This document shows, in pieces, positions 1-63,573 of a stretch of DNA of 63,573 nt. The first letter of the stretch is position 1; each line of letters starts with the position of its first letter. The notes under the pieces are model-generated. The model did not search any database, was not told the origin of the DNA, and saw only the letters and a list, made by a program, of their open reading frames with translations. Position numbers and translations under genes: made by a program. Source of the stretch: Candidatus Woesearchaeota archaeon (GTDB lineage: Archaea > Nanobdellota > Nanobdellia > Woesearchaeales > GW2011-AR4); the NCBI GenBank assembly GCA_016184145.1, contig JACPDF010000024.1:1-63573 (forward strand), in the 5' to 3' direction.

Positions 1-28
1 TAAAGATTTCCTTGTTATCCATTCTCAT
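1..28 (-). CDS. 5' end of a gene running off the left edge (MRMDNKEIF...)
   Basis: ATG at 28 on the minus strand, preceded by a G-rich SD-like stretch (AGGGGGTCA); frame open to the edge. Only 9 codons visible. Confidence 0.35.
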
Positions 29-176
29 TGACCCCCTAACGTTTTTTTGTATAGTATTGCTGTAAAATTCCTGTTTTAGAATATATTTTGGAGTATATAG
101 TCATATTTAAAGGTTTCGAAAACAAAAGTTTTGCCGCCGGAGATGCAGGCTTTTGCCAAAGCTTGCAGCCTTTACA

Positions 177-366
177 GAGGTTGGTGCGAAATTCTAATTC
201 GTGCAGTGAAATGCGAGTGAGCTTGCGAACTCGCTCACAATTCACGAGCCTTAGCATTGCATCTCAACTTTGCAATACTTTGTATTGCTCAGGTCGCATA
301 TTCCAATCCTGCGGAGCTTTCTGCATTGGCAAAACACGCACAAGCACCGATTTTCGCACCAACCTC
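177..366. mobile_element. MITE-like non-autonomous element (190 bp)
   Basis: Perfect 15-bp terminal inverted repeats GAGGTTGGTGCGAAA (177-191) / TTTCGCACCAACCTC (352-366); flanking direct repeat gCCTTTACA (168-176) / aCCTTTACA (367-375); no transposase. Confidence 0.7.
204..245 (-). repeat. Palindromic repeat family B, copy 1 (nested in the MITE)
   Basis: Reverse complement reads GTGAATTGTGAGCGAGTTCGCAAGCTCACTCGCATTTCACTG, near-identical to 2896-2944 and 9180-9221. Confidence 0.85.
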
Positions 367-415
367 ACCTTTACAACAAAGCTTATAAACAAAAATTAAT
401 TTATTTTACAGTTCG

Positions 416-2200
416 TTGAAAAACAAGAATAATATGATTGTGCATGCACCCACTGGAATAGGGAAGACTGTTTCTGCGCTCGCGCCATGTTTGAGCTTTG
501 CCTTGAAGAAAGGCCTTGCTGTTTTTTTCCTTACATCAAGGCAGACCCAGCATAAGATTGCAGTAGATACATTAAAGCAGATAAAGAAAAAGCACGGGAA
601 TGATTTTGGGGTTGTTGATTTAATCGGAAAGAAATGGATGTGCTTACAAGAAGCGGATGCATTGCAGAATTCTGATTTTTTGGAGTACTGCAAAAAGCTG
701 AGGGACAAGGATGAGTGCGAGTTTTATGTTAATACAAGGAAAAAGTCAAGACAGCCAACTATAGCTGCAAGCAGCAAGCTAAATGAATTGAAAATTTTGG
801 GGCCGATGCATGTGCAGGAGTTGGTGGAGGAATGCAAAAAGCCAAAACTGTGCCCCTATGAGATAGCTTCTTTCATGGCCAAGGACGCCAAAGTCATTAT
901 TGCAGACTACAATTATGTTTTTAATCCTAATATCAGAGACAGCTTGTTTGCAAGGGCCGGCAAAAAGCTTGAAGAGAGCATAATAATTGTTGATGAGGGG
1001 CATAATCTGCCAGGAAGGACCAGGGAATTATTAACTGCGAAGATTTCTTCCTTTATGATAGACAGGGCGCTTAAAGAAGCCGGTAAATTTGAGCATTTTG
1101 ACGCTCTTGTCAAATTAAAAAATCTGAGGGAGATTTTTGAAAGTTTGGGAGCGGAGCTGAATTTTAACAAGGAAGAAAAATTTGTGAGGAAGCATGAGTT
1201 TATAGATAAGGTAAATGAAGGCATGGATTATGATGAGCTTATTTCAGATCTTGCTTTTGTAGGAGATGACATAAGGGAAAGGCAGAAGCAGAGCTATGTT
1301 GGGAGTGTCGGGAAATTTCTGGAAGCGTGGCTGGGTAATGATGAGGGATTTGCAAGGATATTGGCAAAAACCGGCAATGGTAATTTAATTTTGAACTATA
1401 AATGCCTTGACCCATCTTTAATGACAAGGGAAGTCATAGAAAGGAGCTATGCGACAATAATGATGTCAGGAACTTTAACTCCTACAGCAATGTATGGCGA
1501 TATTCTTGGCTTTCCAAAAGAAAGCATTGAGAAAATTTATGGCAATCCTTTTCCAAAAAATAACAGGTTATGCCTGATAATACCGGAGACAACGACAAAA
1601 TTCACAAGAAGGGGTGATGAGGAATACAAAAATATAGCCAATGTGTGCAATAAGATTATTAGTAAGATAAATGGGAATTCTATTTTGTTTTTTCCCAGTT
1701 ATGATCTTAGGGACAAGGTTTACAGGTATTTTTTTGAGATATGCAAAAAAAAGAAGATTATTGAGAAGCCAAACCTTGGCAAAGAGGAAAAGGAGGGCAT
1801 CCTTGAAGAGTTTAAAAGAAATAAAAAAGACGGCTCTGTTTTATTGGCTGTTTCTGCAGGCAGTTTTGGGGAAGGTATAGACCTGCCTGGAGATTTTCTA
1901 AAGGGAGTTGTTATTGTTGGACTGCCCTTAGAAAAGCCTGATTTGGAGACAAAAGAGCTTATTGATTATTACCAGGAAAAATATGGGAAGGGCTTTGAGT
2001 ATGGTTATATATTTCCAGCGATAACAAAATGTCTGCAGAATGCAGGAAGGTGCATAAGATCAGAGACCGACAAGGGAGCAATAATATTTTTGGATGAGAG
2101 ATTTGCATGGCAGAATTATTACAAGTGCCTGCCTTCGGATATGGACTTCAAGATAAGCAAGAACTATGAGGAGAGGATTGAAAGGTTCTTTAGCTCTTAG
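416..2200 (+). CDS. xpd: XPD/Rad3/DinG-family Fe-S DNA helicase
   Basis: Walker A APTGIGKT; four Fe-S Cys (WMC, YC, EC, LCPYE); DEGH; SGTL; QNAGRCIRSETD motif VI. TTG start; N-terminal Q-motif not visible. Confidence 0.9.
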   Translation: MKNKNNMIVHAPTGIGKTVSALAPCLSFALKKGLAVFFLTSRQTQHKIAVDTLKQIKKKHGNDFGVVDLIGKKWMCLQEADALQNSDFLEYCKKLRDKDECEFYVNTRKKSRQPTIAASSKLNELKILGPMHVQELVEECKKPKLCPYEIASFMAKDAKVIIADYNYVFNPNIRDSLFARAGKKLEESIIIVDEGHNLPGRTRELLTAKISSFMIDRALKEAGKFEHFDALVKLKNLREIFESLGAELNFNKEEKFVRKHEFIDKVNEGMDYDELISDLAFVGDDIRERQKQSYVGSVGKFLEAWLGNDEGFARILAKTGNGNLILNYKCLDPSLMTREVIERSYATIMMSGTLTPTAMYGDILGFPKESIEKIYGNPFPKNNRLCLIIPETTTKFTRRGDEEYKNIANVCNKIISKINGNSILFFPSYDLRDKVYRYFFEICKKKKIIEKPNLGKEEKEGILEEFKRNKKDGSVLLAVSAGSFGEGIDLPGDFLKGVVIVGLPLEKPDLETKELIDYYQEKYGKGFEYGYIFPAITKCLQNAGRCIRSETDKGAIIFLDERFAWQNYYKCLPSDMDFKISKNYEERIERFFSS

Positions 2201-2304
2201 TGTTGGTTTATTTTATTACTAAAATACTAAACTAGTATACAAAAACGTAATATTTATATATGAGTTATATATTTATATAATAGTTATACTTATCCACTAC
2301 CAAG

Positions 2305-2709
2305 ATGGTTATTTTGTTTGACCGGTTTAATCTGCCGGAGGACATATATGAGGTTATTTTTGCAACTAAGCAGCAGATCATTGTAGCGAAGCTGCTTATT
2401 GAAATGATTAAGGGAAATGGAGGAGAGATAAACAAAACAGAGATGAGTTTGTTTGCGACAAAGCTGCATGAGGGCAGCTTAATTACAGACTTGATAGAGG
2501 AAGAGCCTTACAAGGGAAAGAAAGTAAAGGTTTCCTATAACAAAAGGCAGTTTTATGACAGGATTTTGACGCCAATGAAGAGCATGGGACTGATAGATTA
2601 CGACTTGTACAAGAAAACATACAAAATAAGCGACCACTTCAACAAGGAGATGATAAGAATAGGGCTTTTATGGCTCAAGGAAATGAGGAAGCCAGCAAAA
2701 AAATCATAG
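2305..2709 (+). CDS. Hypothetical protein, possible winged-helix fold
   Basis: 134-aa ORF with upstream TATA; C-terminal YDRILTPMKSMGLIDYD...TYKIS resembles a wHTH helix plus wing. Confidence 0.7.
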   Translation: MVILFDRFNLPEDIYEVIFATKQQIIVAKLLIEMIKGNGGEINKTEMSLFATKLHEGSLITDLIEEEPYKGKKVKVSYNKRQFYDRILTPMKSMGLIDYDLYKKTYKISDHFNKEMIRIGLLWLKEMRKPAKKS

Positions 2710-2860
2710 TTTTTAGGCCCCCCATCCAGAGTTCTTTCCAAACCACCCCCACGAATCGAAAGCGGGGGGGCCACTCACTTAAAAAAAGAGTTCAATAAAA
2801 TAGTTTAAGGGAAAAAGAGGTGATAGGGTGGTTTTTAGGATATTATAATACTAATTTTAT

Positions 2861-3023
2861 TAAAAATAATTCCCGGGAATTTTAGGCTCGCCTCAGTGAA
2901 TTGTGAGCGAGTTCGCAAAAAATTCGCTCACTCGCATCTCACTGGCTCGCATTGATTTGGATATTCCACTATAAGAACTCGCCTGCATTAATTGGCGAGA
3001 ATTTAAGTTTTCCTTTCAGAACT
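2861..3023 (+). repeat. Intergenic repeat family A, copy 1 (contains a family B copy)
   Basis: Aligns by eye with 55719-55836 (TAAAAATAATxCCCGGG...CTCGCCTxCAxTAATTGGCGAGA...AGAAC). Confidence 0.7.
2896..2944 (+). repeat. Palindromic repeat family B, copy 2
   Basis: GTGAATTGTGAGCGAGTTCGC-aaaaaattc-GCTCACTCGCATCTCACTG. Confidence 0.85.
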
Positions 3024-3114
3024 GAATTGAAAATTTGGAATGCTCATTATTAAATACCAGAAACTATTCTAACACAAAAACCTTTAAATATAATCGATAT
3101 TTGGGTTTACCATT

Positions 3115-6100
3115 ATGGGAGAGCAAAGCCAACAGGTAGCTGTAGAGGAGAAAAAAGATGGCAGGGCAGGGAAAGGCACAAAGATAAACAGGATTGTGAT
3201 GAACGGCTTCAAGAGCTTTGCGAAGCATACAGAGTTTCTGTTTAATGGCAACTTTAACTGCGTTTTGGGGCCCAATGGCTCGGGAAAAAGCAATGTTCTG
3301 GATGCATTATGCTTTGTTTTGGGAAAGAGCTCTGCAAAATCATTAAGGGCAGAGAAGTCTTCTAACTTGATATACAATGGCGGCAAAGCAAAAAATCCTG
3401 CTAAACAGGGTGAAGTCTCTATTTTCTTCGACAATTCCAATAAGATGTTTCCAACAGAGGATGGGGAAGTTAAAATAACAAGGATAGTGAGGCAGAACGG
3501 GCAAAGCGTGTATAAAATCAATGACGAGACAAGGACAAGGCAGGAAATCCTTGAGTTGCTCGGCATAGCAAGGATAAACCCGGATGCTTACAACATAATC
3601 CTCCAAGGAGACATAATAAAGCTTGTGGAAATGCACCCAAATGAAAGAATGGAGCTTATTGGGGAAATAGCAGGAATTTCAATGTATGAGGAAAAGAAGC
3701 ACAAGGCAGTTTTAGAGCTGGAAAAGGTTGATGAGAGGCTTAAGGAAACAGAGATTGTTTTAGCTGAAAGGAACACTTACCTTAAAGAGCTCAAGAAAGA
3801 CCGCGACCAGGCTTTGAAGTACAAGGACATGAATGAGCGCATCAAGGTAAACAAGGCCTCTTACTCAAAGCTGCAGATAGACAGGAAGGAAAGGGAAAGA
3901 AATGAGCTGCGGCAAAAATTAGAGGAAGCAAACAATGAATTAGAAAAAATCAACAATAAGATAGAGGCGCTAAAAAGCAACAACAGGGAGAAAAGAGAGG
4001 AGATAGACAAAATAACCAAAGAGATAGAGGAAAAAGGGGAAATAGGGCAGGTAAACCTTAACAAGGAAGTTGAGACATTAAAGATAGAGCTCACAAGGAA
4101 GAATTCAAGGACTGATGCCCTTAAAAACGAGCTGGCAAGATTAAGCCAGAGAAGAGGTGATATAAAAGAAGAGACTAAAGAAATAGAGGACAAGATAAAG
4201 CAGCTTGAGGAAGAGAAAGAAGAGATGATGCAGGATATAGAGAAAAAAAAGAAAGAAAGGAACAGCATTGCAAACAGGATAAAAGAGTTCAAGGAAAAGA
4301 ACAAGCTGGATAATGTAGGGGAGATTGAAAAACAAGTGGAGGAGATAGACAAAAAGGCAGAGGAGCTGGAAAAAGAGGTGCACGAGGCAAGGGAAAGGCA
4401 GCACAGCCTGATAAGGGAGAAGGACAGGCTAACGCACGAGGTAGGCACGATAGACGCGCAGATGAGCAAAGTCCTTGACATAGAAAAAGAGCACAAAAAG
4501 CAGCTGCAAGATTTGGAAACCAAGAGGAAAGAGTTTAAAGAGTCTACATTGGAGTTAAACAAGAAGCTTGACGAAGATTCAGGCATGGCTGCGCAGCTCT
4601 CAACCGCAAGAAGAAAAACAAATGCCAAAGAGGAGGAGCTTTCAAAGCTGAAGGCAAGACAAATTTCGGCAAGAGAGCTAAATTATGCTGATGTTGCAAT
4701 AAAAAGGATCCTGGAGCTGAAGAAGAAAAGAGGTGGGATTTACGGGACAGTTGCAGAGTTGGGAAATGTTGACTCAAAATACGCTTTGGCTTTGGAAATT
4801 GCAGCCGGGCCAAAGATAAAAAGCATTGTTGTTGAGGATGACAAGACTGCTTCTGAATGCATCCGCTACCTTAAAGACAATAAATTGGGCGTTGTGACCT
4901 TTTTGCCATTGAATAAGATAAACTCAAAACCAATGGACCCTGAGGCAAAAAAGCTTTCCAAATCAAATGGAAGCCATGGCCTTGCGCTTGATTTGGTTTC
5001 TTTTGACAACAGTTTCAAGAAAGTTTTTGAGTATGTTTTTGCCGACACTATAGTTGTGGACAACATAGATGTTGCCAGAAGATTAGGGATAGGAAATGCA
5101 AAATATGTTACTTTGGATGGCGATTTAGCGGAAAAAAGCGGAGCTATGCATGGCGGCTACAGGCTGAAGAGAAAGCAGAGCATGGGCTTCCAGGAAAAAG
5201 ACATTGCTGAGGAGATTGAAAAGCATGAGCAGGAGCTCAGGGAGCTTAAGAACACAATTGATGTGCTGGAAAAGAGAAGAATAGAGAATGAGGAGCTGAT
5301 TTCAGGATTAAGGGGTAGAAAAGCCGCTTTGGAAGGGGAGATAATAAAGACGGAAAAATCACTTCATCTTGATACTACCGATTTGGATGCATCCAAGGGA
5401 AAAAGGGATACTCTGCAGAAATATGAAGAAGAGGTTGACAGGAAAATAAAATTGGTGCAGGACAAGATTTCTTCCTTAAACAAGGAGCTTGCATTGGTAA
5501 AGACAGAGAAGCAGAAATTAAGGGCGAGCATAGCCCAATTAAGGAATCCTGCCTTATTGGCTGAGCTGAATGCTTTTGAGGAAAAGCACAAGGAGCTTAA
5601 CGAGGAAATCATAAAGATTGACTCTGAGATAAAGGCAAGGGACACGCAGTCAGAGAAAATCTACAAGAGCGAGCTGGAGAAAACAGACAAGATACTAAAG
5701 CAGATAGAGAAAGACGAGCAGGGATTCAACAGGGAAATGCAGCAGCTAATGAATGAAATCAAAAATAAAGAAAATGAGCTGCAAAAAAAAGAGGCTTTAG
5801 CGCAGGATTTCTATGCGAAGTTCAAAGGGCTGTTCAACAAAAGGTCTGAGATAGACAAGGAGATACAGAAGAATGACGGCTTGATCAGCAATAAACAGGA
5901 AGAAAGCAGGAATGTTGAGATTAAGGCCAACACATTATCTTTAAAGCATGCTGAGATACAGGCTGCCCTAGCTGGCCTGGAGCAGGAATTCCAGCAGTAT
6001 GAGGGCGTTAAGCTGGATTTGGAAAAGAATGAGGAACAATTGAGGGGCGAGATAAGCAAATTCGAGAGGATGAGGGAGCAGATTGGAAGCGTCAATATGA

Positions 6101-6675
6101 GGGCTTTGGATATATATGAGGATGTGGAAAAGCAATACCATGTCTTGCTGGAAAAGAAAGAAAGCCTCGGCAAAGAAAAGGAAGATGTATTGAAGATGAT
6201 GGGAGAGATAGAAGGGAAGAAAAAAGACTTGTTTATGAGCGTATTTGATGCTGTAAACGCCAATTTCCAGAAATTCTTTTCAATGCTGACGACAAAAGGA
6301 GCCCAGGCTACACTGGTAATAGAAGACGAGGAAAATCCTTTTGAGGCAGGAGTGAGGATTAATGTAAAGATAACTGGAAGCAAATTTTTAGATATAAGAA
6401 GCCTGTCAGGAGGGGAAAAGACAATGACTGCCTTGGCTTTTATTTTTGCCATACAGGAGCATGAGCCAGCTTCTTTCTATGTGCTGGACGAGGTTGATGC
6501 TGCTTTGGACAAGCATAACAGCGAGAAGTTTGCAAAACTGATAAGGCAGTATTCCAATAATGCACAATATATAATAATAAGCCACAATGATGCTGTAATC
6601 TCGGAAGCAGACACTTTATACGGGGTTTCGATGAACGAGCATGGAATCTCCCAGGTTGTTAGTTTGAGGATTTAA
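3115..6675 (+). CDS. smc: Chromosome segregation protein SMC
   Basis: GFKSF, Walker A GPNGSGKS, long coiled coils, hinge (GIYGTVAELG...VTLDGD), LSGGE signature, LDEVDAALD. Confidence 0.97.
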   Translation: MGEQSQQVAVEEKKDGRAGKGTKINRIVMNGFKSFAKHTEFLFNGNFNCVLGPNGSGKSNVLDALCFVLGKSSAKSLRAEKSSNLIYNGGKAKNPAKQGEVSIFFDNSNKMFPTEDGEVKITRIVRQNGQSVYKINDETRTRQEILELLGIARINPDAYNIILQGDIIKLVEMHPNERMELIGEIAGISMYEEKKHKAVLELEKVDERLKETEIVLAERNTYLKELKKDRDQALKYKDMNERIKVNKASYSKLQIDRKERERNELRQKLEEANNELEKINNKIEALKSNNREKREEIDKITKEIEEKGEIGQVNLNKEVETLKIELTRKNSRTDALKNELARLSQRRGDIKEETKEIEDKIKQLEEEKEEMMQDIEKKKKERNSIANRIKEFKEKNKLDNVGEIEKQVEEIDKKAEELEKEVHEARERQHSLIREKDRLTHEVGTIDAQMSKVLDIEKEHKKQLQDLETKRKEFKESTLELNKKLDEDSGMAAQLSTARRKTNAKEEELSKLKARQISARELNYADVAIKRILELKKKRGGIYGTVAELGNVDSKYALALEIAAGPKIKSIVVEDDKTASECIRYLKDNKLGVVTFLPLNKINSKPMDPEAKKLSKSNGSHGLALDLVSFDNSFKKVFEYVFADTIVVDNIDVARRLGIGNAKYVTLDGDLAEKSGAMHGGYRLKRKQSMGFQEKDIAEEIEKHEQELRELKNTIDVLEKRRIENEELISGLRGRKAALEGEIIKTEKSLHLDTTDLDASKGKRDTLQKYEEEVDRKIKLVQDKISSLNKELALVKTEKQKLRASIAQLRNPALLAELNAFEEKHKELNEEIIKIDSEIKARDTQSEKIYKSELEKTDKILKQIEKDEQGFNREMQQLMNEIKNKENELQKKEALAQDFYAKFKGLFNKRSEIDKEIQKNDGLISNKQEESRNVEIKANTLSLKHAEIQAALAGLEQEFQQYEGVKLDLEKNEEQLRGEISKFERMREQIGSVNMRALDIYEDVEKQYHVLLEKKESLGKEKEDVLKMMGEIEGKKKDLFMSVFDAVNANFQKFFSMLTTKGAQATLVIEDEENPFEAGVRINVKITGSKFLDIRSLSGGEKTMTALAFIFAIQEHEPASFYVLDEVDAALDKHNSEKFAKLIRQYSNNAQYIIISHNDAVISEADTLYGVSMNEHGISQVVSLRI

Positions 6676-6695
6676 TTGGGGATTTCATCTTATTC

Positions 6696-7394
6696 TCATT
6701 TTTTATAGTTAAACCCGTATTTGAACTTGTCAGTTTTAATCTCTCCGAAAAGAAGCCTGTGGAGCCCTGAAAAGAATAATTTTGAGAAGAGATTAAACCT
6801 TCCTTCGCTGTCAAACCTTCTCATGGAAGTGTAGGTCCTTACGCTGCTTAAAATCCTGAATTTCCCGTGTTTTCCCGCTCTCCTTACATAGTCCATGTCT
6901 TCTGACAGCCTTATTTTCTCGTCAAATCCCCTTATTTTTTCATGTACGCTTTTTTTGCAGAAAATCCCGGAGCCTGGGGCGTGGGGATAGAAAAACTGCG
7001 TTGCGTAAATCCAGAAGTTGAAAAGCGCAAACGCAATCTTATCAACAATTCTTTTGCCCAACGGCCACACATAGCAGCCTGCAGCATCAAGATTTTTTCT
7101 TTTTATTTCATCCAGTGATTTCTTTAGAAAATCCTTTCCCATGATGCAATCAGCGTCTATGAAAAACAAAATGCCTCCTTTTGCTGCTTTTGCCCCATTG
7201 TTCCTCGCTATTGGAGGCTTTCCCCCCTTAACAATCCTACATCCATATTTTTTTGCTAGCTGCCTTGTTTTGTCTTTTGAATTATAATCTGCAACTACGA
7301 TTTCATAATCCTTAAAGCTCTGGTTTTTTACAGAATCCAACAATTTTGGGAGGTATTTTTCTTCATTTAGTGTCGGGATGATAATGCTCAGCAT
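6696..7394 (-). CDS. Glycosyltransferase family 2
   Basis: SIIIPTLNEE start, DAD motif, SED motif, TSMRRF. Confidence 0.9.
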   Translation of the reverse strand: MLSIIIPTLNEEKYLPKLLDSVKNQSFKDYEIVVADYNSKDKTRQLAKKYGCRIVKGGKPPIARNNGAKAAKGGILFFIDADCIMGKDFLKKSLDEIKRKNLDAAGCYVWPLGKRIVDKIAFALFNFWIYATQFFYPHAPGSGIFCKKSVHEKIRGFDEKIRLSEDMDYVRRAGKHGKFRILSSVRTYTSMRRFDSEGRFNLFSKLFFSGLHRLLFGEIKTDKFKYGFNYKK

Positions 7395-7434
7395 TTTATT
7401 TTTAGAATTAATGCGCGTTTATAAAAGTAATGAA

Positions 7435-7575
7435 TGCGTCGGCCGGGACAATCGGTACTTTTTCCAAGCACTTTCGAATTTCCGAACAATCCAATTGACT
7501 GCTTCCCGGATAAACGGCTTGGAAGGCCGTTGTCATATAAACGCAACTCCAGTTGTGCCGTTAGACCACCGACGC
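7435..7575 (-). tRNA. tRNA-Gly(TCC) with three non-canonical insertions (D-loop, about 53/54, about 58/59)
   Basis: Acceptor GCGTCGG/CCGACGC+A; anticodon arm ACGGC-CT TCC AA-GCCGT; T stem CCGGG/CCCGG; TTCGA at 7478-7474 isolated between two hairpin-forming inserts. Confidence 0.8.
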
Positions 7576-7639
7576 ATCAAAGGCAAAAGATTGGTAAAAG
7601 GTTTATAAATTTAATTGTTTTATCCAAAATCACGATACC

Positions 7640-8086
7640 ATTGACTATTTTAATTTTAATGATATTGGCAAGGAGCCAAAGATCATAGAATTTCTTAATG
7701 ATATAAGCAATGATAATGACTCTATTGAGCTGAATTTAATAAAGAACAAGGCTTACAAAGAAGCTGTTATAATGTCCCTGCATATTATTAACGAGGAAAG
7801 CGGGATTTTAAAAGAAATTACGAAAGATGAGCAAAAAACCTTTGGCGGAAGCAAACTGTTTTATGTAAATGATAACTTTGACAAAATCCTTGTCATGGCA
7901 GTCAAAGGAAGCATGGATGGAAAGCTCAACATGGTTGTAAACAGGCTAAACAAGATAAATGAGAGGATATACAGGCTAAATACAAAGATAAAAAAGGGTA
8001 ATATGGAAATGTACCTGAAAAGGAAAAGCATAAACGACAAGAAGGATGCTATAGTAAATATGATTAATAAGAATCTTAAAGTCTAG
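7640..8086 (+). CDS. Hypothetical protein (ATT start at 7640 proposed; first ATG at 7772)
   Basis: Frame is open 44 codons upstream of the ATG; TATA TTTATAAA at about 7602-7609 places the transcription start near 7635. Confidence 0.55.
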   Translation: MDYFNFNDIGKEPKIIEFLNDISNDNDSIELNLIKNKAYKEAVIMSLHIINEESGILKEITKDEQKTFGGSKLFYVNDNFDKILVMAVKGSMDGKLNMVVNRLNKINERIYRLNTKIKKGNMEMYLKRKSINDKKDAIVNMINKNLKV

Positions 8087-9111
8087 GCTATATTTTTCTT
8101 TAGGCTCTCGACAAAATCCTTAAACTGGTGCTGCTTGACATTTGCGCCGCATGCATATTCATGGCCTCCGCCGTAGCCTTCCAAACCAACAAGCGCTTTA
8201 TTGAGGAGCGGAGGCAATATTGTTTTTTTGCTCCTGATGCTCATCCTCACATCATCATCTTTTCTCCTGCCGACTAAGATTATTTTATCCGGGAATTTGT
8301 ACAATAACTCATTTGCTATGTCTCCGGTAAAGCTCATCTTGTCGTCATCATAGGTAAAGACAAGCAGCTTATCCTTTGTAGCAGCTTTGAGCGCATCTTT
8401 CAGCATATTATCATACGTTTTGTTGAGCTTTTCAAATCTCCTGTAGATGAACTTTCCAGCGGCTGTTTCCTGATCAAGGATCTCGTAAGGGGTTTTTATC
8501 CTTGTAAGTATCTTGATGTTTTTCATAATTTCCTGGGTTTTCCCCTTAAGGCAGAAAGAGAATATCTTAATAAGCATTCCAAGCCTTGTGTTGAAGTATA
8601 TGTCTCCTATTGTTTTTTCATTGCCCATTAAATTAGGATACTGCGCCTTAAAATCATCCAAAAAATCAGGGATGTAATAGTCCGCTATACAGCCCAAGGC
8701 TGCTATCCATAAGTCCTGCTTGACTGCATTATAGCACATGTATGTTGTCGGCACATTTTCATCCTTTTTCCTTAGCCTGGGATTAAAATACAGCACCCCG
8801 TTAATCTCATGCGGGCCATGGTGGTCTATCCATATTATAGGAACGGGGCATGCATCGACAAAGCTCTGCTCCAACAAGGCAACGTCGAGGATAAAAACCT
8901 TGTCAGGCTTATAGTCTTCTAAGCTCGGTGCTAACCTGGCATCGAGTGTCGGGTGCGTCTTAACTAAAATGCCGTGCCCTTCCTTTTTATAGCGGTAAAG
9001 CAGCAAAAAAGAGGATAAGCCGTCAGGATCATCATCAAAGAAATACAAGGGGTTCTGGCAGTTGTCCAACTCATTTTTTATGTGCTGGTATTGTTTTTGG
9101 GTAAGCGCCAT
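8083..9111 (-). CDS. DHH/DHHA1-family phosphoesterase (RecJ/NrnA-like)
   Basis: DDDPDG, ILD, IDHH and GGGHEYACG motifs. Confidence 0.88.
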   Translation of the reverse strand: MALTQKQYQHIKNELDNCQNPLYFFDDDPDGLSSFLLLYRYKKEGHGILVKTHPTLDARLAPSLEDYKPDKVFILDVALLEQSFVDACPVPIIWIDHHGPHEINGVLYFNPRLRKKDENVPTTYMCYNAVKQDLWIAALGCIADYYIPDFLDDFKAQYPNLMGNEKTIGDIYFNTRLGMLIKIFSFCLKGKTQEIMKNIKILTRIKTPYEILDQETAAGKFIYRRFEKLNKTYDNMLKDALKAATKDKLLVFTYDDDKMSFTGDIANELLYKFPDKIILVGRRKDDDVRMSIRSKKTILPPLLNKALVGLEGYGGGHEYACGANVKQHQFKDFVESLKKNIA

Positions 9112-9179
9112 TTGTCAAAAACCGCCAGTCACAGACTGGCGGAATTTATCTGCTTTTTATTGCATGAAGCGGTTTTTGA

Positions 9180-9221
9180 GTGAATTGTGAGCGAGCTCGC
9201 GAGCTCACTCGCATCTCACTG
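9180..9221 (+). repeat. Palindromic repeat family B, copy 3
   Basis: GTGAATTGTGAGCGAGCTCGCGAGCTCACTCGCATCTCACTG within a hairpin-rich spacer. Confidence 0.85.
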
Positions 9222-9369
9222 CTCGGAAATTTTCTGTATGTAAAATTGCTTTCAGCCACTAGTTGTAAACTAGTGGAAAATTTCCGACATTTTATCAGAT
9301 TTTTTGCTTATATTTAAATATGATGCATCTTTCAAAAGATTTATAATATTTGTTTTCTTATTAATAGTT

Positions 9370-10581
9370 ATGCATCTGCCAAAGTATAATGCAAAAAACC
9401 ATCCTTTGTTTAATTGCGGCAATGTAAACTGCCCTATATGCGCCAAGGCTTATTCCCAAATCAGGATAAAGAAAAGGATTGTCAAGGAAAATTTTTCTAC
9501 CGATGCTGTTGCCCCGTTTGTTGGAAGGTATGGGTATCCTGCTGTAAATGTCGGAATACTGGCGCCTCCGTCTGAGGAAGAGGAGTCATGGCTTTATGAT
9601 GCCCCGAAATACTGGGCTGCAAACAATTTCCAGATACCCAGAATAGTTGATTTCAGGAGCTCTTTGATAAATTCAAGGGATAAGTTTGATATCAAGAAGA
9701 GGAGCAATTTTTTGGAGCTAAACCAGGAGGTAAGCATGGCTTCAATGCCTGTTGATGTGGACATTAATCTAAAGGGCAAGCCGCGCTTTAGGATAAATTA
9801 TGACAATTTAATGGCTCCTACAGGCCCCTATGCAGAGCTAAAAAAGGCCAGATTAACTGAGAATCCAAAAATCCACACAAAGGTTCAGAAAGTGCATTAT
9901 GACACAGACTTAAAGGCAAATGAGGCATTAGTCTATCTTTATGATAATAATTTTGATGAAAATTTCTTAAGCAGGATTTTAAGTGTAGGCGCATTGGGCG
10001 TTGGGAAAAACAGGAAGTTAGTTCCTACAAGATGGTCGATAACAGCAACTGATGATACACTGGGAAGGCATTTGATTAATGAAGTAAAAAAGCATAATCA
10101 GATTGATTATTCTGCCTTTTTCGGCAGCTATCTTGGAAATCATTACTTAATATTGTGTTTTCCCGATGTATGGAGCTATGAATTGTTTGAGACAACCGTT
10201 TCCAATCCTGAATATTACATGACTGACCATGAGTTTTATGACAGCAGGAAATATTATGCTGAGAACACAGCTGGAGGCTATTATACAGTAAGATTGGCAA
10301 TATTGGAAAAATTAAATGAAATAAAAAAACAAGGAAGTTGCTTGGCTTTGAGGTTCATCACTTCTGATTATACATTGCCTTTAGGAGTCTGGGTTACAAG
10401 GGAAGCGGCAAGGAATGCCATGTCCTCGAAAAGGATAGAATTTTCATCAAAGGAATTGATGCTTGAATATGCAAGGAAGCTAATTAAGAAAAGGTTTAAC
10501 TTGGATGCAGAAGTTTATTTAAGGCAAAGCAAGGTTTTAAGGAGTATTAATAACCAATCGAAACTAATACAATACCTGTAA
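9370..10581 (+). CDS. nreA: Nre-family archaeal DNA repair protein
   Basis: N-terminal CGxxxCPI, FVGRYGYPxVNVG, RKLVPTRWSITATD, PLGVWVTRE, C-terminal PIP box QSKLIQYL. ATG 9370 preferred (TATA about 30 nt upstream). Confidence 0.88.
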   Translation: MHLPKYNAKNHPLFNCGNVNCPICAKAYSQIRIKKRIVKENFSTDAVAPFVGRYGYPAVNVGILAPPSEEEESWLYDAPKYWAANNFQIPRIVDFRSSLINSRDKFDIKKRSNFLELNQEVSMASMPVDVDINLKGKPRFRINYDNLMAPTGPYAELKKARLTENPKIHTKVQKVHYDTDLKANEALVYLYDNNFDENFLSRILSVGALGVGKNRKLVPTRWSITATDDTLGRHLINEVKKHNQIDYSAFFGSYLGNHYLILCFPDVWSYELFETTVSNPEYYMTDHEFYDSRKYYAENTAGGYYTVRLAILEKLNEIKKQGSCLALRFITSDYTLPLGVWVTREAARNAMSSKRIEFSSKELMLEYARKLIKKRFNLDAEVYLRQSKVLRSINNQSKLIQYL

Positions 10582-10615
10582 TAAAAATGCAAAAACAGCC
10601 ATTAGAATCAAAATA

Positions 10616-10623
10616 TTTAAATA
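10616..10623 (+). promoter_or_regulatory. TATA box of the leader peptide/leuA transcript
   Basis: TTTAAATA ending 27 nt before ATG 10651, the usual leaderless spacing in this window. Confidence 0.55.
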
Positions 10624-10650
10624 TGAATCATTAAATCTACATAAATTAAA

Positions 10651-10728
10651 ATGGCTGACAAAAGAATAAATAAAAATTCTGTATTGTCTTTGTTAGCTTT
10701 AAATCTATTGCTTCTGCTGTTGCTGTAA
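10651..10728 (+). CDS. Leucine-rich leader peptide MADKRINKNSVLSLLALNLLLLLLL
   Basis: 25 codons plus TAA; 11 Leu in the last 14 codons, including 7 in a row; directly upstream of a leuA-like gene. Confidence 0.75.
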   Translation: MADKRINKNSVLSLLALNLLLLLLL

Positions 10729-10764
10729 GGCCCACCAAGAGTCGGTATATTCTTAATGGGTCTT
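10727..10764 (+). promoter_or_regulatory. Hairpin overlapping the leader stop codon (putative attenuator element)
   Basis: AAGGCCCA-cc-AAGAG-loop-TTCTT-aa-TGGGTCTT, followed by GAATTTT. Confidence 0.5.
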
Positions 10765-10835
10765 GAATTTTGAGCTTGTCTGAGTTCTAGGATATGCTGG
10801 CGAAAAAAACATTGAAAAGATATTGGAGGATAAAA

Positions 10836-12530
10836 ATGATTGCATCAAAAGAGAGAAGGGAGCCTATTATATTTGACACAACTTTAAGGGAGGGTTTTCA
10901 GACACCGGGAGGAATAGGCGGATCTTTAGAGGAGAGGGTATATGCTGCCGCACTGATACAGAATTATGCTCACTGGGTTGAAATTGGAATGCCTGCTAAC
11001 AATGTTGATTATGACATTATAAGTGCCATAAGGGACAGATTTTTAGCTGAAAAATATCCAGTTGGACTTGCCGTTCTTGCAAGATGTGCGGATTTGGATG
11101 TAGAACGATCAGCAGAAGTTATGGCTAGTTATCCCAACAATTTGATACATTTGTTTGTTGGTACCTCTGATGAGCACAGAGCTGTGCGCTTCGGAGGTCA
11201 GGATAAAGACTATTATGCCCAAAAAATTTCAAAATATGTAGAAATGGCTGCCGCTAATCCTGTTTTCTTAAGGGTTATGTTTTCTCCAGAAGATTCCTAC
11301 AGGACATGGGCACAAGACCATGAAACTCTAATAAGATTTATTGAAGCAGCTAAAAAAGCTTATGATAGGGGAAATACAAAAGTTGGTAGGAAAGAGCCAG
11401 TAATATTTAATTTACCAGACACAGTCGGTGCCAGCACTGTTGAGGAGTTCTGCGGGGTGATAGAACATGTTCAGCAAGTATTTGGCAACGATGTTGAGTG
11501 GAGTGTGCACTGCCATAATGATAATCGCATGTCTCAAGCTCAGGCATTAACCGTATACGAAAGGTTTGGTGTTCCATGGATACAAACAACTTTTGCGCAG
11601 CTAGGAGAAAGGAATGGAATTGCAGCAACTGATTTAACAGTTAAAATCTTATCAGAGCGCGGCTATTTAAATGAACCAAGGATAACATCCTTAGACAATC
11701 TTAGATTGCTTGACCCCACCATGAATGCCATTATGTGGACATTAGGAAGAATGGTGCCAAAAGAGCATCTTGACAGGACAAACATTTCCACTGCCGGAAT
11801 CCACACAGATTTGGTTGTAAAAGACACATCTACATACCACATAAGGGGTGATAGGTATGGCTCACAAATTTATATAGAACTTGGACCAACATCGGGGAGC
11901 AAGCAGGTGATTGACGTATTAGAAAAAAATAGGTTTCCTTACACAAATGTTCCAAAAGAAGACATTGAAAAATTTACAGAACGATTAAAACATGAATCAA
12001 ATGCAGGAAAGTTTCCAATTTCTGAAACCCATATTCTTTATGAAGCACTCAAGGAATTTTTAAGATTTGAAGATGATGGACTGAAGGTTACTAAGTATAG
12101 ATCTATAACTAAATATGATGGTGTTGAATTGGTCGGCATAAGTGGTTCTATTGATGGTACTCCTTTTAGGAAAGTGCATAAAAGCAGAGGTCCAGTTGAA
12201 GCTGTCATGGAACTACTTAATGGTGTCATAAATGAGCATAGGGGCACAGATTCAGAAATAGCACTTGTAGATTACCTACCCTATATAGTTCCTATTATTG
12301 GAAAAGAATATCTAAATTGGGAAGTTGGGCAACGTCCTCAAATACCAAGAGAAGTAGGAAAACATGCACATCAAGGCGTTTACTTGATGTTCAGAAATGG
12401 CTCAGGAGTATACCAAGGATGGGCTAGGCACGAAAACAGTTCAAAAGCGCCAATTGATGCTGTAATTGATGGGATGACTAAAATGTATGCACTCCAGAAA
12501 TGGCAGAATCTTGCAAGACATTCGAAGTAA
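10836..12530 (+). CDS. leuA: 2-isopropylmalate synthase-like DRE-TIM enzyme with C-terminal regulatory domain
   Basis: DTTLREGFQ, NLPDTVG, VHCHND, LGERNG, AGIH; C-terminal GPVEA...LVDY resembles the LeuA allosteric domain. SD GGAGG at 10825-10829 supports ATG 10836. Substrate (IPMS versus citramalate/homocitrate synthase) is uncertain. Confidence 0.75.
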   Translation: MIASKERREPIIFDTTLREGFQTPGGIGGSLEERVYAAALIQNYAHWVEIGMPANNVDYDIISAIRDRFLAEKYPVGLAVLARCADLDVERSAEVMASYPNNLIHLFVGTSDEHRAVRFGGQDKDYYAQKISKYVEMAAANPVFLRVMFSPEDSYRTWAQDHETLIRFIEAAKKAYDRGNTKVGRKEPVIFNLPDTVGASTVEEFCGVIEHVQQVFGNDVEWSVHCHNDNRMSQAQALTVYERFGVPWIQTTFAQLGERNGIAATDLTVKILSERGYLNEPRITSLDNLRLLDPTMNAIMWTLGRMVPKEHLDRTNISTAGIHTDLVVKDTSTYHIRGDRYGSQIYIELGPTSGSKQVIDVLEKNRFPYTNVPKEDIEKFTERLKHESNAGKFPISETHILYEALKEFLRFEDDGLKVTKYRSITKYDGVELVGISGSIDGTPFRKVHKSRGPVEAVMELLNGVINEHRGTDSEIALVDYLPYIVPIIGKEYLNWEVGQRPQIPREVGKHAHQGVYLMFRNGSGVYQGWARHENSSKAPIDAVIDGMTKMYALQKWQNLARHSK

Positions 12531-12535
12531 CTCTT

Positions 12536-15064
12536 TTATTTTATTTTCCCCTTCATCTCTTCCAACTCCTCCAAAAACCTCTTTATTGTTTTTGTGATAT
12601 GTTCGGGCTGGGTCTGAAGCGTTTTTGAGATTTCTGCAAGAACGTCTCCTTTAAAAGTTACTTTTTTTGCTAATTTCAAGTCCTCTTTTGTCAGCTTGAT
12701 GCCTTTTTTGGCTGCTTTTCTTGCTTTTTTCCATACATTAAACAATTCCTGCACGCGGGAAGGAAGCTCATTTACCCCCACATCCAATAATTTTTCCGCT
12801 TCTTCCAATATTTTGTTTTTTTCCTCTAACTCCTTTTCAGCAGCTTTTCCTGCAGTAAACTCTATCCTTACGATGCTGTCGGATATTTTAGTTGATTTGA
12901 GGATTTTTATTTTTCCTGCTTCTGAAGTGTTATTTAGATGGGTGCCGCCGCATGCCTGCGTGTCCAAGCCTTTAATCTGGACAATCCTCAAATTCTTGCC
13001 CGGGACTGCGCCTCCTTGGTATATATTCATGCCGAATTTCTTCTCTGCTTCTGTCCTCGGATAGAATTTTTTTATTATCTCTGTCTTGGAATTTACAATT
13101 TTGTTGGCTTCGCTTTCTATCTTTTTTGTTTCTTCATCTGAAAGAGACTGGTAATGGGTTATGTCCAGAGTGGCTTTTTCCCTTGTTTTCTTTGCCCCTG
13201 CCTGATTAATATGATTTCCAAGCACCTTGCGGGCGGCTGTGCCTACTATATGGGTTGCGGTATGGTGCTGTGCGAGCTGTTTTCTCCTTTCTTTGTCAAT
13301 CTCAACAGCTACAATATCCCCCACTTTAAATGAAGGCTTATTTTTTAACACATGGACAATTATATTTCCCTGCTTGAAAATATCTGTTAATTCCTCATCA
13401 CTTATCTTTCCGGTGTCGTGCAGCTGCCCTCCTGAAGTTGGATAGGCGACGGTTTTGTCCAAAATCACATTGTTTCCAATTATTTTCAGCACTTTCCCTT
13501 TGCTTTCAGTTTTGAAAGGATCGTCGTAGTAGAGCGCCTCTGTTTCCTGTAGCCCTTCTAAATCGAGTTTTTCTTCTCTTTTTGTCTCGTGCTCCTGCCC
13601 TTGCTTTTCATGCATCTCAGAGACAAGGGCATAGAAATTATCCGGAACTTTGATTTTCTTTCCCATTTTTTCAGCTTCTTCCTTGACCAATTCAGGAGCA
13701 ATTCCCTGGCTGTCATACAAGGTTAATAATTTTTTCTCATTTATTTCTTCCTTGATTAATTTTGATATTATTGACTGGGTTTTTTGCTTTGTCTGCCCGT
13801 ATTTTCTCTTCTCAACATTTAAAATTTCATTGACTTCATTCAAATTTTCGCTTAATTCCGGATACAAGGGCTTCAAATACTGGGCATGCAAATTGCACAG
13901 CTCATTAAATTCAATTTTCCAGCTGTATTTGTCCATAAGAGACATCGCCCTCCTGAACAATACCCTTAGGTTATAGCCGCCGCCTACGTTAGAGGGCAAA
14001 GCCCCGTCTGAAAGAGCCACCAATAAAGCCCTCGAATGCTCCGCTATAGAATACAAAGCTGCTGATTCCAATATTTGTTTTTTTAATTCTTCTACATTGT
14101 ACCCTGTTTTTTCCGCTACAAGATTCCATGTCTTGTCTATATCCTCAACTTCGTCTATGTTAAGGTAAGAGGAGTATGGCAGGAATTTCCTCATAAGTTC
14201 AGAATCTATTTTTATTCCGGTTGCTTTTTTTAATTTTTCAACTACTGTTGGAAAGGTTGTTTCGTAGCTTGTTGGGCTTCCTTGGGTAAACCATGCGTTT
14301 CTTTCGTGCCCCATCCCCATATCAAGCACTTTTAAGCTTAATTCTTTGCTCCCAGATGGAGTTACTTCATAAAGCATGTAAACCTGGTTCCCAAGCTCCA
14401 AGCCGCGAGAAAAAAATTCCATGCACGGCCCAAAATTACCGCCGCCAGCCCATGCATCCTCATGGAACTTTATTTCCCCGTTTTTTAATCCCAAGCCTTG
14501 CTTAAGCCAGTTGTGTATATCCCTAAAGTGTCTTGCCTGCGACCATTCAGAAGGCTTCATAAAGGCATGCTGGCCGATCATGTCAAAGCACGAGTAATGG
14601 GCGCCGGTAATTCCGATATTGTCTATATCATTGAACCTTAAGCAGAGTTGAGGCACAACCAAAGGATTTGCCGGAGGCTCCACTTCTCCAGAAACTACAT
14701 AAGGCTGGAAATCGTAAATAGAGGCTTGCACAAAATCAGCATCTTGGCGCCAGCGGGCAGTAACGGGGTAGCGATTTATTGGCGTATATCCCCATTTTTT
14801 GAATAATGATGCGAATTCCTTCCAGACTCCGATATAATCAAGTTTTTTTGTTGCCGGCGTATTTCCAATAAACCTAAATCCGCCACTGCAAGAAGGATCT
14901 CCGCAGGCATCATCATCTACTACACTCCAAAAGAAAGTTCCGCATTTAGAGCATTTTTTCCTCTTGAAGCCCTCTTCTTTCAGGACAGAAGCCGCATAGT
15001 ACTTGTCAGGCTCTTTCGAAGCTTTTAATTTGAACTCTTTTTTAATTTCCTTGTCAGATTTCAT
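12536..15064 (-). CDS. alaS: Alanine--tRNA ligase (archaeal type)
   Basis: ASIYDFQP, WAGGGNFGP, ELGNQVYM, editing motifs HTATH and CGGTH. Confidence 0.96.
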   Translation of the reverse strand: MKSDKEIKKEFKLKASKEPDKYYAASVLKEEGFKRKKCSKCGTFFWSVVDDDACGDPSCSGGFRFIGNTPATKKLDYIGVWKEFASLFKKWGYTPINRYPVTARWRQDADFVQASIYDFQPYVVSGEVEPPANPLVVPQLCLRFNDIDNIGITGAHYSCFDMIGQHAFMKPSEWSQARHFRDIHNWLKQGLGLKNGEIKFHEDAWAGGGNFGPCMEFFSRGLELGNQVYMLYEVTPSGSKELSLKVLDMGMGHERNAWFTQGSPTSYETTFPTVVEKLKKATGIKIDSELMRKFLPYSSYLNIDEVEDIDKTWNLVAEKTGYNVEELKKQILESAALYSIAEHSRALLVALSDGALPSNVGGGYNLRVLFRRAMSLMDKYSWKIEFNELCNLHAQYLKPLYPELSENLNEVNEILNVEKRKYGQTKQKTQSIISKLIKEEINEKKLLTLYDSQGIAPELVKEEAEKMGKKIKVPDNFYALVSEMHEKQGQEHETKREEKLDLEGLQETEALYYDDPFKTESKGKVLKIIGNNVILDKTVAYPTSGGQLHDTGKISDEELTDIFKQGNIIVHVLKNKPSFKVGDIVAVEIDKERRKQLAQHHTATHIVGTAARKVLGNHINQAGAKKTREKATLDITHYQSLSDEETKKIESEANKIVNSKTEIIKKFYPRTEAEKKFGMNIYQGGAVPGKNLRIVQIKGLDTQACGGTHLNNTSEAGKIKILKSTKISDSIVRIEFTAGKAAEKELEEKNKILEEAEKLLDVGVNELPSRVQELFNVWKKARKAAKKGIKLTKEDLKLAKKVTFKGDVLAEISKTLQTQPEHITKTIKRFLEELEEMKGKIK

Positions 15065-15131
15065 ACAGGCAAAGATTAGGGAACAATATAAAAATATTTA
15101 GGTTTTGGGTAAAGAAAAATTTTAGGATGGA

Positions 15132-15413
15132 TTATCTGTAACAGAGGGACAGTCCTTCAACTCTCCTATAATCCACTACAGCTGCTTCGTTTAATATAGT
15201 ATCTGCCCTACTTTCAATTCTCGCTGGCTCAATTTGCTTAAGAAGGGGATGACCAATGTCAGCAGCGCCTATGCCCAAAAAATTGTCCAAATTTTCCGGT
15301 CTGAAGTTCTTTTTGTGCTTTTCTTCAGTAGTTCGGGCTTCTACAGGATTGAGTGCATAATCGATTATTCTTTCTCCATTAATAGGACCAATATAAGGAA
15401 TAGCAATATCCAT
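15132..15413 (-). CDS. Hypothetical protein (orphan)
   Basis: 93-aa ORF with upstream TATA (TTTATAAA); no recognisable motif. Confidence 0.5.
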   Translation of the reverse strand: MDIAIPYIGPINGERIIDYALNPVEARTTEEKHKKNFRPENLDNFLGIGAADIGHPLLKQIEPARIESRADTILNEAAVVDYRRVEGLSLCYR

Positions 15414-15489
15414 TTTAGTTATAGATTAGGAGTTTTCATTAATTTATAAACCTTTCCTCGGTGCCAGCTTCATCCAGAATCAGGCAAGA

Positions 15490-15780
15490 TTACAGCTTAT
15501 AGACAACATCGTGCTCTCTAGCGTGCTCTTTTACCTTTAAGCCTATGCTCTGCCCTTTTTTCGCTTCCTGTATCTTGTCTTTCTCTATCTGCATGCTGTC
15601 AACTGTCTGGGTAAAGTCACTTGTAGCGCCTTTAACCCTTATCTTATCCCCTACCTTTAAAGCGCCGCTTACCTTAACTACAGCCACGCCGATGTTTGTA
15701 TAGTAGTGAGCAACTTTTCCTACTTCTTTACCTGCTTCCTTTTCTGCCGCTTTTTTCTTGGTTTTTTCCCCTTCAGCCAT
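15490..15780 (-). CDS. Small translation-factor-like beta-barrel protein (EF-Tu domain II-like)
   Basis: VGKVAHYY...GVAVV...LKVGDKI.VKG.T.DF.Q.V.SMQI...IGLKV; SD GGTGG before ATG 15780. Confidence 0.75.
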   Translation of the reverse strand: MAEGEKTKKKAAEKEAGKEVGKVAHYYTNIGVAVVKVSGALKVGDKIRVKGATSDFTQTVDSMQIEKDKIQEAKKGQSIGLKVKEHAREHDVVYKL

Positions 15781-15900
15781 AAAAACCACCCAAATAGCCA
15801 TGAATCTGCCTTAGAATATAAAAATTTGTCGGAAATTCCTTGCATTCACTGGTAAAAATTATATAAACTTTTCCCCTGCGATTTTGACTCCAGCTTGTGC

Positions 15901-15990
15901 CGGGTACAGTAAAGTTAAGGGTGTTGCAACCAATATTCGTGAGTTAAGGAATGATAGTTTGTCACTTAATCTTACTTAACCCTTGTGCCG
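15901..15990 (+). ncRNA. Candidate structured RNA (three-way junction)
   Basis: Nearly fully paired three-helix fold with G-U pairs on the plus strand; own TATA at 15859-15866; family not recognised. Confidence 0.4.
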
Positions 15991-16032
15991 AAACATATTT
16001 AAAAGGACATTTAATCCAAATCAGTGCTAAAT

Positions 16033-16131
16033 GCCTCTGTAGCTTAGCAGGTAGAGCGTGCGGCTGTTATCTTACTTTTTAGAATTAAGCGAGAAACCGC
16101 AAGGTCGGCAGTTCGAGTCTGCCCAGAGGCG
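16033..16131 (+). tRNA. tRNA-Asn(GTT) with 26-nt canonical intron (16070-16095)
   Basis: GCCTCTG/CAGAGGC acceptor; TGCGG-CT GTT A[intron]A-CCGCA; GGCAG TTCGAGT CTGCC. Confidence 0.92.
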
Positions 16132-16168
16132 TTTTTTCAGAACAATTCCTTGGAATTGAAATTCACTT

Positions 16169-16254
16169 GGGCCTGTAGTTCAGCCTGGTTAGAATGCTCG
16201 ACTGATAAATTTTTGGAAATCGAGTGGTCCTCAGTTCAAATCTGAGCAGGCCCA
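16169..16254 (+). tRNA. tRNA-Ile(GAT) with 11-nt canonical intron (16208-16218)
   Basis: GGGCCTG/CAGGCCC acceptor; CTCGA-CT GAT A[intron]A-TCGAG; CTCAG TTCAAAT CTGAG. Confidence 0.92.
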
Positions 16255-16317
16255 TCATACTTTCGAACAAAGTGAGAAAGCCCTGAGGGCTGATAAGGGC
16301 AGACTGCCATTATGTGG

Positions 16318-16337
16318 AAATCTGTCCAGGCCCACCA
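16318..16337 (+). repeat. Diverged duplicate of the tRNA-Ile 3' end
   Basis: AAATCTGTCCAGGCCCACCA versus AAATCTGAGCAGGCCCATCA (16238-16257), 17/20 identical. Confidence 0.65.
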
Positions 16338-16459
16338 TTCTTATTGCCAAATTGCCAATTTCGAGAATTTTAAGATATTTTTAAAAACATTTTTTACTAC
16401 CCAAAAAGTTTAAATAGAAGTTGTTATTTTATAATAATTACTAATTAAAAGGTGGTATT

Positions 16460-17503
16460 TTGGTGAGAAAAGAGCTTTTTTTAGCGTTGATGGTTATTTC
16501 TATGTTTCTTATTAGCGCATGCGATGTATATAATACTCTTTATGTCAAGCAGCCTGCTATACAGGGAGAGGCTGTGGAGGTTCCTGAGGTCAATATAACA
16601 TTAGAGATTCCTGAAGAAGGGGCAATACCAGAGGAAGAAGCAAAGGAGATAGACGAGGAGATGGAGGCTGCTGAAGAAATTGAAGCAGGCATGGAAGAAA
16701 AGCCGGAAGCAGCAAATGTAATCATAGTTGCTGAGGGTGAAAAAGTAAGCTTAACTCCAAAAGCAGAAGACCCAGACAATGACAAATTGACATTCACTTT
16801 TACAAGCCCCTTGGACAGCAATGGGCAATGGCAGACAACTTATGGGGATGTGGGGGAGTATACAGTCACTATAACTGCAAGCGATGGAACATTAACAGCG
16901 AGCAAGGAAGTTTTAATCATAGTAAAAAAGAAAGAGGAGGCTCCTGTCTTTGAGAGATTTAAACCAATAGAAGCTGCAGTAGCGGTAGAGGAAACAGAAG
17001 CAGTTGATTTTGAGGTCGTTGCATCAGACCTTAACAAGGACGAGCTGTCATACGAATGGAAGCTTGATGGCGTTATGGTAGGGGATGAGGATTCTTATAC
17101 GTACCAGACAACATACGATGATTCTGGAAGCCATACTGTAAAAGCCAAAGTGACAGATCGAATGTTTGACACGGAGAAGATATGGGCTGTTACTGTGGAG
17201 AATGTGAATAGGAAGCCTGTGCTGGAAACAGTTGATGATATAAATGTAGAAGAAACAGACAGAGTTGTAATTGAGCTGAAGGCAAGCGATTCAGATGGGG
17301 ATGATGTAAGCTACAGCATAGATAACGAAAAGTTTTTGCAGGATGGAAATACATTCACATGGAAAACAACTTATGATGATGCTGGCGAGTATACATTTAC
17401 TGTAAGCGCATCTGACGGGGTGGACACAGCAAGCCAACAGGTAAAAGTCGCTGTTGAAAATGTAAACAGGCCGCCAATGATACTTGACATAGTGCAGAAA
17501 TAG
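16460..17503 (+). CDS. Lipoprotein with cadherin-like/PKD Ig-fold repeats
   Basis: Signal peptide with lipobox ISAC; acidic linker; repeats DxDxDxL...WxTTYxDxGxY...ASDG...VxVxNVNRxP. Confidence 0.8.
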   Translation: MVRKELFLALMVISMFLISACDVYNTLYVKQPAIQGEAVEVPEVNITLEIPEEGAIPEEEAKEIDEEMEAAEEIEAGMEEKPEAANVIIVAEGEKVSLTPKAEDPDNDKLTFTFTSPLDSNGQWQTTYGDVGEYTVTITASDGTLTASKEVLIIVKKKEEAPVFERFKPIEAAVAVEETEAVDFEVVASDLNKDELSYEWKLDGVMVGDEDSYTYQTTYDDSGSHTVKAKVTDRMFDTEKIWAVTVENVNRKPVLETVDDINVEETDRVVIELKASDSDGDDVSYSIDNEKFLQDGNTFTWKTTYDDAGEYTFTVSASDGVDTASQQVKVAVENVNRPPMILDIVQK

Positions 17504-17586
17504 GTTTTCTTTTGCTGCACAGCGAGAAAATTAAAAATTTTCTCCGGGTTTGGTAAAGTTTTCACTCCGTTCAAATTGTATGAAAA

Positions 17587-19476
17587 ATGAAAAAGCTGGC
17601 AATAATAACAATCTTATTTTTTATTCTTGTATATTCTGCCAGTTCTTTGAAGACCTTTGAGATAAACGAGACAGACAAAATAAGCCTGGCTCCAAAAGTG
17701 GATGATCCTGATGCTGACAAGCTGATTTACACTTTTACAGAGCCTCTTGATGAGAAAGGGGAATGGCAGACTGCTTATGGGGATGCAGGGGAATATAAAG
17801 CCAAGGTAACTGTGAGTGACGGTATAAACGAGGTCAGCGAAGATGTCCTCATAAAAGTTGGCAAGAAAGAGGAAAAGCCCACTATAGATGATTTTGAGCC
17901 GAAAGAAGATCCTGTAATTATTAATGAAAGGGAAAATGTAAAATTCAAAATAGCGGCTTCTGACCTGAACAAGGACAAGCTAAGCTATGAGTGGAAATTA
18001 AATGACAAGGTTGTTTCCAATGATGGGGAACTTCTTTTTGATACCGGCTATAAAGATGCAGGAGACTATAAGATTTCCGCATCTGTAAGTGATGGAGCTT
18101 CCAAGACAATAAAAATCTGGAATGTTGCAGTTAATGATGTTGATATCGACTCCATTTTGGATCGGATCAAGGATGTAACCGTAACTGAGACAGGGACTGC
18201 AAGCTTGGAGCTGCCTGATTTTGGGAAATACGGGCTAAAGTACAGCATTTCAGAGCCTTTGGGAAATGACAATAAATGGAAAACTGGCTATGACGATGCT
18301 GGGGAATATGGGGCAACTGTAAAGGCGGAAGGAATGGATTTTGAAGGTGAAAAGAAAGTCAGGATTACAATAATTAATAAAGACAGGAAGCCTGAATTCA
18401 TTGGCCTAAAGGATGCGAGCATAAATGAGAATGAGCAGCTGAGCATAGAATTAAAAGCAACCGATACCGACAATGATACGGTGATTTTTTCTGCAGAAGA
18501 CATACCTGAAGGAGCTGAATTGGCCGATAATGTATTTTTGTGGAAGCCAGGATATGATTTCGTGCAGAAGGAAAATGCCTTTGATTATGTGCTTGACAAG
18601 TTCAAATTGCTCAGTAAAAGCGTGGATGTAAAATTCATAGCGCAGAGCGGCAGCCTGAAAGATGGGAAAAGTGTGAAGATTACGGTAAAGGATGCCAACA
18701 GGCCTTTTACCCTTGACATTCCAGAAAGCATTGAGGTGAACGAAGGCCAGGAAATTGCTATCGAGCCGAAGTATAACGATCCTGACAAGGACAAGGTTTC
18801 GTTTTCCTATTCCGGCTTCATGAACAGCAATAAAAAAATAGCTGGATTTAATGATGCGGGGCAGTATATTGTAAAAATTATTGCAAGCGACGGCTATTTT
18901 GAGGAAACAAGGCTTGTAAATTTGAAGGTGAATGATGTCAATAGAGAGCCTGTTTTTGATATAAAGGACAAGTTTGGGGCAGCGGAGAGAGATGAATTAA
19001 AAATAGAGCTTAAGGCAAACGACCCTGACAACGATCCTGTAAGCTTTTCTGCTGTCAGCCTGCCAAGAGGCGCAAGCTTAAGAGGCAACTTATTCGCATG
19101 GGAGCCGGATTTTGACGCTGTAAATGGCACAAAGAAAGAGTTTGGAGTTGAGTTTGTTGCCAGTGACGATAAGAATGAAAGCGCTGCCAAAAAGATAGTA
19201 ATCACAGTCCTGAACAAAAACAAGGCACCGGAAATGATAAGTACGAGCGATAATTTAATTGCGTTGAGGAACGAGCCGACATTATTTGAGGTTAATGTTG
19301 CGGATGTTGATGGTGATGAGTTAACGTATGAATGGGATTTCGGCTTTTTGGACAAGTTTGAAAGCACTAATATGCATCAAAGAATATTTACAGCTGCCGG
19401 CAGCAAGGAGGTCAAAGTGACTGTGAGCGACGGCAAGGAAAGCGTAAGCAAGGTATGGAAGGTTGAAGTTATTTGA
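17587..19476 (+). CDS. Secreted protein with tandem cadherin-like/PKD repeats
   Basis: Signal peptide; about seven repeats of the same motif as the upstream gene; C-terminal PKD-like YEWDFG. Confidence 0.8.
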   Translation: MKKLAIITILFFILVYSASSLKTFEINETDKISLAPKVDDPDADKLIYTFTEPLDEKGEWQTAYGDAGEYKAKVTVSDGINEVSEDVLIKVGKKEEKPTIDDFEPKEDPVIINERENVKFKIAASDLNKDKLSYEWKLNDKVVSNDGELLFDTGYKDAGDYKISASVSDGASKTIKIWNVAVNDVDIDSILDRIKDVTVTETGTASLELPDFGKYGLKYSISEPLGNDNKWKTGYDDAGEYGATVKAEGMDFEGEKKVRITIINKDRKPEFIGLKDASINENEQLSIELKATDTDNDTVIFSAEDIPEGAELADNVFLWKPGYDFVQKENAFDYVLDKFKLLSKSVDVKFIAQSGSLKDGKSVKITVKDANRPFTLDIPESIEVNEGQEIAIEPKYNDPDKDKVSFSYSGFMNSNKKIAGFNDAGQYIVKIIASDGYFEETRLVNLKVNDVNREPVFDIKDKFGAAERDELKIELKANDPDNDPVSFSAVSLPRGASLRGNLFAWEPDFDAVNGTKKEFGVEFVASDDKNESAAKKIVITVLNKNKAPEMISTSDNLIALRNEPTLFEVNVADVDGDELTYEWDFGFLDKFESTNMHQRIFTAAGSKEVKVTVSDGKESVSKVWKVEVI

Positions 19477-19561
19477 AGGAAAGGTATTAGGCTATAAATT
19501 TCTAAAATTATCATTCGGCAAACCAACAACTTTATAAAATTCTTGATTATCTCCTTTGTTG

Positions 19562-21112
19562 ATGCCAGCAAAAAAAATTTCTTCTGAGACAGGAAACGGG
19601 GCTCTGGATTTGGCCTTGGACACCATAAAATCAGGGAAGCAGGCCTTGGTTTTTGTGAATACAAAAAGGAGCGCGGAGAAAACAGCAGAGGACATTTCCA
19701 ATAAGATAAAATCAAATGATGAAAAATTAAGAGAACTAAGCGAAAATGCCCTAAAAGCGCTTTCCAGGCCGACAAAGCAGTGTGAAAGGCTGGCAAAGTG
19801 CATAAAAAAAGGGATAGCTTTCCATCATGCCGGCTTAGTTTCCAAGCAAAGGGAATTGATAGAGGGCAGCTTTAGAAATGGGACAATAAAGATAATATGC
19901 GCAACTCCAACTCTTGCCTATGGCGTTGATCTGCCTGCTTTCAGGGCTATAATAAAGGACTTAAAAAGGTACGGGAGCAATGGGCTAAATTACATTCCTG
20001 TTCTGGAGTATTTGCAGATGTCAGGAAGGGCGGGAAGGCCGAAGTTTGACAAGTTTGGAGAGGCTATTTGCGTAGCGATAAGCGATAATGACAAGAAGAA
20101 GCTTTATGAAAGGTATATCCTAGGCGAGCCTGAAGAGATTTATTCCAAATTAGCTGTTGAGCCTGTGCTGAGGACTTATTTATTAAGTTTGATAGCTGCA
20201 AATTTTGCTAATACCAAGAAAGAAATTGTTGATTTTTTTGGAAAAACATTCTGGGCATATCAGTTTGTGGATATGGCCAGATTAGAGCAGATAATAGACA
20301 AGATGCTTGACTTGCTTGAGGAATGGGAATTCATACAGAAGCATGGCCAGGATTTTGTTGAAGCAAATAAAATAAATGACAGGAGAATAAATGCAACAAA
20401 TATGGGGAAAAGGGTTGCGGAATTATATTTGGATCCTCTGACTGCTTACTTCTTTATTGCATGCCTAAGAAATGCCTCTGACAGGAGAATAAATGAGTTT
20501 TCTTTTTTGCAGATGGTAAGCCATACTTTGGAGATGAGGCCTTTGTTAAGAGTGTCAATCAAGGAAGGGGATAAAATACAGGAAGAATTGCTTAAGTTCT
20601 ATGACTTTTTGCTGGAAAAGGAGCCGTCCTTATATGAGCCCGAGTATGAGGATTTTGCCAACAGCATTAAAACTGCTTTAATGATGCATGAGTGGATTAA
20701 TGAAAAGGATGAGGAGTATTTGCTTGAAAATTACAATGCGAGGCCCGGTGAAATAAGGGGCAAATTGGAATTGGCTGACTGGCTGCTGTACGCTTCCGAG
20801 GAGATATCAAGGATTTTGCATTACCAGTACCTAAATAAAGAGATTGTAAAGTTAAGGCTCAGATTAAGGCATGGCGTTAAGGAAGAATTATTGCCTTTGA
20901 TAAGGCTGCAGGATATTGGAAGAGTAAGGGCAAGGAGATTATTTTCCAACAGAATCAAGGATATAAAAGACGTTAAGAATGCTGATTTAATGAAATTAAG
21001 CCAGATACTGGGAAAGCAGGTTGCCTTGAGCGTAAAGAAACAGGTCGGAGAAGAGATTAAAGAAGTTCCTGCCGGCAAGAGAAAAGGGCAGGTTAGTTTG
21101 GAGAAGTATTAA
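19562..21112 (+). CDS. Hel308/Ski2-like helicase, C-terminal part only (no RecA1 domain)
   Basis: ALVFVNTKR (motif IV), IAFHHAGL, ATPTLAYGVDLPA, QMSGRAGRP, HhH IGRVRAR, PIP-like QVSLEKY; no Walker A or DExH; own TATA at about 19531-19538. Confidence 0.85.
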   Translation: MPAKKISSETGNGALDLALDTIKSGKQALVFVNTKRSAEKTAEDISNKIKSNDEKLRELSENALKALSRPTKQCERLAKCIKKGIAFHHAGLVSKQRELIEGSFRNGTIKIICATPTLAYGVDLPAFRAIIKDLKRYGSNGLNYIPVLEYLQMSGRAGRPKFDKFGEAICVAISDNDKKKLYERYILGEPEEIYSKLAVEPVLRTYLLSLIAANFANTKKEIVDFFGKTFWAYQFVDMARLEQIIDKMLDLLEEWEFIQKHGQDFVEANKINDRRINATNMGKRVAELYLDPLTAYFFIACLRNASDRRINEFSFLQMVSHTLEMRPLLRVSIKEGDKIQEELLKFYDFLLEKEPSLYEPEYEDFANSIKTALMMHEWINEKDEEYLLENYNARPGEIRGKLELADWLLYASEEISRILHYQYLNKEIVKLRLRLRHGVKEELLPLIRLQDIGRVRARRLFSNRIKDIKDVKNADLMKLSQILGKQVALSVKKQVGEEIKEVPAGKRKGQVSLEKY

Positions 21113-21129
21113 ATTAGCAATTCTTGAAG

Positions 21130-21861
21130 TTATTTTTTGCCTTTAGTACTATACATATCCATCTGAGTTTTATATGCTGACTTAATCAATTTTTCCGCTA
21201 TTAGAACTAATTTATCCTTTGGTGCCCTAACATTTACAAGAAATTCGTCTCCAGCACTCCCATGAATTCTTTGAACCAAAGAATCATTCTGCATAACCCT
21301 TGTTACCAAATCCCTATCCCTAGTTTCCTGTCTTTCGTTTCTGCTGTTATGACTTAATGCCCTTCCAATAGCCGCTATATGTCTTGTAACCTCATCATAA
21401 TCAGTCAGATCATTCCAGTGATGCATATCATTACAATCAAAAAATAATAGCCGCCTTTGCTGGGTTCTTCCATATTCACTTCGTTCTCTTTCAACACTCT
21501 GTTCCAATTGGAATTGATAGCCATAAGGAGTCAGTGTCCCGGTAGAATGATCGTATCTTTTTCCTTCAATAAGTGTTAACATATCCGCATAAACTCTGGG
21601 ATTGCCACTATGACTATTTAATATTCCTAAATCTGTCTCGAGTTCCTTCAGAGCCATTGCTTCGTCTAATAAAGGAGAACCAGAATACTGAGCAATGCTA
21701 TATGGGCCATTAAACCTTATTTTTATTGGCTTGCCTTCTTCAACTGTCTCTTTCAGTGATTTTGCATTTTTTAAGGCTTCTTGCGCTTCTTTTATACTGT
21801 CGCCTATTCCTACTGAGAGTCCTAATATGAATGGTCCTTTATAAGATGTTTTCATAGTCAA
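21130..21861 (-). CDS. Circularly permuted GGDEF/mCpol-like palm-domain protein
   Basis: C-terminal half has DHSTGTL, FFDCNDMHHWND and RIHGSAGDEFLV; N-terminus has LSVGIG...EAQEALKNAK. Confidence 0.6.
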   Translation of the reverse strand: MTMKTSYKGPFILGLSVGIGDSIKEAQEALKNAKSLKETVEEGKPIKIRFNGPYSIAQYSGSPLLDEAMALKELETDLGILNSHSGNPRVYADMLTLIEGKRYDHSTGTLTPYGYQFQLEQSVERERSEYGRTQQRRLLFFDCNDMHHWNDLTDYDEVTRHIAAIGRALSHNSRNERQETRDRDLVTRVMQNDSLVQRIHGSAGDEFLVNVRAPKDKLVLIAEKLIKSAYKTQMDMYSTKGKK

Positions 21862-21981
21862 GTAATAATATTAAGCCTTTATAAATCTTTCTATTTTTTT
21901 ACTATTTGGGGGTAGTTATAAATTATGCAAGCGATGCACTGCAAGAATGTTTATAAACCGAATATAATTTGCTGGCTTTAT

Positions 21982-22104
21982 GCCCCTATAGTTTAGTGGA
22001 TCATAATGCGAGGTTGCGGTATTTGTGAAAACCTTGCGGCCCGAGTTCGATTATCCCAACGGGAGACCACGAATCCCGGGGATTCGGGAGTCTCGGTAGG
22101 GGCA
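21982..22104 (+). tRNA. tRNA-Arg(GCG) with two introns (37/38: 22020-22030; T-loop: about 22051-22089)
   Basis: GCCCCTA/TAGGGGC acceptor; CGAGG-TT GCG G[11 nt]A-CCTTG; CCGAG TTCGA[39 nt]GT CTCGG. Confidence 0.85.
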
Positions 22105-22234
22105 TTTTTATATCCTCACCTTGTATTTCTAATCTTCTATTTTTATTTAATCGGCAGATATAGAGAATTGCGCTTATTATATGACATTTGAGCGCAATTC
22201 TGATATAGTAAATTGCCTTTTGATAGTCATATAA

Positions 22235-22630
22235 TTACTGCAATTTACTATAACTAAAAATCAGCAAAAGTATATTTACTGCATATATTGAATAGCATAT
22301 CAGGCAAACTGCCCTGACCTTAAACTGCAGCACATAAGCAAGGTATAATGACGCAAAAATGGATAATACAGAAAGGTAGAATGCCAGATTTAAAGCGCCA
22401 TAAAAGACCGTTATTAACACTATGCCATAAAACAGCATTCCAGCAAGGCCATTTGAAATGCCGAATATCTTTCCATAGCCGGTTGCAAATGCCTTGGTGC
22501 AGGAAAGCTTATCGCTTATATCACAAACTGCCTTGTAATTTTTTTGGCTGCTGACTTTCCTTTCCACATAAAAAGAATACAATGACAAAAGGAATCCAAT
22601 AGCTAAAATAATCAATAAGGTTAATGCCAT
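22235..22630 (-). CDS. Vitamin K epoxide reductase (VKOR) family protein
   Basis: CDISDKLSC loop pair, CLIC redox motif, four hydrophobic segments. Confidence 0.9.
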   Translation of the reverse strand: MALTLLIILAIGFLLSLYSFYVERKVSSQKNYKAVCDISDKLSCTKAFATGYGKIFGISNGLAGMLFYGIVLITVFYGALNLAFYLSVLSIFASLYLAYVLQFKVRAVCLICYSIYAVNILLLIFSYSKLQ

Positions 22631-22713
22631 ATATACTCAATTTTTTAGTTTTATATAAATATTTTTATTTAAACGTTATATGGATTAAAACAAATAAAAA
22701 TAATTGCAATAAA

Positions 22714-24888
22714 TCAGACCCCTACCTGCGCTTCAGTCAAACCTTTCCTGTTACGTATCTGCTTGACAATTTTGTCCTGCAGCTCCTCTGGGAGCTTCTC
22801 GAACATCTGATCAATCAATGAGCTGGAGCCTCTGCCTCCTGTCGCACTTCTTAAATCAGAACTCCATCCAAACATTTCCCCTACTGGCAGCTTGGCTTTT
22901 ATTATGGACAAAACCCCTTCCTGCTGCGCATCCAGTAACTGGCCGCGCTTGTTGCTGATTAACTTCGAAATCTCTCCCAAGAAATCTGATGGCGCTTCTA
23001 TCCTCAATATCTGGTAAGGCTCAAATAAGATTGGCCTTGAGGTCATCATGGCTCCCCTGATGCCTTCCCTGACAGCAGGGTAAACCTGCGCTGGACCGCG
23101 GTGAATAGCATCCTCATGAAGCTTCATGTCTGTAAGCATTACCTTGACCTTAAAGCATGGCTCCCTGGCTAATGGCCCCTGAGACATGACATCCTCAAAC
23201 ATATCAAGAATCAACTCAAGAACTTCTCCCAGATGAACTTGGCCGCGCGTCATGTCCATTAAAATGTTCCCTTTATAGATAGCTTTAACTTTTAAGGCAT
23301 CTTTGCTCTCCATTCCACATTCTACAAGCTTGTCCCTAAGCTCAAGGTCTTTTTTCTTAATTCTGCCTTCGCTTATCTCTCCTTTCTTTATCGCTTCATA
23401 GATAGAATCTTCCAATGGATCTACTCTGAAAAAGAACAAGTTGTGCTTATTGGGAGTTTTACCCATGGCTTCCTGCGAGGGTTTTGTTATTGATTCCCTA
23501 TAGACAACAATAGGATTAGAAGTCTGCACCTCAACGCCCTTTTCCGTCTTGATGCGGTTTTCAATAACTTCCAAATGCAGCTCTCCCATGCCGTGCATCA
23601 AGTGCTCTCCTGTCTCTTCATTGATCTCTATCTTTACAGTGGGATCTTCCTTACCGACCATCCTTAAGACCTCTATGAGTTTTGGCAAGTCGCTTGGTTT
23701 TTTCGCTTCTATTGCTTTGGTTATTACAGGCTCAAAGATATGGGTAATTTGCTCGAAAGGCGTTTCAGCTGGCTGCAGAGTTATTGTTTCTCCGGCATAT
23801 GCTTTTACCCCTGCAACACCAATAAAATTTCCGGAAGGAACATTATCAACTATTTCCCTCTTAGCCCCGTTATAGATAAAGACCTGCTGCACTTTTGTAT
23901 TCTGCTTCAGCCTGTTCAAATAAACGTCTATGCCTTTCTTCATTGTTCCTGAGAATAAGCGGCCAGCGGAAATTTCTCCAGCCTGAGGGTCAATGACAAT
24001 TTTTGTTATAATAAAATACAACGGGCCGTTAGAGTCAGAGGCAACCAGGCTTTTTCCATCCTCGCTTTCTATATCACCATGCCATATTTTTGGGATACGG
24101 TAAGGCTGCGCTATCTTGGGAGAGGGCAAGTGGTCAACTACCATGTTAAGGACAACTTCATGCAAAGGAGCCCTATCACTCAAGGACTTGTAGTTATCAG
24201 TATTATATGCTTCTATAATATCCTTGAATGTAATCTTCTTGCTTTGCATATAAGGAATAGACAAAGCCCAGTTGTGGAAAGCTGAGCCAAAACAAACACT
24301 GCCATTTTGAACATTAACCTGCCACTTTTCACCATAGCCTTTTGGGGCTATGTCCATGATAAGCCTGTTGACTGAAGTAATGATTTTTATAAAGCGCTCC
24401 TGCATCTGCTCAGGGGTTAACTGCAGCTCCTTTATCAAACGGTCAACCTTATTGATAAAAAGGACCGGCTTTACAAGCTCCCTTAATGCCTGCCTCAAAA
24501 CTGTCTCTGTCTGCGGCATTATGCTCTCTACCGCATCCACTAAAACAATAGCTCCGTCAGCTGCCCTCATTGCCCTTGTTACATCCCCCCCAAAATCAAC
24601 ATGGCCAGGAGTGTCAAGAAGGTTAATCAGGTACTCATTGCCCTTCAAAGAATGAACCATGCTAACAGCGGCTGTGTCTATTGTGATGCCCCTTTCCTGC
24701 TCGTCTGCATGGAAATCAAGCTTTAACGCTTTGCCAGCATCTTCCTTGGACATCATTCCTGCGCCTGCAAGCAGATTATCAGAAAAAGTTGTTTTTCCGT
24801 GATCAATATGAGCGCAAATGGCAATGTTCCTTATGTTTTGTGGATTTTTCATCAATCTTGTGACTTTATCCACCATCTTTTCTGCCAT
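22714..24888 (-). CDS. fusA: Translation elongation factor aEF-2
   Basis: AHIDHGKTT, RGITI, DTPGHVDF, NKVD; diphthamide loop HEDAIHRGPAQ. Confidence 0.97.
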   Translation of the reverse strand: MAEKMVDKVTRLMKNPQNIRNIAICAHIDHGKTTFSDNLLAGAGMMSKEDAGKALKLDFHADEQERGITIDTAAVSMVHSLKGNEYLINLLDTPGHVDFGGDVTRAMRAADGAIVLVDAVESIMPQTETVLRQALRELVKPVLFINKVDRLIKELQLTPEQMQERFIKIITSVNRLIMDIAPKGYGEKWQVNVQNGSVCFGSAFHNWALSIPYMQSKKITFKDIIEAYNTDNYKSLSDRAPLHEVVLNMVVDHLPSPKIAQPYRIPKIWHGDIESEDGKSLVASDSNGPLYFIITKIVIDPQAGEISAGRLFSGTMKKGIDVYLNRLKQNTKVQQVFIYNGAKREIVDNVPSGNFIGVAGVKAYAGETITLQPAETPFEQITHIFEPVITKAIEAKKPSDLPKLIEVLRMVGKEDPTVKIEINEETGEHLMHGMGELHLEVIENRIKTEKGVEVQTSNPIVVYRESITKPSQEAMGKTPNKHNLFFFRVDPLEDSIYEAIKKGEISEGRIKKKDLELRDKLVECGMESKDALKVKAIYKGNILMDMTRGQVHLGEVLELILDMFEDVMSQGPLAREPCFKVKVMLTDMKLHEDAIHRGPAQVYPAVREGIRGAMMTSRPILFEPYQILRIEAPSDFLGEISKLISNKRGQLLDAQQEGVLSIIKAKLPVGEMFGWSSDLRSATGGRGSSSLIDQMFEKLPEELQDKIVKQIRNRKGLTEAQVGV

Positions 24889-24958
24889 TGTTTCTTTACC
24901 TCCAATTAGGATTAAGACAATATAAAAATCACCAATATGCCATTATCAAATAAACTAG

Positions 24959-25471
24959 TTATTTTTTCTCTTGCTTCCAAAAAATTTCTGTTTTAGCTAC
25001 TTGCCTGGATTCCACAGGATAAATAGTCTGAATAAGCTCGCCTGGCCTAAACCAAAGCTTAATCTCGCGCTCAGCCTCTTTCTCGCTTTCGGAAGCATGT
25101 ACAACATTCTCAAAAACTCCTTTGGTTGTTATCCTCCCGAATTTTCCCCTTATTGTTGATGGGTGCGCCTGCTCTGGGTTAGTTGCGCCAACAACATCCC
25201 TTACTTTCGCTATTGCGTTTTCTCCATGATAAATCAGGGCTAAAACGCGCTTAACATGAAACTCGCCCATTATGTACCTTATCAGCTCGTCAAAGAATTT
25301 TTCCTCGCTTAAATGCTGGTAGTGCTCTTCGGCTAATTCACGGGTTACCTGCACTATTTTTGCCCCTACAAGAATCAAGCCTGTATCGGAAAGCTCGGTA
25401 AGTATGTTTCCAGTTAAAGATTTTGCAATCCCATCAGGCTTTATCAAAACCAAGGTCTGCTGGACGCTCAT
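24959..25471 (-). CDS. ndk: Nucleoside diphosphate kinase
   Basis: TLVLIKPDG, GATNP, TIRGKFG, NVVHAS catalytic His. Confidence 0.95.
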   Translation of the reverse strand: MSVQQTLVLIKPDGIAKSLTGNILTELSDTGLILVGAKIVQVTRELAEEHYQHLSEEKFFDELIRYIMGEFHVKRVLALIYHGENAIAKVRDVVGATNPEQAHPSTIRGKFGRITTKGVFENVVHASESEKEAEREIKLWFRPGELIQTIYPVESRQVAKTEIFWKQEKK

Positions 25472-25638
25472 TTTTCATACCTTCCGCTCCACTTTGTCGT
25501 TATTGGCTTTCTTCTTAGCTTGAGCATGTTCTTTTCACATTTTGAAGAGCAAAAGTATAGTACTTTAGCGTCCTTCTGCACGTAAATTTTTCCTGTTCCT
25601 TTAGGTATGTTAATACCGCAAAAAGTGCATTTTGCCAT
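25468..25638 (-). CDS. rpl24e: 50S ribosomal protein L24e (not in the ORF track)
   Basis: Translates to MAKCTFCGINIPKGTGKIYVQKDAKVLYFCSSKCEKNMLKLRRKPITTKWSGRYEK; ATGA overlap with ndk. Confidence 0.95.
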   Translation of the reverse strand: MAKCTFCGINIPKGTGKIYVQKDAKVLYFCSSKCEKNMLKLRRKPITTKWSGRYEK

Positions 25639-25643
25639 TTTAA

Positions 25644-25919
25644 TCAATCAGATTTATAAAACTCTGCCATAATTGGTCCATTTCTCATAATATATTTTTT
25701 ATTATCATACTCCAAACTTTTGAATGGTAAATTATTTCTTTGTAAATATTCTCTGAACTCCCCAAGACTTCCAAATTGCCCACGCATGCCAACTGATATC
25801 AGACCTCTTGGGTTAATTTGAACTGATAAAACAATACCATCATCACCCCGCAAACCCACAAGTCTATCTACAAGGGCTTTGAATTCTGGATGTGTTGATG
25901 TACGAATCATGTCTGCCAT
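25644..25919 (-). CDS. Hypothetical protein inside the ribosomal protein cluster
   Basis: 91-aa co-oriented ORF between rps28e and rpl24e; no motif recognised. Confidence 0.6.
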   Translation of the reverse strand: MADMIRTSTHPEFKALVDRLVGLRGDDGIVLSVQINPRGLISVGMRGQFGSLGEFREYLQRNNLPFKSLEYDNKKYIMRNGPIMAEFYKSD

Positions 25920-25992
25920 TTTTTCTTTTTCAATACTTTTTTCAATTTAATTTTTAATGCAGTTGTTGTTTTATCTTAATAACTGAAATTTT

Positions 25993-26310
25993 TTACCCAG
26001 AACCCCTGCCTGATCTTGTTAATTGCCTTGCTTCTATTTCAGTTTCCCTGAGCATTAAAATATCGCCAAGCTGTATGGGACCTTTAATATTCCTCCTCAA
26101 TACCTTGTTCTTATCGCGGCCATCTAAAATACGGCACCTTACCTGTATGGCTTCCCCTCTTGTTCCTGTCCTTCCTATGATTTCCTCTACTTTAGCTGGC
26201 CACGCCATTGAAAAATTTACGTTTCCTTTGGCTGGTTCCTGCGCTACAGGGCTTCTTTCCTTTCGTGGCTTTTCTTCTGCCTGCACTTTTTCTGCTTTTT
26301 CTTCTGCCAT
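25993..26310 (-). CDS. rps28e: 30S ribosomal protein S28e with charged N-terminal extension
   Basis: [27 protein letters not shown]...[21 protein letters not shown]; SD GGAGG. Confidence 0.93.
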
Positions 26311-26356
26311 GCTCAAAAATCTCCTCCGTCTATTTTTGGCACCACCTACGGTGGTT

Positions 26357-26704
26357 TTACTGTTTAGCTTTGCTTACCAATTCCTTAATCAGGTTTTTTG
26401 CTTCGCCTTCCTGCACCACTGCAACACTCCCTGTAGGAACCTGGATGCCTGCTGCCGCTCCAAGCTCTTCTTTGCTCGGCACCTGAAAGCAAGGCACATT
26501 CTTCTCTTCTGCTATCATTGGTATGTGCATTGTAATCTCTGCAGGCTCTACATCTTTCGCAACTGCAACAAACTTTGCCTTTCCCTTTTCTATTGATTTT
26601 GTCGTCTCGTTTGTGCCTTTCTTTATCTTTCCTGTGCTTTTAGCTACCTCGATTATCTCATAAATCTTATCAACCATTTCCTTTGAAACTTCTATAGCTG
26701 CCAT
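26357..26704 (-). CDS. rpl7ae: 50S ribosomal protein L7Ae
   Basis: [37 protein letters not shown]. Confidence 0.96.
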
Positions 26705-26760
26705 TTTAATTTCCTCCCTAATCTTATTATGTGAGGCAATAAACAGAAATTGAACCTCAC

Positions 26761-26796
26761 TCGGGCCAAAAGCATTGTGCTTATAGCCTTCATCAT
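26761..26796 (-). promoter_or_regulatory. Possible kink-turn (C/D-box-like) element in the rpl7ae 5' UTR
   Basis: Minus strand ATGATGA, stem-loop GGCTA.AAGCA caa TGCTT.TGGCC, then CCGA; outer stem not evident. Confidence 0.4.
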
Positions 26797-26876
26797 TTCA
26801 TTGGTAAGCAAAGGGATATTAGCCTAATTTAAAAATGTTATTGTTTTGGGATTTGTAATTTTTTATTATTTTATTC

Positions 26877-26985
26877 TGTTCGCCCTTCGGGCTCACAATA
26901 TGCCCGTAAATCAAAGATTTCCCGCACCCACTGCGTGGGTTTACTGCGAGGCTTTCGCTGTCTGCCACACGCTCAAGCCTCGCCT
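26877..26985. repeat. GC-rich mosaic of short hairpins in an AT-rich spacer
   Basis: GCCC ttc GGGC, AAATC aaa GATTT, ACCCAC tgc GTGGGT, GCGAGGCTT...AAGCCTCGC. Confidence 0.55.
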
Positions 26986-27065
26986 ATCCAATAATTCGAT
27001 AGAAACTTATATAAACATAAACAAATTACATAATTAACAATAGTTAATTATGGAGGTGGATTTTT

Positions 27066-27668
27066 ATGCATACATTGCCAAAATTGCCATATGCTTATGA
27101 CGCTTTAGAGCCGCATATTGATGCAAGGACGATGGAGATACACCATACAAAGCATCATCAGGCTTACATTGACAAGTTGAATGGGGCTATAAAAGGGACA
27201 GAATTTGAAAAAATGGATGTCAATAAATTGCTAAAGCAACTCAACAAAGTTCCGGAGAATATAAGGACGATAGTAAGAAACCATGGTGGCGGACATTCCA
27301 ATCATTCTTTTTTCTGGCAGATAATGGGTCCTAATTGCGGCGGCCAGCCGGAAGGAAAAATTGGAGATGCGATTAACGAGGCTTTTGGAAGCTTTGATAA
27401 GTTTAAAGAGATATTTGCAAATGCTGCTGTCAGCAGATTTGGAAGCGGATGGGCATGGCTGATGGTTGAAGATGGAAGGTTAGGAATTACTTCAACGCCA
27501 AACCAAGATACTCCAGTAATGGAGGGCAAGCATGTTGTTTTAGGCTTGGATGTGTGGGAGCATAGTTATTATTTAAAATTTCAAAACAGAAGGGCTGATT
27601 ACATTAATGCTTGGTGGAATGTAGTAAACTGGAATAAAGTCAATGAATTTTTTGAGAAGGCAAAATAA
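27066..27668 (+). CDS. sod: Fe/Mn superoxide dismutase
   Basis: [32 protein letters not shown]. Confidence 0.97.
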
Positions 27669-27754
27669 ATAAGCCAGCAATAAAAATAACAATAATTATA
27701 AATAATAACAGAATAATAAAAATAATTAATAATCGAATTGATTGGTGAAAAACA

Positions 27755-28336
27755 ATGGAACAAAAATCTTTATTAATAACAAAAGACACAATCATAGGGG
27801 ATATTGTGGAAAATTACCCTGAGACTATAGAGCCATTAATGGAGATGGGAGTGCATTGCGTGGGCTGCCATGTAAGCCCTTATGAGTCTCTAGAAGCAGG
27901 GTTTAAGGGGCATGGGATGAGCGATGAGGAAATAGACGAGGCCTTAAAGAAATTGAATCAGGCCATAAAAAATAATTCCAATAATAAAACGCAAAAAGAA
28001 GAGTTTGATTTTTCCAAGGCTAAATTAAATGTTACCGATAAAGCAGCCCGTAAAATCAAAGAATTGATAAAGCAGGAAAAAAAGAAAGGGCTGAGGATTT
28101 CTGTTGTTCCGGGAGGATGCTCCGGCTTTAAGTATGGAATGGAGCTCAGCGATGATGAATTAGAAGAGGATGTGGTCATAGAAGAGAAAGGGATAAAGAT
28201 ATTCCTGGATAAGGCCAGCATGGCAAAGCTTGACGGCTCAAATGTCGATTTTGTAGACAGCCTGCAAGGCGCCGGCTTCAAGATAGAGAATCCGAATGCA
28301 ACAAAAAGCTGCGGGTGTGGGAATAGCTTCAGGTAA
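27755..28336 (+). CDS. DUF1858-like domain fused to HesB/IscA Fe-S assembly domain
   Basis: N-terminal GVHCVGC; C-terminal GGCSG and SCGCGNSF. Confidence 0.88.
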   Translation: MEQKSLLITKDTIIGDIVENYPETIEPLMEMGVHCVGCHVSPYESLEAGFKGHGMSDEEIDEALKKLNQAIKNNSNNKTQKEEFDFSKAKLNVTDKAARKIKELIKQEKKKGLRISVVPGGCSGFKYGMELSDDELEEDVVIEEKGIKIFLDKASMAKLDGSNVDFVDSLQGAGFKIENPNATKSCGCGNSFR

Positions 28337-28768
28337 TCAAACATCAACAACAAACAATGCCTTGTAGCCTTCTTTTGTTTTTTCTAATTTAAACATATGC
28401 AATGTAATTGCCTTGATATCATTCCTTAATTCATGCTTTTTCCTATTAATAGGCTCCCCAACCAATTCGGCATTTAGGGAATAATTATTGCCTTTTTTGC
28501 TTATTTTAACTGACGCTTTTTTGAATATCATTGAATAAGTATCTTTTAAGAACAAGATTTCAGATAAAAAATCAAACAACAAGTCGTCAGCGCTCTTTGC
28601 GCTTAATTTAACTGATTTTTTTTCCTTTTCTTTTATTTTATTTATATCTGCAGATTCTTCAAAGACTGCAAATGCGCAGTTTTCAAACAATTCATTAAGG
28701 CCTTTTCCATATGCTTCTATGGCTATGTCTGCAATGGCTACATCCTCCAGTATTTTGTATTTTTTCAT
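28337..28768 (-). CDS. Archease
   Basis: ADIAIEAYG.L.ELFEN, DIKAITLH, C-terminal DV; next to rtcB. Confidence 0.93.
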   Translation of the reverse strand: MKKYKILEDVAIADIAIEAYGKGLNELFENCAFAVFEESADINKIKEKEKKSVKLSAKSADDLLFDFLSEILFLKDTYSMIFKKASVKISKKGNNYSLNAELVGEPINRKKHELRNDIKAITLHMFKLEKTKEGYKALFVVDV

Positions 28769-28921
28769 TTTAGCCTTTTACAATAAGGATATAACAATAA
28801 TGAAATAATTTGGTTTCAATATTTAACAACAATAATATTATTTCCAATTATAATAAAACAATAATTTAATTTTCAATAATAAAAACAATGCAAATAATTA
28901 ATAATTAAAATTTTTATAATA

Positions 28922-30394
28922 TCATCCCTTGACGTTGGCTATCGGGAGAAGCTTTACGACCCTCTTGGATATTCCTGCCTTATGGACTGTATCAATGACT
29001 TCATCAACATTCTTGTATGCCAAGCCAGCTTCCTCTGCAAGGCCTGCCATCGAGACTGACTTGACATAAATGCCTCTTTTTTCCATGTCTTTCTGCAGTT
29101 TATCGCCTCTAACTTCCCTTTTTGCCCTTGCCCTTGACATTGTCCTTCCTGAGCCATGGGCAGTTGATCCCCACGTTTGCTTCATTGCTTCCTCTGTTCC
29201 GACCAATAAATAGGAACCTGTTTCCATACTGCCTCCAATGATAACAGGCTGGCCTGTTTTTTTGAATATAGGGTTTAATTCAGGATGCCCCGGCGGAAAT
29301 GCCCTTGTTGAGCCTTTTCTGTGGACAACTAATTTTTTCTTTTTCCCGTCAATTTCATGCTCCTCTAATTTTGCTATATTGTGAGCAACATCATAAACCA
29401 TATGCATTTCCATCTTTTCTGCATCCTTGTTAAAGGTTTTTTCAAAGCCCTCCCTTATTCTGTGTAAAATAACCTGCCTGTTGGAAAAGGCCATGTTTGC
29501 AGCGCATGCCATTGCCTTGTAATAATCCTGGCCTTCTTTGCTGTTAAAAGGGGCGCAAGTTAATTCGCGATCCCTTATCTCAATGCCATGCTCTTTCATC
29601 ACCGGTTCGAATTTCCTCAAATAATCCGTTCCTATCTGATGGCCAAATCCTCTGCTTCCGCAATGAACCATAACCACTATTTGATTAGAGGTATGTATTC
29701 CGAATGCTTTTGCGGTTTCTTTGTCAAAAATATTCTCGGCTTTGACAAGCTGTGTCTCAAGGTAATGATTTCCAGAGCCTAAAGTGCCTAATTGATTCAT
29801 GCCTCGCTGCATTGCTTTGTCGGAAACTTTAGTGTGGTCTGCCCAGTCTATTTTTCCATAGCCTTCTGTCCTTTCAATGTCTTCTTTCCAGCCATAGCCG
29901 TTTTCAACGCACCATTTGCTGCCATTCTCTATAATTTCTATGAACTGCGACTTGTTTGCATCTACAAATCCCTTGCAGCCAACGCCTGCAGGAACTAATT
30001 TGAAAAGGGTGTCTGTCAGCTCCCTTAACTTTGGCTTCACCTGATCAAAAGTCAGATTAGTGGTAACTAATCTCATGCCGCAATTAATGTCAAAGCCAAT
30101 TCCTCCGGGGCTTATAATCCCTTTTTCTTCAGGGTCAAAGGCAGCAACTCCTCCAATTGGAAATCCGTAGCCCCAGTGGCCATCCGGCATGCAAAAAGAA
30201 TATTTCTGAATTCCTGGAAGGCAAGCTACATTAGTCACCTGGTCAAAGACTCCATTGTCCATCTGCTCGATAAGACCTTTGCTGGCATAAATCCTGGCTG
30301 GAACCAGCATTCCTTTCTTATGTGATGTAGGTATTTCCCAAATAAAATCGCTTATCTTGTTTATTTCTTTTGGCCTTTCCGGTTCCGGTCTCAT
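28922..30394 (-). CDS. rtcB: RtcB RNA-splicing ligase
   Basis: MPDGHWGYGFPIGGV, GFDINCG, GSGNHY, HCGSRG, HRKG, HGSGR. Confidence 0.97.
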   Translation of the reverse strand: MRPEPERPKEINKISDFIWEIPTSHKKGMLVPARIYASKGLIEQMDNGVFDQVTNVACLPGIQKYSFCMPDGHWGYGFPIGGVAAFDPEEKGIISPGGIGFDINCGMRLVTTNLTFDQVKPKLRELTDTLFKLVPAGVGCKGFVDANKSQFIEIIENGSKWCVENGYGWKEDIERTEGYGKIDWADHTKVSDKAMQRGMNQLGTLGSGNHYLETQLVKAENIFDKETAKAFGIHTSNQIVVMVHCGSRGFGHQIGTDYLRKFEPVMKEHGIEIRDRELTCAPFNSKEGQDYYKAMACAANMAFSNRQVILHRIREGFEKTFNKDAEKMEMHMVYDVAHNIAKLEEHEIDGKKKKLVVHRKGSTRAFPPGHPELNPIFKKTGQPVIIGGSMETGSYLLVGTEEAMKQTWGSTAHGSGRTMSRARAKREVRGDKLQKDMEKRGIYVKSVSMAGLAEEAGLAYKNVDEVIDTVHKAGISKRVVKLLPIANVKG

Positions 30395-30646
30395 TTTACC
30401 TCCAATATAGGTATGTATAGTTTAGCATAGAAGTCTCAGCTTCTACGCATACTCTCTACACAAAACCAAATATTTGGTGCGAGCATGCGCAGCACTATAA
30501 TTGCAGGAATGGTTTTGCTTATTTAAAGATATTGATTTGTCGCTATAAAAACATAAATCTTATGCTGCAACATATCCCAAAAAACCTATATATTTTATAA
30601 CCATAACATTTAAATAGAAGAAGGCTTTTGGAGAAAGTGTTAAAAA

Positions 30647-30694
30647 ACACAATATGTTGTGGTTCTTAACTGCAGTATATACAATATGTTGTGT
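30647..30694 (+). promoter_or_regulatory. Tandem NrdR-box-like operators
   Basis: ACACAATATGTTGTGG (30647-30662) and ATACAATATGTTGTGT (30679-30694), 32 bp apart, between the TATA box and the nrdJ start. Confidence 0.8.
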
Positions 30695-30733
30695 CTATGT
30701 CTAGTGGTAAAAAGAGGGGAGAGGGATGCAAAA

Positions 30734-33700
30734 ATGACGTCAAAGATTTCTGAAATAAAAAAACGCGATGGCAGTGTAGCGGCTTTTGACAGCAGCAAGA
30801 TAGCCAATGCAATATTCAAGGCTGCAAGATCTGTTGGCGGCCAGGACAGGAATGAAGCTGATAAGCTTGCAGATAAAGTTGTCAAGGAGCTTGAAAAAGA
30901 AACAGAGGGCATCCCGACAGTTGAGCAATTACAAGACTTAGTGGAAAAGGTTTTGATAGAAGCAGGGCATGCAAAGACAGCCAAAGCCTATATTGTGTAC
31001 AGGCAGAAAAGGGCTGAGGCAAGGGAAGAGAAGATGAGAGTCCTGGAAAAGGACTATTTAGATGATGTTGACAAAAGGTTTGATGTCAATGCTTTGAGGG
31101 TTTTAAAGGCGAGATACCTAAAAAAAGATGATAAAGGAAAGCTTATAGAAACGCCAAAGCAGCTTTTTACAAGAATATCCACTCACTTGGGCATACCAGA
31201 GATTTTTTATGATGAAAAAGTGTTTGACATAAACGAGAAGCAGAATGTTTTTGAGATTGAGGAGTTTAACAAGGAAGAGCAGGACAACAAAGTTTCAATA
31301 GGAAAATATAAGCTAAACCAATACCACATGGAAGGCGTAAGAAGGCTTTATGAACGCTACAATAAGCAGAAAAAGATGAAGGTTTCATGGAGCCAGTTTT
31401 TAGAGCTCCTGGAGCAAGGCTATTTTAACAACTACGAGAGAAACATAGATGAATTCTACAGCCTGATGGTTGAAAAAAGGTTTATGCCTAATACACCGGC
31501 AATAGCAAATTTCGGCAATTCATTGGGAATGGGAAGCGCGTGCTTTCATCCCGACCAGCTTATATTAACAGAAGACGGCCCAAGAAAGATAAGCGAGGTT
31601 AATGCAGGTGACAAGGTTTTGACGCATAGGGGAAGATTCAGGAAGGTCAAGCAAGTGTTTGTCAGGGATTCTAATTCGCTTCTTTCCTTTGAATGCAAGA
31701 AATTGCCTAAAACCACAATGTTGGCAACAGAGGAGCATCCAATATTAACGCACAAAGATGGCGAAGCTGGATGGTATCCTGCCTATATGATAAAAGAAGG
31801 CGATAAAGTAGCGCTTTCGTACCCTGCTGAAACAAAAGATGTGGAAAAAATTTTGGTAAGTGAGTTTGTGGATGGAATAACAGTAAAGGATGACAAATGC
31901 TGTTATGAGTATAGCGGAGGCAAATTCAATGCATTTGTGCACACTACAAAGTCTGTAAACAATACAATCTTAGTTGATTATGACTTAATGAAGCTGTTTG
32001 GCTTTTATTTGGCAGAGGGCACTGTTTCTGAAGAAGATTGCGTCAGATTTACATTATCTGCGGATGAAGCAGATTACTGCAATGAAATCATTTCCATAAT
32101 GGAAAGGAAATTTGGAGTATCAGCCAGAATTGAAAGCACTAACGATGCAGAAAGAAAGTGGCTGTCTCTGCGCTTTCATTCAACAATATTGGCAAAGTTC
32201 TTCATTAGCTTATTTGGGACTGGCTATAATAAGAAAAAAATACCCAGCTGGATTATGTTGCTTCCAGCTGAGAAGCAAAAAGGCCTGATGTCTGGTATGA
32301 TAAGAGGGGACGGAACTGTATTTAAGAATTGGAACAAAATGAATGCAAAGCTTGTTATGTCAAATACCAGTTTAGTGTATGCATTTTGGCAGATGTGCAT
32401 GCGATGCGGCGTTTTTGCTGCACTAGGCAAAGAGAGCATGCCAAAGCTTGCAAAGGTACAGCCCGTCAGATGTACCTTAGGAGATGCAAAAGGTCAATTA
32501 TTAATGAATGAATTATTTGGAGAAACTATACAAGAAACTGTTAGCGAAGACAAAACTTTTGTTGTAAATGGGATTGTTTTTACAGATGTAGAAAAGATTG
32601 AAAAAATTGATTATAAGGGTGCTGTATATAATTTAGAGGTGGAAGAAGACCATTCTTATGTAGCAAATATGGTTTCTGTGCATAATTGCTTTGTTTTAGG
32701 TGTAGAGGACAGCATGGAAAGCATCATGGACACTTTAAAGTACACTGCAATCATACACAAAAGCGGAGGAGGGACTGGATTTAATTTCTCGAAGATAAGG
32801 CCGGAAGGGGATTTTGTAAGCTCAACTTCAGGAGCAGCATCCGGCCCGTTGTCTTTCATGAGGATGTTTGATACAATGACAGAGGTAGTCAAGCAAGGAG
32901 GGATAAGAAGAGGAGCAAATATGGGGATATTAAACAGCAACCACCCTGACATAGAGAAGTTCATAACAGCCAAAGAAGGAAACAAGGCTTTGACTAATTT
33001 CAACATCTCTGTTTTGCTAATGCCTGATTTTTGGGAATGCTATGAGAAAAACAAGCCTTATCCATTGGTAAACCCAAGAAATGGAGAAGTGGTAAAGACT
33101 GTTGATCCCAAAGCTTTGTTTGATAAGATTGTTTATCAGGCATGGGAATCAGCAGAGCCAGGAGTCATTTTCTTTGATATTGTAAACGATTACAACCCGT
33201 TCTTTGAGCATCTGGGGCCTATAGTCACAACTAACCCCTGCGGAGAAGTGCTTCTTTATCCTAACGAACCTTGCAACCTAGGAAGCATAAATGTATGGGC
33301 TTTTGCAAAAGAGGATGGGCAGGGAAACGTGTATTATGACTGGAACGGCCTGAAAGAAGTCACAAAGAAATGCACCAAGCTGCTGGATAATGTCATTGAT
33401 GTAAATAAGTTTCCGCTGAAGCAGATAGAAGAGATGAGCCTTAATACAAGGAAGATTGGCTTAGGAGTTATGGGAGTTGGTGATCTATTGTACGAGTTAA
33501 GGCTGCCATACAATAGCGATGAGGGAAGGAAGTTTATGGAAAAACTGATGCAGTTCATCGCTTACCATTCCCATGCTGAAAGCATGGAGTTGGCAAGGAA
33601 AAGAGGCAATTTGCCTTACTATGACAAAAGCTTCTACAAGGGAGGAAGGCTGCCTTTCAGGGGCTTTGAATTAAAAGATGAGTGGGAGCATGACTGGAAA

Positions 33701-34438
33701 AAGTTAAGTGACGATGTTAAAAAATATGGAACAAGGAACGGCTACACAACGGTTATTGCGCCTACAGGCAGCATATCAATGATAGCTGGATGCTCATCAG
33801 GAATGGAGCCGGTGTATAGCTTGGCGTTTGAGAAGAATGTCAAGGTTGGAAGCTTCTACTATGTTGACCCTGCTTTTGAAAGGGCTTTAAGGAGAGAAGG
33901 CTTATACTCTGAGGAGCTTATGCAGGAAATATGCGAGAATGGGGGAAGTGTACAAGGATTAGAAGATTTTCCTGCAAAACTGCAGAAGGCTTTTGTTACT
34001 GCAATGGACATAACTCCAGAAGACCATATAAGGGCTCTTGCAGCATTCCAGAAATGGGTTGACAGCTCAATTTCAAAGACAAATAATTTCCCGGCAGATG
34101 CGACAGTAGAGCACATGAGAGACAGCTATATTTTAGCTTACAAGCTTGGATGCAAGGATGTCACAGTATTCAGGGACTCAAGCATCAAGAACCAAGTCCT
34201 GGTTGCGCCTAAAAAGAAAGAAATTGAGAAGAAAGCTGAAGCTGTTGAGATAAAGCACGAACTGAGAGTTGCTGGAAATGGAAGCGCAATGGCGCAAAAA
34301 GAGCTTGACTCCGGAAGCTTGGTAATGCAGAGCGAGAGCAAGGGAAAGACGAGGACATGCCCCGAGTGCGGCGGACAAGCCCAAATACAGGAAGGCTGCG
34401 TCACATGCAAAGCATGCGGCTGGGCGTTATGCAAGTGA
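30734..34438 (+). CDS. nrdJ: Class II (AdoCbl-dependent) ribonucleotide reductase with ATP cone and intein
   Basis: ATP cone IKKRDG; QGGIRRGANM; TNPCGE; EPCNLGSIN; IAPTGSIS; C-terminal CPEC...CKAC. ATG 30734 preferred over the listed start, which lies inside the operator. Confidence 0.93.
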   Translation: MTSKISEIKKRDGSVAAFDSSKIANAIFKAARSVGGQDRNEADKLADKVVKELEKETEGIPTVEQLQDLVEKVLIEAGHAKTAKAYIVYRQKRAEAREEKMRVLEKDYLDDVDKRFDVNALRVLKARYLKKDDKGKLIETPKQLFTRISTHLGIPEIFYDEKVFDINEKQNVFEIEEFNKEEQDNKVSIGKYKLNQYHMEGVRRLYERYNKQKKMKVSWSQFLELLEQGYFNNYERNIDEFYSLMVEKRFMPNTPAIANFGNSLGMGSACFHPDQLILTEDGPRKISEVNAGDKVLTHRGRFRKVKQVFVRDSNSLLSFECKKLPKTTMLATEEHPILTHKDGEAGWYPAYMIKEGDKVALSYPAETKDVEKILVSEFVDGITVKDDKCCYEYSGGKFNAFVHTTKSVNNTILVDYDLMKLFGFYLAEGTVSEEDCVRFTLSADEADYCNEIISIMERKFGVSARIESTNDAERKWLSLRFHSTILAKFFISLFGTGYNKKKIPSWIMLLPAEKQKGLMSGMIRGDGTVFKNWNKMNAKLVMSNTSLVYAFWQMCMRCGVFAALGKESMPKLAKVQPVRCTLGDAKGQLLMNELFGETIQETVSEDKTFVVNGIVFTDVEKIEKIDYKGAVYNLEVEEDHSYVANMVSVHNCFVLGVEDSMESIMDTLKYTAIIHKSGGGTGFNFSKIRPEGDFVSSTSGAASGPLSFMRMFDTMTEVVKQGGIRRGANMGILNSNHPDIEKFITAKEGNKALTNFNISVLLMPDFWECYEKNKPYPLVNPRNGEVVKTVDPKALFDKIVYQAWESAEPGVIFFDIVNDYNPFFEHLGPIVTTNPCGEVLLYPNEPCNLGSINVWAFAKEDGQGNVYYDWNGLKEVTKKCTKLLDNVIDVNKFPLKQIEEMSLNTRKIGLGVMGVGDLLYELRLPYNSDEGRKFMEKLMQFIAYHSHAESMELARKRGNLPYYDKSFYKGGRLPFRGFELKDEWEHDWKKLSDDVKKYGTRNGYTTVIAPTGSISMIAGCSSGMEPVYSLAFEKNVKVGSFYYVDPAFERALRREGLYSEELMQEICENGGSVQGLEDFPAKLQKAFVTAMDITPEDHIRALAAFQKWVDSSISKTNNFPADATVEHMRDSYILAYKLGCKDVTVFRDSSIKNQVLVAPKKKEIEKKAEAVEIKHELRVAGNGSAMAQKELDSGSLVMQSESKGKTRTCPECGGQAQIQEGCVTCKACGWALCK
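31541..32686 (+). mobile_element. Intein (382 aa) with LAGLIDADG homing endonuclease
   Basis: Starts CFHPD, block B TEEHP, LFGFYLAEG and LMSGMIRGDG, ends VYNLEV...VHN followed by Cys; removal restores GSA-CFV. Confidence 0.93.
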
Positions 34439-34462
34439 CTTTTTCTTTTTTTATTCATTTTT
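34439..34462 (+). terminator. Oligo-T terminator after nrdJ
   Basis: Long T tracts immediately after the TGA. Confidence 0.55.
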
Positions 34463-34504
34463 GGCAAATATTAAAAAGATACGCCTATTAGCTTATGCCG
34501 TATT

Positions 34505-35119
34505 ATGGTAACGAAGCTAAAAAAAAAGATTGTAGTGGAAGGGGATGAGAATAGGGAGCATCTTGGCTTGATACATGTTGTTACAGGAGATGGCAAAGGC
34601 AAGACAACAAGTTCTTTAGGCCTTGCAGTAAGGGCCCTGGGCAGCAATTTAAGGGTTTATATGGTGCAATTTCTTAAGTCAGGAACAACAGGAGAGATTT
34701 ATACTATAAAGAATCATCTCCCGGGCATGAATATTATACAGTTCGGAGTTGATGCAGTCAGGGAAAGGCAGCAAAAACTGGATATTTTCAGGGACAAAGG
34801 AAGCAAGTTTGTGTTTAATCCTGATGAGGAGGAGAAAGAAGCGGCAATGATGGGCTTCGAGCATGCAAAAAAGATAATAAAATCAGGAGAATACGACCTT
34901 GTGATACTGGATGAGATAAATGTTGTTTTAGACAAGGGGCTGATTCCGATAAAAGAAGCTCTTGAGCTGATGGAAAACCATGGGAATGTGGAACTGTATT
35001 TTACCGGAAGGGATGCCCCCCAGGAGATTATTGACAAAGCAGATTACGCCTCTTTAGTCAAATCAGTAAAGCACCCCTGGCAGAAAGGGATAAAAGCCAG
35101 AAAAGGAATCGAGTTTTAA
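34505..35119 (+). CDS. cobO: Cob(I)alamin adenosyltransferase (CobO/BtuR/CobA type)
   Basis: GLIHVVTGDGKGKTTSSLG, VQFLK, YDLVILDEI, TGR, KHP..KGI.ARKGIEF. Confidence 0.93.
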   Translation: MVTKLKKKIVVEGDENREHLGLIHVVTGDGKGKTTSSLGLAVRALGSNLRVYMVQFLKSGTTGEIYTIKNHLPGMNIIQFGVDAVRERQQKLDIFRDKGSKFVFNPDEEEKEAAMMGFEHAKKIIKSGEYDLVILDEINVVLDKGLIPIKEALELMENHGNVELYFTGRDAPQEIIDKADYASLVKSVKHPWQKGIKARKGIEF

Positions 35120-35127
35120 GGCAAAAT

Positions 35128-37005
35128 ATGGCAAAAATAAAGCTGAGCAATAATGCATTGCAGATACTGGAAAAGAGGTACTTGAAGAAGGACAAGGAAG
35201 GCAAAGTAATAGAAAAGCCTGAAGACTTGTTTCTCAGGGTAGCTAACAATATTGCGCTGGCTGACGCAAAATATTTGCTTAAGGAGGAAATAGAAAATCT
35301 GCAGCAAAAAGAAAACAAGGAATACCATGAACTGGCAAAGGAGAAAACATTCCAGAATTTAACAAACAAAAACAGCAAAATAAAGAATAAGATAAAAAAA
35401 ACCGAGAAAGAATTTTATGATATGATGGCAAGGCTTGATTTTTTGCCTAACTCGCCAACTTTGTTTAATGCCGGAAGGAAACTGCAGCAGCTCGCTGCAT
35501 GCTTTGTGCTTCCTGTCGAGGATGACTTAGATGCAATATTCAAGGCTTTGCATTACGCAGCCAAAATTTCCAAATCCGGCTCGGGCACCGGGTTTAATTT
35601 CTCCCATTTGAGGCCAAAAAACGATGTCATAGCATCTGTCACAGGCTTTTCTTCCGGCCCGTTGTCTTTCATGAAGATATTTGACGCGGTAACAGAGCAA
35701 ATCAAGCTTGGCGGCTTAAGAAGAGGAGCGCACATGGGCATTTTGAGGGTTGACCATCCGGACATAGAAGAGTTTGTAACGATAAAGGCAAAGGAAAAAG
35801 TCCTTGAGAATTTCAACATCTCTGTTTCGATAACGGACAGATTCATGCATGCTGTTGAGAAAAATAAAAGCTATCCTTTGATAAACCCGAGGACAGGGGA
35901 AGAAGTAAGGGAAGAGAGCGCGAACAAGATTTTTGAGATGATATGCCAAACATCCTGGAGGACAGGGGATCCAGGCTTATTATTCATTGACAGGATAAAT
36001 AATAATAACCCCACGCCTAAGCTTGGCGCGCTTGAGAGCACTGACAGCTGCGGAGAGCAGCCTCTGCTGCCCTATGAGTCAGCGAATCTGGGGTCAATAA
36101 ACCTTTCAAACATGGTTAATAATGGAAAAGTTGACTTTAACAAACTGGGAAAGATTGTGCATACGGCAATACACTTCCTTGATAATGTAATTGACATGTG
36201 CAATTATCCAACACCGGAAACAAAGGAGATTGTGGGCAAAAACAGGAAAATCGGGCTGGGGGTTATGGGCTTTGCGGAAATGCTTGTAAAGCTGAAGATT
36301 CCTTATAACTCTGAGAAAGCGGTCAATGTTGCCGGAAATGTTATGAGTTTTATAAGGAAAGAGGCTGACAAAGCTTCTGTTGAGCTTGCCAAGGAAAGGG
36401 GAGTTTTCCCAAGCTGGGAAGACAGCATTTACAGCAAGGAAAGCAAACAGTTTAAGGGAAAGCACCTTAAATTGAGGAATGCGACAAGATTGACTTTAGC
36501 TCCTACTGGAAGCATAAGCATCATTGCAAATACTTCTTTCGGGATTGAGCCTTTATTTGCATTAAGCTTTGTGAGAATGCTTAATGACGGCTCTGAGCAG
36601 TTGAATGTGGACAAGAATTTTGAGGATGCGATGAAAAAGAGAAAGCTGTACAGGGACGAGCTTATGAGGTTCATAGCAAAAAAAGGAAGCATACAGCAGA
36701 TTGCCTCGATACCAAAAGACATAAGGGATGTTTTTGCTGTTTCTTATGACATAACACCAGAGTACCATGTAAAGATACAGGCTGCTTTCCAGAAGCATGT
36801 TGATAATGCTGTTTCAAAAACGGTAACTTTGCCTAATGAGGCCAGCATAGAGGATGTAAAAATCACTTACATGCTTGCTTACAGGCTTGGATGCAAAGGA
36901 ATTTCCATATACAGGTTTGGAAGCAGAGACGACCAGGTATTGTTCTTAAGGGGCATAAAAGACAATCAAGTGAGTTTGACAAACTGGCTGAAGCATCTGA
37001 GGTAA
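35128..37005 (+). CDS. Divergent NrdJ paralogue lacking the resolving Cys and C-terminal redox Cys
   Basis: RNR fold motifs FLPNSPTLFNAG, AACFV, RRGA, APTGSIS; but TDSCGE and ESANLGSIN; no ATP cone; ends QVSLTNWL. Confidence 0.88.
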   Translation: MAKIKLSNNALQILEKRYLKKDKEGKVIEKPEDLFLRVANNIALADAKYLLKEEIENLQQKENKEYHELAKEKTFQNLTNKNSKIKNKIKKTEKEFYDMMARLDFLPNSPTLFNAGRKLQQLAACFVLPVEDDLDAIFKALHYAAKISKSGSGTGFNFSHLRPKNDVIASVTGFSSGPLSFMKIFDAVTEQIKLGGLRRGAHMGILRVDHPDIEEFVTIKAKEKVLENFNISVSITDRFMHAVEKNKSYPLINPRTGEEVREESANKIFEMICQTSWRTGDPGLLFIDRINNNNPTPKLGALESTDSCGEQPLLPYESANLGSINLSNMVNNGKVDFNKLGKIVHTAIHFLDNVIDMCNYPTPETKEIVGKNRKIGLGVMGFAEMLVKLKIPYNSEKAVNVAGNVMSFIRKEADKASVELAKERGVFPSWEDSIYSKESKQFKGKHLKLRNATRLTLAPTGSISIIANTSFGIEPLFALSFVRMLNDGSEQLNVDKNFEDAMKKRKLYRDELMRFIAKKGSIQQIASIPKDIRDVFAVSYDITPEYHVKIQAAFQKHVDNAVSKTVTLPNEASIEDVKITYMLAYRLGCKGISIYRFGSRDDQVLFLRGIKDNQVSLTNWLKHLR

Positions 37006-37311
37006 AAATACAATAAATAATTGATTAAAATTGATATGATTTGCAAATTAAAAAACAATGCCAATAATGTTAACAACCAAGTTCGCAACTAAGGCATTAA
37101 ATTCGATATTGTAGAAATAGATTATCATACGGCGCAACAAAAAAACAAAAAATAATTCCCGAGCGTTTTTGCCTTCGTGCTTTTTCAGGGCAAAAACGCA
37201 GGCTATAATTAAGCGTTGTTTAGTGCCCGAAGAATATTAAAAGTGAAATTAAGAAATGACAAAGCAAATAGTTGTGCATCATAAGATAAAAATTAAAGAA
37301 ATAAATTCAAA

Positions 37312-38031
37312 ATGCAAAGCATAAAACTAAGCGATAATCTTGCGATAAGGAACCTGAAAAAGGAGTATTTGCTGAAAAAGGAAAGGATAAACAGCAGATT
37401 AAGGGAATTTGACAAATTTTATTTGGGGAGTTATTCCTGGCATTTTGAAAATAACAATATGGAACTAAAATTAAATGATAAAAACCCGAATCACAATTTA
37501 TTTGAGGAACTTTGTTTCTGCATATTGACTGCAAATACAAGTGCTGAGATGGGTTTAAGGTCCATAGATAAGATAAGGGATTTATTAGTTAATGGCTCTG
37601 TTGAGGATATGAGTAGGAATTTAGAAGGTATTTATCGTTTTAATAACTTAAGACCCGCATTCATCGTGCATACAAGAGAAAAATTACAAAAAAGCCATAA
37701 TTTTGAATTAAAAAATATTATTGAAACCTTGAAAAACAACCCTGATGCTCTGCGTGATTTTTTTGTTGAGAATGTAAAGGGTTTTGGCTATAAGGAGGCT
37801 TCTCATTTTCTGAGAAATATCGGGTTTAAAGGGTACGCAATTTTAGATAAGCATATACTAAATTCTTTGGTTGAATTTGGGGTTGTTGATGAGTTTAAAA
37901 TGCCATTGAACAAGGAAAGGTACAAGGAATTGGAGAATAAGCTAAGGCTGTTCAGCAATGAAATAGGCATTCCAATGGACGAGCTGGATTTATTGCTGTG
38001 GAGCAGGAAGAACGGAAGGATTCTTAAATAA
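37312..38031 (+). CDS. ogg: 8-oxoguanine N-glycosylase/DNA lyase (OGG2 type)
   Basis: LFEELCFCILTAN, KGFGYKEASHFLRNIG, AILDKHI, ELDLLLW, C-terminal ILK. Confidence 0.9.
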   Translation: MQSIKLSDNLAIRNLKKEYLLKKERINSRLREFDKFYLGSYSWHFENNNMELKLNDKNPNHNLFEELCFCILTANTSAEMGLRSIDKIRDLLVNGSVEDMSRNLEGIYRFNNLRPAFIVHTREKLQKSHNFELKNIIETLKNNPDALRDFFVENVKGFGYKEASHFLRNIGFKGYAILDKHILNSLVEFGVVDEFKMPLNKERYKELENKLRLFSNEIGIPMDELDLLLWSRKNGRILK

Positions 38032-38033
38032 AA

Positions 38034-38750
38034 ATGCCAAAACCAACGAAAATCAAAGATTTTCTGGGTTTTGAAAATCAGAGACTTTCAAAACCTCCCA
38101 AAAACATTGATAAAATAATCTTTTTATTGAAAAAGGAAATAAAGCAGTTTAAGGAGCCTATAGCAACAGAAATAGGGGAGAAAACTAAAGATCCATTTCT
38201 TGTTTTGATTTCCTGCATAATGAGCCTGAGGACTAAGGATACTACAACAGGCCCTGCAGCTAAAAGATTGTTTAAATTAGCAAAAACGCCAAAAGGAATG
38301 CTGAAACTATCAAAAAAACAGATAGAGAAGGCTATTTTTCCAGTCGGTTTTTATCCTACTAAAGCAAAGTATATTGTTAAAACATGTGAGGTTTTGGTTG
38401 GTAAATATAATGGCAAGGTTCCTGATGCTATGGAAGAATTGATTAAATTGCCAGGTGTTGGGAAAAAATGCGGTGCAATAACTTTGGTATATGGTTTTAA
38501 CAAATCAAATTACATACCTGTCGATGTGCACGTTCTAGTTATTTCAAATAGATTAGGTTGGGTAAAAAGCAAATATCCAGATAAAGTAATGGAAAAACTA
38601 ATGGAGATTATACCAAAAAAATATTGGCATGATTTGAATGATTTATTAGTGAGGCACGGGCAAAACGTTTGTGTGACAAATTCCCCATTTTGCAGCCGTT
38701 GTGCTATTAAAAGTTATTGTCCTAAAATAGGCGTAACGCGAAGCAGATAA
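38034..38750 (+). CDS. nth: Endonuclease III
   Basis: DPFLVLISCIMSLRTKD, HhH LPGVGKK, PVDVHV, Fe-S motif C-x6-C-x2-C-x5-C. Confidence 0.93.
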   Translation: MPKPTKIKDFLGFENQRLSKPPKNIDKIIFLLKKEIKQFKEPIATEIGEKTKDPFLVLISCIMSLRTKDTTTGPAAKRLFKLAKTPKGMLKLSKKQIEKAIFPVGFYPTKAKYIVKTCEVLVGKYNGKVPDAMEELIKLPGVGKKCGAITLVYGFNKSNYIPVDVHVLVISNRLGWVKSKYPDKVMEKLMEIIPKKYWHDLNDLLVRHGQNVCVTNSPFCSRCAIKSYCPKIGVTRSR

Positions 38751-38802
38751 ATATGCAAATATAACAAATTTTTAATAATACCAAAGATACCGGCTAAAAT
38801 AA

Positions 38803-39672
38803 ATGGGAAATCCAAAGAAAAATGCTGCAACAGTCGGCATAGCTGGAAACATATTCCTGTTCATAGCAAAGCTTGCAATTGGCTTTGTTTCCAACAGCAT
38901 CGCAATAATATCAGATGCCTTTAACTCATTGACTGATGTTGTAAATTCGATAATACTTTTTTTTAGCGTAAAGGTAGGAAGCAAGTCCGCTGACGAAGAT
39001 CATCCTTTCGGTCATCACCGCTCAGAGCCTCTTGGCGGCCTGATAGTTGCGGTCCTTACAATAGTTCTGGGCTTTGAGATAGCAAGGATAGCAGCAACTA
39101 GACTAATAACAAAAACAGCGCCTATATTCAGCATTCCTGTTGTTTTTATACTGCTTTTAACCATTCTAATTAAATCTTTTATGTACCTTTACACAAGATC
39201 AGCATGGAAGAAGACGAAAAGCACCGCTGTTTTTGTATTGATGGTTGACCACAGGAATGACATATGGATTTCCTCAGGGGCTATAATAGGTTTTCTGGGG
39301 GCAAATTATAACATTGTTTTCCTCGATGCATTGGTTGCGTTTTTTATAGGGATATGGATAATAAAGGTCGGGTTTTCCATAGGCGCAAGAAATGTAAAGT
39401 ACCTCATGGGAGAGGCTCCTAAGCCAGAGCTTGTTGATAAAATCTCAAGAATTGTGTTAAATGTAAATGGGGTAAGAAGCATTCAAAAAATAAAAGCCCA
39501 TTATGTCGGAGTATTATTGCAGGTTGAGGTGCATATAAGGGTAAGCAGGAATATCTCCGTGTATAGGGCGCATACAATAGAGACAAATGCAAGGAAAGCC
39601 ATTGAAAAGCTCAGGGAAGTTGACAGGGCATTTGTGCATGTTGACCCGATAATAAAGTCAAGGCCGCATTAA
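38803..39672 (+). CDS. Cation diffusion facilitator (FieF-like) transporter
   Basis: SDAFNSLTD, DEDHPFGH, DHRND, C-terminal HVDP. Confidence 0.92.
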   Translation: MGNPKKNAATVGIAGNIFLFIAKLAIGFVSNSIAIISDAFNSLTDVVNSIILFFSVKVGSKSADEDHPFGHHRSEPLGGLIVAVLTIVLGFEIARIAATRLITKTAPIFSIPVVFILLLTILIKSFMYLYTRSAWKKTKSTAVFVLMVDHRNDIWISSGAIIGFLGANYNIVFLDALVAFFIGIWIIKVGFSIGARNVKYLMGEAPKPELVDKISRIVLNVNGVRSIQKIKAHYVGVLLQVEVHIRVSRNISVYRAHTIETNARKAIEKLREVDRAFVHVDPIIKSRPH

Positions 39673-39674
39673 AT

Positions 39675-40949
39675 TTAGATGCCTTTGATAAAAACTAGGT
39701 AAAGCAGATAAGAGTTAAAGGACAATATTATAATGCCGAAAATTGACGCTAAAATTGTTGTAAATTTTTTGTTTACCAGTTCTCCCATTATTTTTTTGTC
39801 TGCGCTGAAAAGCAGGATAGGTATCATAGGCAATGGAATTAAAAGGCTCAATACCACCTGGCTGTAGACAAGAAGATGCAGAGGCTCTAAGCCGAGCATT
39901 ATTGCAATTGTTAAAGGTATAAGGTTAATGAATCTTGTTATCAAGCGCCTTACCCAAAGCGGTACCTTAAAGCCCATAAGACCGTCCATGACTGACTGGC
40001 CGGCTAAAGTGCCGGTTATTGAGGAGGATATTCCTGCTGACAATAATGCAAGGGCAAAAATCAATGCTGCAAAGCCTCCAAACAGGGGTATTAAGGTTAT
40101 GTAAGCTCCTTCTAAAGTCGCTACCTTTTCCCCTAAGCCGAAAAATACCGCTGCGGCCATTATGAGCATTGCTGCATTGATTAAAGCTGCTATTGTCAAA
40201 GACAATATATTTTCGGTTGCGTGGTACTTTAAAGTGGTTTCTTTGCTTAAGTTGTTATTCAGCCCTATTATTTTGTTTTTTATCAGCCATGAATGTACAA
40301 ATAATGCATGAGGCATGACGGTTGCTCCTATAATGCCAACTGCTATCAAGGCGCTTTCATTGGTTAAGATGGGCTTTATAGAGCTGGCGAGTATTGAGGA
40401 AAAGTTTGGCTTAGCCAAGAATACCTCGTAGACAAAACCAATTCCGATTACCGAAACGAAAAGGACAAACGCCCACTCCAAGTAGCGGAATCTTTTCTGG
40501 GTGAGCAAAATAAGCAGCAAAACATCAATAACCGCTATATATGTACCGTAAATCATTGGGATGCCAAAAAGAAGCTTCAAAGCTACAACAATTCCTAAAA
40601 ATTCGGCAAGGTCTGTCGCCAATATAACGAGCTCTGACAAAAGCCAATATGACACAATAAGGCTTTTCCTTTTCAGCTTTTCCTTGACCAATTCAGCGAC
40701 ACTATAACCGGCTATTCCGATTTTTCCGGAAAGATATTGGAACATCATGGCCATGCCGGAAGCAAGCCAGATAACCCAGAGGAGCTTATACTCAAAATTT
40801 GCCCCCCCGCTGATGTTAGTGCCCCAATTGCCGGGGTCCATATAGGCTACGCTCACTATCAGTCCAGAGCCTGTGAAGAGCCAGAACTTCCTGTCTGACA
40901 ATATTTTAAAATAAGAATTAAATTTTTGAAACATAGTCATTGTATGCAC
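39675..40949 (-). CDS. mntH: Nramp divalent metal transporter
   Basis: VAYMDPGNW, GATVMPHALFVHS. Confidence 0.94.
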   Translation of the reverse strand: MHTMTMFQKFNSYFKILSDRKFWLFTGSGLIVSVAYMDPGNWGTNISGGANFEYKLLWVIWLASGMAMMFQYLSGKIGIAGYSVAELVKEKLKRKSLIVSYWLLSELVILATDLAEFLGIVVALKLLFGIPMIYGTYIAVIDVLLLILLTQKRFRYLEWAFVLFVSVIGIGFVYEVFLAKPNFSSILASSIKPILTNESALIAVGIIGATVMPHALFVHSWLIKNKIIGLNNNLSKETTLKYHATENILSLTIAALINAAMLIMAAAVFFGLGEKVATLEGAYITLIPLFGGFAALIFALALLSAGISSSITGTLAGQSVMDGLMGFKVPLWVRRLITRFINLIPLTIAIMLGLEPLHLLVYSQVVLSLLIPLPMIPILLFSADKKIMGELVNKKFTTILASIFGIIILSFNSYLLYLVFIKGI

Positions 40950-40958
40950 CTTTTTAAT

Positions 40959-42167
40959 TTACCCCAAAACCAAAAATCCTGTCAGATAAATGACTAAAAG
41001 GCCTGCTAAAAATCCTGCAACATTTGTCAAGGTGAATAATGAAGTCCATTTTCCTTTTGCCATGTAATGCAAAATATCAAAAGTTACATCAAAAATTGCC
41101 CCTGCGCCTATTGCAAGGAAAAATACTGCCATTACGGGAGAATATGCAAATCCGCCCACAACAGCACCAATTATTGTAGGAGCGCCTGCCAATAATCCCA
41201 TTATGATAAGATGAAAATAGAAGTTACTCACTTGCCTTACAAATCTGGTTAATGGGGCAACAATTGCAACTCCTTCTGTTACATTGTGAATCATAAAGCC
41301 TATTACGAGGGTAGCTCCCAGTGCTATCTCCCCTATAGCATACGCGCTTCCTATAGCAAGCCCTTCCCCTAAATTATGCAATCCAATTCCAAGAGCAATC
41401 AAATAACCGAAAATTAAAGCCTGAAAATGCTCGCCTTTAATTTGCCTGTGGTGCTCTGACTTGTAGCTTATGGCAGACAAAGTGAGGATAGCTAGAGTGA
41501 ACCCAATTATTATAATCCCTATCCCATTATATGCGTTTGGTATCGCTTCCAAAAGGTCGAATGATTCCTCAAGCGCGTCAAATCCCAAGAATGAAAGCAA
41601 GCCTACTGTCAAGGCAAGCAAAAAACTATACCATCTTGCCCTTAGCATTTGCAAAAATGGAAGCCATAACAAGCCAAGCAAAACAGGAATAACACCAACA
41701 TAAATTCCCAGCAAAACAAATGTTTTAAAGTAAAAGAAATTAAATTTAGGAGTCAAAGCTGCTGCCTCAACTTCTTTTTCAAAAGTAACCCCATTCCTTG
41801 ATATCAAAGTTATTTTTTCAAAATCCCCCTCGAGCCAGGGATATGGGATATCAATTTTTGCCTTTTCAAGGGGGTTTAAAGTGTTTTTTGGAGTGATTTC
41901 AAATTGCCAGTAAGCATCATTGACTAAAACTTGGGCTATTGTCACTGGCTCCGGACCATCGTTAAAGACCTCCAAAGTTATATGCTCAGCAGAAAATACT
42001 ACTCTTTGTATAAATGCCTTTTCTAAGGGAACAATATTTGATTTTAAGACTCCAAGAGGTCCAAACTTAAGAAAAAACACCAGCAATATTCCCAATAATA
42101 TAAGAGGCAATAAAGCCTTTGACCAAAATTTTAATTTACTTTGCTGTTCCATTTTACTCAACCTCAA
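40959..42167 (-). CDS. ZIP-family metal transporter with extracellular N-terminal domain
   Basis: IGLHNLGEGLAIG and HNVTEGVAI motifs. Confidence 0.88.
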   Translation of the reverse strand: MRLSKMEQQSKLKFWSKALLPLILLGILLVFFLKFGPLGVLKSNIVPLEKAFIQRVVFSAEHITLEVFNDGPEPVTIAQVLVNDAYWQFEITPKNTLNPLEKAKIDIPYPWLEGDFEKITLISRNGVTFEKEVEAAALTPKFNFFYFKTFVLLGIYVGVIPVLLGLLWLPFLQMLRARWYSFLLALTVGLLSFLGFDALEESFDLLEAIPNAYNGIGIIIIGFTLAILTLSAISYKSEHHRQIKGEHFQALIFGYLIALGIGLHNLGEGLAIGSAYAIGEIALGATLVIGFMIHNVTEGVAIVAPLTRFVRQVSNFYFHLIIMGLLAGAPTIIGAVVGGFAYSPVMAVFFLAIGAGAIFDVTFDILHYMAKGKWTSLFTLTNVAGFLAGLLVIYLTGFLVLG

Positions 42168-43275
42168 AAAATCCCATCCATCCTAATTCTGCAAATTCAG
42201 ACACATGCGCATGGAACATGTACATTCCAGTGTACTTGAACTTCACATCCAAAATAGACCTTTCTCCCTGAACCATAGAGGTAATATCCGTATATGCATC
42301 TGGCTCAAGCTTTGTTCCTGTGCTGTACTCGTCAAAAAAAGTTGCATGCAAATGAAAAGAATTTATAGGATCAAATTCAACAATATTAATTAAATAAATC
42401 CTTATCAATTCATCTTTTTTGACTTTTATGGGGTTTATGGCATAGTAAAAAGCCTTGGTATTGACAGCATATACTTCATTTTCTCCATCAAGATTAGTGT
42501 CAAAGGCATTCATAACCATAACCAATTCCTTATCTGGTTTTGGCCTTGCATCATTTTTCGGGTCAACAATATATGCTCCGTACAATCCTTTGGATATATG
42601 CTGTTTCAACGGAACGGAATGGCAATGGAATAAATGAACTCCGAAAGGGTCTGCATCAAACTCGTAAGTAAAGCTTTGTCCAGGGTAAACAAAATCTTCT
42701 GTCATAGCACCATCCATCGAAGAATTATGAATACCATGAAAGTGCATTGTATGCGGCTTAGTCCCTTTATTTGTAAAATAAATTCTTATTAAATCGCCTT
42801 CTGTAGCCCTTATAGTCGGGGCCGGTACTTGCCCATTGTAAGTCCAAGCTGGAAAGAAAACTCCAGGTGCGATTTCAATTTCTTTGTCTTCAGCATAAAT
42901 CCAATATTCCCTCAGCAAGCTTCCATCCGGCCGCTTTGTTTCTTTGTAATATTTTTCCCTTTCATCTTCCGGCAGATTATTGAAGTTCCATGTTGTCAAA
43001 TAATTTGTTGGGTCAAAGCCGTCATAGCCGTAACTGCCTTCTGCCCCAAATTTCTCCTGTGCTGTTTTTTGGGTGTTAAAACCATTAGAATTCCCATTGT
43101 GGATGCTGTTGAACGCCTCAATGCAATCTTTGTCTTTGCCATCAGAGCACAGCTTTGCTGCTTCCTTTAATTCATCAAATTCTGCATTTGTATTTTTATC
43201 TGGAAAAAACAGAAATATTAAAGCTGCAGCTACAAAAAACATGCCTAATCCAAGGATTATTTTATTATTTTTCAT
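42154..43275 (-). CDS. Membrane-anchored two-domain multicopper oxidase
   Basis: HTMHFHG, FHCH, SFHLH, FHAH copper motifs; N-terminal membrane anchor. Confidence 0.88.
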   Translation of the reverse strand: MKNNKIILGLGMFFVAAALIFLFFPDKNTNAEFDELKEAAKLCSDGKDKDCIEAFNSIHNGNSNGFNTQKTAQEKFGAEGSYGYDGFDPTNYLTTWNFNNLPEDEREKYYKETKRPDGSLLREYWIYAEDKEIEIAPGVFFPAWTYNGQVPAPTIRATEGDLIRIYFTNKGTKPHTMHFHGIHNSSMDGAMTEDFVYPGQSFTYEFDADPFGVHLFHCHSVPLKQHISKGLYGAYIVDPKNDARPKPDKELVMVMNAFDTNLDGENEVYAVNTKAFYYAINPIKVKKDELIRIYLINIVEFDPINSFHLHATFFDEYSTGTKLEPDAYTDITSMVQGERSILDVKFKYTGMYMFHAHVSEFAELGWMGFFEVE

Positions 43276-43290
43276 TTTGTTTGGAAAGAA

Positions 43291-43689
43291 TTATCTTGGT
43301 ATTGGCTTGCCATGAGGGTCTTTTTTTGGGTTGTTGAGCAATTTCTTCATCTTATCTATAGATTCCTGGCTGAAAGCATGCTCGAGCTTGTGGGCTTCCT
43401 CATGGACTTTCTGCGGACTTATTTTTAGCATATCCTTGAGAAAAGTCTCTATTATCCTGTGCCTCATAGTAAGGTTTTTTGCAACTTTAAAGCCGTTTTT
43501 TGTAAGATTGATTTTTGAATATTTTTTATACTGAATCAGCCCGTCTGCATCCAAATTTTTGAGCATTTCCGAAACGCTTGGCTTAGATACACTAAGATAA
43601 TCTGCAACTTCAACAGACCTGACTTCATCCTTTTCCTCCATCAAGTGGTATACTGCCCTCAAATAATCCTCCCTGCTTATGCTTTCCAT
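43291..43689 (-). CDS. DtxR/MntR-family metal-dependent repressor
   Basis: EDYL, VSKPSVSEML HTH, RHR.IE.FL, EEAHKLEH, DPHGKPIP. Confidence 0.94.
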   Translation of the reverse strand: MESISREDYLRAVYHLMEEKDEVRSVEVADYLSVSKPSVSEMLKNLDADGLIQYKKYSKINLTKNGFKVAKNLTMRHRIIETFLKDMLKISPQKVHEEAHKLEHAFSQESIDKMKKLLNNPKKDPHGKPIPR

Positions 43690-43692
43690 AGA

Positions 43693-43712
43693 AAGTTAGG
43701 TTAGCCTAACTT
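43693..43712. promoter_or_regulatory. DtxR-family operator
   Basis: Palindrome AAGTTAGG-TTAG-CCTAACTT matching the DtxR consensus core TTAGGTTAGCCTAA, between the TATA box and ATG of the repressor. Confidence 0.85.
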
Positions 43713-43787
43713 ATATATAAAGGTTTGCATTTGGGTTTTTGCTCCAAAAAGATAAATTAATATATAGCCTCTAAATTACAAATTTCC

Positions 43788-45284
43788 ATGGCATTAAAAA
43801 TTGAGGCAGCAAGCAAGGATATTGCAGAAATAGGGGATAAATGCATTGTCATAGCTTTCTTTGAGGACAATTTAAAGCTGAATAAGGATATTGCCAGCTT
43901 TGACAAAACAATAAACAACGCTATAAGCAATTCCATTAAAAACAAGGACTTCAAGGCAGAATTAAATGAGGTTAAGAGTTTTTATGTCAATAGTAAAAAG
44001 CTGGATTATGTTGCGCTGCTTGGCCTGGGCAAGGAAAAGGACTTTAACCTTAACAAGCTGATGGATGCCGTAAGTGCGCTGTCAAAGAAGCTAAGGGGCA
44101 TGGACATCAAGAGCTTTAGCATTTATTTTGACTCCTTCAAGAACAAGAATTTTGATTTTGAAAGTTATCTTGAAAAAATTATACAAGCGGCTGCTCTTTC
44201 ACTTTACCAGTTCACAAGGTACAAGACAAAAGACCTTGACAAGGTAAAAAGAGTTGATAGAGTAAATATTATAGTCAATGAAAATGATGCAAATAAAGCC
44301 AAAAAAATAGTTGATGAGACCTTAGTTTATGCGGAAGCGGTCAATAAGACAAGGGATTTAGTAAATACGCCCCCTAATGTAGCTGTTCCGGAATATGTTG
44401 CTGATTATGCCAAAGAAATTGCAAGGAAGAACGGCTTAAAGTTTACTGTCCTTGACGAGAAGCAGCTTGAGAAATTAGGCATGGAATGCTACATGGCTGT
44501 TGCAAGGGCTTCTGTCAACAAGCCGAGGATGTTCATTCTTGAGTATAATGGAAAAGGAAATGAAAATCCAATTGTGCTAGTTGGGAAAGGCCTGACTTAT
44601 GATACCGGAGGCGTTAATGCAAAGCCCGCAAACTATATGGTAAACATGAAGGATGACAAGGCGGGGGCATGCTCTGTGATTCACGTCCTGGAAGCGTGCG
44701 CAAAGCTCAAAATAAAGGCAAATGTCATTGGGATAGGGGCAATGGCAGAGAATGCAATTGGCGGGAATGCGTATAAGCCTGATGATGTGCTGAAGTCGTA
44801 TTCAGGCATTACAGTAGAGGTTATACATTCAGATGCCGAAGGAAGGATGGTTTTGGCTGATGCTCTTGCTTACTCCTTAAAGTTTAAGCCAAAGGCTATT
44901 GTTGATATTGCCACTTTAACAGGCGCTTCAATAATCGCTCTAGGATATGGAATAAGCCCTGTCTTGGGAAATGACCAGGAGCTTGTAGATAAGATAAAGC
45001 ACGCTGCGGAAAAAAGCCTGGACAGGGTATGGCAGCTGCCGATGCCGGAAGACTATGAGGAATTAATCAAGAGCGATGTAGCTGACATAAAGCATGTTAA
45101 CTCGGATATAGACGCCGGAGTAATTGTTGGAGGGATTTTCTTAAAGCAGTTTGTAAAAGACGCAAAATGGGCTCATATTGATATCGGGGCAACAGTCTGG
45201 GCAAAGCAGGAGAAAGGGTATAAGATAAAAGGAGCTACAGGTTTTGGCGTAAGGCTTTTGCTGGACTTTTTAAGAGAGCGATAA
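43788..45284 (+). CDS. pepA: Leucyl aminopeptidase (M17)
   Basis: LVGKGLTYDTGG..K, MKDDKAGA, SDAEGRMVLAD, DIATLTG. Confidence 0.93.
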   Translation: MALKIEAASKDIAEIGDKCIVIAFFEDNLKLNKDIASFDKTINNAISNSIKNKDFKAELNEVKSFYVNSKKLDYVALLGLGKEKDFNLNKLMDAVSALSKKLRGMDIKSFSIYFDSFKNKNFDFESYLEKIIQAAALSLYQFTRYKTKDLDKVKRVDRVNIIVNENDANKAKKIVDETLVYAEAVNKTRDLVNTPPNVAVPEYVADYAKEIARKNGLKFTVLDEKQLEKLGMECYMAVARASVNKPRMFILEYNGKGNENPIVLVGKGLTYDTGGVNAKPANYMVNMKDDKAGACSVIHVLEACAKLKIKANVIGIGAMAENAIGGNAYKPDDVLKSYSGITVEVIHSDAEGRMVLADALAYSLKFKPKAIVDIATLTGASIIALGYGISPVLGNDQELVDKIKHAAEKSLDRVWQLPMPEDYEELIKSDVADIKHVNSDIDAGVIVGGIFLKQFVKDAKWAHIDIGATVWAKQEKGYKIKGATGFGVRLLLDFLRER

Positions 45285-45331
45285 GGACCAGCAAACAATT
45301 AAAAACCATTAAAAACAGCTATTTTTTTCTT

Positions 45332-46063
45332 ATGGATAAAAAACCATTGCAAAAAGCAAAGGAGCATAAATTAAAAATAACCAGAATTATTGATGAGGCT
45401 CATGACACTAAGACGTTTAGGGTAGAAGTTCCTAAAAATACTGAAATAGATTTTTTGCCAGGGCAGTTCTTCATGGTAAGGTTTTGGAATAATGAAATTT
45501 TGAAAAGGGCTTATTCAATAGCTTCTTCTCCGACAGACAAAGGCCATATGGACATAACCATGAATTTGGTTGGTGAGTTTACAAAAAAATTATGGCAGTG
45601 CAAAGTCAATGAGCATTTGATTTTTACGGGGCCTTACGGAAAGTTTTATTTTGATGAAAGCATGAAACAGGATTTGGTTTTGATTTGCGGGGGCTTAGGA
45701 ATAACACCTTTAAGGAGCATCATAAGGTACTGCAATGACAAAAAATTGCCAAATAAGATTAATTTGATTTACAGCGCAAGAACTCCTGATGCAATAGTCT
45801 ACAAAGAGGAGCTTGAAAATTACAAAAAGAAAAATCCGAATTATAAGTTTGTTTTTACAATAACAAGGCCACAACCAGAGCATAAATGGAATGGCAGGAC
45901 AGGAAGAATAGATGAGGGGCTTTTAAGAGGCAATATTGAAAATATTGAGAATACGTTGTTCTTTGTTTGCGGCCCTTTGCAGTTTGTCAAGGATACAAGG
46001 GCAATGCTTGAGAGCTTAGGGGCAAAAAAAGAGCAGATTAAAACGGATATTTGGGGAGAATAA
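45332..46063 (+). CDS. Ferredoxin-NADP+ reductase-family FAD/NAD(P) oxidoreductase
   Basis: PGQF, RAYSIAS, GPYG.F, GGLGITP, CGP. Confidence 0.9.
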   Translation: MDKKPLQKAKEHKLKITRIIDEAHDTKTFRVEVPKNTEIDFLPGQFFMVRFWNNEILKRAYSIASSPTDKGHMDITMNLVGEFTKKLWQCKVNEHLIFTGPYGKFYFDESMKQDLVLICGGLGITPLRSIIRYCNDKKLPNKINLIYSARTPDAIVYKEELENYKKKNPNYKFVFTITRPQPEHKWNGRTGRIDEGLLRGNIENIENTLFFVCGPLQFVKDTRAMLESLGAKKEQIKTDIWGE

Positions 46064-46123
46064 AGGGTAACAGATATTATTGATTCTGGAGTGGAAGCAA
46101 AAAGTTTATAATTAACAGATTTC

Positions 46124-46927
46124 ATGGTTGATTTCATGTATAAAAGGATAGTATCAATGGCCCCGAGCAATACAGAGATTCTATACGCTTTAGGCGTTGG
46201 GGATAAGATTGTTGCTGTCACAAGATACTGCGATTTTCCCGCTGAGGCAAAGAAAAAGCCGAAGATAGGGGGCTGGCTGGATATAAAGGACGAGCTTGTC
46301 ATGGGTTATAAGCCTGACTTATTGCTTACCTCCACTTTTGTGCAGAACGAGATAACGGAAAAATACAAAAAAATGGGAATGAATGTTGTTTCCCTTATGC
46401 CCACTACCTTGGTTGGCGTCTTTAATTCCATAAAAAAAATCGGCAAACTGGTCGGCAGGGAAAAAGAAGCTGAGCTATTGGCAAGGAATATGAATAAAAG
46501 GATCAATGAGATAAAAAGCAAGGTTAAAAATGCGGATTTTAAGCCGAGGCTTTACATAGAGGAATGGCACAAGCCCCCAACTATCTCTGGAAACTGGGTC
46601 CCCACGCTTGCAAGGTTTGCAGGGGCTGACTACAGCTTAATAAGGGCAGGCTACCACAGCAGGGAAGTTTTTCTTGATGAAATCCAAAAATACAATCCTG
46701 AGTTTATTGTTGTTTCCATTTGCGGGCTGAATGACAGGGCTCCGAAAGAATGGATCATCAAAAGGGAAGGCTGGGAAAATATAAGGGCTGTAAAGAACAA
46801 TAATGTGCATGTTTTTGATGATTCTTTGCTGAACAGGCCGGGGCCAAGGTTGGTTGACGGCTTGGAGAAATTGGCAAGTATGCTGCATCCTGAGATATTT
46901 GGCAAGGAAGAAGCAAAACTGCATTAA
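46124..46927 (+). CDS. BtuF-like cobalamin-binding protein without signal peptide
   Basis: RIVSMAPSNTEILYALG, VTRYCDFP, RPGPRLVDGLE; no hydrophobic leader. Confidence 0.8.
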   Translation: MVDFMYKRIVSMAPSNTEILYALGVGDKIVAVTRYCDFPAEAKKKPKIGGWLDIKDELVMGYKPDLLLTSTFVQNEITEKYKKMGMNVVSLMPTTLVGVFNSIKKIGKLVGREKEAELLARNMNKRINEIKSKVKNADFKPRLYIEEWHKPPTISGNWVPTLARFAGADYSLIRAGYHSREVFLDEIQKYNPEFIVVSICGLNDRAPKEWIIKREGWENIRAVKNNNVHVFDDSLLNRPGPRLVDGLEKLASMLHPEIFGKEEAKLH

Positions 46928-46972
46928 AGCATAAAACTAATAAACAAAATAAATTTCCTCTAATTCTCTGAT

Positions 46973-47692
46973 ATGTTTTTGAAGATGAAATTAAAGGATA
47001 AAGTTGCATTGGTTACTGGAGCCAGTTCCGGAATAGGAAAAGCTGTCAGCTTGTTGTTTGCCGGGGAAGGGGCAACAGTGATTCTTACCGGGAGGCATTT
47101 AAATAATTTAAAACTGGTTGAAAATGAAATAAAGCATAATAATGGAAAAGCAGAGTCATTTGCAATGGATATAACTGACAGGGAGCAAATCAACAAAACC
47201 ATAAAAAAAATTATTGGAAAACACAAAAAAATTGACATATTGGTCAATAATGCCGGCATAGCAAAATGGAATTCGATAGAAAATACAACTTATGAGGAAT
47301 TCTATGAGCACATTAACATCAACCTAATCGGATATTTTAACTGCATCAAAGAGCTTGTGCCGATAATGATTAAGCAAAAGTCAGGCTCTATAGTGAATAT
47401 AATAACAAGCACTGTAAAGAAAACAAAAGCTGAAAGGGTTGCTTATGCAACCTCTAAATACGGGCAGGCTGGCTTGTCAAATGCAGTTCATGAAGATCTG
47501 AAAAATAAGGGAATTTCCGTTGTAGCTGTTTATCCGGGAAAGACCGATACTCCAATACATGGTCTGCCGGAAGATGATCCAAGAAGGAAGGAAATGCTTA
47601 AACCGGAGAAAGTTGCCGAGGTTGTTTTGAAAGCTGCTTTAATACCCGCGGAGAAGGATGTTAAGGAGCTGTCAATTAACCCAGTAAAATAA
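46973..47692 (+). CDS. Short-chain dehydrogenase/reductase
   Basis: TGASSGIG, NNAG, YATSK; start may be 46985. Confidence 0.92.
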   Translation: MFLKMKLKDKVALVTGASSGIGKAVSLLFAGEGATVILTGRHLNNLKLVENEIKHNNGKAESFAMDITDREQINKTIKKIIGKHKKIDILVNNAGIAKWNSIENTTYEEFYEHININLIGYFNCIKELVPIMIKQKSGSIVNIITSTVKKTKAERVAYATSKYGQAGLSNAVHEDLKNKGISVVAVYPGKTDTPIHGLPEDDPRRKEMLKPEKVAEVVLKAALIPAEKDVKELSINPVK

Positions 47693-47788
47693 GATTACCT
47701 ATAATTTTTATCTAAATAGTTCAAAATGCTCAAATAAATTTTAAAGAAGATTTTTATATAAGCCCAATAGCCCAAAAAACAAGATAAT

Positions 47789-50584
47789 ATGGAATATGCC
47801 AAAATAAGGGATTTTTTTGTAAAGTACTGGTCGTATTTTCTAGTCCTGATACCAATATTTATCGTCATATACATGAGGATGCAGTCGGCAAACCTTACAA
47901 TCACAGACGACTGGGCAGCCACAAATGTTTACAACTACTACAAGGCATCAATCAAAAGCCAAATAATGCAGCAATACCCGAATATTCCTGAATCCAACTT
48001 AAATTCCCTTGTGGAGCAGGAGTTTGGCAAGTTTGCAAGTGAAAACAAGGAGAATATAAACCAGCAGATAAAAGCAGTTTCCCAGCAATTAAAAGACAAT
48101 TATCAATACGAATCCGGAAGCAAGCGCTACCCCTATATGGGCGACATAGACTCCTATTACTTTTTGAGGCAGGCAAGAAATATAGTTGAAAAATCCCATA
48201 ATTGCGATGTAATTGAGAATGGGATATGCTATGATACATATACCTTGGCTCCGTTAAAAGCAAGGCTGTCACAAACCATACACCCTTATTTCATAGTATA
48301 CCTCTACAAAATAATCAAGCCTTTTAATCCTGACATAACGCTAATGCAGGCTCAGATTTTAGTGCCTACTGTGCTTGCAGTGGCAATTGCAATCATTGTT
48401 TTCTTTATGATGCTAAGGAATTTTAACCTGCTTGCAGCGCTTACAACCTCAATCTTGGTTTCAGTTAATCCTATATTCCTATCAAGAAGCCTTGGGTCTG
48501 ATACGGACATATACAATGTATTCTTTCCGGTTCTGGTGGTATTCCTCATTTTTGAATCGTTTAGATCAGAAAACTTGAAGGCAAAAGCGATTTTTGCTGC
48601 GCTTGCTGGCATTTTCATCGGCGCATATAGCTTTTCCTGGAACGGCTGGTGGTATCTTTTTGACTTTATTATAATAGCAATTATTGCAGATTTCATATTC
48701 AAAACAGCTAAAGAATATATAAAAACGAAAAAATTTGATTTAAGGGAAACAGCAAGAAGCCAAAATGCAATTAGGACATTTTCCATCTTAGCGCCGTTTT
48801 TGATTTTTTCAATGATTGCTGTAAGCCTTATCATTGGCTTTAACTCTGTACTTGAAGCCTATAGGAGCCCTCTTTCCTTCGTTACGGTAAAGGCAGCAGC
48901 ACAACAAAGCTTATGGCCAAATGTCCTGACTACAGTCGCTGAGTTCAACGAAGCATCTATAAATGAAATAATAAAGCAGATGGGAGGAAGAGTGTTTTTC
49001 TTTTTTGCCATGCTTGGATTTGTTCTCCTGTTTTATAAGAAACTCAAGAATATAACAAGCAATATCTTCTTATTCTTAATTTCCATTGGGCTGCTATATT
49101 ATCTTGCAACCAAAAGCGCAACCAGCTCTCTTGCTCCGGTCACCTACATTTTGGTGCTTGGCCTGCCACTTATTTTAGGAATTTATATGGCATTGCGCTC
49201 GGAAGAGGACTTTGATATAAAAACTGCAGTGCTTCTATTTTTATGGGTGTCTGCATCTATTTACGCAGCGACAAAGGGCGTGCGCTTTACCCTGCTTCTG
49301 CTTCCGCCAATTGCCATAGGAATCGGAATTGCTTTTGGATTCCTGCATTCAAAACTGACCCTTTTGCTTGCCAAAGCCCTCAGAATAAAATGGCTGATAA
49401 GCATAGTTATCTTCCTGTTTTTCGCATTTTACCTTATAGAGCCTGTTAAAAATGGAGTTAACATATCCAAACAATACATTCCAAATGTTGACGACCAGTG
49501 GTGGAATGCGTTAACAAAGATAAAGGAAAGCTCCAAGCCGGATGCCATAATAAACTCGTGGTGGGACTTTGGGCACTGGTTTAAGTACATTGCAGACAGG
49601 AGAGTCACGCTTGATGGCTCGTCTCAAAATAATGAGCAGCTCCATTGGCTGGGGAAGCTTCTCCTCACGCCAGATGAAAATGAGGCAAGAGGCATCCTAA
49701 GGATGCTTGATTGCGGAGGGAATAAAGCTTTTAGGGACATAGATAAAAAGAAGGATAATGCCCAAAAATCAATCGAGCTTGTCAATAAGATCATTCTTTT
49801 AAAGAAAAAGGAAGATGTGGAGAAAATGCTTTTAGAAAATGGCTTTTCACAGGCAGAATCAAATGAAATTTTGCAATACAGCCATTGCGAGGCTCCGGAG
49901 AACTTTTTAATAACAAGCGAGGATATGGTGGGAAAAAGCGGCGTATGGTCTCATTTCGGCAGCTGGAATTTTGGCAGGGCCTGGATGCAAAAAACGTTCA
50001 AAAACGCGAAAGAGAAAGAAGAAGTAATTAAAAGTTTCATTGAGCAGTTTGGGTTCTCAAGGGAAGAAGCTGATAGCTATTATTCCCAGCTTGAAAACCT
50101 GAAAACGGAATCTGAAATTAATGCCTGGATAGCCCCTTGGCCGGGTTACGCCCAGGGGGAATCCGGCTGTGAGAACGATAATGGCACGGTAAAATGCGGC
50201 TTTCAAAATGTGGTTGTAGAAATTAACCTGACTACGATGGAAGCCAGAATTCCAACAAGCCAAGGCTATTTAAGGCCGGATGTATTTGGCTACACAACCC
50301 CAGATAGTGTTGAGATAAAGGATTATTCCGAGAACACCATAGGCATAGGAATGGTGCTGATGATAACAAAAGACAGCTATACAAGCATTTTCATGTCGCC
50401 GCAGCTTGTAAACAGCACATTTACAAAGCTATATTATCTTGACGGCCACGGCACATCGTACTTTGAGCCTTTTCACAGCAGCACGGGCTTTAACGGCTTC
50501 AGCATTAAAATATGGAAAGTCAACTGGGAAGGAAGAGAAAATAGGCTGATTGCTGACAGGTTTAATGCAGCCAAATTTAGCTGA
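47789..50584 (+). CDS. aglB: Oligosaccharyltransferase AglB/STT3
   Basis: DSYY, DTD, TVAE and WWDFG motifs; many transmembrane segments. Confidence 0.93.
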   Translation: MEYAKIRDFFVKYWSYFLVLIPIFIVIYMRMQSANLTITDDWAATNVYNYYKASIKSQIMQQYPNIPESNLNSLVEQEFGKFASENKENINQQIKAVSQQLKDNYQYESGSKRYPYMGDIDSYYFLRQARNIVEKSHNCDVIENGICYDTYTLAPLKARLSQTIHPYFIVYLYKIIKPFNPDITLMQAQILVPTVLAVAIAIIVFFMMLRNFNLLAALTTSILVSVNPIFLSRSLGSDTDIYNVFFPVLVVFLIFESFRSENLKAKAIFAALAGIFIGAYSFSWNGWWYLFDFIIIAIIADFIFKTAKEYIKTKKFDLRETARSQNAIRTFSILAPFLIFSMIAVSLIIGFNSVLEAYRSPLSFVTVKAAAQQSLWPNVLTTVAEFNEASINEIIKQMGGRVFFFFAMLGFVLLFYKKLKNITSNIFLFLISIGLLYYLATKSATSSLAPVTYILVLGLPLILGIYMALRSEEDFDIKTAVLLFLWVSASIYAATKGVRFTLLLLPPIAIGIGIAFGFLHSKLTLLLAKALRIKWLISIVIFLFFAFYLIEPVKNGVNISKQYIPNVDDQWWNALTKIKESSKPDAIINSWWDFGHWFKYIADRRVTLDGSSQNNEQLHWLGKLLLTPDENEARGILRMLDCGGNKAFRDIDKKKDNAQKSIELVNKIILLKKKEDVEKMLLENGFSQAESNEILQYSHCEAPENFLITSEDMVGKSGVWSHFGSWNFGRAWMQKTFKNAKEKEEVIKSFIEQFGFSREEADSYYSQLENLKTESEINAWIAPWPGYAQGESGCENDNGTVKCGFQNVVVEINLTTMEARIPTSQGYLRPDVFGYTTPDSVEIKDYSENTIGIGMVLMITKDSYTSIFMSPQLVNSTFTKLYYLDGHGTSYFEPFHSSTGFNGFSIKIWKVNWEGRENRLIADRFNAAKFS

Positions 50585-50603
50585 AAAGATTGCAAGAATT
50601 ATA

Positions 50604-51362
50604 TTAAAAACTAATATGCCTTTCTCTCAGCTTATCAACACAATAATCTGCTATTGTTTTTAAGTTTATTACATCTTCCTCATTATATTCCACTAATAAT
50701 TTTAAATAATAATCGTCTCCTGTTGCGCGGTACATCCTCCATAATGCCAGGGCATCTCCGCCATAGAATCCTTCTATTATTTTGTTTCTTTCGATGCCTA
50801 ATTTTTTCTCTATTTCTTTTAAGCCGCCTTTAAGGTTTAACTTGTTAGTTATGGATTTGACATCGAAGTTTGGAATATTTGGCAATAAATGAGGATATAG
50901 TCTATTAATGAATGGAACATCAAAACTTGATCCGTTGAATGTTACGATTAATTTATATTTGCTTAATTCATTTTTTAATTCTTTTAAATCAAAATTGATG
51001 CCTTTAATCATTGTTTTTGTCTCTATGCCGTCAAACAACCCGATAACAGTAATGTCATCATTATTCCTGTCCAATCCTGTTGTTTCGATGTCAAGAAAAA
51101 CAGCTTCGTCCTTGAAAAAATCATACAGCCTGTAATACTCTGCCTGAGGCAGTATTTTTTTAAAGTAAGAGGAATCCTGGCTATAGAGCGCCTTTCTTGC
51201 CTGCAGGATTTTCCTGTCGTAGTATATTTTTCTTCTTTTGCTTATTCCACCGATTTTTTGTGCATTAAGGAAAGAGTCCCAGTCCTTGATTCCCTGCTTC
51301 CATAAATTTTCCTCTAAGCCTCTTTTTACCCTTTCAAGGAAAAGGAAAGTGTTTTGGATCAT
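50604..51362 (-). CDS. YprB-like RNase H-fold exonuclease
   Basis: FLDIETTGL, VTFNGSSFDVPF, GGLK.IE, YNEEDV. Confidence 0.85.
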   Translation of the reverse strand: MIQNTFLFLERVKRGLEENLWKQGIKDWDSFLNAQKIGGISKRRKIYYDRKILQARKALYSQDSSYFKKILPQAEYYRLYDFFKDEAVFLDIETTGLDRNNDDITVIGLFDGIETKTMIKGINFDLKELKNELSKYKLIVTFNGSSFDVPFINRLYPHLLPNIPNFDVKSITNKLNLKGGLKEIEKKLGIERNKIIEGFYGGDALALWRMYRATGDDYYLKLLVEYNEEDVINLKTIADYCVDKLRERHISF

Positions 51363-51522
51363 TATTGGGAAAGTTTTTTATAATGGATTTAAAATTAAAA
51401 TAATTGTCCTGTCAAGTCGACCTATGCGGCCTTTTTTTCTTTTATTTTATAAACCATTTATTTATAAACCTGACGCGGGAATGTCCAGTGCAATATAAAC
51501 AGATGTCCAGTGGGAAAGATTC

Positions 51523-51574
51523 ACATAACACTTGCTTTTTACAAACATAAATGTTCGCAAAAAGCGTGTTAGGC
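51523..51574 (+). mobile_element. attC-like recombination site (left)
   Basis: ACATAAC...GTTAGGC core sites around an imperfect palindrome whose mismatches become G-T pairs on the bottom strand; 52 nt is slightly short for attC. Confidence 0.5.
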
Positions 51575-51647
51575 AAACATTTGCGGACACCAAGAATGCT
51601 TTTGTCTTCGTCTAATCTCTGTAGATTAAGCAAACTTTTTAGGGAAA

Positions 51648-51905
51648 TCAATCATAAACTCTTGAGCGCTTATCTACTTTGACTACAATGAGCTTGTTTG
51701 GATTGTATCTCACAATGTAAAGAATTCGTTGGTCTCCAACTCTTACTCTGAAAACTTTCTCGCCTTTAAAATCTTCAACTCTTTCAATGTCCTGTGGAAA
51801 AGGATTTTCTTCTAGCTTTTCAATTTTTTCGCGAATTCGTTCTCCACCGTATTTCTTGATATATTTCGCAGCCTTATTAGAGAATTCTGCTGGAAAATTA
51901 ACCAT
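51648..51905 (-). CDS. relE: RelE/ParE-family toxin
   Basis: IREKIEKLEENPFP, FRVRVGDQRILY, VDKRSRVY. Confidence 0.9.
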   Translation of the reverse strand: MVNFPAEFSNKAAKYIKKYGGERIREKIEKLEENPFPQDIERVEDFKGEKVFRVRVGDQRILYIVRYNPNKLIVVKVDKRSRVYD

Positions 51906-51906
51906 C

Positions 51907-52092
51907 TTAACCAAATACTTGCTTTTTGCTTAGAAGTTTTCCTTCTCTTTCTTCTTTAAGTGCTTCTGCCAATGCCTTTTTATCGTCTTCACTTAGTTTT
52001 GTGTCTTCAATGTATTCCATTATGTAATCAACTTTCTTTTCCACGCTTGCTAATTTGCTGAGTATTTGTTTTTCAAATGTTGTTTCACTCAT
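51907..52092 (-). CDS. Antitoxin (archaeal RelB-like)
   Basis: Small acidic ORF directly upstream of relE; LSEDDKKALAEALKEEREGKLLS pattern; own TATA. Confidence 0.75.
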   Translation of the reverse strand: MSETTFEKQILSKLASVEKKVDYIMEYIEDTKLSEDDKKALAEALKEEREGKLLSKKQVFG

Positions 52093-52244
52093 TGTAGTCA
52101 AACAATATACGTTTTAGTATAAAAATATATCGCTAGATTTCCCTAAAAAGTACGACAAAAGCATTCTTGGTGTCCGCAAATGTCTGCGCTCACGAATTTC
52201 ATTCGTTCGCTTGGTGGAATTTCCGCTTCGCTTCAATTCCACTC

Positions 52245-52324
52245 GCCTAACACTCGCAAGGCAAACTTTTTCTCGCTTCGCTCAAAAAAGTCTCGAGTGC
52301 TTCAAAATTTTTTCAACGTTATGC
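52245..52324 (+). mobile_element. attC-like recombination site (right, degenerate)
   Basis: GCCTAAC...GTTATGC with central hairpin containing GCTTCGC; GCCTAAC is the exact complement of the left GTTAGGC; L boxes poorly formed. Confidence 0.45.
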
Positions 52325-52379
52325 GAACTTTTCAAAAACTAAGAGAATATTTTTAAAGTCATTTGTATTATCTTTCATT

Positions 52380-52652
52380 ATGGCTGCCATATTAGGCACA
52401 AGATATGCTGAAACAAAGGAAAGATTAAGGGAAGCAATAAGAAATGGCACCATAAGCGTGTTAGAAATTGAAGTGGGAAATTTCTCTTCGTACTTCACTC
52501 TAAAGCCTATAAAAGAAAATCCAATAATGCTTGTCGAGATTGATGAAAATGGAACTAGGAAGTATTTTATATCCAGAGAAGAATATGGAGCATGCTGTCC
52601 TAACAATGAGAGACTGCTGAGATTTTACAAAGGAAGCAGCTCAATAAATTAG
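52380..52652 (+). CDS. Hypothetical protein (orphan)
   Basis: 90-aa ORF with upstream TATA-like TTTTAAAG, starting 55 nt after the right attC-like site. Confidence 0.5.
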   Translation: MAAILGTRYAETKERLREAIRNGTISVLEIEVGNFSSYFTLKPIKENPIMLVEIDENGTRKYFISREEYGACCPNNERLLRFYKGSSSIN

Positions 52653-52653
52653 G

Positions 52654-53076
52654 CTATTTCTCCGGAACAATAATCCAGGCAATTATGTATGCAATGATTG
52701 CTGCTCCGAAGCTTAAGAATACCAATAATACCCATACGAGCCTTACGACTGTTGGATCTATTTCCAGATACTCGCCTATTCCTCCGCATACTCCTGCTAT
52801 AATGCGGTTTTTCCTGCTCCTGAACAATCTTTTGCCCTTAAATGATTTTTCCTTTGCCAATTTAGCACCTCTGGATCTTGACAAGATGAAATACAATAAG
52901 GCGCCAAGCACGTTAAGTAACACTATAACAACCAACCACAATAATTTTTCAGGAACATTTAACCTTGATGACAGGCAATGCACTATTGCCCAAATCCACA
53001 AAATAAACAATAATAATACCAATAACAAAACAAATACGATTGCCCATAAGGGAAATAATATGAGAGGAGATACCAT
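52654..53076 (-). CDS. PLDc_N plus PspC domain membrane protein
   Basis: WIWAIVHC...KLLW...LGALLY; LFRSRKNRIIAGVCGGIGEYLEIDPTVVRL. Confidence 0.88.
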   Translation of the reverse strand: MVSPLILFPLWAIVFVLLLVLLLFILWIWAIVHCLSSRLNVPEKLLWLVVIVLLNVLGALLYFILSRSRGAKLAKEKSFKGKRLFRSRKNRIIAGVCGGIGEYLEIDPTVVRLVWVLLVFLSFGAAIIAYIIAWIIVPEK

Positions 53077-53077
53077 C

Positions 53078-54181
53078 TTACAGCACTATATAAGGCTTGA
53101 GCTTTATCTTTAAGGCTTCCTCCATGTTCTTCTCATCTTCAGATGCAGTATAAACCAGCTTCTTTTTTTTCTTCTCATACTGCTTTATCTTGAACTTCAT
53201 CAATTTTTGATAGTCTTTGATATAGTCATATTTGAAATGCTCCAAATACAGGTCAAGCTTTGGGATGAAAAATGCAGCCTTAAAATCATCCTTGTCTGCC
53301 CATGTTACAGCAGCATTATATTGGAAAATTAGATTATTGTCAAAAAGGAAGTTGGCAATGATCTGCTCTGACTTGTCCCTCACCAGATGGCCTGTCTTTG
53401 TCTTGAATTTTAAGTCGGAATCGAGGATTGTTGAATGCTTTACCTCTATTCCTTTCTCCCCTTTTATGTCGTCAAACAAGGCTATGCCCTCCTTGTTCTC
53501 GTAGTTTTTGCTTATCATTATGACATTGTCAAAGGAAAGCATCGCATCTTTTACAAGGCCCATCAAAAACTCAATATGGCCTTTTTTGTACCATGCGTCT
53601 GCATTGCGCCTGTCTATTTCAACGGCTTTTGCAAAGCATTCATGCGCCAAGCTTAACAGATTGCTTTTCTCGTCCATTTTCTTCAAAATGTCCATAGTTT
53701 TCTCATCAGCATCAAACTCCGATTCCATTCTTGTCTTGTATGTTTCTTCGTCTCCTTTTATTAGCTGCTTCGCAAGGTAATAGGAATTCCCTTTTCCCAT
53801 CAAGGCCTTTACCTTGTTTTCATTGTCAGTATTGTCTATCTTCAATGCATTGTCAAAATACTCTATTGAATCCCTTATTTTGTTCATGTAAGAATAAGAA
53901 GCAGCTATGTTGTAATAGATTTTGAAGAAGAACTCTGCAGGCTTTTTGAAAATAAGCTCCTTTTCATTATAGGGGAAGATTTCCAGGGCCTTATTATATT
54001 CATTGATTGCATGCTTGTACTGCTTTAAATGAGCTAACCTGTCAGCTTCTTTCTTTATCTGCTCTGCCTTCTTCATATCTTCTGATTCCCTATAACTCTC
54101 AAGCTTCTGCTCCTCAGCCAATTCCTCTGCTTTTCTCTTCCTTCGCTCTTCCAGAGCTTTCTTAATCCTGCCAATCACCAT
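53078..54181 (-). CDS. TPR-repeat protein with degenerate nuclease-like C-terminal domain
   Basis: TPR patterns (AINEYNKALEI, DAWYKKG); C-terminal GHLVRDKSEQIIANFL...LYLEHF. Confidence 0.7.
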   Translation of the reverse strand: MVIGRIKKALEERRKRKAEELAEEQKLESYRESEDMKKAEQIKKEADRLAHLKQYKHAINEYNKALEIFPYNEKELIFKKPAEFFFKIYYNIAASYSYMNKIRDSIEYFDNALKIDNTDNENKVKALMGKGNSYYLAKQLIKGDEETYKTRMESEFDADEKTMDILKKMDEKSNLLSLAHECFAKAVEIDRRNADAWYKKGHIEFLMGLVKDAMLSFDNVIMISKNYENKEGIALFDDIKGEKGIEVKHSTILDSDLKFKTKTGHLVRDKSEQIIANFLFDNNLIFQYNAAVTWADKDDFKAAFFIPKLDLYLEHFKYDYIKDYQKLMKFKIKQYEKKKKKLVYTASEDEKNMEEALKIKLKPYIVL

Positions 54182-54276
54182 TTTGCAGTAATTTCACAAC
54201 AAGGGGATATATAAATTTTTGTTTTTCAGGCAAACAAATGAAAAGATATAAAAAATAAGCGAGTATATCCAATACT

Positions 54277-54564
54277 ATGGCAACCAAGGAAGAGGTAATA
54301 GAAGCTTTGAAGAAAGTGAATGACCCTGAGATAGGGATAGATGTCTATACTCTGGAGCTTATTTATGATGTTAAGGTTGAGGATGGAAGGGTTGAAATAT
54401 TAATGACCCTGACAACTCCAATGTGCCCTTACGGGCCTATGCTGATTGAGGAGATAAGGGCAAGAGTAAGGGAACTAAAAGGCGTCAAGGAAGTTGATGT
54501 GGAAGTGACTTTTGATCCACCATGGCAGCCTTCTGAGCAGCTTAGAGCTACTTTAGGTGTTTAA
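54277..54564 (+). CDS. DUF59/SufT-like Fe-S assembly protein
   Basis: V.DPEIGID...L.LIY, MTLTTPMCP, FDPPW. Confidence 0.92.
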   Translation: MATKEEVIEALKKVNDPEIGIDVYTLELIYDVKVEDGRVEILMTLTTPMCPYGPMLIEEIRARVRELKGVKEVDVEVTFDPPWQPSEQLRATLGV

Positions 54565-54566
54565 TT

Positions 54567-55640
54567 TCAGAATTCTGTAAGCTTCTTTGTCTTGGTAGAG
54601 TATTTTACTATTGTTGTGTTGCCGTCCTTGCCACCAGAAGTCTTCTTGACATTTATGAACTTGTTTTTCTCTAATTTCTCAATCTTTCTCTGGAAACTCT
54701 TGTAAACTAATTTGCCTCCCTTTTCCTGGTACATTGCAAAAAGGTCGCCAATCTTTTTCTCGGAGTTGTTCTTTATTATGCTTAATATGGATTGCTCGTC
54801 CTCTGTCAGGTCAGTGCTTTTTTTTATTGTAAACTTGTCGGCTTTTTTCATGGCTTCTTCTGCATGCTGCAATGTTATTTTTCTTGAGGATTTGTCCTCT
54901 GCTATGTTTGCCGCTTCCCTCATCAGATACAAACCAGCCCTCATATCCCCTGATTCTGCTGTCTTTTTTACTACGAGCTCAAAAGCGTCTTTTTCCCATA
55001 CACCCGGAACAAATGCATATTCAATCCTCTGCTTAAGAATATCGCGGGTTTCTTCGAGATTGTAAGGCCTGAACTCAAGGGTTTCTGACATCAACCTGGA
55101 CTTGACGCGGTCATCGAGGTCATCAAACCAATCAGAATAATTCGTTATCAATATTACAGATTTCCTGTATATTTCCTCAAGGACAGAGTAAAGAAAATCA
55201 TACTCTTCTAATTTATCGACTTCGTCAAAAGCAAAGACAACCGCTTTCTTGTTTGCTATTGTTTTTATTACATCAAAAAGCTCTTCTGTCCTCTTGTTGT
55301 GGGTCAATTTATAGCCGAGCTGTTCGCATATGTCCACTATAATCTTGAAAGTCGTGTTTTTCTGCCAGCAGTTTATGTATATAGGCATCACATCCTCTGT
55401 TTCATCCTCCAATTCATTAATAACATGCCTTATGGCAGCAGTCTTTCCTATTCCAGGAGCGCCAAAAACAAATACATTCCTTCCATTTTTTCCCATCAGC
55501 AGGGGCCTTATGGATGCGGCTATGTATCTTTGCTGATTCTCGCGGTGAGGCAATAATTTTGGCAGGAAAGAATAATCTAACGCAACCTCATTCTTGAAAA
55601 GGGATTCATCTGAACCGAGCATGTCCTTGAATAAAGCCAT
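54567..55640 (-). CDS. cdc6: Orc1/Cdc6-family AAA+ protein
   Basis: P.LLPHRE, GAPGIGKT, YINC, DEVD, RVKSRL, F.PY, GDMR. Confidence 0.9.
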   Translation of the reverse strand: MALFKDMLGSDESLFKNEVALDYSFLPKLLPHRENQQRYIAASIRPLLMGKNGRNVFVFGAPGIGKTAAIRHVINELEDETEDVMPIYINCWQKNTTFKIIVDICEQLGYKLTHNKRTEELFDVIKTIANKKAVVFAFDEVDKLEEYDFLYSVLEEIYRKSVILITNYSDWFDDLDDRVKSRLMSETLEFRPYNLEETRDILKQRIEYAFVPGVWEKDAFELVVKKTAESGDMRAGLYLMREAANIAEDKSSRKITLQHAEEAMKKADKFTIKKSTDLTEDEQSILSIIKNNSEKKIGDLFAMYQEKGGKLVYKSFQRKIEKLEKNKFINVKKTSGGKDGNTTIVKYSTKTKKLTEF

Positions 55641-55718
55641 TAAACCACCTTAAAGAGCATATTGGAATTATGGTATTTTTATGTGTTTCTATTTTTCATA
55701 TGTATCTTATAGATTGAA

Positions 55719-55836
55719 TAAAAATAATGCCCGGGGTATTTACGCCTCGCCAATGCGCTCGGCTTCTATTGCTATACACAGCATTAAGGACTCGCCTACA
55801 ATAATTGGCGAGACTAAAAGGTTTATCTTAAGAACC
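55719..55836 (+). repeat. Intergenic repeat family A, copy 2 (no family B insert)
   Basis: Aligns with 2861-3023, including the CTCGCC...GGCGAG hairpin. Confidence 0.7.
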
Positions 55837-55844
55837 AAGAATAC

Positions 55845-56327
55845 TTATTCCCTTACGCACTTATTATCGCTGCACGCATAGCCTTCATCGCAGCCGCACA
55901 GGTTGCAGTTAAAGACCAGTTTTCCGTCCTGGCAGAATTTCCCGTTTAGGAAAGAGCATTCGCCATAAATGCTGCCGTCAGCGCACCTTTCCAGCGCTGC
56001 GCAGGTTCCGAATTCAGTGCAAGTCTCGCCTTCATTGCAACCGCATTCGTAGCAATTATAAACCAAATTCCCGTCAGCACAATACAATGGCTTAGTGTTT
56101 GAGCATGAGCCATGCTGAATATTTCCAATACAGGAGTTTCCAATATTATTATTTTCATTAACTGAAATATTAGCCTGATTATTTGTTTCTATTAAATCGT
56201 TATTTCCGGCTTCTTTTACAGCGAAACCAGTTGTTTTCGGCTCTGAGGCAAATAAAGCGATTATAGAAACGAACATAAGCAAGGAAAGCAAAATTCCGTA
56301 GAAATTTGATTTTTTATTTAATGCCAT
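55845..56327 (-). CDS. Membrane-anchored Cys-rich repeat protein
   Basis: N-terminal TM followed by TTGFAV; two repeats C..G...G.CS.....C.DG.LV.NC..CGC.EG..C. Confidence 0.75.
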   Translation of the reverse strand: MALNKKSNFYGILLSLLMFVSIIALFASEPKTTGFAVKEAGNNDLIETNNQANISVNENNNIGNSCIGNIQHGSCSNTKPLYCADGNLVYNCYECGCNEGETCTEFGTCAALERCADGSIYGECSFLNGKFCQDGKLVFNCNLCGCDEGYACSDNKCVRE

Positions 56328-56356
56328 CGTATTTTAATGATTATTTCCCTATTAAT

Positions 56357-57637
56357 TTATTGTTTTTTGCCTATTGCCTTGATGCCGTTCATATAAGGCA
56401 CTAAAACAGCAGGGACTTTAATGCTGCCGTCTTTCTGCTGGTAATTTTCAAGTATAGCCCTCAAGGCCCTTGAGGTGGCAATTGCTGTGCTGTTTAGGGT
56501 ATGCACATACTCCTTCTCGCTGCCTTTCTGGTATTTTATATTGAGCCTTGCTGCCTGATAGGCAGTGCAGTTGGAGCAGGAAACCACTTCCTTATAGGCT
56601 TTCTCCCTTGGCATGTAAGCCTCCAAATCATATTTTTTTGCCGCTACAATTCCAATGTCGCCGGTGCAGACGCTCACTATGCGATAAGGCAGCTTTAATT
56701 TCTGGAAAATTTCTTCTGCATTTTTAATAAGCTCTTCATGCATCTTCCAGCTTTCTTCCGGCTTGCAGAAAACGAATTGCTCAACTTTGTTGAATTGATG
56801 CACTCTGAACAAACCTTTCTCATCAACGCCATGGCTTCCAATTTCCTTCCTGAAGCAAGGGCTTACACCGACATATTTCCTTGGAAGTTCTTCCTCATTG
56901 AACACGCGGTTGGAACATAATACTGCGATTGCATGCTCGGATGTTGCTATTAAGTATAAATCCTCATTCTCTATTTTGTACATCATTGTTTCAAAGTCCT
57001 TTAAGTCTGTAACACCTTCATAGGGCTTCCTTCTCAACATTAAAGGCACTTGTGTAAGGACAAAGCCTTTTTTCATCAGCATATCAACAGTAAATCTCTG
57101 CAATGCCAACTCCATTAATGCCAATTCGTTGAATAGATAATAAAAGCCCCTTCCGGAAACTTTTGCTGCCTTGTCAAAGTCCCCTAAACCAAGGCTTTCA
57201 ATAAGGCTGCCATGGTCTTTTAATTCAATGCCTGGTTTTCTTATTTCGCCCCATTTTTTCACAGTCTTGTTGTCGGTATCATCTTTTCCTATTGGAACAG
57301 AATCATGCAGAATATTTGGTATGCGCATCAAGTAATTGCTGATTTCCAACCTTAACTCATCAACTTTAGAAGTAATCTCTTTTACTTTTTCAGGCAACTC
57401 GCTGGCTTCCTTTACTTTTGCCTTTATGTCTTTGCCTTGCTTCTTTAATTCATTTATTTCCTGCGTAATCAGGTTTCTCTTATGCCTTAGTTCCTGCTCT
57501 TTCTGCAGCAAAGCGCGGTATTGCTCATCTTTCTTGATAAGAGCGTCTATCCACTTTAATTTTTCCTGGTCATTCCTTTTCTTAAGGTCTTTTCTTACAA
57601 TATCGGGATTTTCCCTTATAAACCTTATGTCAAGCAT
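56357..57637 (-). CDS. serS: Serine--tRNA ligase
   Basis: LIATSEH, CFRKE.G, GLFRVHQFNKVEQF, EVVSCSNC, HTLNSTA. Confidence 0.97.
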   Translation of the reverse strand: MLDIRFIRENPDIVRKDLKKRNDQEKLKWIDALIKKDEQYRALLQKEQELRHKRNLITQEINELKKQGKDIKAKVKEASELPEKVKEITSKVDELRLEISNYLMRIPNILHDSVPIGKDDTDNKTVKKWGEIRKPGIELKDHGSLIESLGLGDFDKAAKVSGRGFYYLFNELALMELALQRFTVDMLMKKGFVLTQVPLMLRRKPYEGVTDLKDFETMMYKIENEDLYLIATSEHAIAVLCSNRVFNEEELPRKYVGVSPCFRKEIGSHGVDEKGLFRVHQFNKVEQFVFCKPEESWKMHEELIKNAEEIFQKLKLPYRIVSVCTGDIGIVAAKKYDLEAYMPREKAYKEVVSCSNCTAYQAARLNIKYQKGSEKEYVHTLNSTAIATSRALRAILENYQQKDGSIKVPAVLVPYMNGIKAIGKKQ

Positions 57638-57693
57638 AATAGAAATAAATTTTAATAATGTATAAAAAGGTTTCTGAAAAAATAAAATAAAAT

Positions 57694-59367
57694 TTAAGCT
57701 ACGAGTTTGAGGGATTGTGTGGCTTGCACTGTCGGCTTTATACTGCTACGATAGGCTCTTTCTATGTACTGATTTATCATTCGCACTGCGCTGAATTTAG
57801 GCCCGAATTCTGCAATCACGCCCGGCATATCTTTAGCCATCTTTCCACTATTGAAATCGTCCATTGCCATCCTAAACTGACTTTGAAATTCTGAAGGCGT
57901 TTCAAATGTATAACCATTCTCTCCAAAACGCCCTTCTACCTCGGGCCAAGCTCCCCCGTCTCTGGAAAGGGTCTTATTCCCGTTCATGCCTGCTTTGAAT
58001 GGGCTTGTGCCAGAAGCCTCTTCGCGCGGCTCTGCTGTTACAACCCATAGGTCTGCGCCAACTGTAAGAATTTTTCCATATTCCATGCTATAGCCTGGAA
58101 GGAATGCAAACTTTATACGGCCTTTTTGCGCTAAGCCCAAGCCAAGAATTTCGTGCAGTATGTTATGACTTACACCATCATCTCTATGTACCTTACCTGA
58201 ATAAATTATCTGCACCGGTCCTGGAAGGTTTTGCGCCTCTACTAAAAACTTTAAGAAATGCTGCGGGTTTTTATAAGGTGTTATCCTCTTTGCATATACG
58301 GCAGTGAAAACATCTTCGCTAAAATCAGCCGTCTTTATACCATGTTCGTTTACTAATCCTATCAAGGTTCTCTTATCGGCAGAATGGGCATCTTGCATCA
58401 AAGATGAATCTATGCTTGCGGCATGGGAGAGCAACTCCGGATTCAAACGCCAATTGCCTTGTATGTGCTCATCAAAAAGCCTTTGCATTTTATCTGAAAT
58501 AAACCTCCAATGGACGCCATTAGTGATATAGTCTATTGTCTTGCCTTTAAATTCCGGCATCTCTTTCATGACTTCTGCATGCAATCTTGACACGCCATTG
58601 GTGTATCTGCTTAAATTAGCTGCAAATAAATTAGTATTAAAGCATTCAGCTCCTGCAAGTTTCGAAAGCTCGTCATAACCCGACAATGAATGCCCTATAG
58701 CTCTATAAACATCTTCATATTTAAATTTTGGCATTCCTGCCTCAATTGGGGTATGATTTGTATAAACACATTGCTCCCTTACACTATCAACATTCCAATG
58801 GTTTTGATTCAAAAGCCTTAATGCCACAAAAGATGCTGCACCTTCCTGCATATGATGTAGGCTTATGTCATAACCTAATTTTTCCAGCATTTCTGGGCCG
58901 GCTAAGCCTAAAATTAAATCTTGAGGCAGCTTATGGTTATTATCATACAAAGATGCAGTAAACCATCTGGCCCACTCAGGATTTTCTGGCTCATTTGCAT
59001 CAAGAAGTATACTATCAATGCTCTCTCCTCTTATTGGGCTTATTATACTTTTCTTCCAAGCTCCAACAACTATATCTGTATCATACAACCTAGTTTTTAC
59101 TTTTTCATGAAGCTTTACATATCCTTGCTGTGCTGGATCCCATGTATCAGGATTAGAAACCTGCCAATTGTTTTCTATTCTTTGCTCAAGAAGGCCATTA
59201 CGATAATTTATGCCAACTGCGACTACTTTTGGGGTTGTTTCAAATTGCGCAAGATCTGCATATGCATAGGCTAAACAGCCATTGAGAACTCCAAGACCGC
59301 CATTATACAGCTTAATTCCATCGCTAAAGCCCCATTCCTGGGAGTATATTGCAACTTGCTTTTGCAT
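57694..59367 (-). CDS. glgP: Alpha-glucan phosphorylase (GT35), short and divergent
   Basis: YNGGLGVL, YTNHTP.EAG, NGVSRLH, ITNGVH, EASGTSPFK with the PLP Lys. Confidence 0.82.
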   Translation of the reverse strand: MQKQVAIYSQEWGFSDGIKLYNGGLGVLNGCLAYAYADLAQFETTPKVVAVGINYRNGLLEQRIENNWQVSNPDTWDPAQQGYVKLHEKVKTRLYDTDIVVGAWKKSIISPIRGESIDSILLDANEPENPEWARWFTASLYDNNHKLPQDLILGLAGPEMLEKLGYDISLHHMQEGAASFVALRLLNQNHWNVDSVREQCVYTNHTPIEAGMPKFKYEDVYRAIGHSLSGYDELSKLAGAECFNTNLFAANLSRYTNGVSRLHAEVMKEMPEFKGKTIDYITNGVHWRFISDKMQRLFDEHIQGNWRLNPELLSHAASIDSSLMQDAHSADKRTLIGLVNEHGIKTADFSEDVFTAVYAKRITPYKNPQHFLKFLVEAQNLPGPVQIIYSGKVHRDDGVSHNILHEILGLGLAQKGRIKFAFLPGYSMEYGKILTVGADLWVVTAEPREEASGTSPFKAGMNGNKTLSRDGGAWPEVEGRFGENGYTFETPSEFQSQFRMAMDDFNSGKMAKDMPGVIAEFGPKFSAVRMINQYIERAYRSSIKPTVQATQSLKLVA

Positions 59368-59437
59368 TTGTAGTCTTAGTTTTAATATCTTGAAACTACT
59401 ACTTTATAAATTTTACTTAAATTTGTGCCAAATGGAA

Positions 59438-61300
59438 TCAAACCAAAAGCCTTGCTTTTTCTCCCCTGTTTATTGCGTCAATAATAATCCTGCCAACATT
59501 GTTGTTCTTTTTTACCTTAATTAAACCGGTTTTTCCCGCTTTTGCCGTCATTAAGAACTTGTCATTGAGGTATATATCAACATCTTTATGCTGCATATTT
59601 ATTCCCAAATCAAAAAGAATGCTGTTCTTTTTTATATTCAATTGGTACGGGACTTCCTCCTGTTTTTTTGCTTCTTCGTATTTTCCTTTATTGCCGCTTC
59701 CAAGCTCCTGGACATCAATGCTCATCCCCAAATCTTCCTCTATCTGGCTTATTGTCTTTCCCTGCTTCCCTATGATTTTTGCAATGTCGTTTGCAGGAAC
59801 ATAGACAATGCACTTGTTGTCTGAGAGAACTTCAACTTCAGCGTCCCTGGAAAGCCTTTTGAAATAATCCTCTATGGAGGAGGCTGCGAGCCTATGTATG
59901 CCTTTTTTCTTTCCGGCAGTTTCCTGCACAGGAATGACTACTGTCTGCTCACCGTAGCTGTATATTTCATACAACAGTTTCCCTGTCTCGAAATCATTCA
60001 CAACAACAACGGGCCTTGCAAGGTCAGCTTCCGTCATGCCGCTGGGGACTTTTACTGTCATTTTTAATGAAAGCACTTTGCTAATGAAGCCGTTTTTTAT
60101 GAAAACAACGGTGTCAATAACCTGGGGTATTACCCCCATTTCAATTCTTCCTATGAATCTTTGTATAGCATCTATGGGGTTAGTTGCGTGGACAACGCCA
60201 ACCATTCCCACTCCTGCCAGACGCATATCCGCAAACAATTCAAAATCTTTGGTATTCCTCATCTCATCAAAGATTGTGTAATCGGGCCTCGACAGCAATA
60301 AGATGTCATGTATTTCCTGGGCATCTCCGTGGCTTATTGCGTACTGGGTTATGTTATCTGACAGAATCAAGTCGCGGGGGGCTTCGACCGTTTTTACGAT
60401 TTTTTCTTGTTTTGCATAGAATTCGGACAAAGCTTGTGCGAGAGTACTTTTTCCCATGCCTGGAGCTCCTGCTATGAGGACTCCCTCTGCTTGATCACAG
60501 ATTCTTTTCATAAGTTTTTCCGATAGTTTATAGTCTTCTAAATTTAATTTTCTTACAGGCCTGACTGCAGTTATTTCCCACCCGTCAGAGAAAGGAGGCC
60601 TTGTTATGACAATCCTATAGCGCCCAAGCTGCACAATAGTGCTGCCAAACCTTTCTATTTCGATAAAGCTGTCCCTTCTCAGCTTTGCATCTTCTATAAT
60701 CTCGCGGCTTATTTCCTGGATTTCTTCCTGCGACAGAATTTTTTTCCTTAAAGCCTTAAACTCCCAGTTTCCCGGCATTCCTTTCTTTGCATAAGGCATC
60801 ACGTTTTCCCTTAAATGAACTGACATTGTGATTTCATCGAAGAATTTTTCAAGCTTAAGCTTCTTAAGGCCTTTTTCAGAAGGCTTAAAGTAGATTGCTT
60901 TTATGCCCCTGGCTAATGCAACTTCTGACTGCACTTTGTCTGAGGTAATCAAGGTTGCATCTTCGTCATAAGCCAACTGCCTTATCAAAGCGTCTATTTC
61001 TCCCAAAGAAGCGTGCCTTATTTCAGCTGCCCTTGGCCTTGCGCCCTTAAAAGAAAGCTCAAACTCCTTTTTTGGCCCAAGATGCTTTATTCTTTTGATT
61101 TCATCCAATCCTAAAAAGCCGATCGCTTTGCCTAAATTTGCCTGGTGCTCAAGCTCTGCAAGGACCGCTTCATGGATTATTACCTCTTTAGTCTTGATTT
61201 CGTCTTTGCCCATTTTTTCTGATAACAGGCCCTCTATTATTACAGAAGTATCCGGGACAATTCTTTCCATACCTGCATTTTTTTGGTTTTCATTATCCAT
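59438..61300 (-). CDS. PIN-domain ATPase with KH domain (PINA)
   Basis: VPDTSVII PIN start, GAPGMGKS, RPDYTIFDEMR, KH IIGKQG. Confidence 0.9.
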   Translation of the reverse strand: MDNENQKNAGMERIVPDTSVIIEGLLSEKMGKDEIKTKEVIIHEAVLAELEHQANLGKAIGFLGLDEIKRIKHLGPKKEFELSFKGARPRAAEIRHASLGEIDALIRQLAYDEDATLITSDKVQSEVALARGIKAIYFKPSEKGLKKLKLEKFFDEITMSVHLRENVMPYAKKGMPGNWEFKALRKKILSQEEIQEISREIIEDAKLRRDSFIEIERFGSTIVQLGRYRIVITRPPFSDGWEITAVRPVRKLNLEDYKLSEKLMKRICDQAEGVLIAGAPGMGKSTLAQALSEFYAKQEKIVKTVEAPRDLILSDNITQYAISHGDAQEIHDILLLSRPDYTIFDEMRNTKDFELFADMRLAGVGMVGVVHATNPIDAIQRFIGRIEMGVIPQVIDTVVFIKNGFISKVLSLKMTVKVPSGMTEADLARPVVVVNDFETGKLLYEIYSYGEQTVVIPVQETAGKKKGIHRLAASSIEDYFKRLSRDAEVEVLSDNKCIVYVPANDIAKIIGKQGKTISQIEEDLGMSIDVQELGSGNKGKYEEAKKQEEVPYQLNIKKNSILFDLGINMQHKDVDIYLNDKFLMTAKAGKTGLIKVKKNNNVGRIIIDAINRGEKARLLV

Positions 61301-61567
61301 ACTGATTGTTAATACTAATTTATTTATAAAATTTTGCTTTTTTATTAAATTTCAGTATTGAAAATAATTTATTTTAGATTAGTTTTATTTCTTAATAATA
61401 TTGAAAATAAATGAAGGAAGTAAAATTAGAATTAGACCACAGGTTACAGCACATAATAATTATGTCAATAAAGTCAAAATAGCAATATAAATAATATTTT
61501 AATTTATTATAATATTGAAAATAATTAATTCAAGCATAAATTTATTTATTTACAATAATGAAAAGAT

Positions 61568-63573
61568 TTATTTTTTTCTGAAAACAAACCAAACAATAAT
61601 AAAGAATACTACCAGGCTGCCTATTATAACAAATAGCAATGTTTTCGGCTTTTCAAGGCTTCTTGTTATACTATTGAAAGTCAGCATAAAATTCTGTATA
61701 AGGGTGACATTGGCAAGCTCAACAGCAATGCTTTCATTTGCCTCATAAGGCCTCTCATTTTTATCTTTATACTTAATATTGATGTTAAATTCGTTAACTC
61801 CTTTCCTTAAATCCTTGCCAAGCAAATTTATTATGAATTTCCTGCCCCCAGAAAGCTCCTTTACAACCCATGTTTTTTCAAAATTATCATTTGACAAGGC
61901 AATCTCAACGTTTTGGGGGTTTGATCTGGATTCCTTGTTTAATAAAAAGCTGATCTTAAACTGCTCCCTGTAAGAAACTTCTTTAGGCGCTTCTATTTCA
62001 TTTATTTTTATTTTTGGAGCGTCCAAAACATCAACATCAATGCTATGAGCTTTGGATACATCCGCATTTTTTAGGCTCAAAACAAGCTGCTGCTTTTCTT
62101 CTTTTAGATTTTCTGCTGAGAAGTTAACTGATTTTTGCTGTGATATGCCCAAATCAAATTTCCTGCATTCATTTGCCAGGCAGAAATCCAGATTTTTCAG
62201 GAAGATATTTCCGATATTTTTTACATTGCAATGGACCAAAGCGGTTTCATAGGAATAAAACTCGCTTTTGTCTATGCTGCAGTCAATGTTAACCTCTTTT
62301 GAATATATTTTTTGCTCCTCTTCCTGCTTTTGCTTTAAAATATTGTTTACTTCGTCTAAGGAAAGAACTATGTCATTTTTTGCTGACTTAAATTCAACGC
62401 TTTTTGTAAAGTTCCTTAACACGGTTATTGATATAGGAAAGGTGTAGATGTAATTCCTTTCAAGATCAGAAGGCAGCTTAACAATCCAGAATACGCTCTT
62501 CTTTTCTTTTGGCTTTAACAGGATGTTTTTGACAAAGTTTTCTTCCAAAGAAATTTCTTTTGGCTTTGATATATAGATCTCTGATGAAATGTAATAATCT
62601 TCTGAATTTTCCAAAGAAACTTCTATCAGGTTATATGAGCCGAAGCCTATATTTTCCTTTAAAACGCTAACGTCTAAACTAATGGGCTGCTCTGCTCTTC
62701 CTATCTTTTCTTCAACATCAGCTTTTATGTCCAGCTCTTTTGTCTCTAAATCAACTTTTCTTGAGAGCCACTTGTACTGGACAGAAGGCTCTGCGCTGTC
62801 TATGGATTCTTTCAGCTTTATATGCGTAGGGTCTATGTAGCCAAACTGGCCGTATGTTACATCGTAAGGAACCCAGCCATAGCCTGGAAAATAAACCTCT
62901 GCCCACCCATGAGAACCCCAGTTTTCCGGAAATAGAGGGCTGTTGGTATATGCTACACCAGAAACGAATCTTGCCGGAATGCCGACAGATCTCAGCATTG
63001 CAATAAATAAAGAGGTTAGCTCATCGCATACGCCCTGCTTTTGCTCAAGAACCCATGATGCTTTTTGGCTTACATCTGCTGTGAGTGTGCTCAAGTTGTA
63101 ATTGATATTGTTCTTTGTCCATTCAGCAAACTTATCCACAACAACATACAAATCATCCTGCCCTTCAGCAAGTTTTGATGCTAATTCTATTATGTCCTGG
63201 TTATTCGAGTCTATTACCTCCTGGGGCTGGGTAAATTGCTTTAGTTCTTCAGGAAGCTCAGCTAGGGGGAAGGGTATTTTTTTTGTCAGCTTTATGATGT
63301 TGCTGCTTGTCCTTATTTTTGCGCTGTAGCCAAAGCTTATTTCGTTTTTAGGATTCTGCCATTCAAAAAGCAAAGCGTTGTTTTCTATTTTTGCCTCAGG
63401 ATAAAAGTCAAATGCCATAACTTTCTGATTGAAGCTTTCATAAGGATAATGGGAAAGGTTTACTTTTATGTAATCCACGCTATAATCTGCGGCTTTTGGC
63501 CTTATATCGGCCCCAGAGGAAACGTCTATGCCTATTATTAAATTCTGGCTGTTGTAGAACCAGTCGTCCTGAG
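61568..63573 (-). CDS. Transglutaminase-like domain membrane protein (5' end beyond the window)
   Basis: GVCDE, GIPARFVSG, HGWAEVY, WVPYD triad; C-terminal TM; frame stays open to the right edge. Confidence 0.88.
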   Translation of the reverse strand, partial: QDDWFYNSQNLIIGIDVSSGADIRPKAADYSVDYIKVNLSHYPYESFNQKVMAFDFYPEAKIENNALLFEWQNPKNEISFGYSAKIRTSSNIIKLTKKIPFPLAELPEELKQFTQPQEVIDSNNQDIIELASKLAEGQDDLYVVVDKFAEWTKNNINYNLSTLTADVSQKASWVLEQKQGVCDELTSLFIAMLRSVGIPARFVSGVAYTNSPLFPENWGSHGWAEVYFPGYGWVPYDVTYGQFGYIDPTHIKLKESIDSAEPSVQYKWLSRKVDLETKELDIKADVEEKIGRAEQPISLDVSVLKENIGFGSYNLIEVSLENSEDYYISSEIYISKPKEISLEENFVKNILLKPKEKKSVFWIVKLPSDLERNYIYTFPISITVLRNFTKSVEFKSAKNDIVLSLDEVNNILKQKQEEEQKIYSKEVNIDCSIDKSEFYSYETALVHCNVKNIGNIFLKNLDFCLANECRKFDLGISQQKSVNFSAENLKEEKQQLVLSLKNADVSKAHSIDVDVLDAPKIKINEIEAPKEVSYREQFKISFLLNKESRSNPQNVEIALSNDNFEKTWVVKELSGGRKFIINLLGKDLRKGVNEFNINIKYKDKNERPYEANESIAVELANVTLIQNFMLTFNSITRSLEKPKTLLFVIIGSLVVFFIIVWFVFRKK

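Follow-up and report, generated by a model that had tools for sequence, protein, structure and literature searches.

The window analyzed here is the whole 63,573-nt contig JACPDF010000024.1 of assembly GCA_016184145.1, from a groundwater Candidatus Woesearchaeota archaeon (GW2011-AR4) whose 1.0-Mb assembly is 96.8% complete. This genome (G000; C numbers denote its contigs and those of its relatives) was considered within a comparison of 61 genomes of its family, with counts that include the unpublished genome G012. At gathering thresholds, Rfam models match only two tRNAs in the entire window, at 16033-16254. The locus of interest lies between a gene for an RNase-H-fold protein and pspC, and comprises the following features:

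51458..51513, plus strand: slot-marking motif, composed of a TATA-like TTTATAAA, CTGACGCG and two direct ATGTCCAGTG repeats (51481 and 51503)
about 51515..51582, plus strand: hybrid dif-like hairpin site (R1 covariance model, 81.1 bits)
51569..52318, no strand assigned: inserted unit (cassette) of 750 bp, with GTTA cores at 51568-51571 and 52318-52321
51573..51649, plus strand: right 'clamp', an extended arm of the site that belongs to the unit (marked by inverted repeats I1 and I4)
51648..51914, minus strand: toxin gene of the ParE/RelE superfamily, 88 aa (Pfam PF05016, ParE_toxin)
51907..52101, minus strand: putative antitoxin gene, 64 aa (ORF call, upstream of the toxin)
52118..52130, minus strand: A/T-rich, TATA-like stretch upstream of the toxin-antitoxin (TA) operon (sequence reading)
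52136..52187, plus strand: left 'clamp', the other extended arm of that site, with inverted-repeat arms at 52136-52151 (16 nt) and 52154-52187 (34 nt)
52188..52318, plus strand: structured center of the unit's own recombination site (alignment A3, consensus fold)
52319..52333, plus strand: displaced right arm of the chromosomal hairpin site (TTATGCGAACTTTTC), assigned by likeness to the C11, C16 and C26 arms
52380..52652, plus strand: orphan ORF of 90 aa, located past the displaced arm and before the stop codon of PspC

The toxin matches PF05016 with an E-value of 3.7e-7 and a score of 31.1 bits, where the cut-off is 23. The putative antitoxin ORF overlaps the start of the toxin gene by 8 nt and has no Pfam match above cut-off. 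This arrangement of a toxin domain and a small, overlapping upstream partner is that of a predicted type II TA pair of the ParE/RelE kind. Both genes are on the minus strand, inverted as the original prediction had them, and the stretch at 52118-52130 is the putative promoter of the operon. Toxin homologues with the same partner are found in the congeneric G001 (82% nucleotide identity, on another contig), G004, and G005, and in the latter two the small partner ORF upstream of the toxin is conserved. The same module is found at different places between dif-like sites: in G004 and G005, which belong to two other genera, homologous ParE TA pairs lie between such sites right beside xerA; the module recurs in G001; and a copy of 84% identity stands behind a like hybrid site at locus L125.

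The original prediction had observed a TA unit between paired sites, and this description holds. The unit begins with TTAGGC (51569) and carries GCCTAAC at 52245-52251, and circularization (52318 joined to 51569) would unite the complementary boxes GCCTAAC and GTTAGGC. Between 51440 and 52400, the tetranucleotide GTTA occurs in two places only, 51568 and 52318; these correspond to the proposed junctions, and independent copies of each flanking module part ways exactly there. These data support the conclusion that the TA pair forms a discrete insertion at a G/TTA crossover point (the slash marks the exchange) inside a folded palindromic recombination site.

Within the unit, an inverted repeat of 34 nt (97% identity) joins 51573-51606 to 52154-52187, and a perfect repeat of 16 nt joins 51634-51649 to 52136-52151. 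The right clamp contains one arm of each, and an additional hairpin piece of 27 nt there includes the arm-like TTAAGCAAAC at 51626; an 85-nt site near xerA in G020 shares 91% identity, in its right part, with positions 51607-51641. When the circular junction is computed, both clamps pair into one long stem (−74 kcal/mol). A transposon bounded by terminal inverted repeats (TIRs), the fallback named in the original prediction, was rejected, as the 34-nt repeat is not accompanied by a target duplication and is accounted for by the fold of the circular junction. The best account of the repeat is that it represents both halves of the palindromic site belonging to the unit; opening of a circle at G/TTA would have separated them and so given the insert its TIR-bounded look. 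Parts of 51300-52700 occur in 20 public sequencing runs, in every case as contigs. In contigs from two runs of two studies, position 51638/51639 is joined to 52145/52147 with 4-7 other letters between, which is a gene-less hairpin form of both clamps. Neither a joint that skips 51569-52318 nor a circle junction is present in the contigs of runs X5, X6, X8, and X12 (contigs drop rare forms), and the exact empty site at this locus, an intact palindrome lacking the TA unit, was found in no genome.

The hybrid site on the left consists of a left arm (GAAAGATTCACATAA), a stem-loop of ∼44 nt, G/TTA, and then a foreign right arm (TTAGGCAAAC). As predicted, it pairs better as the bottom strand (−14.1 kcal/mol, compared with −11.4 to −12.5 kcal/mol for the top strand, using DNA parameters). 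The R1 covariance model, built from four copies, identifies four strong copies in this genome (70.7-86.9 bits) and has matches in 21 of the 61 family genomes at E ≤ 0.001; because the model recovers a repeat family, the left site is not a chance palindrome. Intact hairpin copies at C11:1967-2031 and C16:4613-4674 terminate in TTATGCGCACTTTT and TTATACGAACTTTT, and a strict pattern search for intact palindromes returned only the two already known. The sequence just beyond the unit, at 52319-52333, is identical to the C11 and C16 right arms at 13 of 14 positions, and to C26:7774-7788 at 15 of 15. When 51511-51568 is joined in silico to this displaced arm, the stability of the bottom strand rises from −14.1 to −20.1 kcal/mol (z = −8.9). 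The left outer arm matches the displaced arm at 12 of 15 positions and the arm that now adjoins it at 10 of 15, a small difference. Since joining the left part (51515-51568) to 52319-52333 restores both a palindrome and a copy of the repeat family, the two pieces represent one split palindrome.

The site at the right end of the unit is of a different build, with three hairpins, the GCCTAAC at 52245 as R'' box, and GCAAGGCA at 52256 as L'' box. The GCGAAGC mini-hairpins that had been noticed on the bottom strand appear as GCTTCGC on the top strand at 52225 and 52275, alongside several other hairpins. Over 135 nt, 52183-52317 is 99% identical to a stretch on contig C9 of G009, a member of another genus, in which ∼95 more nucleotides then follow; the query that found this module has no nucleotide match to the housekeeping genes of G009. 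The window's right site lacks the L' box and the spacer, that is, the second half, which is kept in all nine aligned relatives. All nine full-length or near-full-length relatives have GCAAGGC/GCCTTGC L boxes of 7 bp with unpaired letters on both sides, and the full-length relatives show the order R box, unpaired spacer, L box, as in attC sites. On a contig from run X5 with the identical right flank, the L'-spacer part is present at the right-site junction. The window copy, with half of its own site missing, may no longer be able to excise, and the cassette would be one member, probably a decayed one, of the proposed Xer-run system. Compensatory changes affect 2 of the 41 predicted pairs; covariation was set aside as proof of folding, since the long-site copies are too alike.

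Fifteen loci carry the last 18 nt of the long site, and 14 of these share the structured part (interrupted by contig ends in four), L116 having the pattern alone. In all 15, conservation extends to ...GTACGTTA and is followed by at least 11 different arm-like sequences, one of which, GGCAAACATTTG, is that found at the unit's left end. The unit's right arm (TTAGGCAAACATTTGCGGAC) behaves in a complementary manner, as in all four other loci that contain it, it is joined at G/TTAGGC to a different left partner: classical sites with a 6-nt spacer in L124 and L126, a 60-nt hairpin palindrome in L125, and a long structured site in L127.

The surroundings of the unit also vary among relatives. The insertion slot is just downstream of the TATA...ATGTCCAGTG motif, which points toward the hairpin site. 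The word TGTCCAGTG occurs 25 times in this genome (∼5 expected), ∼17 of these with the full motif, and the motif has many copies across the family genomes; it stands at the start of variable DNA in the window, on C16 of this genome, and in G001 and G002. In related genomes, this slot can be occupied by other cassettes. Between the RNase-H-fold gene and pspC, G001 has genes for AHSA1, SnoaL, and OmdA proteins between two palindromes, and in G002 the slot is empty, with the motif abutting the PspC stop codon. Likewise, on C16 a RelE-type TA pair and an ORF are situated between the motif pair and a palindrome, where G001 has an AbrB/PIN TA pair. The orphan ORF next to the unit is missing from the same slot in G001 and G002, lacks a site of its own, is without homologues among 60 relatives (E ≤ 1e-5), and matches Pfam only below threshold. 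It had been suggested to be a second cassette, and may be older slot content.

The arms of the sites provide a connection to Xer recombination. Those of the window-type sites (AAAAGnnCGCATAA and TTATGCGnnCTTTT) equal the arms of dif-like sites with a 6-nt spacer just upstream of xerA in relatives. A site with ...GTTCGTATAA-type arms is found upstream of the gene in all nine type-1 xerA loci examined (interrupted by the contig start in two), and the right arm of the xerA-adjoining sites is TTAT(G/A)CGAAC or a variant. In G020, the site is ∼385 nt upstream of xerA, behind a small ORF. Sites of this arm family with a 6-nt spacer are upstream of xerA in G001, G004, and G020, at L124 and L126, and on C27 of this genome, where the short-spacer site (39470-39500) occupies a position that is syntenic with a 60-nt hairpin version in G001. 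The two sites in the window combine dif-type arms with spacers of ∼44 nt and >120 nt. Contigs of relatives begin exactly inside such sites. A strict pattern for dif-like sites matched this genome four times, compared with 0-3 times in Markov controls, and missed the C27 site; a degenerate arm-pair scan for short dif-like sites gave 86 matches against 68-109 in shuffled controls, showing no enrichment. Archaeal dif consists of two inverted repeats around a 6-nt spacer with cleavage at the spacer extremities, according to the relevant text of PMC8371274 (see also the portion available of Cortez et al., 2010, PMC2958812). In L124 and L126, G/TTA is the boundary between the 6-nt spacer and the right arm, and judging from these sequences strand exchange would fall at that spacer/arm boundary.

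Genes for PF00589 recombinases are present in 54 of the 61 family genomes, with two to four Xer-like paralogues per genome, and the 96.8% complete assembly studied here has no PF00589 match. Four of the recombinases were scanned against protein models, and for each the best was NF040815 (XerA_Arch), with 252.7 and 270.5 bits for the type-1 enzymes (cut-off 220) and 208.8 and 210.4 bits, just under the cut-off, for the type-2 enzymes.

We consider it probable, if well short of certain, that the unit is an Xer-run, integron-like TA cassette residing in a hairpin version of a dif-type site. The unit would be a mobile cassette consisting of a self-expressed ParE/RelE-type TA pair and its own large palindromic recombination site. 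The resident site would be of the dif type, with arms AAAGnnCRCATAA and TTATGCGAACTTTT, in which a stem-loop of ∼44 nt replaces the 6-nt spacer. In the course of events that we infer, direction and timing included, the cassette would have entered by site-specific recombination with this resident hairpin site, with strand exchange at G/TTA. Opening of the circle at this point would move the long right arm to the insert's left end, and would leave the left arm and structured center at the right. As suggested by the genes of relatives, the exchange is most likely the work of a XerA-family tyrosine recombinase that acts in trans and is missing from the assembly. We know of no Xer enzyme that recombines sites with spacers of 44 to >120 nt as duplex DNA. 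By analogy with attC and the attP of CTX phage, the long-spacer sites probably function in single-stranded form, folded so as to imitate a dif core. Part of this reading is that the system works like an integron while standing outside the IntI/attC family. The TA pair probably stabilizes the slot, or persists as an addictive passenger.

A true integron, as the original prediction had it, would account for many of the same features. In that case, the unit would be a solitary cassette or minimal CALIN with attC sites, and IntI would act in trans from another cell or an unassembled element. The R-box consensus of attC is RYYYAAC for R'' and GTTRRRY for R'. The unit has the canonical core boxes GCCTAAC and GTTAGGC, the R'' and R' boxes at the ends of its site are complementary, and comparison of diverging copies places the exchange at G/TT of the R' box; the bottom strand folds better, and the full-length relatives adopt the R box, spacer, L box fold. 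The boxes of the hairpin family, GCATAAC/GTTATGC, are one position off the attC consensus. Archaeal integrons, mostly CALINs and commonly with TA cassettes, have been published (PMC9668308, relevant parts), and the portion of Data S1 consulted from this study (Ghaly et al., 2022) includes Woesearchaeales genomes with 2-12 attCs and 0 IntIs; the IntegronFinder 'attC' calls in such genomes may be sites of the kind described here. The enzyme and the finer anatomy argue against an IntI-run system. The window contains no integrase, as originally stated, and neither does the rest of the assembly. None of the 61 family genomes has a match to the IntI model TIGR02249 above 265 bits, and a search of this genome with the model was likewise negative. 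The four scanned recombinases score 187-233 bits in two stretches, and the partial matches cover model positions 1-181 and 232-315 but skip 182-231, the IntI-specific insertion. Furthermore, the arms reach well past 7-nt boxes and equal those of the 6-nt-spacer sites beside xerA, the 60-nt hairpins have a 2-nt bulge and lack an unpaired central spacer, and the sites are scattered singly round the chromosome, not in arrays. Of the integron interpretation, the discrete unit, the G/TTA exchange, and the folded site stand, an IntI-run system is not supported, and we regard a genuine integron cassette as unlikely.

The remaining explanations differ in the enzyme that they invoke, or invoke none. 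Site-specific recombination could be carried out by an enzyme other than XerA, either from another family or a type-2 paralogue with TGTCCAGTG as its real site, the dif-like arms being incidental or serving another protein. The slot-marking motif, in the form of tandem CACTGG(A/C)CA, directly precedes seven of eight type-2 XerA-like genes, often together with a hairpin site, and the association of this motif with the start of variable DNA and the several Xer-like paralogues per genome are in keeping with this proposal. The type-2 enzymes are themselves XerA-like by their NF040815 scores, which makes that version a variant of the Xer-run reading, and searches of this genome for other recombinase families (resolvase PF00239, IS110 PF01548, TnpB PF07282) were negative or sub-threshold; we give this explanation little credence. 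A passenger similar to PATEs, moved by an IS200/IS605-type Y1 (HUH) transposase that uses single-stranded hairpins and inserts 3' of GTTA without target duplication, appears very unlikely, although this genome encodes a Y1_Tnp protein at C22:8123-8476 (E = 1.2e-20) with a fragment on C6, 36 of the 61 family genomes have Y1_Tnp, the ends of the unit are hairpin-rich, and GTTA precedes the insert on its left and closes its right end in the manner of the cleavage words of IS200/IS605-type elements. Both the unit's left end and its right flank are arm-like (TTAGGCAAACATTT and TTATGCGAACTTTT), and like arms at both junctions imply reciprocal exchange between two like sites rather than insertion beside a 4-nt word. 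The flanks that follow all 15 long-site copies are arm-like as well, not random, the hairpins next to the Y1 gene read differently and are unrelated (a BLAST search of the genome with 51400-52400 has no match on C22), and related cassettes adjoin xerA, not Y1 genes. Finally, nothing at the locus need be mobile if a TA operon is merely flanked by regulatory or terminator palindromes and the genomes differ by ordinary deletions. Neither an empty site nor a circular form was seen, TA operators are often palindromic, and one part of the inverted repeats (51671-51692/52088-52109) is inside the likely transcript. Precise G/TTA breakpoints that recur in 15 plus 4 independent loci, slots filled with different cassettes in congeners, 99% site identity across genera, and contigs of relatives that begin exactly inside sites make this last explanation extremely improbable.

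If the Xer-run reading is correct, the cassette has implications beyond this locus. Integrons, with an integrase believed to derive from Xer-type recombinases, are the textbook gene-capture machine of bacteria. No system that links Xer/dif and integrons is described in the papers that could be searched, and the literature searched yielded no account of an Xer-run cassette system of this kind. The cassettes described here behave in an integron-like manner, with precise insertion at G/TTA, replacement in fixed slots, and near-identical sites across genera, and yet the arms are of the dif type and only XerA-like recombinases are around. If confirmed, such a system would explain the trade in accessory genes (TA pairs, nucleases, and regulators) among very small, host-dependent archaea, would make archaeal 'CALINs' without an integrase worth re-examination, and would make available a simple recombination system that needs one protein and structured DNA sites. 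It is quite possible, though somewhat less likely than not, that Woesearchaeota, perhaps DPANN at large, possess a dispersed 'Xer-integron'. This would stand between the dimer resolution of Xer/dif and the IntI/attC integron, as an intermediate still alive or as a convergent twin, and the published integrase-less attC clusters of Woesearchaeales may be its sites. In this 'Xer-integron', XerA paralogues would capture and swap cassettes at many slots marked by TATA...TGTCCAGTG and a dif-derived site, and in which duplex dif-like sites and long fold-back mimics would be interchangeable via a single strand exchange at G/TTA.

The mechanism that we propose shares elements with several known systems. 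Integrative mobile elements exploiting Xer (IMEX), such as CTX phage, use XerCD at dif via a folded single-stranded attP. As in the system proposed here, a housekeeping-type Xer is exploited by mobile DNA, a folded strand mimics the dif core, and a single strand exchange at one spacer boundary makes long homology unnecessary. IMEX, which comprise phages and genomic islands, integrate at one chromosomal dif, whereas the elements described here are cassettes of 0.6-1.7 kb in many slots, with dedicated Xer paralogues beside some of the sites. PATEs and other IS200/IS605-derived elements resemble the unit in being non-autonomous and hairpin-rich, in leaving no target duplication, and in the presence of a Y1 transposase in the genome. 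They differ in that the cassettes swap like arms reciprocally at both junctions and have a long terminal inverted repeat, and in that the ends of the unit do not resemble those of the element to which the Y1 gene belongs.

The archaeal XerA/dif system, as presented in the available text of PMC2958812 and PMC8371274, likewise involves XerA-model recombinases and inverted arms of ∼10-11 nt around a 6-nt spacer. The dif sites in that text are single in each genome, and that of Thermococcales is neither beside xerA nor associated with cargo genes, in contrast to the many sites found here, some with hairpin spacers, that flank accessory genes; the words IMEX and DPANN are absent from the 2021 review (PMC8371274) in the form available. 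In Acinetobacter, small modules that include TA pairs are bounded by Xer-type pdif/dif sites, several of which occur per replicon, and are thought to move via the host Xer (PMC6449649, PMC13141974, PMC7399989, and PMC12907356, as far as their accessible text extends). Those modules are bacterial and plasmid-borne, with paired 28-bp XerC/XerD sites in inverted orientation, whereas the present ones are on an archaeal chromosome, with XerA of a single type, many long hairpin spacers, and one large palindromic site per unit.

A functional parallel can also be drawn to integrons and CALINs (PMC9668308, in the sections available), which share small cassettes that are mostly promoter-less or self-expressed and often encode TA pairs, imperfect palindromes that fold better as one strand (with R-box/spacer/L-box order in the long sites), crossover at G/TT such that the last letters of a site belong to its neighbor, and exchangeable slot content. 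In the Woesearchaeota examined here, in contrast, no IntI with the extra domain is found in 61 genomes, the dif-type arms extend far beyond 7 nt, classical duplex-type sites with 6-nt spacers join the same exchanges, and single slots are scattered on the chromosome in place of one array beside an integrase.

The assembly that holds the window (as contig C17) is a MAG of 1.02 Mb in 38 contigs, 96.8% complete and with ∼38% G+C. The window's genes are archaeal in kind, among them an STT3/AglB gene (47789-50584) and an Orc1/Cdc6 gene (54567-55640). A toxin-antitoxin (TA) pair is present, as had been claimed, and consists of a ParE_toxin ORF and an overlapping upstream ORF of 64 aa, for which no Pfam family scored above its cut-off. 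The unit and its surroundings are laid out as follows:

50604-51362, minus strand: RNase-H-fold gene, one flank of the unit
51458-51513: slot-marking motif
51569-52318: the 750-bp unit
51648-51914, minus strand: toxin ORF (Pfam ParE_toxin, E 3.7e-7, 31.1 bits, cut-off 23)
51907-52101: 64-aa partner ORF, upstream of the toxin ORF with an 8-nt overlap
52654-53076, minus strand: PspC-domain gene, the other flank

The sequence features named in the original prediction are also in place: TTAGGC stands at 51569 and GCCTAAC at 52245, GTTA occurs within 51440-52400 at 51568 and 52318 only, GCTTCGC (GCGAAGC on the bottom strand) lies at 52225 and 52275, and the left site folds better on the bottom strand (-14.1 versus -11.4 to -12.5 kcal/mol, DNA parameters). 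Three inverted repeats bracket the TA genes, one of 34 nt (97%; 51573-51606 / 52154-52187), a perfect one of 16 nt and one of 22 nt. The last (86%; 51671-51692 / 52088-52109) has one arm in the final codons of the toxin gene and the other at the antitoxin gene's 5' end; because both arms lie inside the likely transcript, the TA mRNA could fold back on itself. This 22-nt repeat is absent from the TA homologue of the congeneric genome G001.

A covariance model (R1), built from four copies of the left site and used alongside BLAST, recovered four strong copies (70.7-86.9 bits) and one weak copy in the same genome:

C11:1967-2031, strong
C17:51519-51582, strong (the window's left site)
C16:4613-4674, strong
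C27:41179-41240, strong
C8:64903-64982, weak

Matches to this hairpin site occur in 21 of 61 family genomes (E<=0.001), few per genome and dispersed, with no arrays among them; all counts over 61 genomes take in the unpublished genome G012. Intact copies read AAAAG-nn-CGCATAAC to the left and GTTATGCG-nn-CTTTT to the right of a ∼40-nt stem-loop that has a 2-nt bulge. The window's left site keeps the family likeness as far as ...GCGTGTTA, beyond which GGCAAACATTT stands instead, and the family right arm that it lacks, TTATGCGAACTTTTC, is found at 52319-52333, straight after GTTA. Joining the left part to this displaced arm in script gives a complete palindrome (bottom strand -20.1 versus -14.1 kcal/mol) with a z of -8.9 against shuffles. 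Hybrid copies in C27, G001:C6 and G006:C26 are broken at the same GTTA and go on with (C/A)ATGTTCGTGAGTGTCGC. To judge from these sequences, the 750-bp unit is an insertion into a hairpin-family site. Another ∼100-nt repeat with TCGCTTCGCTCGGGTTAGCAGCTTCG, present in two nearly identical copies (C9:33207 and C11:20654), belongs to a separate family with no relation to these sites.

The ends of the unit, when joined in script (52136-52318 + 51569-51649), form a single very large hairpin of -72 to -74 kcal/mol, in whose computed fold the 34-nt and 16-nt repeats are the stem and 52188-52318 a structured tip. Since the joined ends fold with the repeats as stem, the apparent TIR is on this model best explained by a palindromic site of the unit itself, whose two arms were separated when a circle opened at G/TTA (the slash marking the exchange point). 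Positions 52183-52317 are 99% identical to contig G009:C9, from another genus, which has ∼95 further nt before ...CGCCTTGCTCTGTAC-GTTATGCGAAC. The last 18 nt of this long structured site were found in genome contigs at 15 loci, every one in MAGs of this group. The structured part is common to 14 of the 15 (four cut by contig ends), L116 having the pattern only. All are conserved as far as GTACGTTA and then enter at least 11 different arm-like continuations; that of L106, GGCAAACATTTG, matches the left end of the window unit. In the fold of the aligned copies, unpaired letters separate a TAAC/GTTA R box from a 7-bp GCAAGGC/GCCTTGC L box, with hairpins further in; compensatory change is seen in just 2 of 41 pairs because the copies are very alike. 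The window copy is without the L' half, and the L102 copy has a different internal deletion.

Contigs from public sequencing runs bear on both junctions. A 941-nt contig of run X5 covers 51300-51674 with one difference and so shares the left junction. A second X5 contig (2082 nt), identical over 52316-52700, has the L'-spacer part of the full-length site before 52316. The ∼95-nt segment continues past 52315-52317 in contigs from four runs of three studies. In contigs from two runs, each of a different study, 51638/51639 is followed after 4-7 letters by 52145/52147; this is a gene-less hairpin composed of both extended arms (51573-51649 and 52136-52187). Neither an empty site nor a circle of the unit was seen in the genomes and public-run contigs examined.

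The right arm of the unit, TTAGGCAAACATTTGCGGAC, recurs in four further loci, each time at G/TTAGGC and with a different left partner:

L124: 6-nt-spacer site, AAAGTTCGCCTAA-CGTGTG
L125: hairpin palindrome
L126: 6-nt-spacer site, AAAGTTCGTGAAA-CGTCTG
L127: long structured site

Because the same arm is joined at G/TTAGGC to all three classes, the junctions indicate that short, hairpin and long structured sites all exchange at one point, which in the short sites is the boundary of spacer and right arm. XerA is reported to cleave at the spacer/arm boundary (PMC8371274). In several genomes a ∼230-nt conserved non-coding element follows this arm (L124-L127; C2:13789-13600 in the window's genome) and lies upstream of xerA in L098, L099 and G020; the C-rich run at its end (CCACCCGCCGCCACTC...CCCACCACCCACCC) is seen near xerA genes too.

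Tyrosine recombinase genes are present in 54 of the 61 family genomes, and none was found in the window's own assembly (96.8% complete). Four scanned proteins of 269-273 aa have NCBIfam XerA_Arch as their best match, at 252.7 and 270.5 bits for one clade (type 1) and 208.8 and 210.4 bits for a second (type 2), the cut-off being 220. A site lies upstream of the gene in 9/9 type-1 loci examined; in G001 it reads ...AAAAGTGCATATAA-TGCATA-TTATGCGAACTTTTTT, followed by a TATA box, in G020 it is ∼385 nt upstream, and two contigs start inside it. The arms and AAAAG/CTTTT flanks of these sites are those of the hairpin family, and one syntenic position has the short form in the window's genome (C27:39470-39500) and the hairpin form in G001. 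Many xerA-like genes of relatives lie 50-350 nt from a contig end and some contigs (L100, L101, L118 and others) start inside a site, which, with none assembled in the window's genome, suggests that xerA-like/site loci break assemblies.

The content of such sites varies between relatives. In G001, three plus-strand genes (AHSA1, SnoaL and OmdA families) occupy the RNaseH-pspC interval together with the motif, a hairpin site and a second palindrome; the G001 homologue of the TA pair (82% identity) is found on a different contig. In G002 nothing separates the motif from the stop codon of pspC, and stretches resembling tRNA pieces, such as GGATTTGAACCC, lie between this motif and the RNase-H-fold gene (L014, ∼2230-2420). 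At C16:3395-5389 a face-to-face motif pair and a hairpin site enclose a RelE-type TA pair and a 151-aa ORF; the equivalent G001 slot (L078) holds an AbrB/PIN (VapBC-type) pair, and a 221-aa ORF beyond the C16 hairpin site is absent from G001. Two other genomes have ParE-type TA homologues right next to xerA and flanked by dif-like sites, accompanied in G004 by a Kazal-domain gene and in G005 by an HNH gene. Two further modules were found in the window's genome:

C26:7105-7788: 166-aa ORF (7192-7692) between two arms
C27:39500-41179: 1.7 kb, two membrane-protein genes

The left arm of the C26 module, AAAAAGCCCGCATAAC, overlaps the end of a Fic-domain gene, its right arm is GTTATGCGAACTTTT, and an inverted repeat of its own, GTGGGCAAAAAC, lies inside it; the syntenic G001 contig ends at a hairpin site. 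The C27 module is bracketed by the short 6-nt-spacer dif-like site (39470-39500) and the hybrid hairpin site (41179-41240); in G001 a hairpin site stands in place of the first of these, with different DNA beyond it.

The motif, TTTATAAA-c-CTCACGCG-nnn-ATGTCCAGTG, marks the start of variable DNA. It is built of a TATA-like box, CTCACGCG and then ATGTCCAGTG; doubled copies and pairs facing each other are frequent, and the motif is widespread in family genomes. The window's genome has ∼17 copies, and TGTCCAGTG alone occurs 25 times against ∼5 expected. Besides the window copy, its positions are:

C2:5991
C4:14338, 31810
C8:64825/64897
C11:14360
C13:5752
C16:3395/3427
C21:41415
C24:23602/23623
C26:22054
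C37:36267/36287

The copies in the window, at C8:64897 and in G001, G004, G006 and G008 are oriented towards a hairpin site. Type-2 genes, at least 65% identical to each other and present in 8 of 61 genomes, have the motif, as a tandem CACTGG(A/C)CA, just upstream of the TATA box in 7 of 8 cases; on its far side these loci often have a hairpin site, and several contigs start there. The motif may act as a promoter of slot content, as a recombinase binding site, or as both.

We propose that the TA genes, with a single large palindromic site, formed a circular cassette that recombined with the resident hairpin site through one strand exchange at G/TTA. A classical two-step exchange over a 6-8-bp overlap is unlikely because partner sites share GTTA only and their centres are unrelated. 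In integrons and CTX phage, a single exchange takes place on folded strands and replication completes it; by analogy, such a route would fit better here. We infer both the single-exchange step and the identity of the enzyme.

That the unit is a true attC, moved by an integron integrase acting in trans, is possible, and attC-style boxes are found in the long site. The search for IntI in the genome and lineage went against an IntI-run form of the cassette originally proposed: none was found in the window's own genome and 0/61 family genomes had a protein above the TIGR02249 cut-off, with partial matches confined to model positions 1-181 and 232-315. An additional domain is reported for the published archaeal IntIs (PMC9668308). 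Y1 transposase genes, present in this genome as well as 36 of the 61 family genomes, make such an enzyme a conceivable mover; it leaves the like arms at both junctions unexplained, however, and its own ends are unrelated to those of the unit. The IS200/IS605-type gene at C22:8123-8476 (L084 1405-1902, minus strand; E 1.2e-20) has flanking hairpins of its own, likewise unrelated, and a Y1 fragment lies at C6:13851-14039. A static regulatory palindrome would account for neither the recurrent breakpoints nor slot replacement. Single exchange by a XerA-like enzyme at dif-type arms is the reading we prefer.

No description of Xer-run cassettes in DPANN archaea was found in the literature searched, most subscription journals lying outside it. 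Related systems have been reported: archaeal XerA/dif, archaeal integrons with IntI (PMC9668308) and, on Acinetobacter plasmids, Xer-bounded dif modules with TA modules among them.
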